NCBI RefSeq assembly: GCF_000016165.1
Contig: NC_009253.1
Span: 622,332 to 654,331, forward strand
DNA: 32,000 bases
Direction of reading: 5' to 3'
Source of the DNA: Desulforamulus reducens MI-1
GTDB lineage: Bacteria; Bacillota; Desulfotomaculia; Desulfotomaculales; Desulfotomaculaceae
The notes below the pieces were generated by a model, which saw only the letters and a program-made list of their open reading frames with translations, was not told where the DNA came from and ran no database searches. Made by a program: the position numbers and the translations under genes. Each line of letters starts with the position of its first letter. The first letter of the stretch is position 1. Positions 1 through 32,000 of this stretch are shown here, piece after piece.

Positions 1-426
1 CCAGAGTTTCCTTACAGTTGGAAGTTAACATTTCTGGCATTACTTGTCATTTCGGGAAGTGTTCTCTTCCAACTGTCATTGGCAGTAGAACAGCTAATTA
101 TAGGCATAATGAAAGTCTTACCTGGGATGATATTAGCCGTAAACACTTCTACCCTAGACAGTCAGGATTGGAAAAACGTAAAAGCCGGTAATAGGATATT
201 GATCCCATTACCGGCTTCCATGTTAGCCAAACTAAGAGAGGATACAACTAATGCACAAGCATCGAGGAATTATTTTTTTAATCGCTGCCATTACTTTTTT
301 CAGTATGATGCCGATATGGGTCAAACTAGCCTATACAACAGGACTCTCTGCTTTCGATGTTACCTTTCTGCGTTCTGGTATGGCTGCCGCTATGCTGGGA
401 ATATTTATACTCTATCGCAAGATTAA
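1..426 (+). CDS. Possible 3' end of an upstream membrane-protein gene; frame and true stop unresolved
   Basis: Frame 1 is open from nt 1 and reads helix-like hydrophobic stretches (KLTFLALLVISGSVLFQL, LIIGIMKVLPGMILAV). Its first stop (426) lies 175 nt inside the well-supported EamA gene. Frame 3 is also open, to a TAA at 187-189 next to a hairpin. I cannot decide between them from sequence alone. Confidence 0.2.
   Translation, partial: PEFPYSWKLTFLALLVISGSVLFQLSLAVEQLIIGIMKVLPGMILAVNTSTLDSQDWKNVKAGNRILIPLPASMLAKLREDTTNAQASRNYFFNRCHYFFQYDADMGQTSLYNRTLCFRCYLSAFWYGCRYAGNIYTLSQD
182..217. other. Strong stem-loop (15-bp arms, 1 mismatch, 6-nt loop) upstream of the EamA gene
   Basis: AAGCCGGTAATAGGA (182-196) pairs with TCCCATTACCGGCTT (203-217). 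An A-rich run precedes it and no T-run follows on the + strand. It could be a terminator of the upstream gene or a 5'-UTR element. Confidence 0.4.
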
Positions 427-1135
427 TTTTCATGTAGAGAGGCAACAGCTAGGTCCGCTGTTGCTATCGAGTACCCTAGGTTATACAGCCACTATGATAA
501 GTTTGTACTTATCTTATAAATATGTTAGTGCGGGCGTGGCTACTTCGCTGCATTACCTGTTTCCAGTACTGGTCATGCTGCTCGAATATTTTATATATCA
601 TGAGAAACTACAGTTTTATAAATGGATGGCTCTCCTGACATCTCTGGCCGGTATCTACCTGATAGCTGAGCCAGGGGGGAGTAGTTTTTCTCTCCGAGGT
701 GTTGGCCTGGCAATAAGTTCAGCCGTATTTTTTACCTTTTATGTGCTGTCAATTAATCATCCTCAGCTAAAAAAGATGGACAGCCTGGTGCTGGCTTTTT
801 ATGACTGCTTGATTGCATCTATCACCTCTTTGGTACTGCTTGTGGCTCAGGGGAATTGGCCGCTGACGCTTACACTAAAAGGTTTGTACTATACAGGTTT
901 GGTAAGTTTTTTCTGTACCGCCTTGGCGCTGATTTTTTTCATAAAAGGTGTGCAAAGCATTGGCTCGGCCAATGCTTCCATACTTAGTACCCTGGAACCG
1001 GTGCTTAGCCTAGTAGCAGGTATCATCATTTTACATGAACCACTAACCTGGTATACATCACTGGGATGTATATTGATTATAGTTGCCGTCATTCTAATTG
1101 GCTATTCAGATCTAAGTGAGGATTCCCCCGCCTAA
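251..1135 (+). CDS. EamA/DMT-family (drug/metabolite) transporter, about 10 TM segments
   Basis: 294-aa ORF, hydrophobic throughout, with two EamA-like halves. GAGGA lies about 9 nt upstream of the ATG. Confidence 0.85.
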   Translation: MHKHRGIIFLIAAITFFSMMPIWVKLAYTTGLSAFDVTFLRSGMAAAMLGIFILYRKINFHVERQQLGPLLLSSTLGYTATMISLYLSYKYVSAGVATSLHYLFPVLVMLLEYFIYHEKLQFYKWMALLTSLAGIYLIAEPGGSSFSLRGVGLAISSAVFFTFYVLSINHPQLKKMDSLVLAFYDCLIASITSLVLLVAQGNWPLTLTLKGLYYTGLVSFFCTALALIFFIKGVQSIGSANASILSTLEPVLSLVAGIIILHEPLTWYTSLGCILIIVAVILIGYSDLSEDSPA

Positions 1136-1269
1136 GAAAGAACTAAAAGCAACTTCAATAAGTAATCGAAACCTTAAGGGTAACTTCAAAGGGGTCAGGT
1201 TTGATAATTATCAGGCCTAACCCCTCATTGATTTTAAATAGTAGCTAGAAATCTCTCATCCTTAGCAAA

Positions 1270-2754
1270 TTATTCTATATAAATCTCATGCTGAATGTCG
1301 ATATCTAATCGTTTCAGCTTATAATATAAACATTGTCTGGACAGATTTAATTCTTTGGCGGTTTGGTTAATATTGCCGGTATTTCTTTTTAGTGCTTGTG
1401 TCAAGAGGTCTTTTTCTACTTGCAGCATTATTTGTTTATAATCGTTAATTTTTGGCACGGTGATCGGCAAAATATTATTCTTGAGGATTTTGTCCTGGAG
1501 GAACGCGGGTAAATGCTGCACTAACAGGGAAGTATCAGTAGGATCAACTATGTTCATCGCATGCTCGATACAATGACTTAATTCGCGAACATTTCCTGGC
1601 CAGTTATAGTTTTCCAGTATTTGAATTACTTCTTCGGATATCTCGTTAATTTTTCTCCCCAGAATCTTATTATATTTATTGATGTAAAACCAGGATAAGG
1701 TAATGATATCTTCCTTTCTGTTTCGTAAAGGTGGACATTCTAAAGTGATCACAGCGAGTCTGTAATAAAAATCACTCCTTAGTTTTTCAGTTTCAATGGC
1801 TTCTTTAGGGTCAATATTCATAGCACTAATAATTCGAGGGTTTACAGGGATTTCTTTGTTACCTCCCACCCTGCGAATGCGATTCGTTTCCAATGCTCTT
1901 AATAGTTTGGACTGGAGAACGATACTCATAGAATTAAGTTCGTCCAGAAAAAGTGTGCCATTTTTTGCTTCTTCGAACAACCCGGCTTTATCCTCAGCTC
2001 CGGTAAATGCACCTTTATTTGTCCCAAACAGGATACTTTCTAATAAGGTATCTGGAATGGCTGAACAGTTAACCGCGATAAAAGGCTCTTTGGCTCTTGA
2101 GCTGTTGTTATGAATACTCTGGGCAAAGAGCTCTTTGCCTGTTCCTGTTTCTCCCAGAATCATGATCCGTGATTCCGAGCAGGCCATTTTTTTCGCTGTA
2201 TTAATTACGCTTTGCATGGCTTCTCCAGAACCAATGATGTCATCAAAACAAAACTGGGTTCCGTTATTGTTCGTTCTCTGTAGTTGATTATAAAGGGCTT
2301 TTTGAAGTTGAAATACTTTGTCTGTAAGTGCTTGTATTTTGCTTGTGTCTCGACTTATGGCAAATGAACCAATTACCTCTCGTCCCGAAAAAACCGGATA
2401 TATATCCATTACGAGGTCAACAGGTTGACCAGAGGCTGAGGTATATCTTAGTTTAGTATTTTTCAATACCTTTTTTTCAGCTATTGATCTTACATGTACA
2501 CTATTTTGTTTACCCAATTTGTAAACATCCAATACATTTTTCCCCAATATATCGCTAATTTTGTAACCATCTATTTTTTCAAAATCTTTTGACACGAAAA
2601 TAATTTTACCTGTTGCGTCAACTATTGAAAAATAACAATCTTCCAAACAATCTAAGGAATTAATAACCAAGTCGTAATCGGCACTGACATTTTTACAACT
2701 TGTTTCAGCTGCGTTAAAGTTTATTAGAGATTTTAACAGGTTGTTTTTGGTCAT
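1270..2754 (-). CDS. Sigma-54-dependent transcriptional activator (PAS sensor, AAA+ domain, Fis-type HTH)
   Basis: Walker A GETGTGKE, the GAFTGA loop (NKGAFTGA) and a C-terminal HTH (INQTAKELNLSRQCLYYKLKR). The N-terminal part is PAS-like (IVDATGKIIFVSKDFEKIDGY). AAGGAG lies upstream of the ATG. Confidence 0.92.
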   Translation of the reverse strand: MTKNNLLKSLINFNAAETSCKNVSADYDLVINSLDCLEDCYFSIVDATGKIIFVSKDFEKIDGYKISDILGKNVLDVYKLGKQNSVHVRSIAEKKVLKNTKLRYTSASGQPVDLVMDIYPVFSGREVIGSFAISRDTSKIQALTDKVFQLQKALYNQLQRTNNNGTQFCFDDIIGSGEAMQSVINTAKKMACSESRIMILGETGTGKELFAQSIHNNSSRAKEPFIAVNCSAIPDTLLESILFGTNKGAFTGAEDKAGLFEEAKNGTLFLDELNSMSIVLQSKLLRALETNRIRRVGGNKEIPVNPRIISAMNIDPKEAIETEKLRSDFYYRLAVITLECPPLRNRKEDIITLSWFYINKYNKILGRKINEISEEVIQILENYNWPGNVRELSHCIEHAMNIVDPTDTSLLVQHLPAFLQDKILKNNILPITVPKINDYKQIMLQVEKDLLTQALKRNTGNINQTAKELNLSRQCLYYKLKRLDIDIQHEIYIE

Positions 2755-2989
2755 CTATGTCATCTCCTTAAATGTCATTTATGTTAATTTTAAAAAATAC
2801 TGAAACTATTGCTGTGAAAATGTTCACTTATCTTGTCTATATTTTAACTTATTTGTGACCATTTGTCCTTGTATAAGCGCGACATTTTCTAATTCCAATA
2901 ACTTTAAACGTAGCAAAAAAAGTAGCCCCTAGACCAATCTCCCCGCCATTATTATCGAGCCACAGTACCAAATTAAAGCACCTGCTGCA

Positions 2990-3216
2990 AACCTCCGGTT
3001 TTGGCGGGCTGGAGGCCGGAAATAATGTCTGGAGTGGGTTACAACGGATTTTTTTCCAGAAGTATGCTTATGAGGGCGGGGGTGGTTTATACCGGCCTTA
3101 CCGAACCAGTTCCCTTGGGTGCAGTAAAAGCCAGGGTTCAATTTACCAAAGCCGTCAGCGACCTAGTTTTGATCAAAATCCACAAGTGGTATTGGGAATA
3201 CAATGGTGGTTTTTAA
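2990..3216 (+). pseudogene. Degenerate copy 1 of a small CBM/jelly-roll-like domain gene (frameshifted and collapsed)
   Basis: Reads ...VVYTGLTEPVPLGAVKARVQFTKA, paralogous to copy 2. The upstream part (GFGGLEAGNNVWSG...AYEGG) and the tail (the ..VV.G.. equivalent) are in other frames. Confidence 0.45.
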
Positions 3217-3217
3217 T

Positions 3218-3586
3218 TTGAATGATGCCTATGAGGGGACTTCCATAGCCAGAGTACCTTTCCAGGGTGGTGTGCTCTTCCAGGACGTTCCTGTTAATCT
3301 GGACACAGGTTATTGTTACCTGCTTAATTTTGGCATCCGGGGCAAATTGTAATACGCTGGCAGAGGTACACTGGCTGATGCCAGCGGTATAGATATGGGG
3401 CTTGGACTGAGCATTGTTATTCCCAGAGGTGCCTTACAGGGTTTTAACTGGTTAGTTTATTCTGGCATTACCGAGCCAGTTCCCGCAGGTGCTGTAAGGG
3501 CCAGAATTCAATTTACAAAGGCCGGAAGCAATTCTGAAGTTGCCTTAACTGATATCGACAAAGTGGTATTCGGACGTTTGGTTTAA
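3218..3586 (+). pseudogene. Degenerate copy 2 of the same CBM/jelly-roll-like gene, with an in-frame TAA at 3350-3352
   Basis: One frame reads LNDAYEGTSIARVPFQGGVLFQDVPVNLDTGYCYLLNFGIRGKL*YAGRG...WLVYSGITEPVPAGAVRARIQFTKAGSNSEVALTDIDKVVFGRLV. The N-terminal NGGF motif overlaps the end of copy 1 in another frame. Confidence 0.5.
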
Positions 3587-3599
3587 TGGTGAAAAGAAG

Positions 3600-3636
3600 G
3601 TGCCGGTTGTTGAATTTGGATTCAAACAGCCGGCAC
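3600..3636 (+). terminator. Long stem-loop after the CBM-like pseudogenes; terminator-like but without a T-tract
   Basis: GTGCCGGTTGTTGAAT ... ATTCAAACAGCCGGCAC form nearly perfect arms of about 15 bp. Confidence 0.35.
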
Positions 3637-4024
3637 GTGACAGTGACCAAAGGGCTAAAGCCTCCGGCACCGTGGGGCTGACAGGCACAGACTAGTTGCA
3701 AATTTCTTTTTTCGATGCTTCTGTTAAACTTTTGAGATTGGGATAAAACTTAATAAAGCTGTTTCTTTCTAGTTGAATAAAACGTCGCACCGATGATTCG
3801 CTACCAGTAAGTCATACTTTTCGCACTAGGTTAGGGGGGCAGTGTTTTATTGGCATTGCCTTTCCATTTGCCAAGGGAGAGAATCAAGAAATAACAAATT
3901 AAAAGTATTGTCTATTTTAAATATAAACTGGGTAATTTAACCAATAGGATATAACTTATGTAAATATGCAGGTTTTTTCTGATTTTGTCCGAAATAGTAA
4001 GAAAAACAATTCATGGAGAAAAGA

Positions 4025-4171
4025 ATGAAACTTTTTGACATATACCCGGAGAATTTTTTCTCGGTGTTGACTTCTCCCAATAAAAAAATTTATATTGAGG
4101 CATTGTTTGTGATCAAACAGACTTACCAGCACTCCGCCATAATTCCTAAGGAGATTTGGTGGCTGGACTAA
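4025..4171 (+). pseudogene. jetA: jetA N-terminal segment (48 codons), separated from the rest of jetA by a 1-nt frameshift
   Basis: GGAG lies 6 nt upstream of ATG 4025. The segment reads MKLFDIYPENFFSVLTSPNKKIYIEALFVIKQTYQHSAIIPKE, which fits my recollection of Firmicute JetA N-termini. This frame stops at 4169-4171, and the body continues in the -1 frame from about 4150. Confidence 0.7.
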
Positions 4172-5430
4172 TAGCCAACCTGGAAAATCAAATGATGGAC
4201 CTGCAGGAAGAAGAGGGGGTACTGGCCTTTGAAGACAACCTTTCGGGCAGGGCCCATTTTTTGATTAGAAAGTTCCTGGAAACGGGTTGGCTGGAAAGGG
4301 AGCAGGACAGCCAAAGTTTTACCGAACAATTTGTGGTGCCTATGTACGCCAGTAAGCTTCTTAATCTTTTCTATGATTTGGTCAGCGGAAAAACCACGGA
4401 ATACAACGGTTTTGTTTATTCTACCTATTCTATCCTGAAGACAGCGGATGCAGAGCGGGATGATTATATGTTTGACGGACTGCGCCAGGCCCATCAGCTT
4501 ACGGAGAATCTGGACAATGCTTTGCGGGAGTTGTTGGCCAACTTAAGGTTTTACCATCAGAGGCTGCAGGAACAGGTAGAGGTAAAAGAAATTTTGGCGG
4601 AACACTTTGATGTTTTTCGGCAGAAAATCTCCGATAAAATTTATCATCCTCTGAAGACCTTCGACAGTGTGCCACGCTTTAAAAATCGGATTCTTAGAAT
4701 CCTTAAGAATTGGCTTACTGAGCCTGAGTTGATAGAAGATATGGCTGTTGTGGGTCATAAAAGGGGCTTTGGCCTGGACCCAGAGGCTTGCCGTCAAAGG
4801 GTAATCGTTATGATCGGGGAAATAATTGATACCTATGAGGGCATAGATCAGTTGTTAAAGTCCATAGATAAGAAAAACACGGCGTACACCAGGGCCTCTG
4901 TGGAGCGGATGCAGTACTACATAAACACGGAACGGGATATTAAAGGCAAACTGGTGGAGATTATGAAACGACTGCCTAAGATGAACGACAGAAAGAGAGA
5001 GGAAGAAATCGGACTTTTGAGTAGGGACTTGCCCCTTTTCCAGCAAGTTTATGTTGATGAAGAGTCGTTGTTCACTGAGCCCCGCAAGCGCAAGGAACAC
5101 TGCCCGCGAACCACCAATCTGGCCAGTTTAATTAACAAAGAAGAGCTAGATTCAGAAATGCAGGAATTTAAAAAGCGTCTGGAAAAGGTCTATTCCCATC
5201 ATAAGGTGCTGGAATATATCACGGAACAACTGGCCCGGCAGGGTGTCTTAAGGGCCAAAGATTTGCGGTTGGAGACCGATGATGACTTTATCAAACTGAT
5301 TCTGGCTTGTATTAAAAATGATGAAGCCGATATCCCCTTTACCATTGATTTTAAAGATGATTACCTCTTAGTAAACGGTTATCGGATACCGGAGCTGTTA
5401 ATTGCTAAGAAGAAGGAGAAGATATCCTGA
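4156..5430 (+). CDS. jetA: Wadjet JetA (MksF/kleisin-like subunit), main body; intact length would be about 468 aa from 4025
   Basis: First gene of a four-gene SMC-like operon. Its stop overlaps the jetB start (TGATG at 5428-5432). Size and position fit JetA. The frameshift site itself creates AAGGAG plus 5 nt plus GTG (4159), a possible restart. Confidence 0.8.
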   Translation: MVAGLIANLENQMMDLQEEEGVLAFEDNLSGRAHFLIRKFLETGWLEREQDSQSFTEQFVVPMYASKLLNLFYDLVSGKTTEYNGFVYSTYSILKTADAERDDYMFDGLRQAHQLTENLDNALRELLANLRFYHQRLQEQVEVKEILAEHFDVFRQKISDKIYHPLKTFDSVPRFKNRILRILKNWLTEPELIEDMAVVGHKRGFGLDPEACRQRVIVMIGEIIDTYEGIDQLLKSIDKKNTAYTRASVERMQYYINTERDIKGKLVEIMKRLPKMNDRKREEEIGLLSRDLPLFQQVYVDEESLFTEPRKRKEHCPRTTNLASLINKEELDSEMQEFKKRLEKVYSHHKVLEYITEQLARQGVLRAKDLRLETDDDFIKLILACIKNDEADIPFTIDFKDDYLLVNGYRIPELLIAKKKEKIS

Positions 5431-6062
5431 TGTGGGCAGAAGCATGGGAAAAGCTAACGGACAGGGATAAAGAGGAGTTTGTGCGGGTAATTAACCTTTT
5501 GTTAAGCAAGACCTTTATCCTGAGGGATGAGTATGAACCTAAGACAAAAAGCTTGGTCATCAACAAAGACTTTCGGTTTGTGGAGAGACACCATTCTCTA
5601 ATCCAAGAGTATTTAGGAATTGCCGGCTGGTATGTGCAAAATGATGCCTACAGGGGAGTTATTGCCGCTTATAACCGATTTGGCACCAATCGTTATCGTT
5701 TAGACAAGCCCAGTACTTATTTTTTATATACATTAAGGCTTATCTATGAAGAGAGTAGGGAAAAGATAGCCCTGGCCAAGCAATGCACGACCACTGTGGG
5801 GGAAATGGTGGAAAAAATGTTTTACTTGGGCCTGGTGGAAAAAAAGCCGCCGGACACTCATCTTAGGGAAGGTTTAAACACCCTAAAACGCTTTAACATT
5901 ATAGAAAAGGTGGAAGGTGATTGGGCCAAAGCCGATACTAGGATCGTAGTGTATCCCTCAATTGAGCTAATTGTTTCAAACGAAAAGATCAGCAACCTAT
6001 ATGACCAGTTGACGGAAGAGGGTGAAGATGATGAAACTACTGACCAGGATATTATTAATTAA
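5430..6062 (+). CDS. jetB: Wadjet JetB (MksE-like, DUF4194-type), 210 aa with an acidic C-terminal tail
   Basis: Translationally coupled to jetA. Its size and its position between the JetA-like and SMC-like genes fit JetB. The tail reads EEGEDDETTDQD. Confidence 0.8.
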   Translation: MWAEAWEKLTDRDKEEFVRVINLLLSKTFILRDEYEPKTKSLVINKDFRFVERHHSLIQEYLGIAGWYVQNDAYRGVIAAYNRFGTNRYRLDKPSTYFLYTLRLIYEESREKIALAKQCTTTVGEMVEKMFYLGLVEKKPPDTHLREGLNTLKRFNIIEKVEGDWAKADTRIVVYPSIELIVSNEKISNLYDQLTEEGEDDETTDQDIIN

Positions 6063-9000
6063 TTGGCACTATATAAAGTACCAGTGCATTGATTTTTCGG
6101 ATATTAACTTTTTAACTGGGAAGAACGGTTCAGGAAAGTCGACTATTATCGATGCCTTACAATTAGTGTTGCTGGGTGATACCAGTGGTTTTTACTTTAA
6201 CAAAGCGGCCAATGACAAGTCCCAGCGCTCGCTAAAGGGATATTTGCGGGGAGAAGTTGCCGAAGATGAAGAAACCAATACGGTTTATTTGAGAAATGAT
6301 GATTTTTCCAGCTACCTGGTCTTAGAGTTTCATGATAAAAAGAGTAACCAGTATTTTTGCCTGGGAGTTGTTTTTGATTGTTATGACGATGGCAGCCATG
6401 ACCACCAGTTCTTTTATTTGAATGATAAATTACCGGCTAATCACTTTATTGAGAAAGGCACAGAATTAAATCGAAAGGGGCTCAAAGCCTTCTTTTTCAA
6501 TAACTATTCTAGAGGCAAGTACCAATTTTTTGAAACCAATAGTAAGTATCAGGAAGTGGCCCTGGGGAAACTGGGCCAGATTAATAAAAAGTTTTTCCGC
6601 CTGTTAAAAAAAGCCGTACCTTTTTCGCCAATTATGGACATCAAAGGGTTTATCAGTGAGTTCGTTTGTGATGTGGAAAACAAAATCGACATAACAGACA
6701 TGCAGGAAAACATTCGCTATTATAAACAATTGGAACATGACCTGGAGATAGTCAAGCGGAAAATTGGCATTTTAAAGGAAATAGAAAGTCAACACAAATT
6801 CTATTGCGAAGAACTTCAGCGACTGGAAACCCAAAAATATTTAATTGACCGAGGAATACAGGAACAACTGCAAAACAGAGTTGCTAAAATTGCGCAAGAT
6901 ATTCATCGATTACGGGAAAAAATTGCTGCCAATGAAGGAAGCCTGCGGGAGAAAGAAGAGGAACTCACTTCCCTGCAGGAAGAGAGGGATCACCTTTTTG
7001 CGGAAAAAATTAATTCCGATGTGTACAGAAAAAGGGAAGAGTTGGGACGCCAAATTGAAGACCTGCAAAGGGAAAGCAAGGCTATTGAACATAGTAAAGG
7101 TATTTTGCTGGGGCTAATCAAAGGCGTCTTATATACCTGGCGGGAAGTTTATCAGTGGTGTCGGGAAAATTTAGCGGAGATGCCCCTGCTGGAAGAACCA
7201 CTGGACTATTTGGCCAATATCTCTGAGGGCAAGCTGGAATTAATAACCCGGGAAAAATTATGGTTTGTTAAACAAGCACTGCAGGAATATGTAAACAAAA
7301 TCAATGATGCCTATTCTACGCATAGGACCGAGTTAGATGGTTTAATGCAGTATTTAGGCAGGTTGGAAGAGGAAATCAAAAACCTTCGGCAGGGTATAAA
7401 GGCCTTTCCCCCGGCCATACTGGAACTGAAAAATTTGATTGCCGAAAAACTAAGTGCCAAGCACCAAAGAGACATTAAGCCACAGATTTTTGCCGATTTG
7501 CTGGAGATTAAAAGTGATCAATGGCGCAATGCCATTGAAGGGTATTTGAATACCCAGAAGTTTTATTTAATTGTTGAACCCAAGTATTTTATTGAAGCCT
7601 TAAAGATATATGATGAATTTAAATTTACTCACAAAATATATGATGTGGGTATTGTGGATATCGAGAAAATCATAGCCAGGCACCCCAGACCGCAGCCCAA
7701 CAGCCTTGCGGAAGAGGTTGAAAGCACAAACCCCTATGCCAGGTCTTACGCCGACTTCCTGCTGGGTCATGTTATAAAATGCGAAAAAGTGGAGCAACTG
7801 CGGGATTTCCGGACTTCCATTACCCCCAGTTGTATGCTTTATCACAATTATGTGGCGCGTCAAATTAACCCTCAAAGGTACGAAACCCCGTATATCGGGC
7901 AAAGGGCTGTTATCAATCAGCTTAGGCTTAAGGAAGCAAAATATACTGAAGTATCAGAGCAAAGGGATGCTTTGGGACCAAAGGTGGCTAAACTGGCCCA
8001 GCTTAGGAACAGCAGTGTTATTAATGATGAAAATATAAGTAGTATTTTGCAAAATAAACAAGCCGTGGACAGGCTGCCACAGGTCACCCATGCGTTAGAT
8101 AAGGCCACCCGGCAGTTGGCTGCCCTGGACTTGAGTTACCTGACCAGGGTAGAAAAATTATTAAAGGAAGCGGAGAACAATATTGGTGTCGTAAACAAAC
8201 AAATAAGGGAATTAGAAAAGTCCAAGGGTAAATATTACAGTGAAAGGGACGAAAAAGAAAAAGCCCTGCCTCTGCTGGAGAAGGACATAGCAGCACAAAA
8301 AGAGGATATCAAAAGCAGGTATGAGGCCCCCTGGGTGGAAGCAGTAGGGGAACCTAGGTTCCGGCAGGAACTGAGCCAGCGAAAGGACCCTGAGAACATT
8401 GTTAATACCTTTACTACAACTGTTAAAGGGACCCAAAGCCGCATAGAAAATAAATGGAAAGCTATGCTAGAGAGCAGGATTATTTACAACCGCGATTATA
8501 ACGGTGCCTTAGATGTAAATGCCCAGGGTAATGCTGCTTATGCCCAGGAATTGAGGGTCCTGGAAGATACCTCGCTGGTTCAGTATGAGGAAAAAATAAA
8601 GGATGCCCAGGAAAAAGCCCAGGAGCAGTTTAAGGAAGATTTCATCAGTAAACTGAAGAAAAACATTGAGGATGCACGGGAGCAAATTGATGATTTGAAT
8701 AAAGCCCTAAAAGATATACCCTTTGGTCGGGATAAGTACAGGTTCACTGTAACCCCTAACCCTCATTATAAAAAGTACTACGAAATGATTACCGATGATA
8801 TGTTGCTGGAAGGGTTGACCCTTTTTTCCGCATCTTTTCAGAGCAGATATCAGGATGTGGTGGAGGAGCTTTTCCGCCAGATTATTGATGTGGATGAAGG
8901 CCTGGTAAGCGCCGATCGGCGGGAAGAATTGAATAAGAACTTGGATAAGTTTACCGATTATCGGACTTACCTGGACTTTGATCTGGCAGTGACCGACGAC

Positions 9001-9360
9001 AGGGGGATGGAGTCAAGATTATCCAGGGTAATAGCCAAAAAATCAGGGGGAGAGACCCAGACCCCCTTCTATATTTCTGTATTGGCATCCTTTGTTCAGT
9101 TATACCGGATTAAAAGCAGGAACCAGGATAACACTGTGCGGATTTTGGTCTTTGACGAAGCCTATAGTAAGATGGACCATCAGCGGATTAAAGAAAGTAT
9201 TAACCTGATCCGGAAGCTAGGGCTGCAGGTTATTCTCTCTGCGCCCACAGAAAAAATCGGTGACATCGCCCCCTTAGTGGATAGGAACCTGTGTGTCACC
9301 AGGATAAAAAATGAGACAGTTATAAAATCCTTTGACCCCAGGGAAGTAGAGGGGGCTTAG
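6022..9360 (+). CDS. jetC: Wadjet JetC (MksB/SMC-like ABC ATPase with a long coiled coil), about 1110 aa
   Basis: Walker A GKNGSGKST (6118-6144), signature-like SGGE (9043-9054) and Walker B ILVFDEA (9142-9162), separated by about 950 aa of E/K/L/Q-rich heptad-like sequence. Possible starts are GTG 6022, ATG 6028 and ATG 6031 (GAGGG upstream), all inside the jetB 3' end. Confidence 0.92.
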   Translation: MKMMKLLTRILLINWHYIKYQCIDFSDINFLTGKNGSGKSTIIDALQLVLLGDTSGFYFNKAANDKSQRSLKGYLRGEVAEDEETNTVYLRNDDFSSYLVLEFHDKKSNQYFCLGVVFDCYDDGSHDHQFFYLNDKLPANHFIEKGTELNRKGLKAFFFNNYSRGKYQFFETNSKYQEVALGKLGQINKKFFRLLKKAVPFSPIMDIKGFISEFVCDVENKIDITDMQENIRYYKQLEHDLEIVKRKIGILKEIESQHKFYCEELQRLETQKYLIDRGIQEQLQNRVAKIAQDIHRLREKIAANEGSLREKEEELTSLQEERDHLFAEKINSDVYRKREELGRQIEDLQRESKAIEHSKGILLGLIKGVLYTWREVYQWCRENLAEMPLLEEPLDYLANISEGKLELITREKLWFVKQALQEYVNKINDAYSTHRTELDGLMQYLGRLEEEIKNLRQGIKAFPPAILELKNLIAEKLSAKHQRDIKPQIFADLLEIKSDQWRNAIEGYLNTQKFYLIVEPKYFIEALKIYDEFKFTHKIYDVGIVDIEKIIARHPRPQPNSLAEEVESTNPYARSYADFLLGHVIKCEKVEQLRDFRTSITPSCMLYHNYVARQINPQRYETPYIGQRAVINQLRLKEAKYTEVSEQRDALGPKVAKLAQLRNSSVINDENISSILQNKQAVDRLPQVTHALDKATRQLAALDLSYLTRVEKLLKEAENNIGVVNKQIRELEKSKGKYYSERDEKEKALPLLEKDIAAQKEDIKSRYEAPWVEAVGEPRFRQELSQRKDPENIVNTFTTTVKGTQSRIENKWKAMLESRIIYNRDYNGALDVNAQGNAAYAQELRVLEDTSLVQYEEKIKDAQEKAQEQFKEDFISKLKKNIEDAREQIDDLNKALKDIPFGRDKYRFTVTPNPHYKKYYEMITDDMLLEGLTLFSASFQSRYQDVVEELFRQIIDVDEGLVSADRREELNKNLDKFTDYRTYLDFDLAVTDDRGMESRLSRVIAKKSGGETQTPFYISVLASFVQLYRIKSRNQDNTVRILVFDEAYSKMDHQRIKESINLIRKLGLQVILSAPTEKIGDIAPLVDRNLCVTRIKNETVIKSFDPREVEGA

Positions 9361-9361
9361 C

Positions 9362-10600
9362 ATGGAATTTCGGGAACATATATTAAATACCTTACTGGAT
9401 AAATATGAAAAAAGCCTACATTATCAGGGCAAAGCTAAAGTTAACAGAAAGATAGCCTTATCCTTTAATGCCAAGAACTTCCCTTGGTACTGGAAAAGTG
9501 AGGCGCCCCACCTGAAGAAAGCAATTCACCAGGTTGTGGAGGATTTGGCCGGGCAAGGTATTGTAGCTTATAAATGGTTGCCCTTTGAAAAGGGAAATTT
9601 GCTAGATTCCGTCTGGCTTAACCTGGAGCAGGTCGATACAGCCTATCGTGTTATTGGACGGCAACCGAGAAAAGACAAAATAAAGGAAGTAGTTGGGGAA
9701 TTAGAAAACCTTTTGCCCCAAATTACTCAGGAGTGGGTAAAGAATTTCCTTATTGATTGCTTAAAAGAAATGCAGGATAAAAAAGACTTCCCGTTGCTCT
9801 TGCCGGCGGAAAAAGAAGAAAGGGAATTATTATTGAAAAGTTTCCTGGGGCTGGAAGATAAAAGGGATACCGTTCTTTTGGAGCGGGTTTTCAGTTTAAA
9901 ATACCTGGGACATAGTAAGGTTTTTCAAAGGAAAGTAAAAGGACGTTTAACACGCATTGCTGTTCAGTACCTGCTGAACAACTCAGAGCTGCTAGAGGAC
10001 GAGGTCATTCAGGAACTGGGCATCGAAAAAAACTCTGAGGAAGTATTGGTCTGCGGTGCAATAACTTTACTTTATAAAGATAAAAAAATAGATTATGCCA
10101 ATTCTCCCTTCGGTGGTGTAGTTGATACAAAATATTTTTCCAAAATGAAAATAGGCTCTGTGAAGGCTGCAAAGGTAATTACTATTGAAAACAAGGCCAA
10201 TTTCCACTACCTGGTAAACAATGGGATGGTTGATAGCACCCTTTTAATATACCTGGGGGGGTTTCCTGGTCCCCAAAAGAGAGATTTCTTGGTCAATCTT
10301 TACCAATTAAAGCCGAATGTTTCTTTTTATCATTGGGGCGATATTGACTTGGGCGGGTTTAGAATATTTGAGACCTTAAGAAAAGTAATTCCAACAATAA
10401 AGCCTCTTTTTATGGATGAGAGTACACTATTAAAGTATAAGGGTTACTGTGATGAGCTAGAAAATAACTATGCAAGGCAGTTGGAAAAGCTGTTGGATAA
10501 AGTGGAATATAAAACCTTTTGGCCCGTAATCAAAGTCATGTTAAAAGATAAAATTCGTTTGGAACAGGAAGCTCTTTTGGTATCGGAAGTTGATATGTAA
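9362..10600 (+). CDS. jetD: Wadjet JetD (MksG-like, Toprim/topoisomerase-VI-like nuclease subunit), 412 aa
   Basis: Starts 1 nt after the jetC stop. The C-terminal half carries Toprim-type residues: ITIENKAN (E at 10187-10189) and WGDIDLGG (DID at 10340-10348). Confidence 0.88.
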   Translation: MEFREHILNTLLDKYEKSLHYQGKAKVNRKIALSFNAKNFPWYWKSEAPHLKKAIHQVVEDLAGQGIVAYKWLPFEKGNLLDSVWLNLEQVDTAYRVIGRQPRKDKIKEVVGELENLLPQITQEWVKNFLIDCLKEMQDKKDFPLLLPAEKEERELLLKSFLGLEDKRDTVLLERVFSLKYLGHSKVFQRKVKGRLTRIAVQYLLNNSELLEDEVIQELGIEKNSEEVLVCGAITLLYKDKKIDYANSPFGGVVDTKYFSKMKIGSVKAAKVITIENKANFHYLVNNGMVDSTLLIYLGGFPGPQKRDFLVNLYQLKPNVSFYHWGDIDLGGFRIFETLRKVIPTIKPLFMDESTLLKYKGYCDELENNYARQLEKLLDKVEYKTFWPVIKVMLKDKIRLEQEALLVSEVDM

Positions 10601-10823
10601 AGTAAAAAGGGGCAAAAATCCCACTAGGATTAACTGTTTTTCCGTCAGGGGCGGTAAATACCAAAACAGTCCTTTTGGGGTTGGGTGTGCTTACGTCACA
10701 AACAATATTAATTAATGGAGACGGTTTATAAACATGGTAATGGCTATGTTCGTATGTTGTTTGGCCGATTATTTGATGATAGTGGCCTCCTTCGGAATTA
10801 TTTAAATATATTACGCAAACCAA
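10536..10823 (-). pseudogene. YmaF-like HxH-repeat remnant, convergent with jetD and overlapping its last 65 nt
   Basis: Reads EGGHYHQIIGQTTYEHSHYHVY, close to the terminal GGHYH..G.TT...H.H.Y repeat of Bacillus YmaF as I recall it. There is no SD and only a TTG start. The frame stays open upstream to about 10990, where a degenerate NGHTDISLTE repeat appears. Confidence 0.35.
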
Positions 10824-10971
10824 TGAAGTAAAGTACCAATAGCCTAGAAAATATTTAGACTCGGTTAAGCTGATGTCGGTATGGCCGTTGGCACCTGGTT
10901 CGGCATAGAGGCTGATACGGATTCTGTGGAGGAAGAGTTTATCGAGGTAGGAACGGCAGAGATTATCGATA

Positions 10972-11001
10972 TATGTCGGAATTTTTATGAAGGATAATCA
11001 T
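10972..11001 (+). repeat. Copy A of a conserved 30-nt upstream motif (TATGTCGGAATTTTTATGAAGGATAATCAT)
   Basis: Matches copy B (11254-11283) at 23 of 30 positions. Ends 59 nt before the start of the Spo0E-like gene. Confidence 0.5.
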
Positions 11002-11060
11002 AACACATGACGAATTTCCAGGATTTGTAGGTATATATACCTATAATTTTATGGAAAGAA

Positions 11061-11255
11061 GTGTCTGGGTTGTCGGAAATTGAGAAGTTATTAAAAAAGA
11101 TTGAGTTTTTGCGGTATGAGCTTAATTGTTTAGCTAGAAATAAACATCTTGTAGACCCAGAGGTTGTTAATACAAGTGAAAGGTTAGATAGAGCACTGGT
11201 TCTGTATTATAAACTGAGGGATATGAGGTTTGTTAGTAAAACCAGCGTAGGATAG
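11061..11255 (+). CDS. Spo0E-family aspartyl-phosphate phosphatase-like small protein (64 aa)
   Basis: IEKLLKKIEFLRYELNCLARNKHLVDPEVVNTSERLDRALVLYYKL follows the Spo0E/YisI/YnzD pattern (IE.LR..L....L.DPEV...S..LD.L). The start is uncertain: GTG 11061 has a weak RBS. TATAAT sits at 11042-11047. Confidence 0.55.
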   Translation: MSGLSEIEKLLKKIEFLRYELNCLARNKHLVDPEVVNTSERLDRALVLYYKLRDMRFVSKTSVG

Positions 11256-11283
11256 TGTCGGAATTTATGTGAAGGTTTAGCAT
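11254..11283 (+). repeat. Copy B of the conserved 30-nt upstream motif (AGTGTCGGAATTTATGTGAAGGTTTAGCAT)
   Basis: Matches copy A at 23 of 30 positions. Ends 41 nt before ATG 11325. Confidence 0.5.
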
Positions 11284-11324
11284 CCTTTCTTGCCGAAGTT
11301 TGATGGGAGAGAGGGGGGCTTCAT

Positions 11325-11534
11325 ATGAGTGATGATATTTGTATTAAAACAAAAAAACAAATTGCAAAACATATGGAAGCAATAAAGAGATTGAGAGAAG
11401 ACCTAGACTCTTATGTAGGAACTGCTAAAGAGTCACAAGTTGGAAGTGATCCGGAAAATATACATGAGAGAATTCATCAACATGAAGAGAAAATTCAGAA
11501 TTTGCAAGATTTATTAACGCATAATGGTTGTTGA
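11325..11534 (+). CDS. Hypothetical small helical protein (69 aa), possibly a distant Spo0E-like paralogue
   Basis: Strong RBS (GAGAGGGGGG) 6-8 nt before the ATG. Charged helical sequence (IKRLREDLDSY...DPENIHERI...). No confident family assignment. Confidence 0.5.
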   Translation: MSDDICIKTKKQIAKHMEAIKRLREDLDSYVGTAKESQVGSDPENIHERIHQHEEKIQNLQDLLTHNGC

Positions 11535-11670
11535 GTCCTTCTAAGGCTCTTTTCTTAAACATATTGATTATATTGTTGCCCGTGGCTAATGTTAATCCTC
11601 TGCTGTATTACTGGTAGCAAAGGTAGCTTTGAAAGCGAGGGCACGATTAACCAGATCCAGAAGTTAATTA

Positions 11671-11703
11671 AACACTAAAACAGGGAGACTATATTAATCT
11701 CCC
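11671..11703 (-). terminator. Intrinsic terminator of the XRE gene (overlaps its stop codon)
   Basis: On the minus strand: GGGAGA ttaatatag TCTCCC followed by TGTTTTAGTGTT. Confidence 0.6.
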
Positions 11704-11879
11704 GGTTTACAAAGTTTATCCATGCTGACACTTAGTGCAACTGCTAATTTCAAGGCAGTGGAGACCCTACAATCTCCACGCCTTTCAATATCTTCCAAGG
11801 TTCTGACGGGTACGCCAGATATTTCCGATAGTTTGCGGACGCTTAATCCCTGTTCCTGCCTGATTTTCTTAAGCTGCAT
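11694..11879 (-). CDS. XRE-family helix-turn-helix transcriptional regulator (61 aa)
   Basis: LKKIRQEQGLSVRKLSEISGVPVRTLEDIERR is a canonical Cro/C1 HTH. AAGAGGTGA RBS. Starts 5 nt after the stop of the upstream DUF3795-like gene. Confidence 0.85.
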   Translation of the reverse strand: MQLKKIRQEQGLSVRKLSEISGVPVRTLEDIERRGDCRVSTALKLAVALSVSMDKLCKPGD

Positions 11880-11883
11880 GTTA

Positions 11884-12224
11884 TCACCTCTTTTTCAACG
11901 CCTCAAAGGAAGCCTTAGCATCCGGTAAAAAATTGTGAAATTTTATGAGTTTTTCACAAGGCTGTTCATTGCAAACTGCACAGTTTTCTAAACCCTTGTT
12001 ACTACAGCACTGTTTGATTTTGCAAGACTGGCAAAAGTCAAGCAACCTTCCTCCTACGGTAAGACATCCGTCACAATTGATGTCTTCGGATTTCAGAACT
12101 AGCCCAAACTTTTCAGCTAAAAAGACCGCGGTTTTTCCCTGGCGGTGTCATCATCGTTTTTAGTAGCCAAAAACGAGGGGTAGTTAGAGCAGACAAGCCC
12201 GCAATAAGCGATCATTCTAGACAT
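11884..12224 (-). pseudogene. DUF3795-type Cys-rich protein gene, frameshifted in an A5 run (T5 on the + strand, 12132-12136)
   Basis: Absent from the ORF track because it is split. It reads MSRMIAYCGLVCSNYPSFLATKNDDDTAREK, then a frame change, then TAVFLAEKFGLVLKSEDINCDGCLTVGGRLLDFCQSCKIKQCCSNKGLENCAVCNEQPCEKLIKFHNF... AAAGGAG RBS. The 341-nt length needs 1 more nt to be in frame. Confidence 0.65.
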
Positions 12225-12271
12225 CAGGTTATTCTCCTTTTCTATTGGTTTTTAGGCAACTAATGAACCTA

Positions 12272-12300
12272 ATATTACCACAAATGTTAGAAAATTGTAA
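12272..12300 (-). promoter_or_regulatory. Candidate sigma-A promoter for the DUF3795-XRE operon
   Basis: On the minus strand: TTACAA (12300-12295), 17 nt, TAATAT (12277-12272), about 45 nt upstream of the ATG. Confidence 0.4.
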
Positions 12301-12493
12301 TTGGTTAACGCAAAACAATATGAATAACATTTATTCATTTAGCCCAATCTCTAGAAATTTATTACTGTGATAATTTTATTATAATCTCGCCTGAAGATAG
12401 AGAGGGCTTGATAACGATAGTAAAGTATCAAACAATATCTATTGGAACTATAAGGAAGATCATGCGAATATAAAATGGCTGGATAGTGATACC

Positions 12494-12661
12494 GTGGTAA
12501 TAAATGGTCAAGTGTTGGATGTGGGTGTTGAGGATTTTCAAAAATCATTAGCTTTTTATAGAGACGGTTTAGGGTGGAATTTGTCTAAAGCAAATAATGA
12601 GAAAATTGCCTTTTTCCCATTAAACGGAATAGTGCTGGCATCACTTTATCAGCTTTCTTAG
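12494..12661 (+). pseudogene. Truncated glyoxalase/bleomycin-resistance (VOC) family remnant (55 codons)
   Basis: Reads LDVGVEDFQKSLAFYRDGLGWNLSKANNEKIAFFPLNGIVLASLYQLS*, the N-terminal beta-alpha-beta-beta-beta module of a VOC protein. The second half is missing. Confidence 0.45.
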
Positions 12662-12730
12662 GATAAATCTGTATGTGCTCACCATTGGGTCGTTTTACAA
12701 AGGTACTACTATCCTTGAAAAAGAAGTCGT

Positions 12731-13240
12731 TTAGAATTTGGCTCTAATATCTAGCCAACCATAGGCGGTTACTTCACTCTTGAAGCCATCCATTTCAAGT
12801 AGTTTAGAGTCTATTTTATAGCCTCCATTGCGTTCATAAAACCTTCTATAGGGGCTTTCGGATAAGACCCAAACTAAAACTGAATATATACCTAATTGTT
12901 CAAATCTTTTCATTACCGAACGAATGAGGGAACTTCCGATTCCTTTATTTTGCTGGTCTTTATAAATATAAATTGCATAGAGTTCTCCGCTATAAACAGG
13001 ATTTGACGTTCTTTCAGGACCAGCAGCAGCAAAACCAATAATATTTTGCGTTTCATTTTCAGCAACGTAAATAAATGAATTGTGAAAGGGAAATTCCCTC
13101 CAACCTTTTTCTCGTTCCTCATAGGATAGATTATTTAAATATTCATCAGAAATAATTCCACGATAAGCGGTTTTCCAGGTATCAACAGTTACTTTTGAAA
13201 TAGCCGGCGCATCATTAATGTGGGCTTCTCTGATTTTCAT
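12731..13240 (-). CDS. GNAT-family N-acetyltransferase (169 aa)
   Basis: Acetyl-CoA-binding motif QQNKGIGSSLI and a typical GNAT length. AGAGGAG RBS. Confidence 0.85.
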   Translation of the reverse strand: MKIREAHINDAPAISKVTVDTWKTAYRGIISDEYLNNLSYEEREKGWREFPFHNSFIYVAENETQNIIGFAAAGPERTSNPVYSGELYAIYIYKDQQNKGIGSSLIRSVMKRFEQLGIYSVLVWVLSESPYRRFYERNGGYKIDSKLLEMDGFKSEVTAYGWLDIRAKF

Positions 13241-13430
13241 GAATAAGATACTCCTCTTAAATTAGTATTTTTGTTATTATACATGCTTTTGATCTTTTGT
13301 TACTACTTGTGACAATTTTATATGATTAGAGAAAATTATTGCTAAGAATAAAAATATAATGTTATTATATTATAAAGTGATTATATAAATAATTGATGTA
13401 GAAATAATAAACTTAAAGGAGGAATACTCG

Positions 13431-13670
13431 ATGGATATCAAAGTGCTTGGAACAGGTTGCCAGAAGTGCAAGGAACTTGACAAATTGGTTAGGGAAGTGG
13501 TGGCAGAAATAAACGTACCGGCCAATGTGGAGAAGGTAGAAGACATTGCGCAAATTGTACAGTACGGTGTGATGCTGACTCCTGGACTGGTGATAAATGG
13601 CAAAGTAAAAATCTCTGGCCGACTGCCAAATAAAGCAGATATTAAAAAGATGATTGAAGAAGAAAAGTAA
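13431..13670 (+). CDS. Small thioredoxin-fold protein (redox-active disulfide protein 2 / MTH895-like), 79 aa
   Basis: MDIKVLGTGCQKCKEL...LTPGLVINGKV has CxxC at residues 10-13. AAAGGAGG RBS. Confidence 0.8.
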   Translation: MDIKVLGTGCQKCKELDKLVREVVAEINVPANVEKVEDIAQIVQYGVMLTPGLVINGKVKISGRLPNKADIKKMIEEEK

Positions 13671-13683
13671 ATTACTGCAGTGC

Positions 13684-14164
13684 CCAGGTCCTTCAGAGGT
13701 TCTGCCGTGACTATGGCTGAAAATTATGATGATGCATTGGTAATATGCGGTTTGTCTGTGGTTGTGACTACAAAGATGAACAGGCCATGAGAATAGGAGA
13801 ACACTCCCTCCTTTGGACGAAAGAACACACCTCTGAGGAAAACAAAGCATGGCTCCGGCAATTACCCCAGCGTTTGGAATTCACCGCTGGTGCACTAAGA
13901 TTTTTGTTGGTACATGGCAGTCCCAGGCAGTTGAACGAATACCTTTTTGTAAACACCCCAGAAGAGGTCTTGTCCCAATTTCTAACTGAGAATCAGTGTG
14001 ATGTACTGGTTTGCGGACATACCCACCTTAAAGCAAGCCAACGAGACCCTGAATACCTTCGGTGGTATAATCGACAAATAAAATTAGTACTCCATACCTG
14101 GGGAATGGGGTATTTTTCCAATCCTCCCTGGGCAACGTCTGTCCAGCCAGCAGTAAATGTATGA
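13684..14164 (+). pseudogene. Metallophosphoesterase (YfcE/MJ0936-like) remnant: N-terminus missing, multiple frame changes, broken after GHTH
   Basis: Fragments sit in three frames (GPSEVLP; ENYDDAL; VCGCDYKDEQA...FLLVHGSPR...DVLVCGHTHL). The metal-binding DxH/GD N-terminal motifs are absent, and the sequence after GHTHL is unrelated. Confidence 0.55.
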
Positions 14165-14250
14165 AGTAAAAGTTATAGGATTTGGTGATAATCCAGCGGG
14201 GTTAACCTTGCTGGTTTTTTAATTTCTGTGTATTGGAGCTGGCGGACCCC

Positions 14251-14291
14251 GTAGAAAAATAGCAGGCGTTTTATGCCCGCTATTTTTCTAC
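14251..14291. terminator. 17-bp stem-loop between the convergent metallophosphoesterase remnant and the rubrerythrin gene
   Basis: GTAGAAAAATAGCAGGC (14251-14267) pairs with GCCCGCTATTTTTCTAC (14275-14291) with 1 mismatch and a 7-nt loop. Confidence 0.5.
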
Positions 14292-14314
14292 AATTTAATA
14301 TGTGATATATCCAT

Positions 14315-14860
14315 TTATTTAAAATAACGATCCAGCAAGCCTTTAAAAACTTGGCCGTGTCTGGCTTCATCTTTGCACATTTCATGAACGGTATCATGAA
14401 TAGCATCGTAATTTAATTGCTTTGCTTTGGTTGCAATATCTTTCTTGCCTTGACAGGCACCAAACTCAGCGGCAACCCTTAATTCAAGATTCTTTTTGGT
14501 ATCTGCATGGACAACTTCACCCAGTAACTCTGCAAATTTAGCTGCGTGTTCTGCTTCTTCAAAGGCAATCCTTTTGTAGGCCTCAGCAATTTCGGGGAAA
14601 CCTTCCCGATCTGCTTGGCGGCTCATTGCTAGATACATACCTACTTCTGTGCATTCTCCAATAAAATTTGCTTTTAAACCTTCAACAACTTCAGGATCAA
14701 TACCTTGGGCAACCCCTATTTTGTGTTCATCAGCCCACTGCAGGTTGCCTTCTTGTTTCTCATTGAACTTATCTTGGGAAGCTTTACAGAGGGGGCAACT
14801 TTCCGGTGCTTCATTTCCTTCGTGAATATAGCCGCAAACAGAGCATACAAATTTTTTCAT
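14315..14860 (-). CDS. rbr: Reverse rubrerythrin (N-terminal rubredoxin-like domain plus ferritin-like diiron domain), 181 aa
   Basis: [11 protein letters not shown]...CPLC gives the 2x CxxC motif. It is followed by ExxH diiron motifs (EECTEVGMY.., [17 protein letters not shown]). The 353-aa track ORF is an upstream extension with no support; the true ATG is at 14860. Confidence 0.88.
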
Positions 14861-15142
14861 AGTAAGATTCCTTCTTTCGTTAATTAATTTATTTTTTCTG
14901 TTTTTTACTCTTTGTAAGAGTTTCTTCAAAGACCGATTTATCCAGAGCACTTGTAAAACCATTGTCTTTGAACTATGTTTATAGTAACAGGACAATCTTG
15001 CAAAATCCTTACGAAAAAGTTGACTTATTATTGAATCTAAATGTGTACCAAAATGACGAACCACCAGACGGGGTGTTTCGTTATCGCGGATAGTGAAATT
15101 TAGCAGTGTTTTGGGTATCTGATGAGAAATAAGGAGGAAGTT

Positions 15143-15913
15143 ATGTGTCTGATATTTTTTGCTTATAATTATCATCCCCGCTATCAGCTTATTGTTGCTG
15201 CCAACAGGGATGAGTTTTACAAGCGCCCTAGCTTGCCGGCAGCTTTTTGGCGGGATAATCCCACTATCTTGGCTGGCAGGGATCTGGAGCAAGGGGGTAC
15301 CTGGATGGGTCTTACCACCACAGGTTGTTTCGCCGCACTGACTAATTACCGGGACCCTGTTCATAACAACCCCCAAGCACCCTCACGCGGATATCTGGTT
15401 CATAAATACCTGAACAGCGATGTTTCCCCTGAATACTATTTGAAAAATCTACCTAATGGGGGAGCAGAGTATAACGGCTTTAATCTGTTGGTTGGCACAA
15501 CCCAAGCCATCTACTACTACTCCAACCGGGAAAAGGTTATTCGTAAAATAGCTAATGGTATTTATGGTCTTAGCAATGGTTTCCTCAATGAACCCTGGCC
15601 AAAGGTAAGCAAAGGGAAGAAGGCCCTGGCAGACTGTTTGCAGGGGCAGGAAATAAAAAAGGATCAGTTGTTTAAAATAATGGCAGATCAGGAGCAGCCA
15701 GAGGATTGTGAGTTGCCACAGACCGGTGTAAGCCTGGAATGGGAACGGTTACTCTCTCGGATTTTTATCGTAAGCCCATGTTATGGCACTAGGTCCTCCA
15801 CAGTTTTAATGGTGGACCGCAAGGGTCATGTTCAATTCTGGGAACGTAGTTTCACCATGGAACAGCCCGGCAGAGGTAAGGAAGTATTCCATGAATTTAA
15901 CATTAAGGGGTGA
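15143..15913 (+). CDS. NRDE-family protein (DUF833/TANGO2-like)
   Basis: [29 protein letters not shown] has an N-terminal Met-Cys and the literal NRDE motif. GGAGG lies 6 nt before ATG 15143. Confidence 0.85.
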
Positions 15914-16066
15914 TTAATAGGCACCAAAAAAACCATAAAAGCTTAAGCTAACGGGTTCCATTTGAGGTTCAAAATTCAAATGACAATGAAATTGGTACGG
16001 CATTTGGCAGGGGTTTGGTATGCCAATAAGATGTAAAAATAGCATAGTATTTGGCTTAAAAAACGT

Positions 16067-16110
16067 CAAAATGACAGCTAAATTTGGGGCTGCTATTTTG
16101 ATGTTTTTTT
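16067..16110 (+). terminator. Terminator-like hairpin plus T7, about 155 nt downstream of the NRDE-family gene
   Basis: CAAAATGACAGC ... GCTGCTATTTTG (with a 2x2 internal loop), followed by ATGTTTTTTT. Confidence 0.4.
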
Positions 16111-16213
16111 ATTCAAATAGCTAATCCAAGCGGACGAGTACATAGTGGTGGAACATGGACGTATCTAATGGACTAAAGAGTATTCTTTTAGTTTTGCAAA
16201 ATGTAAAATATAA

Positions 16214-16242
16214 TTTACATATTGCAATTTTTTATTTACAAT
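16214..16242 (+). promoter_or_regulatory. Sigma-A-type promoter of the XRE/membrane-protein operon, overlapped by inverted repeats
   Basis: TTTACA (16214-16219), 17 nt, TACAAT (16237-16242). ATGTAAA-N6-TTTACAT (16201-20) overlaps the -35 box, and TTTACA-N8-TGTAAG (16235-54) overlaps the -10 box. Confidence 0.5.
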
Positions 16243-16265
16243 ATGTCATGTAAGGGGGGCGGGAT

Positions 16266-16460
16266 TTGAAAAATCTTAAAATGAAATCGGCTAGGGCTAT
16301 CTTGGATATGTCCCAAGAGCAATTGGCAGAAGCAGTCGGCGTTACACGACAGACAATCGGAATGATTGAAGCGGGGAAATTTAATCCATCATTGCAGTTA
16401 TGTATCGCTATATGCAAAGCGTTGGGTAAAACATTAGACGAGATTTTTTGGGAGGAATAG
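16266..16460 (+). CDS. XRE-family HTH transcriptional regulator (YozG-like), 64 aa
   Basis: LDMSQEQLAEAVGVTRQTIGMIEAGKFNPSLQLCIAICKALGKTLDEIF. The start is either TTG 16266 or ATG 16281. Confidence 0.85.
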   Translation: MKNLKMKSARAILDMSQEQLAEAVGVTRQTIGMIEAGKFNPSLQLCIAICKALGKTLDEIFWEE

Positions 16461-16462
16461 TA

Positions 16463-16882
16463 ATGAAAGATGAAAGAATTGAACAGGCAAAAAATAAAAT
16501 AAGGAGTGAAATGGCATTAGTAGTTTTTATAGGCGTAGTAGTGTCTTTTTTAGTAAAAACTCTAGTATATAAAATGACGTTGCAAGAATGTATAACAGAA
16601 TATGTAATTATGATATTTTTCCCGGCATATCAGTTTATAAGAATGCATATGATGAAGATAAGCATTTACAGTCAGCGTGGAAATAAGCAATCGGTAAAGA
16701 ATCTGCTTATAATAATTGCAGTCTTAGTGGTTGCATCAGCAGTTTATGGCGGGAAAAGCGCAGTATCTGGTATATTCACATTTTTGGCATTATTTATAGC
16801 AATCTTTTTCATCACTAATAAGTATAATCAGTACGCAGGTCATAAGTTTGAAGAAGAATTTGATGATGATAATAAAGAGTAG
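16463..16882 (+). CDS. Small integral membrane protein (about 4 TM) partnered with the XRE regulator
   Basis: GGGAGG RBS precedes ATG 16463, 3 nt after the XRE stop. Hydrophobic segments and an acidic tail (EEEFDDDNKE). Confidence 0.7.
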   Translation: MKDERIEQAKNKIRSEMALVVFIGVVVSFLVKTLVYKMTLQECITEYVIMIFFPAYQFIRMHMMKISIYSQRGNKQSVKNLLIIIAVLVVASAVYGGKSAVSGIFTFLALFIAIFFITNKYNQYAGHKFEEEFDDDNKE

Positions 16883-17029
16883 ATGGTGGAATAGTAAGCC
16901 GTACAGTAAATAGCCATGACTTGGCATTAAGTCGTGGCTATTTTTATGTTCGACCTTATTTTCTAGAGGTTTTTGTAGGATATTGCCGAACATATATGGG
17001 TACTAAGGCTTAGATAAGGAGAAAAACCC

Positions 17030-17215
17030 ATGAGCAATCAAACACCGAGCTGCCCCAAGTGCAAGCATTTTTATATAACCTGGGATCGTAGATTTCCAAA
17101 TGGCTGTAAACTGTACGGTATAAAATCAAAATATCCTCCTTCTCTGGAAGTGTTGAGAGCAACGGGTAAAACATGTTTGGTTTTTGAAAGAAAACTACCA
17201 GGTCTTTTAGATTAA
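17030..17215 (+). CDS. Small Cys-containing (zinc-ribbon-like) hypothetical protein, 61 aa
   Basis: AAGGAG RBS. Reads CPKCKHFYITWDRRFPNGCKLYGIKSK...GKTC. No function assigned. Confidence 0.6.
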   Translation: MSNQTPSCPKCKHFYITWDRRFPNGCKLYGIKSKYPPSLEVLRATGKTCLVFERKLPGLLD

Positions 17216-17361
17216 CAACCATACTTGTGCGTAACATTTTTTGTTTTTGTAACCAAACTATTTTAACAAAGAAGGATATAAAAGACGGGTAGAGAACATT
17301 ACAAATGATATATACACAGAAGATAGGAATTGTGTTGTCTTTCCAAAACTAAAAAGTTATA

Positions 17362-17460
17362 AAACCTCAGGGGTGCCGGATGAGTCTGGCTGAGATTTCC
17401 TCACGTTGAAGAGGAGGACCCTTGAACCTGATCTGGGTTAAGCCAGCGGAGGGAGAGGTG
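17362..17460 (+). promoter_or_regulatory. TPP (THI-box) riboswitch aptamer
   Basis: Contains GGGGTGC...CTGAGA...ACCCTTGAACCTGATCTGGGTTAAGCCAGCGGAGGGA, matching the conserved THI-box cores. Lies directly upstream of thiE-thiM. Confidence 0.9.
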
Positions 17461-17478
17461 CAGCAATCGTTTTTATTT

Positions 17479-17515
17479 AACCTCTTCCCTCATGGCGGGA
17501 GAGGTTTTTATTGTT
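17479..17515 (+). terminator. Riboswitch expression-platform terminator
   Basis: AACCTCTTCCC ... GGGAGAGGTT followed by TTTTATTGTTTTT. The aptamer 3' strand GGGAGAGG (about 17450-17457) can pair alternatively with CCTCTTCCC as an antiterminator. Confidence 0.8.
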
Positions 17516-17545
17516 TTTAATTTACTATGATTAAGGGGGAGTCTA

Positions 17546-18166
17546 ATGAAGGATATTGACTATGGTCTATATTTGATAACCGATGATTTTTATTTAAATC
17601 AAAGAGGTATATTGGCTGTTATTGAGGAGTGCCTTAAAGCAGGGGTAACAATGCTGCAGTACCGAGCTAAGGAAAAGTCCTCCAGGGAAATGCTAAAAGA
17701 AGCAGAGAAACTAAAAGAACTGGCTCTTAAATATCAGGTACCATTCATTATTAATGATCGTCTGGATATTGCTCTGGCTGTGCAGGCTGACGGTGTACAT
17801 CTCGGTCAGAGTGATCTGCCTTTTACGGTGGCTAAAGGGTTGATGGCTGATAGAATTATCGGAGTATCTGCAACTTCTTATGAGGAAGGTAGAGAAGCTA
17901 TTCAACAGGGAGCAGATTATGTGGGTGTGGGTCCGGTGTTTCCCACTGCCACCAAGAAAGATGCAAAGCCACCCTTAGGCATAGAGGTTATTCGGCAGTT
18001 AAAAGGCGATTTTCCAAAGGCAAAGCTGGTTGCCATTGGGGGAATAAGTCTTGATAATGCGTCCGAAGTGGTAAATTCTGGCGCTGATGGGTTGGCCATT
18101 ATTTCTGCAATTCTTGGGGCCAGTGAGCCCGGGGAAAGGGTTAAGCAGTTTTTAAAGATGAATTAA
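17546..18166 (+). CDS. thiE: Thiamine-phosphate synthase
   Basis: 206 aa. Reads YLITD...LQYRAKE...[24 protein letters not shown]...IGVS...[10 protein letters not shown]...IGGI. GGGGGAG RBS. Under TPP riboswitch control. Confidence 0.92.
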
Positions 18167-18183
18167 TTTATGAGGTGATATGG

Positions 18184-18984
18184 ATGCAAGAGGTTCAAAG
18201 GTTATGGGATATTCGGCAAGAGGTTAGGATCAAAAAACCCCTGGTATGTAACATAACAAATACAGTGGTAACCAATTTTACGGCCAATGTACTTTTAGCC
18301 GTGGGAGCATCGCCGCTGATGTCCGAAGGGTGGCAAGAAGCGGATGACTTAGCCAAAATTGTTGATGTCTTAGTTCTGAATATGGGGACATTACACCCCA
18401 GACAGGTTGAATACTTTATAAAAGCAGGTAAAAGTGCTAACCAGGAACAAAAACCAGTGGTCTTTGATCCGGTGGGCATTGGGGCCACATCCTACCGAAA
18501 TGCTGTGGCTGCTGAGATCTTAGATAAAATTAAGTTAGATCTTATCAGAGGGAATCATGGGGAGATTAACTTTTTGGCGGGTATTACTGGCCAAACCAAG
18601 GGGGTTGACAGTTTAAGTAATCAAATAAGTGTTAAGCATCTCGCGGAGTTCGCAAATACAACCCGCACCTTAGTAGTGTCTACGGGTGAGGTGGACTACC
18701 TGTCTGACGGTGCCAAAACCTTTACAAATAAAACAGGTCATGCCTATTTACAGTTAGTTACTGGAACGGGTTGTGCTCTATCTTCTTTAGCGGGTGCATT
18801 TATGTCTGTGACAGAGGATAAATGTCTTGGTGTTTTGTCAGCTTTAGCCTTTTATGGGGCTGCGGCTCAAAAGGCTGCTCTCATTAGCCAGGGACCTGGC
18901 ACCTTTGCAGGGAATTTCCTAGATGCCTTATATGGTTTGGAGTTTGATGAATTTAAGAAAATATTAGAAGCCCCAAAGATATAG
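18184..18984 (+). CDS. thiM: Hydroxyethylthiazole kinase
   Basis: Reads [29 protein letters not shown]...VLNMGTL...FDPVG...IRGN..E, with the ThiM catalytic-region TGTGC. GAGGTGA RBS before ATG 18184; the track start GTG 18175 is less likely. Confidence 0.9.
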
Positions 18985-19004
18985 GATTTTATAAAAAGTT
19001 AAAT

Positions 19005-19037
19005 TTTAGTATAGAAAAAAGGGTTTGCTTGGCACAA
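19005..19037 (+). terminator. Intrinsic terminator after thiM
   Basis: AAAAAAGGGTT tgcttggcac AACCCTTTTTTC. Confidence 0.75.
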
Positions 19038-19326
19038 CCCTTTTTTCTAATTTTTTAGCAAGGTTTAATTTTGGCTTGAATAATTTTCAAGTCCATCAGT
19101 GCCATTTCTGCTTCACGAAGAACATGATCTGCCAAGAGTGGGGATATGATACTTAATATTTTACATGCCTCAATTAACTGCAGGGCAGTTTGTTTAAAAT
19201 CGCGGATGTCTGCAGTGGCAGCAGAAAACCACTCCCCGTCAGTACTTGGTGATAGAATTGGACAGGCCTCTTTAGTACGGGAAAGTTCTCAGACGGCAGA
19301 GCTAACGGATACCCAGAAAAAGAATC

Positions 19327-20073
19327 TTGGTTGTCCGTAACCAGGCAGAGGGGTTAAAACTACTGTCTGAATTGGGTATAATTATGAACGGTATGAATTT
19401 TCATCATGTTCACGAAAGTGAATCCCACTTTGTTGGAGAAAAGAATGTGTCTTACTCTTGGGGGAGTGACAATGATCAAGATCAGAAATATGTAAACTTA
19501 TGTACCGTAGAGGGAACTGGTGAAGTAGAAAGTGTATATGTTCAAGACGATTCTTCCCAAGGTAAGGAAGTAAAAATCTCTTTGGTAGATGCCCGGCTTA
19601 GGGCGCAGCAATTTATACAGAAGTATCTTCAGAAAGGTCAGACAGAAGTTCAAATCGTGGTATATCCGTCCTATTCAGAAATGGCTCCTGACTGGGTGGA
19701 TAAAAGTAAGTTAACCAAAGAAGAAATGCCAGATGCTAGAATTAGCTTTCAATTTTACCCGTTGCATCAGGGCATACCAGTGCGGGACAGTAATTATTCA
19801 GTGGTAATCGATCAGACAAATGGTAAGGTGGTGCAGTTTAGCCTGCAAGCTATGGACCCCTCTGTGACCTTGCCCGATGCACAAAGGGTTGTGGCAGCAG
19901 AAGCGGCCAAACAGGAATATTTAAAAAATAACCCGCTGCAGTTGGCTTACATCTGGCCCGAATGGCACGAGCAAAAGGGACCCGCCCCATATTTGGTATA
20001 TATGCCGTATATTTCAGTTGGCTGGTCCTATATAGATGCGTTAATCGGCAAAACAATAGTTGTGGAGGAATAA
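19327..20073 (+). CDS. Hypothetical protein with PepSY/YcdB-YcdC-like repeats; N-terminus probably disrupted (continues from 19146-19340 in another frame)
   Basis: 248-aa ORF with only a TTG start and no RBS. The upstream ORF (…AELTDTQKKNL) joins it sensibly if 1 nt is removed near 19327-19332. No signal peptide is recognisable. The family call is tentative. Confidence 0.45.
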   Translation: MVVRNQAEGLKLLSELGIIMNGMNFHHVHESESHFVGEKNVSYSWGSDNDQDQKYVNLCTVEGTGEVESVYVQDDSSQGKEVKISLVDARLRAQQFIQKYLQKGQTEVQIVVYPSYSEMAPDWVDKSKLTKEEMPDARISFQFYPLHQGIPVRDSNYSVVIDQTNGKVVQFSLQAMDPSVTLPDAQRVVAAEAAKQEYLKNNPLQLAYIWPEWHEQKGPAPYLVYMPYISVGWSYIDALIGKTIVVEE

Positions 20074-20220
20074 AAGATTGGCCCAGTTGCTGGTACTTCC
20101 AGAGGAATTTTAACATTTCGGAAAATAGTGGCAACTAGGCCTTTCATAATATATGGAAGAAATAAAAAGGTATAGTCAATCATAACTCAGAGATGCCAGC
20201 GGTTTGCCGCCACTGCAGGG

Positions 20221-21060
20221 TTAGATTGCCATAAATTTTTTTGCATTGGCGTAAAAGATTTTTTCTTCCTTTACCTCGCCAAGTCCAAGGGAACGAATGT
20301 GCTCAATGGCCTTTTCTGGAGGGTAATCCATAACGGGAAAGTCACTGCCATATACAATTCTATCTGAATAATTATTTAATGTTTCTCTTAACAGGTTACT
20401 TTTATTATTACTATTATGTCCGAATAATAAATCGTGCCGCTGGTTGCCAAATATATAGGCTGTGTCTAGGTACAAATTTTCAAATTTATCCAGCAATCTA
20501 AGATATTCGGTATGATATTCCGGTAAGCCCAAATGGGCTACCATAATCCTAACACTGGGATACTCCCTTAATAAAAATGCGACGTCCTCCGGTGTGACAT
20601 AGGGTGAGCTAGCCGGCATGGAGCTGGCATGGAGCACTAACCCTTTTTCCCGCTCAGCAAGTAATTCTAACACTTCTTTAAACCTTTCGTCGGCCGCAGA
20701 TACCCTTTGTACAAAACATTGTATTTTTACACCGTAAAAGTTTTCTTTGTCTAAAAATTCCTTGAGCATATCCCTTTTATTCATATCTTCCTGGTGGACA
20801 CAGGCATAGGGCTTGATCTCTGGGTATTGATGCACCAAGGCTGCCAGCCATTCATTCAATTCCTTGCTGATACCAGCCTTATGGGCATAGGCCAGTACGA
20901 TAAATTCCGTAACCCCTATACCATGCAAATGTTCGATATGTTTGTCTGCACTCCATTTGTAAGGCATTTCCCAACCTTCGTTTTTTTCAAACCAACCTAA
21001 GATTGCTCGAGTTAATTTTTCTGGATATAAATGTATATGACCATCGATAATTTTATACAT
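20221..21060 (-). CDS. Amidohydrolase-family (PF04909-like TIM-barrel metal hydrolase) protein, 279 aa
   Basis: The N-terminal IDGHIHLYP motif, an internal VLHAS and a C-terminal GSDFP are typical of amidohydrolase_2. Confidence 0.8.
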   Translation of the reverse strand: MYKIIDGHIHLYPEKLTRAILGWFEKNEGWEMPYKWSADKHIEHLHGIGVTEFIVLAYAHKAGISKELNEWLAALVHQYPEIKPYACVHQEDMNKRDMLKEFLDKENFYGVKIQCFVQRVSAADERFKEVLELLAEREKGLVLHASSMPASSPYVTPEDVAFLLREYPSVRIMVAHLGLPEYHTEYLRLLDKFENLYLDTAYIFGNQRHDLLFGHNSNNKSNLLRETLNNYSDRIVYGSDFPVMDYPPEKAIEHIRSLGLGEVKEEKIFYANAKKFMAI

Positions 21061-21338
21061 AAATAACCCCCCTTTACTCTCAATTGTTAGAATAGTTAGA
21101 CAATTAAATCCTTTATCCTTCCTTGTTTTAGATATTTTTTATAACTATTAACTTTAGAATCTATGTAAGCGGACACTGTATGATATGTATCACATTAAAC
21201 ATTTATTCAGCAGCAGGAAAATAAGCCATGGAACTTTAATTTTAATATAATAATTTTGAATAAAGGTTTTGCAGTCTATACTCTTATTTAAGTTGATTTT
21301 TACCATTGTGGCAACTATTTCGAGGAGTGAATGATTAT

Positions 21339-21767
21339 ATGAATGACCTGTATATTTCGAATAAAGAAATTCAACTTTCCTATGCTGATACAGACATGAT
21401 GGGAGTAATCTATCATGCGAACTATTTAAAATGGTTTGAATTAGGTAGAACACAGCTTATAGAAGATATCGGATATCATTACCTGGAGATGGAAGAAGCA
21501 GGCTATTATGCACCGGTATATCAACTGGAAGTTACCTATAAGAAACCTATTCGCTATGGTGATAAGCCCATTGTAAAAACATGGGTTGCAGGGAATAATG
21601 GCTTGAAGACTGTCTATGGTTATAACATTGTAAATGGTCAAGGGGAAGTATGTGTAGAGGGAACAACAACGCACATAATTGTAAGGAAAGGTGACTTCAA
21701 GCCTGTTCAATTTAAAAAGGTTTTTCCAGAATGGTTTCAAAAATATGAACAGATTAAGAAAAAATAA
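21339..21767 (+). CDS. Acyl-CoA thioesterase, YbgC/4HBT hotdog family
   Basis: LSYADTDMMGVIYHANYLKWFELGRTQLIED carries the catalytic-Asp motif region. GAGGAG lies upstream of ATG 21339. Confidence 0.85.
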   Translation: MNDLYISNKEIQLSYADTDMMGVIYHANYLKWFELGRTQLIEDIGYHYLEMEEAGYYAPVYQLEVTYKKPIRYGDKPIVKTWVAGNNGLKTVYGYNIVNGQGEVCVEGTTTHIIVRKGDFKPVQFKKVFPEWFQKYEQIKKK

Positions 21768-21916
21768 TGATTAGTCCCATGGGGTTTGGACCCTTCTAGA
21801 TATTAAAATAGATACTTACATTTTGGATGGTTATTGGTAGTAGAAAAGACTTGGGCCTGATGAAAAAAATCTTCGTAAACTGGCCGAGGCATTGAAGATA
21901 TCCAGGGATAAGATAT

Positions 21917-21953
21917 AAAACGCTGACCTAGCCATTTCTTAGGTCAGTGTTTT
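21917..21953. terminator. Bidirectional terminator between the thioesterase and MFS-marR transcription units
   Basis: AAAACGCTGACCTA gccatttct TAGGTCAGTGTTTT has an A-tract on one side and a T-tract on the other. Confidence 0.7.
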
Positions 21954-21980
21954 ATAATGCCCAACTTATAGGATTAAAGA

Positions 21981-22460
21981 TTATTCTGAACTAAATTCAT
22001 ACCGGCAGTTGCTTATAATCTTTCTTAAGAGTACCCGGAGTTGGTCCCGTTCGTCGTCTGTCAATGCTTCCGTAACCTCTGAATTGACCTGGACGGCACG
22101 TTGCTCCAGGGTGTCCTTTAACCCAGCGCCCATGGCAGTTAAATAAACTAAGTTAGTGCGACGATCCCCTGGATCACTTTGCCGGGTCACTAGGCTTTCT
22201 TTTTCCAGGCGGTCAATAATGCCTCCAATGGTGGTTCTGTCTTTACCCATTAACGTGCCTAATTGCACTTGGCTAATTCCATCCTGTCGCCACAGAAAGG
22301 ACAGAGCACCAAACTGGGGGGGAGTTAGGTTAAAGGGATTTAGTTTTTCTTTAAAGGATAAGGAAAAGTACTGATGGGTTTTCGATATTAGGAAGCCTAA
22401 GCTATTTTCAATATCGAAAAGATCTTTGTTGTCTTTATTTTTGATCATATCGCTGTGCAT
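21981..22460 (-). CDS. MarR-family transcriptional regulator
   Basis: LTPPQFGALSFLWRQDGISQVQLGTLMGKDRTTIGGIIDRLEKESLVTRQSDPGDRRTNLVYLT is a winged HTH. It overlaps the upstream MFS gene by 26 nt. Confidence 0.9.
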   Translation of the reverse strand: MHSDMIKNKDNKDLFDIENSLGFLISKTHQYFSLSFKEKLNPFNLTPPQFGALSFLWRQDGISQVQLGTLMGKDRTTIGGIIDRLEKESLVTRQSDPGDRRTNLVYLTAMGAGLKDTLEQRAVQVNSEVTEALTDDERDQLRVLLRKIISNCRYEFSSE

Positions 22461-23841
22461 TCGTTTTCACACTCCCCCTGGCCAGGGAGGCAAAGATCCC
22501 CCCAAAACACATAATGGTAAATACTATAAATGCTATTTTAGTACCTTTTATTAGCATGTCCGCAGAGGTTTCACTTAATTTGACATTACCCACATAAATG
22601 GTTAACAGTAAAGTCACAATGGCCATGCTGATGGTTTGGCCTGTAAGTCGCATGGTGCCCAGGGTGGAAGACGCCACGCCGTAAAATCTTTTTTCCACCG
22701 ATCCCATTACGGAGTTGGTATTGGGTGATGAGAAGAGGGCAAAGCCAATACCTAACAGTCCTAGGTTTAAAATCAATAACCAGATGGGTGTGGTTTTACT
22801 GAGAAAACAAAAAATAAATAACCCCAATGTGGTAATGGACATACCCCAGGAAGATACAAGTCTGGGGTCAACCCGATCGGAAAGAGTTCCGGCAAAGGGT
22901 GATAAGATCGCCATAATCACAGGTTGTGAAAGTAGTATTAGCCCGGCCGTTTGAGAATTATAACCTAGTACCACCTGCAAGTACATCGACAGTAAAAAGC
23001 CCAGGGCAAAGGTAGCACTATAGTTTATAAGGGCTGCCAAGTTTGAAAAGGCAAAGGTTAAATTTTTACTGAATAGGCTAAGATTTAACACAGGTTGTTT
23101 AACCTTCATTTCATATTTGACAAAGGCAATTAATACTACCAGACCAACCAGCAGGATATATTTGGCCCAGACTGAAGAGTCAACGGATGAAATACCATAC
23201 ATGAAGGATACCAGTCCTACGGAGTAGAGAATAGAGCCCATTAAATCAAATTTTTCACCCCGGGCACCGGCCCATTCACCTTCTAATTTCCACACCGTGA
23301 ACAAGAAAACTGCTAGGGCGATGACAGCGGTAAAATAAAAAATGGATGGCCAACCTAAGTTGTGGTTCATAATGCCGCCCAACACCGGCCCTAGGGAAAG
23401 GCCAGTGTATACCGTAGCCACGGAAATACCCAGTACTTTACCTCGCTCCTGGGGTGGAAAGACTGAGGTCAAGATAGCCATGCTGGTCCCAAAAATCATA
23501 GCGCTGCCTATTCCCTGAAGAACCCGGAAGGCAATTAACGACTCAATGGACCAGGCAAAACCGCATAATCCGGAAAAGAGACCAAAAAGGCTAATACCCA
23601 ATATAAATATCTTTTTTCTGCCCACAATGTCTGCCAGTCTACCAAAGGGAACCAGGAAAGCCGCAGAGGCTAACAGATAACTGGTGGCCACCCAGCCCAG
23701 CAAAAGGGCACTGCTACCAAATTCTTTACCAATGGAAGGGATAGCTAGGTTAATAGCACTGCCAGTGAATGGGGTTAAAAAGGATGCTCCGCAGGCCACC
23801 AACAAGGTATACTTTTTTAATGAAGCGTTTGGTTCCATCAC
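22435..23841 (-). CDS. MFS efflux transporter (DHA2/EmrB-like, about 14 TM)
   Basis: 468 aa and hydrophobic throughout. MFS motif A region GRLADIVGRKK. Forms an operon with marR. The start is GTG 23841 or ATG 23838. Confidence 0.88.
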   Translation of the reverse strand: MMEPNASLKKYTLLVACGASFLTPFTGSAINLAIPSIGKEFGSSALLLGWVATSYLLASAAFLVPFGRLADIVGRKKIFILGISLFGLFSGLCGFAWSIESLIAFRVLQGIGSAMIFGTSMAILTSVFPPQERGKVLGISVATVYTGLSLGPVLGGIMNHNLGWPSIFYFTAVIALAVFLFTVWKLEGEWAGARGEKFDLMGSILYSVGLVSFMYGISSVDSSVWAKYILLVGLVVLIAFVKYEMKVKQPVLNLSLFSKNLTFAFSNLAALINYSATFALGFLLSMYLQVVLGYNSQTAGLILLSQPVIMAILSPFAGTLSDRVDPRLVSSWGMSITTLGLFIFCFLSKTTPIWLLILNLGLLGIGFALFSSPNTNSVMGSVEKRFYGVASSTLGTMRLTGQTISMAIVTLLLTIYVGNVKLSETSADMLIKGTKIAFIVFTIMCFGGIFASLARGSVKTNAQRYDQK

Positions 23842-23984
23842 TCTTGTCCTACCTTCATTTTATATTGTGAATCCATATTATCATAACACTTAATGTATGT
23901 ACACTGATCATATAAATTTTTACAGAGGGAGAACGTTTGGTCAAGGTATGCAGTGATAAATAAAACCCTCAGTTAAACTGAGGG

Positions 23985-24815
23985 CTAATTGCAGATTTCT
24001 TCGGCTAGTTTTTTTAATTTACTGGACATAAAAACAATATCATTGACTGATGCAGAAATTTCTTGTGCAGATGCGGTCTGTTCTTCTGTAACGGCGGCTA
24101 ATTGATGAATTTGTTCACCAAGATCATTTATAGAGATTTGTATCTGAGAAAGGATATCTGTTATTTCTTTAACAGACCCTGTGGTTCTACCAGCAAGTTT
24201 CCGTATTTCTTCTGCTACAACATTGAAACCTCGACCTTGATCACCGGCCCGGGCTGCTTCGATGGCAGCATTAAGACCAAGGAGATGGGTTTGGGAAGCC
24301 ACGTCTTTAATAAGGTTTAAAACCATATCGGTTTTCTGTACGTTTGCATTGATTGAGTCTGCTTGTCCAGAGAGATTTGTAGCAGTGGCAGCCAGTTGTT
24401 CAGAGGCAGCGGATAATCCAGTGGTAGTTTCTCCAATCGTGTTCAATGTTTGATCCAATTTATTGGCGCCCTCAAAGAGAGTGTCTTGCATTGTGGTAGG
24501 CTGAAAGATACCCACTGTGCCAATTAAGTTGCCCTCTTTGCTATATAAGGGAGCACACCTTGCTAAATAAGCTACACCGTAAATGGATATATCTGTTATC
24601 TTAGTGCTAATTCTGTTTCTGTTTTGTATAACCTGATGGGTTGTACTGCCAGGCTTAATTAGGTCTCCTGGATTAACGTAATGGTTTAACTGGACACCGG
24701 GAGAGTAATAATGGAATTTCTCTAAGTCTGTTAGAGAAATTGCACTATCAGAACCTAATGTCTTTTTTACACAATCGATTAGGCTTACAAGTTCATCCCA
24801 ATTAATTTCACTCAT
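23985..24815 (-). CDS. Soluble methyl-accepting chemotaxis protein with a short signalling domain and an N-terminal Cache/PAS-like sensor
   Basis: Highly conserved MCP hairpin [36 protein letters not shown]. No TM segments. GGGGGTGG RBS before ATG 24815; the track start is 24836. Confidence 0.85.
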
Positions 24816-25204
24816 CAATGCCACCCCCAATGCCATTTTTATTCTTTATAGCAGATAAAAAGTCCTGCAACTATTCAGATAATTCGATTTAATTATTTCC
24901 GTGTAAATAAATGTTTCGTTATAAAATACAAAACAAAGTTTTTTTAATCTGGAAGCATAAACAAATTTGTAATTTTATCGATAGAATAAATAAAGGAGAT
25001 TAGCTTCAGAAATATGTTTAACTATAATCGATAAAATTTAAAAATAGGGAAAAAAACAAAAGGGGAAATAGTTTGAAATTTGTTACAATTAATTACATTT
25101 ACCTTACTTTTGTCCTATTTCAAATGTTTTTTATTATATATGTAGAATATGTGCATAAGGAATTCTTGAGGGGTGAAGAAAATTGACTCTTTAAAGAAAC
25201 GGGG

Positions 25205-26683
25205 GATTCTTTAATACAGAAAGTAGGGATATTTTACTGATAGTAGGAAAACACGGAAACATTATGGAGCCAATTATGCTGCTGTGAAAGCCTATGGATA
25301 CAGCCTGAAAGAACTACTTACTCTTAGTATTTATGATCTGCGGGAACCAGGAACCATTGGGCAAGTTGCCATCCAAATGAGACAGGCCCTTGAAAAAGGT
25401 ACGCTATTTGATACAATCCACAGGCGCAAGGACCGCAGTGTATTTCCGGTGGAGGTAAGTGCCAAAAGAATTTTGCACGATGGAAATATTTTAATCCTCA
25501 GCTCTATCCGGGACATTAGTCATCGTCGAAAAACAGAACTGGCCCTTCGACAATCCAATGAAGAGTTAACCGCTGCCAATGAGGAATTAATTGCCTCAAA
25601 CGAGCAGATACTGGCCACCGAAGAAGAATTGCGGCAGCAGTTTATTGAGTTGCAAAAAAGCAAGGACCAACTGGCTACGGCTAACCGTCAGTTGGCAGAG
25701 ATTATAGAATTTTTGCCAGATGCTACTTTTATCGTAAACCAAGAAAAAAAGTAATTGCTTGGAATCAAGCCATTCAGGAAATGACCGGCGTTAATAAGGA
25801 GAAAATCCTTTGGCCATAACTATAATTTGGCAAGAATTGGCGGCGATGAGTTTGCGGTATTGATAACCCAATGTTCAAGGGATGTTCTGGTCAAATATTG
25901 CCAGGATATCAAGAAGAATATAAAGGACTTTAATCAGCAAAACCAGGATTTACCGCCTTTAAGCCTCTCGATAGGCTATGCTATACGGGAGAATAGACAT
26001 AAAACCATGAGTCAACTTTTTACAGAGGCAGATAACAATATGTACCGGGAAAAACTGCATAGGAATTTAAGTTCCCGGAGCTCTATTGTTAGCGCACTAA
26101 TGAAAGCCCTGGAGGCACGAGACTTTATTACCGAGGGACACGGCGAGAGGATAGAAGTACTTATCAAAAAAGTAGGAAAGAAAATGGGTCTAACCCCAAG
26201 TAACATTTATGGCCTTCGATTACTGCACAATTTCATGATATAGGAAAGGTAGGTATACCGGATCGCATTCTTTTTAAACCCGGGCCCCTGACAAAGGATG
26301 AGCAAAAGGAAATGGAGAGGCACAGTGAAATCGGCTATCGAATAGCCCAATCTGCCTCGGAATTGATGCCCATTGCAGATTGGATTTTGAAGCATCATGA
26401 ATGGTGGAATGGGAAGGGCTATCCGCTGGGATTAAAGGGGGAGGAGATTCCCCTGGAATGCCGTATTCTTGCCATTGCCGATGCTTATGATGCCATGAGT
26501 AATGATCGTCCCTATAGGCGAGCTTTAGAAAAATCCATTATTCTAGAAGAACTCAAGAGATGTGCTGGTATTCAGTTCGACCCCCAACTGGTTGATGTTG
26601 TACTAAGGATCATTGAAAAAGAATTTAATGGACTAAGACATATTTCACTGTTCAACAAGTTGCTATATCGGCAGAAGAGTTAG
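25205..26683 (+). pseudogene. Decayed PAS-PAS-GGDEF-HD-GYP signalling gene (at least 3 frameshifts plus an internal deletion)
   Basis: Frame breaks lie at about 25267-25271, at 25744-25750 (A7 run) and at about 26224-26226. PAS2 stops after about 20 aa (VIAWNQAIQEMTGVNKEKILWP*) and the text jumps to ..GHNYNLARIGGDEFAVLI, so the N-terminal half of GGDEF is missing. The HD-GYP part (HDIGKVGIP...HHEWWNGKGYP) is otherwise well preserved. Confidence 0.8.
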
Positions 26684-26736
26684 CAGACATCTCAAATTCA
26701 CTACAAGGGGCTATCGAAAGATTCAAATTGAAATAA
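26644..26736 (+). pseudogene. Orphan C-terminal tail of an MCP, out of frame with and overlapping the end of the HD-GYP remnant
   Basis: Reads FTVQQVAISAEELADISNSLQGAIERFKLK*, the typical last roughly 30 aa of methyl-accepting chemotaxis proteins (..SAEEL....L......FKL). No upstream MCP body is present. Confidence 0.5.
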
Positions 26737-26845
26737 CTCCCAGAGGAAGGAATATTAAAAATTTTGAAATTAACAGGGTAAAATAATATAAATTTTTATT
26801 CGACAAATATTTACAACATAACTATTTTTATGCTAAATTATACTG

Positions 26846-26929
26846 GAGGAATTTGTTCGAAGACGATTAGACCCCGTCCTCTGAAACAGCCTCCGTTTAT
26901 AGGGACTTGTCTATCAAGTCCCTTTTTTT
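26846..26929 (+). ncRNA. Candidate small orphan transcript (promoter-like element to intrinsic terminator); class unknown
   Basis: TTTACA (26810-15), 18 nt, TGcTAAATT (26831-39). The terminator is GGGACTTG tctat CAAGTCCC plus T7 (26902-26929). Within the body, GGAGGA can pair with either TCCTC (26877-81) or CCTCC (26889-93). No ORF is present. Confidence 0.25.
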
Positions 26930-26930
26930 A

Positions 26931-27011
26931 GCAAATCAGAAAGTATAGAACTTTCGATTTGCATAAGGGCAACTAAGGCTTACGCTGTCATCTAAAGGCT
27001 TAGCGTAAGCC
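26931..27011 (+). promoter_or_regulatory. Two strong hairpins in the leader of the RinA-like gene
   Basis: Hairpin 1: GCAAATCAGAAAGT atag AACTTTCGATTTGC (26931-26962). Hairpin 2: GGCTTACGCT (26977-86) pairs with AGCGTAAGCC (27002-11), a perfect 10 bp with a 15-nt loop. Confidence 0.45.
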
Positions 27012-27058
27012 AAGTTTTCTTTAGACGCTAAAATTAAATAGGCTACCGAGGTTACCAA

Positions 27059-27379
27059 ATGAAAAAAAGAAACCAGCACAGGCAAGCTTTACTAAGGCTT
27101 TTGGAAACGGAATTGATCATGTACCCTGAATTAAAAAAGAAGGCTTTAAAGTATCCCAGCTTTGAGCGTATTGCCCATATTCAAGCCATCGAAACAGCCC
27201 TTGAGGTATTTTGTACCAATGAGGTAAAGAGAGAGTTTGTTAAGTTGAAGTTTTGGGGAAGGCGAATGAAAAATCATGAAATTGCTACTCAATTAGAGAT
27301 TCCTAAAGAAGCTTTACCCCGTTGGCGCAAAACATTATTAACCATCCTGGCAGAGAAGCTTAATATGGATGATCTATAA
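27059..27379 (+). CDS. RinA/ArpU-like phage-type transcriptional activator (sigma-70 region-4-like HTH), 106 aa, orphan
   Basis: LETELIMYPELKKK matches the RinA-family E.EL..Y motif. ...IETALEVF...LKFWGRRMKNHEIATQLEIPKEALPRWRKTLLTILAEKL supplies the C-terminal HTH. No other phage genes are in the window. Confidence 0.6.
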   Translation: MKKRNQHRQALLRLLETELIMYPELKKKALKYPSFERIAHIQAIETALEVFCTNEVKREFVKLKFWGRRMKNHEIATQLEIPKEALPRWRKTLLTILAEKLNMDDL

Positions 27380-27405
27380 GATAAGCAATTTATATTTGTA
27401 TCATT

Positions 27406-27431
27406 ACCCGGTGAAAAACCCGGGTTTTTTT
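27406..27431 (+). terminator. Intrinsic terminator after the RinA-like gene
   Basis: ACCCGG tgaaaaac CCGGGT followed by T7. Confidence 0.7.
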
Positions 27432-27505
27432 GTCATATCAAGATTGTAATTCAGACTACCGACATGGTTATTTCTATTTGTTAGAACAATAACAAGTGAA
27501 AAAGC

Positions 27506-27700
27506 TTAGCCATGCTTACTAATAATTAAAATTAATCCCACAATGAATTGTTGTTTCGACACAATTCTTGTTTGTTTATCGGTAAGCAGACCAAGGGGCA
27601 TGATTGTATTAAAGATAATTATCACAATTCCGGTCGAGCTCGCGGTCAAAAAAAACACCTTTGTCAAGAAAATTTCATTTAATAAGAGATAGCTTAACAT
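27506..27700 (-). CDS. Doubtful small hydrophobic ORF (64 aa)
   Basis: Two hydrophobic stretches, but a weak RBS and no recognisable family. It may be non-coding. Confidence 0.2.
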   Translation of the reverse strand: MLSYLLLNEIFLTKVFFLTASSTGIVIIIFNTIMPLGLLTDKQTRIVSKQQFIVGLILIISKHG

Positions 27701-27771
27701 AACCTTTATAGCTAAACAAGTTAACCTAATTAAAGATGTTTGTCAATTGTATGATTGTTTTTTGTATTATA

Positions 27772-27787
27772 AGTAGTGCGCACTACT
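27772..27787. promoter_or_regulatory. Perfect 16-bp palindrome AGTAGTGCGCACTACT, a candidate operator 100 bp upstream of the gcvH-like gene
   Basis: Exact self-complementarity read directly from the sequence. It is the only such element in this intergenic region. Confidence 0.4.
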
Positions 27788-27886
27788 GATTTGCCAAATT
27801 TGATTATGATAATCTTTAGATAATGAACCGTGAAAACTTTCCCAAGGACATTTGTCTAGTATAAGCGTAAGAAAGGAATGCTGAGA

Positions 27887-28285
27887 ATGACAAAACCCAT
27901 TACTGAATTAACTTTCCTCAACGGTATTCACTATTTCCATGAGCACACCTGGGCCAAAGTTGAAGGTGATCTAGTAAAGGTAGGTATAACCGACTTCGCT
28001 CAGGATAGCCTGGGTAACATTATCTTCGTAGAACTGCCCAATGAAGGTGAGACTTTTAGCAAAGGTGACGAATTCGGTCAGGCTGAATCCGCTAAAACCG
28101 TTTCTGCTCTCTACATGCCAGTGAGCGGTGAAATTGTAGAAGTGAACAGTGAATTAGAAGAAGCACCCCAAAATGTCAATGAAGACCCCTATGGTTCTGG
28201 CTGGATGATTATAGTTAAGCCCAGCAATCTTGATGAAGTTAAAGAACTGTTGTCTAAGGAAGAATACCTGAATCAAATCAAGTAG
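27887..28285 (+). CDS. gcvH: Glycine-cleavage H-protein-like lipoyl carrier protein
   Basis: HEHTWAKVEGDLVKVGITDFAQDSLGNIIFVELP...GQAESAKTVSALYMPVSGEIVEVN...DPYGSGW has the putative lipoyl-Lys at 28094-28096 (ESAK). No gcvT or gcvP lies nearby. The start is ATG 27887; the track's 27878 is too close to the SD. Confidence 0.88.
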   Translation: MTKPITELTFLNGIHYFHEHTWAKVEGDLVKVGITDFAQDSLGNIIFVELPNEGETFSKGDEFGQAESAKTVSALYMPVSGEIVEVNSELEEAPQNVNEDPYGSGWMIIVKPSNLDEVKELLSKEEYLNQIK

Positions 28286-28348
28286 AGGGGGGTCAGACCC
28301 CTGAAATATTTGTCGAATAATCTTATTAGAATGGAAGGAGATGGCATT

Positions 28349-29191
28349 ATGAGTTACACCATCTACTCAGCCACTGGCTGCACCCGTTGCAAAATCGTTA
28401 AACAAGTTATGAAGGAACGTGGCATTGACTTTATAGAACAGGACATGAAAGCAGAAGGTAAGGAAGCCTTTCAAAAATTTTATGCCGCCAACCGGAAAGC
28501 TATTTTTCGTGGCCCGGACGGTGTTGAATTCCCTCTATTACATGATGGTGAGGTGATTCGCCAAGGTATTGGTGCCTCAGTGGCCTACATCTATTCTGGT
28601 ATGAAGCTGGATGGTTTCTTTAGTGTAGGGACCCTGCACAAAGAATGGGTAGACGGCATCCATGTTTCCGGTGGTAACCCCGCATATGCTGCAGAATTTA
28701 TTGAGGTTTTACGTTACATTAAAAATACCAATAATATGAAATTGCAGCTGGATACCAACGGTTTAAACAGTGCTATTCTGGAGCAAATCCTGACTGAAAA
28801 TCTGGCGGATGTAGTGATCATGAATGTCCTAGGGCCCAAAGAATTGTACGGCCAGCTTGTGGGCAAGGATGTAGACCTAGCTGAGATTGAAAAATCCATC
28901 GCTTTGGTAACTAAATTTCCAGAGTACAAATTCCAGACCACCGTTGCCCCCGTGGTTCGCCAAGATGGAGATATTAGCTACCTAACCACTAAGGAAATAG
29001 GGGCCACAGCAAAATTAATTGCTGAAGCCACAGGAAGCATGAAAAACCCTTACCTAGTTAAATTATTTAAGCCTAAAGAGTGCAAGGACGAGCGTTTTAA
29101 AGGCGTCGAGTCCATGGCTACGGAAGCACTGTTACCTTATCGCACAGCAGCCAGAAGCCATCAAGTCTTTGTGGAAATTGAAAAGGCATAA
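28349..29191 (+). CDS. Fusion protein: glutaredoxin-like CxxC domain plus a radical-SAM-activase-like (NrdG/PflA-type) barrel lacking the CX3CX2C motif
   Basis: AAGGAG lies 9 nt before ATG 28349. The N-terminus YSATGCTRCKIVKQVMKERGIDFIEQDM is Grx/NrdH-like, with CxxC at 28379-28390. The remainder (VDGIHVSGGNP...FIEVLRYIK..NMKLQLDTNGLN...ADVVIMNVLGPKELY...YKFQTTVAPVV) matches the class-III RNR-activase-like family after the cluster loop. The whole protein has only 3 Cys. Confidence 0.7.
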   Translation: MSYTIYSATGCTRCKIVKQVMKERGIDFIEQDMKAEGKEAFQKFYAANRKAIFRGPDGVEFPLLHDGEVIRQGIGASVAYIYSGMKLDGFFSVGTLHKEWVDGIHVSGGNPAYAAEFIEVLRYIKNTNNMKLQLDTNGLNSAILEQILTENLADVVIMNVLGPKELYGQLVGKDVDLAEIEKSIALVTKFPEYKFQTTVAPVVRQDGDISYLTTKEIGATAKLIAEATGSMKNPYLVKLFKPKECKDERFKGVESMATEALLPYRTAARSHQVFVEIEKA

Positions 29192-29232
29192 CAAGCATTT
29201 AAATAGAGAAAATAGCGAATAGAGGCAATAAC

Positions 29233-30678
29233 ATGAGTTATCCAACGGTATACCCAACTGGAGTTACCATTTACAATCCCAAGAAAGCCTGGAGTGGTTA
29301 TACTATCTTCCAAGCCAGAGAAGTAGGTGCTTTGCTGATTGATATGAATGGCAGCGAAGTAAACCTGTGGGAGGGACTGCACGGCTTTCCTAACAAAATC
29401 CTGCCCGGTGGCTATGTAATGGGTCACCTTGGGGATAGAAACAACAACTTCGGTATGCAGGACCAGACTGACTTAGTACAGGTTGATTGGGAAGGCAACA
29501 TTGCCTGGAAATTTAACCAGTACGAATTTATCGAAGATCCCGGTGAAGAACCCCAGTGGATGGCTAGACAACACCACGATTACCAGCGTGAAGGTAACCC
29601 TGTAGGTTACTATGTTCCTGGTATGGAACCCCAAACCGATAAGGGCAACACACTGATACTTGTCCATAAAAATGTTAAAAACCCTAAGATTTCTGATAAA
29701 TTACTGCTGGATGATGTTATTATTGAAGTAGATTGGGAAGGTAACATTGTTTGGGAATGGGCTTGCAATGAGCACTTTGACGAGTTTGGCTTTGACGAAG
29801 CCGCTAAAAACATCTTATCCCGTGACCCCAATATGAGAACTTCCGGTGGTGGTATGGGTGACTGGATGCACGTAAACTCCATGTCCGTCCTGGGTCCCAA
29901 CAAGTTTTATGATGCAGGTGATGAGCGCTTTCATCCTGACAACATTATTATTGATGGTCGGGAAACCAACATTATTTGTATTATTGACAAGAAAACCGGC
30001 AAAATTGTTTGGAAATTAGGTCCAAACTATGATACCAGTGAAGAACTTAAGAAAATTGGCTGGATCATTGGTCAACACCATGCCCACATGATTCCCAAAG
30101 GTCTGCCTGGTGAAGGAAACATTTTAATCTTTGACAATGGTGGCTGGGCTGGTTATGGTGTGCCTAACCCTGCTTCCCCTACTGGAGCAAAGAATGCCCG
30201 TCGGGACTACTCTCGGGTACTGGAAATTGACCCCACTACCCTGAAGATTGTATGGCAGTATACCCCTGCTGAAGCTGGTTTCGTTATGCCAACTGACTCT
30301 GAACGTTTCTACAGCCCTTATATCAGCAGTGCCCAGCGTTTGCCTAACGGTAACACCCTAATTACCGAAGGCTCTGACGGTCGTATCTTTGAAGTAACCC
30401 CAGACTATGAAGTTGTTTGGGAATACATCAGTCCCTATAAAGGTGTACACTTACCCACTAACATGGTATATCGTGCTTACCGTGTACCCTACGAGTGGGT
30501 ACCCCAAGTAGAACGTCCGGTGGAAACTGCCATTGAGCCTGTGGATTTAACAACCTTTCGGATGCCCGGTGCAGCACCTATGGGTGCTAAGAAAACTACT
30601 GTTATTGAAGGCACACGTCCTTACCAAGGCGACAAGGCTCTGTGCGTCGCGGCAGGTGATGAAGTAGAAGAAAAGTAA
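29233..30678 (+). CDS. Aryl-sulfate sulfotransferase (ASST)-like beta-propeller protein, no signal peptide, 481 aa
   Basis: Repeated ..DW.GNI.W.. and ..TGKIVWKLGP.. blades, plus MGDWMHVNSMSVL and IGQHHAHMIP..GNILIFDNG, resemble ASST-family motifs (DW.H.NS; qHda..l..GnillFDN). The N-terminus MSYPTVYPTG has no leader. Confidence 0.7.
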   Translation: MSYPTVYPTGVTIYNPKKAWSGYTIFQAREVGALLIDMNGSEVNLWEGLHGFPNKILPGGYVMGHLGDRNNNFGMQDQTDLVQVDWEGNIAWKFNQYEFIEDPGEEPQWMARQHHDYQREGNPVGYYVPGMEPQTDKGNTLILVHKNVKNPKISDKLLLDDVIIEVDWEGNIVWEWACNEHFDEFGFDEAAKNILSRDPNMRTSGGGMGDWMHVNSMSVLGPNKFYDAGDERFHPDNIIIDGRETNIICIIDKKTGKIVWKLGPNYDTSEELKKIGWIIGQHHAHMIPKGLPGEGNILIFDNGGWAGYGVPNPASPTGAKNARRDYSRVLEIDPTTLKIVWQYTPAEAGFVMPTDSERFYSPYISSAQRLPNGNTLITEGSDGRIFEVTPDYEVVWEYISPYKGVHLPTNMVYRAYRVPYEWVPQVERPVETAIEPVDLTTFRMPGAAPMGAKKTTVIEGTRPYQGDKALCVAAGDEVEEK

Positions 30679-30772
30679 CTAATAAATGGGGGGCTACCAG
30701 CCCCCCATTAATTTAATCTAGATTTTTAATAAAATTAGCTAAGACAATCCAATTTTAAGGGAGGTTATAAAC

Positions 30773-32000
30773 ATGACTTATAAAGCTGTGGTTATCGGCG
30801 GTGGTCCTGGTGGTTATGTAGCTGCCATTAGAATAGCCCAACTGGGCGGCAAGGTTGCGGTAGTGGAAAAGGATAGGCTGGGGGGGACCTGTTTAAATAG
30901 AGGCTGCATTCCTACCAAATCACTGATTGCTGCGGTTGATAAATTGAAAGCGGTGGAAGAAGCCGCTGCCTTTGGTATTGAAGTTGGCCAGCCGATGATT
31001 AATTTTAGCAAGGTCCAGGCCAGAAAGTCTGAAGTGGTTGAGAAGCTAGTGGGCGGTATTAATTTCCTATTTAATAAGAACAAAGTAGAATTATTTAACG
31101 GAACCGCTAAAATAAAAGCGCCGGGTGTGGTGGAAGTTGAGAATAATGGTGAAACCCAGAAATTGCAGTGTGAAAATATTGTCATTGCCACTGGCTCCAG
31201 CCCTGCCCTTATTAAAGCACTGGGGTACAACGGAAACACCATTATTACCAGTGAAGAGGCCTTGCAATTGACGGAAATTCCTAGAAGTCTGCTGATTATT
31301 GGTGCTGGTGTAATTGGTTGTGAATTTGCCCATATTTATGGTAGTATGGGGACAGAGATTACCATGGTAGAAGCAGCACCCAGCATTTTATCCCTGCAAG
31401 ATAAAGATATTTCACGCCGGATGCAGACTATCTTCAAGAAGAAAAAGTTTAATATAAAAACCAATGTCACCATTAAGAAAATTGAAGAGGTAGACAATGG
31501 TATTCAAGCTGAGTTAGAAAACGGCGACATCATCAAAGCTGAAAAAGCACTGATCTCCATTGGTCGTATCCTTAATACCAAAAATCTAGGCTTAGCAGAG
31601 GCTGGTATTGAGTGCGGCGAAAGAGGTCAGATTTTAGTTAATGACCAAATGCAAACCAACATCAAGGGCTTCTATGCCATTGGTGATGTAATTAGTAAGT
31701 ATCAGTTGGCCCATGTAGCTTCCGCCCAGGGTATTGTGGCAGCGGAGAACATTATGGGTATTGAATCCACCATGAATTATAGTGCCGTTCCCAGCTGTAT
31801 TTTTACCAGCCCTGAAATAGGTTCCGTAGGTATGACTGAGCAGCAGGCAAAGGATCAAGAAATACCTGTAAAAACCGGCAAATTTAATTTCATGGCTAAT
31901 GGTAAAGCCCTTAGTATAGGGGAAGGCGAAGGTTTTGTTAAGATTGTTACCCATAAAGAAACCGATGTGATTTTGGGTGTTCATATCATAGGGCCCCATG
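30773..32000 (+). CDS. lpdA: Dihydrolipoyl dehydrogenase (E3/L-protein type flavoprotein disulfide reductase), 3'-truncated by the window end
   Basis: Not in the ORF track because no stop falls within the window. Reads MTYKAVVIGGGPGGYVAAIRIAQLGGKVAVVEK (FAD GxGxxG), the redox disulfide GGTCLNRGCIPTK, and NAD-binding IIGAGVIGCEFA. GGGAGG RBS. Confidence 0.9.
   Translation, partial: MTYKAVVIGGGPGGYVAAIRIAQLGGKVAVVEKDRLGGTCLNRGCIPTKSLIAAVDKLKAVEEAAAFGIEVGQPMINFSKVQARKSEVVEKLVGGINFLFNKNKVELFNGTAKIKAPGVVEVENNGETQKLQCENIVIATGSSPALIKALGYNGNTIITSEEALQLTEIPRSLLIIGAGVIGCEFAHIYGSMGTEITMVEAAPSILSLQDKDISRRMQTIFKKKKFNIKTNVTIKKIEEVDNGIQAELENGDIIKAEKALISIGRILNTKNLGLAEAGIECGERGQILVNDQMQTNIKGFYAIGDVISKYQLAHVASAQGIVAAENIMGIESTMNYSAVPSCIFTSPEIGSVGMTEQQAKDQEIPVKTGKFNFMANGKALSIGEGEGFVKIVTHKETDVILGVHIIGPH

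Follow-up and report, generated by a model that had tools for sequence, protein, structure and literature searches.

A conserved gene set linking a predicted cytoplasmic aryl-sulfotransferase-like enzyme to a putative NADH-driven thiol relay

Why would a lone glycine-cleavage H-protein gene (gcvH) and a dihydrolipoyl dehydrogenase gene (lpd) enclose an arylsulfate sulfotransferase (ASST)-like gene in the genome of Desulforamulus reducens MI-1? We addressed this question in a window of 32,000 nucleotides (the whole stretch of DNA analysed, NC_009253.1, positions 622,332 to 654,331; Dred_0606 region). An earlier note, made from the sequence alone, had read these genes as a candidate lipoyl-dependent thiol-redox (or sulfur-relay) module. 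We first confirmed that four co-directional genes are present, separated by gaps of 63, 41 and 94 nt. The features of the locus are as follows.

27772..27787, no strand assigned: 16-bp palindrome AGTAGTGCGCACTACT (layout GTAGT-N4-ACTAC), about 100 nt upstream of gcvH, a candidate operator of the cluster promoter.
27887..28285, + strand: gcvH, the lipoyl carrier protein, with the lipoyl-lysine K70 (codon 28094-28096) in the motif ESAK.
28349..29191, + strand: the fusion gene (FUS), an NrdH/glutaredoxin-like domain (about residues 1-94; C11-x-R-C14 motif encoded at 28379-28390) fused to a cluster-less radical-SAM-type partial barrel (about residues 95-280).
29233..30678, + strand: leaderless ASST-like beta-propeller, with conserved residues H213 (29869-29871), N215 (29875-29877), R243 (29959-29961), H282 (30076-30078; the sulfo-histidine equivalent) and C471 (30643-30645; on the flexible tail).
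30685..30709, + strand: G+C-rich hairpin between the ASST-like gene and lpd, which looks like a terminator or attenuator.
30773..32000, + strand: lpd, dihydrolipoyl dehydrogenase, cut off by the window end after 409 codons, with redox cysteines C40 and C45 (30890-30907).

We next assigned each protein by profile searches. The H-protein matched Pfam GCV_H (E 1.8e-42) and NCBIfam GcvH (158 bits against a cutoff of 117). Its start at 27887 was preferred over 27878 because of the spacing from the AGGA ribosome-binding site. Lpd matched TIGR01350 with 504 bits against a cutoff of 409. The ASST-like protein matched PF05935 (E 2.5e-30) and PF14269 (E 3.8e-20). It has no hydrophobic leader, and the N-terminal residues M1, Y3 and P4 are invariant in the family. 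In FUS, the N-terminal part is glutaredoxin/NrdH-like with the motif C11-T-R-C14, while the C-terminal radical-SAM-like part scored only 23.1 bits in Pfam, below the cutoff of 29.5. Its best NCBIfam match was NrdG2 (TIGR02495, E 4e-19), far below the cutoff of that family.

The hairpin is slightly longer than the earlier note had described, with 11 pairs, 7 of them G-C, followed by AATTTAATCT. It is conserved in three close relatives (loci L003, L004 and L082). Boxes nearly identical to the palindrome occupy the same position in L003 and L082, and a more diverged copy is visible upstream of gcvH in L004. That this palindrome functions as an operator is an inference.

To determine whether the arrangement is conserved, we examined gene neighbourhoods in genomes and metagenomes. 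FUS lies within 10 kb of the ASST-like gene in 68 of 80 FUS-anchored genome loci across several phyla, and within 3 kb in 20 of 32 well-flanked ASST-anchored metagenome loci. GcvH was present in 33 of the 80 genome loci and Lpd in 27, and all four genes occurred together in 18 genome loci and 10 metagenome loci. As GcvH and Lpd are one- or two-copy genes, this association is far beyond chance; we estimate chance co-location at roughly 1% or less. The two middle genes are syntenic with each other in most loci, and with gcvH and lpd in a large minority, across Bacillota, Desulfobacterota, SAR324 and Bilophila. Gene order differs between lineages, and Bilophila wadsworthia carries all four genes in the order GcvH< Lpd< FUS< Crp< ASST>. 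Importantly, no gcvT, gcvP, E1 or E2 gene lies anywhere in the window, and in the closest relatives, at 82-91% identity, lpd is followed by lipB and lipA.

Interestingly, in three loci a thioredoxin and a thioredoxin reductase (TIGR01292, 345 bits) occupy the place of GcvH and Lpd, giving the order Crp, leaderless ASST, thioredoxin, thioredoxin reductase, FUS. This supports a chain from NAD(P)H to a disulfide reductase, a dithiol carrier and then FUS, and lends independent support to the electron chain from NADH through Lpd and lipoyl-GcvH to the CxxC domain that the earlier note had proposed, although electron flow itself remains inferred. The neighbourhood data support that interpretation with two refinements. 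First, the conserved core is the ASST-like gene plus FUS plus an organic-anion transporter, whereas GcvH, Lpd and LipBA form a frequent but exchangeable donor module; GcvH and Lpd are absent from the neighbourhood in more than half of the loci. A transporter gene lies within 2.5 kb of 41 of 53 and 23 of 35 ASST-like genes, and catabolic-type regulators are also nearby, but the cluster in this window has no adjacent transporter or regulator. Second, conserved residues of the ASST-like protein allow a more specific mechanism than serving the ASST-like enzyme, as the note had put it.

We then compared the ASST-like family with E. coli ASST. An hhalign comparison (probability 90.6%) and an independent MAFFT alignment agreed on four equivalences, namely His356 to H213, Asn358 to N215, Arg374 to R243 and His436, the sulfo-histidine, to H282 (residue roles from PMC13426309). 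All four are invariant in the family. The equivalents of E. coli ASST His252 and Thr501 could not be placed. The top fold matches were the Cpz4 sulfotransferase (E 6e-15) and E. coli ASST (E 1e-10), although the structural model has only moderate confidence (pLDDT 75.5). The family also carries a cysteine, Cys471, in the motif A-L-C-V about 10 residues before an acidic C-terminus. This cysteine is present in 154 of 155 genes, the one exception being truncated, and the tail that bears it has pLDDT below 50.

The AlphaFold model of FUS has pLDDT 94, and CxRC is present in 120 of 120 homologues. The N-terminal domain superposes on NrdH (PDB 1h75). The barrel is most similar to NrdG2-like activases, which are the nearest cluster-bearing relatives, and shares the motifs KLDTNG and FP(D/E)Y(E/K)F(R/Q)TT with roughly 250-aa relatives that carry CNFxCPxC. 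In FUS, however, the Fe-S segment is replaced by the redoxin domain, there is no CxxxCxxC motif, no cluster cysteines remain and the GGE SAM-binding motif is degenerate. No nrdD or other glycyl-radical enzyme gene was found nearby. FUS therefore cannot be a radical-SAM enzyme.

Taken together, these observations suggest that the four genes may form the redox and catalytic core of a cytoplasmic pathway for an imported organic sulfate ester, most probably an aryl sulfate that carries an anionic group. We give this reading a probability of about 0.4; every step is inferred. The substrate would be imported by a neighbouring transporter, which in other genomes is a TTT, TRAP, DASS or MFS transporter. 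The ASST-like enzyme would take the sulfuryl group onto His282, as classical ASST does on His436. Instead of being passed to a phenol, the group would move to the thiolate of Cys471 on the enzyme's own flexible, acidic tail, giving an S-sulfocysteine (a thiosulfonate). Cys11 of FUS would attack that cysteine and release sulfite, and Cys14 would resolve the mixed disulfide. The barrel of FUS probably docks the tail peptide or the lipoyl arm, but this role is a guess. Oxidised FUS would be re-reduced by dihydrolipoyl-GcvH, and Lpd would re-reduce lipoyl-GcvH with NADH. The net reaction would be R-O-SO3- + NADH + H+ -> R-OH + HSO3- + NAD+.

This proposed logic has a precedent in sulfonucleotide (PAPS/APS) reductases, and in plant APR with its fused Grx-type domain. 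A cysteine on a flexible C-terminal tail forms a thiosulfonate there, which thioredoxin or glutaredoxin resolves to sulfite (PMC1175818, bioRxiv 10.64898/2026.09.04.749436, PMC6827007). The fold is unrelated, however, as no PAPS-reductase domain hit was obtained; the sulfuryl donor would be an ester rather than a nucleotide, a histidine intermediate would be interposed, the reductant would be lipoyl-GcvH and Lpd, and no ATP would be used. The module may therefore work like that system but is not a member of the family. The mycobacterial Lpd/DlaT/AhpD/AhpC relay offers a parallel for the electron chain, probably passing from NADH through Lpd and a protein-bound lipoamide to a CxxC adaptor and a thiol-dependent client. 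Here the lipoyl carrier is a GcvH rather than an E2, the adaptor is the NrdH-like/radical-SAM-like fusion rather than AhpD, and the client is an ASST-like enzyme rather than a peroxiredoxin; no AhpC or AhpD homologues are in the neighbourhoods.

Several results weigh against this reading. No biochemical, genetic or expression evidence exists for any member, and no thiol acceptor has ever been reported for an ASST (PMC13426309). No sulfite-handling gene (dsr, asr or a sulfite exporter) is consistently adjacent. By record name, most hosts are sulfate or sulfite reducers, but some are not known sulfite respirers, including Neomoorella glycerini, Dehalobacterium, and MAGs from Hyphomicrobiales, Woeseiaceae and Chloroflexota.

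One alternative, which we consider less likely, is redox maintenance. In this case, the ASST-like enzyme would carry out ordinary, redox-neutral sulfuryl transfer between phenolic compounds in the cytoplasm, and FUS with GcvH/Lpd, or with Trx/TrxR, would keep an essential cysteine such as Cys471 reduced or switch the enzyme on and off. ASST genes are known to come with dedicated thiol:disulfide oxidoreductases, as in astA-dsbA and assT-dsbL-dsbI (PMC13426309), and the catalytic residues for transfer are conserved. About 40% of well-flanked ASST-like genes have no FUS beside them, as expected if FUS is a helper. The module would then be the cytoplasmic mirror of the DsbL/DsbI pair of E. coli CFT073, in which an ASST-fold propeller is likewise encoded next to dedicated thiol-redox proteins. 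Compared with that periplasmic enzyme, the present protein is leaderless and cytoplasmic, lacks the N-terminal Ig-like domain and the Cys418-Cys424 loop region, has the extra tail cysteine, is flanked by importers in other genomes, and has reductive rather than oxidative partners. However, a complete NADH-linked relay with its own lipoylation genes (lipB, lipA) is heavy equipment for housekeeping in the already reducing cytoplasm of strict anaerobes. Moreover, the cysteine sits on a disordered tail rather than in a structural position, and no second, acceptor-related gene is conserved.

A different chemistry on the same scaffold is similarly doubtful. The propeller might use its histidine-rich centre and the tail cysteine for a dithiol-dependent reaction that does not involve a sulfate ester, such as reduction of a sulfoxide, a disulfide or thiosulfonate, or an arsenical, or reductive cleavage of a sulfonate, with the ASST-like residues binding a different anion. 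The family is only distantly related to characterised ASSTs (about 15-19% identity), E. coli ASST is not found by sequence search, and two of the six E. coli ASST active-site residues are not placed. TTT, TRAP, DASS and MFS transporters may also carry sulfonates and plain carboxylates. However, the nucleophilic histidine and three sulfuryl-binding residues are invariant at 72-91% family identity. In addition, leaderless ASSTs of classical architecture (PF17425 + PF05935, E 3e-104) are linked to the same FUS protein, which ties FUS to ASST chemistry in general.

A reverse or relay direction appears improbable. The module might consume sulfite, passing from sulfite plus a protein disulfide to a thiosulfonate, a sulfuryl-histidine and a sulfated phenol, so that NAD+-linked sulfation detoxifies sulfite or phenols. 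Alternatively, S-sulfo-lipoyl-GcvH might be a carrier feeding another pathway, in analogy to LbpA. GcvH-like LbpA proteins act in sHdr sulfur oxidation, with dedicated lipoylation genes nearby (PMC6067878), some hosts (SAR324, Woeseiaceae) probably belong to groups with sulfur-oxidising members, and the sulfur relay that the earlier note offered as an alternative is not excluded by any test made here. On textbook redox values, however, with the APS/sulfite couple (about -60 mV) as a proxy for an activated sulfate ester against -320 mV for NAD+/NADH, making such an ester from sulfite with NAD+ as acceptor is strongly uphill. The GcvH here scores as a true GcvH and far below the cutoffs of the two GcvH-like/GcvH-related families in NCBIfam. 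No hdr, dsrE or tusA genes are in the neighbourhoods, and the lipoylation genes are lipB and lipA rather than the specific LplA-type ligases.

Finally, an ordinary interrupted glycine-cleavage or 2-oxoacid dehydrogenase locus with two passenger genes is contradicted by the synteny data, even though GcvH and Lpd are bona fide family members by HMM score, as the supposed passengers are the conserved core and recur with GcvH and Lpd in other phyla in other orders.

The hosts of this conserved gene set, on which we found no literature, include the gut pathobiont Bilophila, a sulfite reducer that lives on organosulfur-derived sulfite. In such anaerobic sulfur bacteria, the module may turn organic sulfate esters directly into sulfite without spending ATP, and this sulfite could then be respired through Dsr or assimilated.

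The four co-directional genes were found as described in the earlier note. The features of the locus and of the rest of the window were as follows.

27887-28285, gcvH, encoding the lipoyl carrier protein
28349-29191, the gene for a 280-aa fusion protein (FUS), 100% identical to Dred_0606 of Desulforamulus (Desulfotomaculum) reducens MI-1
29233-30678, the gene for a 481-aa leaderless ASST-like protein
30685-30709, a hairpin of 11 pairs, 7 of them G-C, with a T-rich tail
30773 to the window end, lpd, with the C-terminal roughly 50 residues lying outside the window
27772-27787, a perfect 16-bp palindrome, AGTAGTGCGCACTACT, about 100 nt upstream of gcvH
27059-27425, a 106-aa ORF with no Pfam match, followed by a clean terminator-like hairpin (27406-27425, then a run of seven T)
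25284-26683, PAS, GGDEF and HD-GYP domains in three consecutive short ORFs
17359-18984, a TPP riboswitch (17359-17471) ahead of a thiE-like gene (17546-18166) and thiM (18175-18984)
4156-10600, a complete Wadjet anti-plasmid operon (JetA, JetB/DUF4194, JetC/SbcC-like of 1112 aa, JetD)

The gaps between the four genes are 63, 41 and 94 nt. The hairpin at 30685-30709 is conserved in three close relatives (loci L003, L004 and L082), while the terminator-like hairpin at 27406-27425 marks the upstream boundary of the cluster's transcription unit. The palindrome is conserved in position in close relatives (L003 at 9429, L082 at 1909, and upstream of gcvH in L004). Its 5-N4-5 layout resembles Crp/Fnr-family boxes, and Crp-family regulators are encoded in 22 of 80 FUS loci. 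An Rfam scan found no riboswitch or other RNA family near the cluster, the only hit being the TPP riboswitch (68 bits against a gathering score of 54). Elsewhere in the window, JetA scored E 2e-118, and the PAS, GGDEF and HD-GYP ORFs each matched only part of the respective domain profile, probably reflecting a decayed c-di-GMP signalling gene. The other genes in the window are unrelated.

The gcvH product matched GCV_H at E 1.8e-42 and NCBIfam GcvH at 158 bits (cutoff 117), with the lipoyl-lysine at K70 in the motif ESAK. Lpd scored 504 bits against TIGR01350 (cutoff 409), and its redox cysteines are C40 and C45. However, no gcvT, gcvP, E1 or E2 gene was found in the window, and neither gcvT nor gcvP was found in 80 related loci. 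In the closest relatives, lpd is instead followed by lipB (LplA-B_cat, E 1.6e-52) and lipA, which answers the concern raised in the earlier note that gcvT and gcvP might lie just beyond the window edge.

To test whether the cluster is a real unit, we anchored a scan of 185,579 species genomes on FUS. This returned 80 loci from Bacillota, Desulfobacterota, SAR324, Chloroflexota, Acidobacteriota and Proteobacteria. Within 10 kb of FUS, the ASST-like gene was present in 68 of the 80 loci, GcvH in 33, Lpd in 27, and all four genes together in 18. In the reverse test, anchored on the ASST-like protein in metagenome contigs, FUS was present in 34 of 80 loci, and in 20 of the 32 loci with at least 3 kb of flank on both sides; all four genes were together in 10 loci. 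The ASST-like protein remains 64-91% identical where FUS drops to 34-50%, so this is not one recently transferred cassette.

Gene order is not fixed. Peptococcaceae typically have LysR< (ASST, DASS) GcvH FUS (ASST) Lpd LipB LipA, whereas Desulfobacterota typically have GntR TctC TctB TctA ASST FUS. A high-GC human-gut organism, identified by exact-sequence look-up as Bilophila wadsworthia, carries GcvH< Lpd< FUS< Crp< ASST>, followed by a 539-aa secreted protein with no Pfam match, possibly an outer-membrane channel. Other gut contigs carry MFS> ASST> without FUS (human-gut metagenome loci for both, L140-L142, L146 and L148). Interestingly, D. reducens has a second, paralogous cluster around Dred_0364 (contigs L001/L002), reading LysR< ASST-like, DASS transporter, GcvH, FUS, with 71-76% identity to the window genes. 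In its D. aeronauticus counterpart (L006) no lpd follows FUS, while the D. reducens contigs end in an uncharacterised ORF just after FUS.

We next examined three loci (L011 at 6343-10831, L015 and L026) in which different genes lie immediately upstream of FUS. These encode a leaderless ASST of classical architecture (630 aa; PF17425 + PF05935, E 3e-104), a thioredoxin (motif CHVC), and a thioredoxin reductase (TIGR01292, 345 bits) with a fused thioredoxin domain. A pair made of a flavoprotein disulfide reductase and a dithiol carrier therefore replaces Lpd and GcvH, which is the pattern expected if both pairs feed electrons from NAD(P)H to the CxRC motif of FUS. We regard this as the strongest support for the chain proposed in the earlier note, from NADH through Lpd and lipoyl-GcvH to the CxxC domain. 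It also shows that FUS is tied to ASST-type enzymes in general. The ASST of these loci has an extra C-terminal domain of about 130 aa containing ITAACVSFEEQ, which a global hhalign placed on the ALCVAAGDE tail of the window family, although this evidence is weak.

The ASST-like protein scored above the curated thresholds of PF05935 (E 2.5e-30; 106 bits against a cutoff of 24.2) and PF14269 (E 3.8e-20; 72.9 bits against 27). Neither a single-sequence nor a profile search of PDB sequences found E. coli ASST. In contrast, the top Foldseek PDB hits of the predicted six-bladed beta-propeller were the Cpz4 sulfotransferase (9kf4/9kf6, E 6e-15) and then E. coli ASST (3ets/4p05, E about 1e-10). The model pLDDT is 75.5, so TM-scores are only about 0.45-0.54. 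We retrieved E. coli CFT073 assT, which sits next to dsbL and dsbI, and aligned it by hhalign (probability 90.6%) and independently by MAFFT. In mature numbering (precursor minus 27), which matched the literature residues where precursor numbering did not, both alignments agreed that His356 corresponds to H213, Asn358 to N215, Arg374 to R243, and the sulfo-histidine His436 to H282. All four residues are invariant in the family (H282 in 20 diverse members), and their roles have been reviewed (PMC13426309). Thr501 aligned by hhalign to I364, next to the invariant S365, whereas placements of His252 conflicted.

The family lacks a signal peptide, the N-terminal Ig-like domain (no PF17425 hit) and the Cys418-Cys424 loop region, and its N-terminus is conserved from M1. 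Its partners are cytoplasmic reductive proteins. Instead, it has a feature absent from E. coli ASST: a cysteine (C471 in the window protein) in the motif A-L-C-V, about 10 residues before an acidic C-terminus. This cysteine was present in 154 of 155 genes, the one exception being cut by a contig end, and it is never replaced by selenocysteine, with no in-frame TGA found at this position. It lies in a stretch with pLDDT below 50. The family is unusually conserved (72-91% identity between phyla) and very abundant, with more than 7,500 clusters at 90% identity.

FUS was modelled confidently (pLDDT 94) as an NrdH-like redoxin domain joined to a radical-SAM-type partial (beta/alpha)6 barrel. The redoxin domain matched NrdH (1h75) with TM 0.71 on the target, although Pfam Glutaredoxin scored 20.9 bits, just under the cutoff of 22.9. 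Foldseek hits of the barrel included BioB, LIAS/LipA, PflA and viperin (E 1e-4 to 1e-3), but the Pfam radical-SAM score (PF04055) was 23.1 bits, below the cutoff of 29.5. Only two cysteines, C11 and C14, are conserved, and CxRC was present in 120 of 120 copies, with cysteine at both positions in every one. There is no CxxxCxxC motif, and the relic of the GGE SAM-binding motif is degenerate (GGNP, GGDP, QCPA, ARPM). In an exhaustive profile search, the nearest relatives with a cluster were a separate group of roughly 250-aa NrdG2-like activases carrying CNFxCPxC, which share motifs such as KLDTNG and FPDYEFRTT with FUS. FUS is therefore an activase whose Fe-S segment was replaced by a redoxin domain, and it cannot perform radical chemistry. 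A role as an active glycyl-radical activase was rejected because FUS has no cluster and no glycyl-radical enzyme gene is nearby. As activases of this type bind a peptide loop of their protein substrate, we infer that the barrel might dock the ASST tail or the lipoyl arm.

A transporter gene lies within 2.5 kb of 41 of 53 and 23 of 35 ASST-like genes. The types are TctABC, DctP/DctQM, DASS and MFS, all verified by Pfam, and GntR-, Crp-, LysR- and IclR-type regulators are also nearby. Extra ASST-like paralogues sit beside their own transporter without a FUS gene, which suggests several substrates sharing one redox module. No other catabolic enzyme is consistently linked. XDH-family trios next to some ASST-FUS pairs, and a cytoplasmic molybdopterin oxidoreductase with a 4Fe-4S subunit next to others, occur in only 5-7 loci, and none reached an equivalog cutoff. 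The large subunits of the trios scored about equally for xanthine dehydrogenase and 4-hydroxybenzoyl-CoA reductase, so the hint at an aromatic substrate is weak.

The retained sulfuryl-transfer residues, the obligatory tail cysteine, the obligatory dithiol partner, the NAD(P)H-linked donor modules and the import of an organic anion together fit a reductive version of ASST chemistry. In this hypothesis, aryl sulfate would sulfurylate His282, and the sulfuryl group would pass to Cys471 as a thiosulfonate. FUS would then release sulfite and become oxidised, and would be re-reduced by dihydrolipoyl-GcvH, Lpd and NADH. This is the logic of PAPS/APS reductase, whose catalytic cysteine also sits on a flexible C-terminal tail and whose thiosulfonate is resolved by thioredoxin or a Grx-type domain (PMC1175818, PMC6827007, bioRxiv 10.64898/2026.09.04.749436). 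However, the fold here is unrelated, no ATP is used, and no PAPS-reductase domain was found by Pfam or NCBIfam on any of the four proteins, so the resemblance is only one of working mode. Dihydrolipoamide can probably reduce glutaredoxins, and the potential of an activated sulfate ester relative to sulfite (about -60 mV for the APS/sulfite couple) would be expected to make reduction by NADH favourable. By record name, most hosts are sulfate or sulfite reducers, including Bilophila, which respires sulfite derived from organosulfur compounds. Every step after gene linkage and residue conservation is inferred, and we assign this chemistry a probability of 0.4. The more general statement, that NAD(P)H-derived electrons reach the ASST-like enzyme through FUS, is likely.

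Among the alternatives, two are about equally placed and both rather unlikely: a dedicated reductive maintenance or switch system for an ordinary transferase, mirroring DsbL/DsbI, and a different dithiol-dependent chemistry on the same scaffold. A reverse direction or a sulfur relay is less likely still. As to sHdr-LbpA sulfur oxidation, no hdr family is among the enriched neighbours, and the carrier scored far below the cutoffs of the two GcvH-like/GcvH-related families in NCBIfam. An ordinary gcv or 2-oxoacid dehydrogenase locus is contradicted by the synteny.

Every part belongs to a known family, and the relay resembles known systems of Lpd, a lipoyl protein and a CxxC adaptor; the predicted reaction would be new if confirmed. 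Literature searches by locus tag, family names and Bilophila found no description of this module, and a 2026 review of ASSTs mentions no cytoplasmic, thiol-coupled members. NCBIfam has no model for FUS or for the ASST-like subfamily, and older database records even label the latter 'thioredoxin'. Even if the chemistry differs, the module is abundant, strongly conserved and unannotated.

Ester sulfates make up a large share of organic sulfur in soils and sediments and are major host-conjugation products in the gut. The only recognised microbial entry routes are hydrolytic sulfatases, which yield sulfate, and redox-neutral ASST transfer. Tentatively, the module would represent a previously unrecognised branch of the sulfur cycle, namely the ATP-independent reduction of organic sulfate esters to sulfite. 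Sulfate and sulfite reducers in sediments, aquifers and peat could then respire ester sulfate without the two-ATP cost of sulfate activation. In the human gut, Bilophila wadsworthia, which cannot use sulfate, could make H2S from host and dietary aryl sulfates such as p-cresyl, phenyl or polyphenol sulfates. A cytoplasmic route yielding sulfite directly would add an unrecognised source of H2S in Bilophila-associated disease. It would also give GcvH and lipoate a third role outside glycine cleavage, and would give the first function for a radical-SAM barrel that has lost its cluster and gained a redoxin domain.
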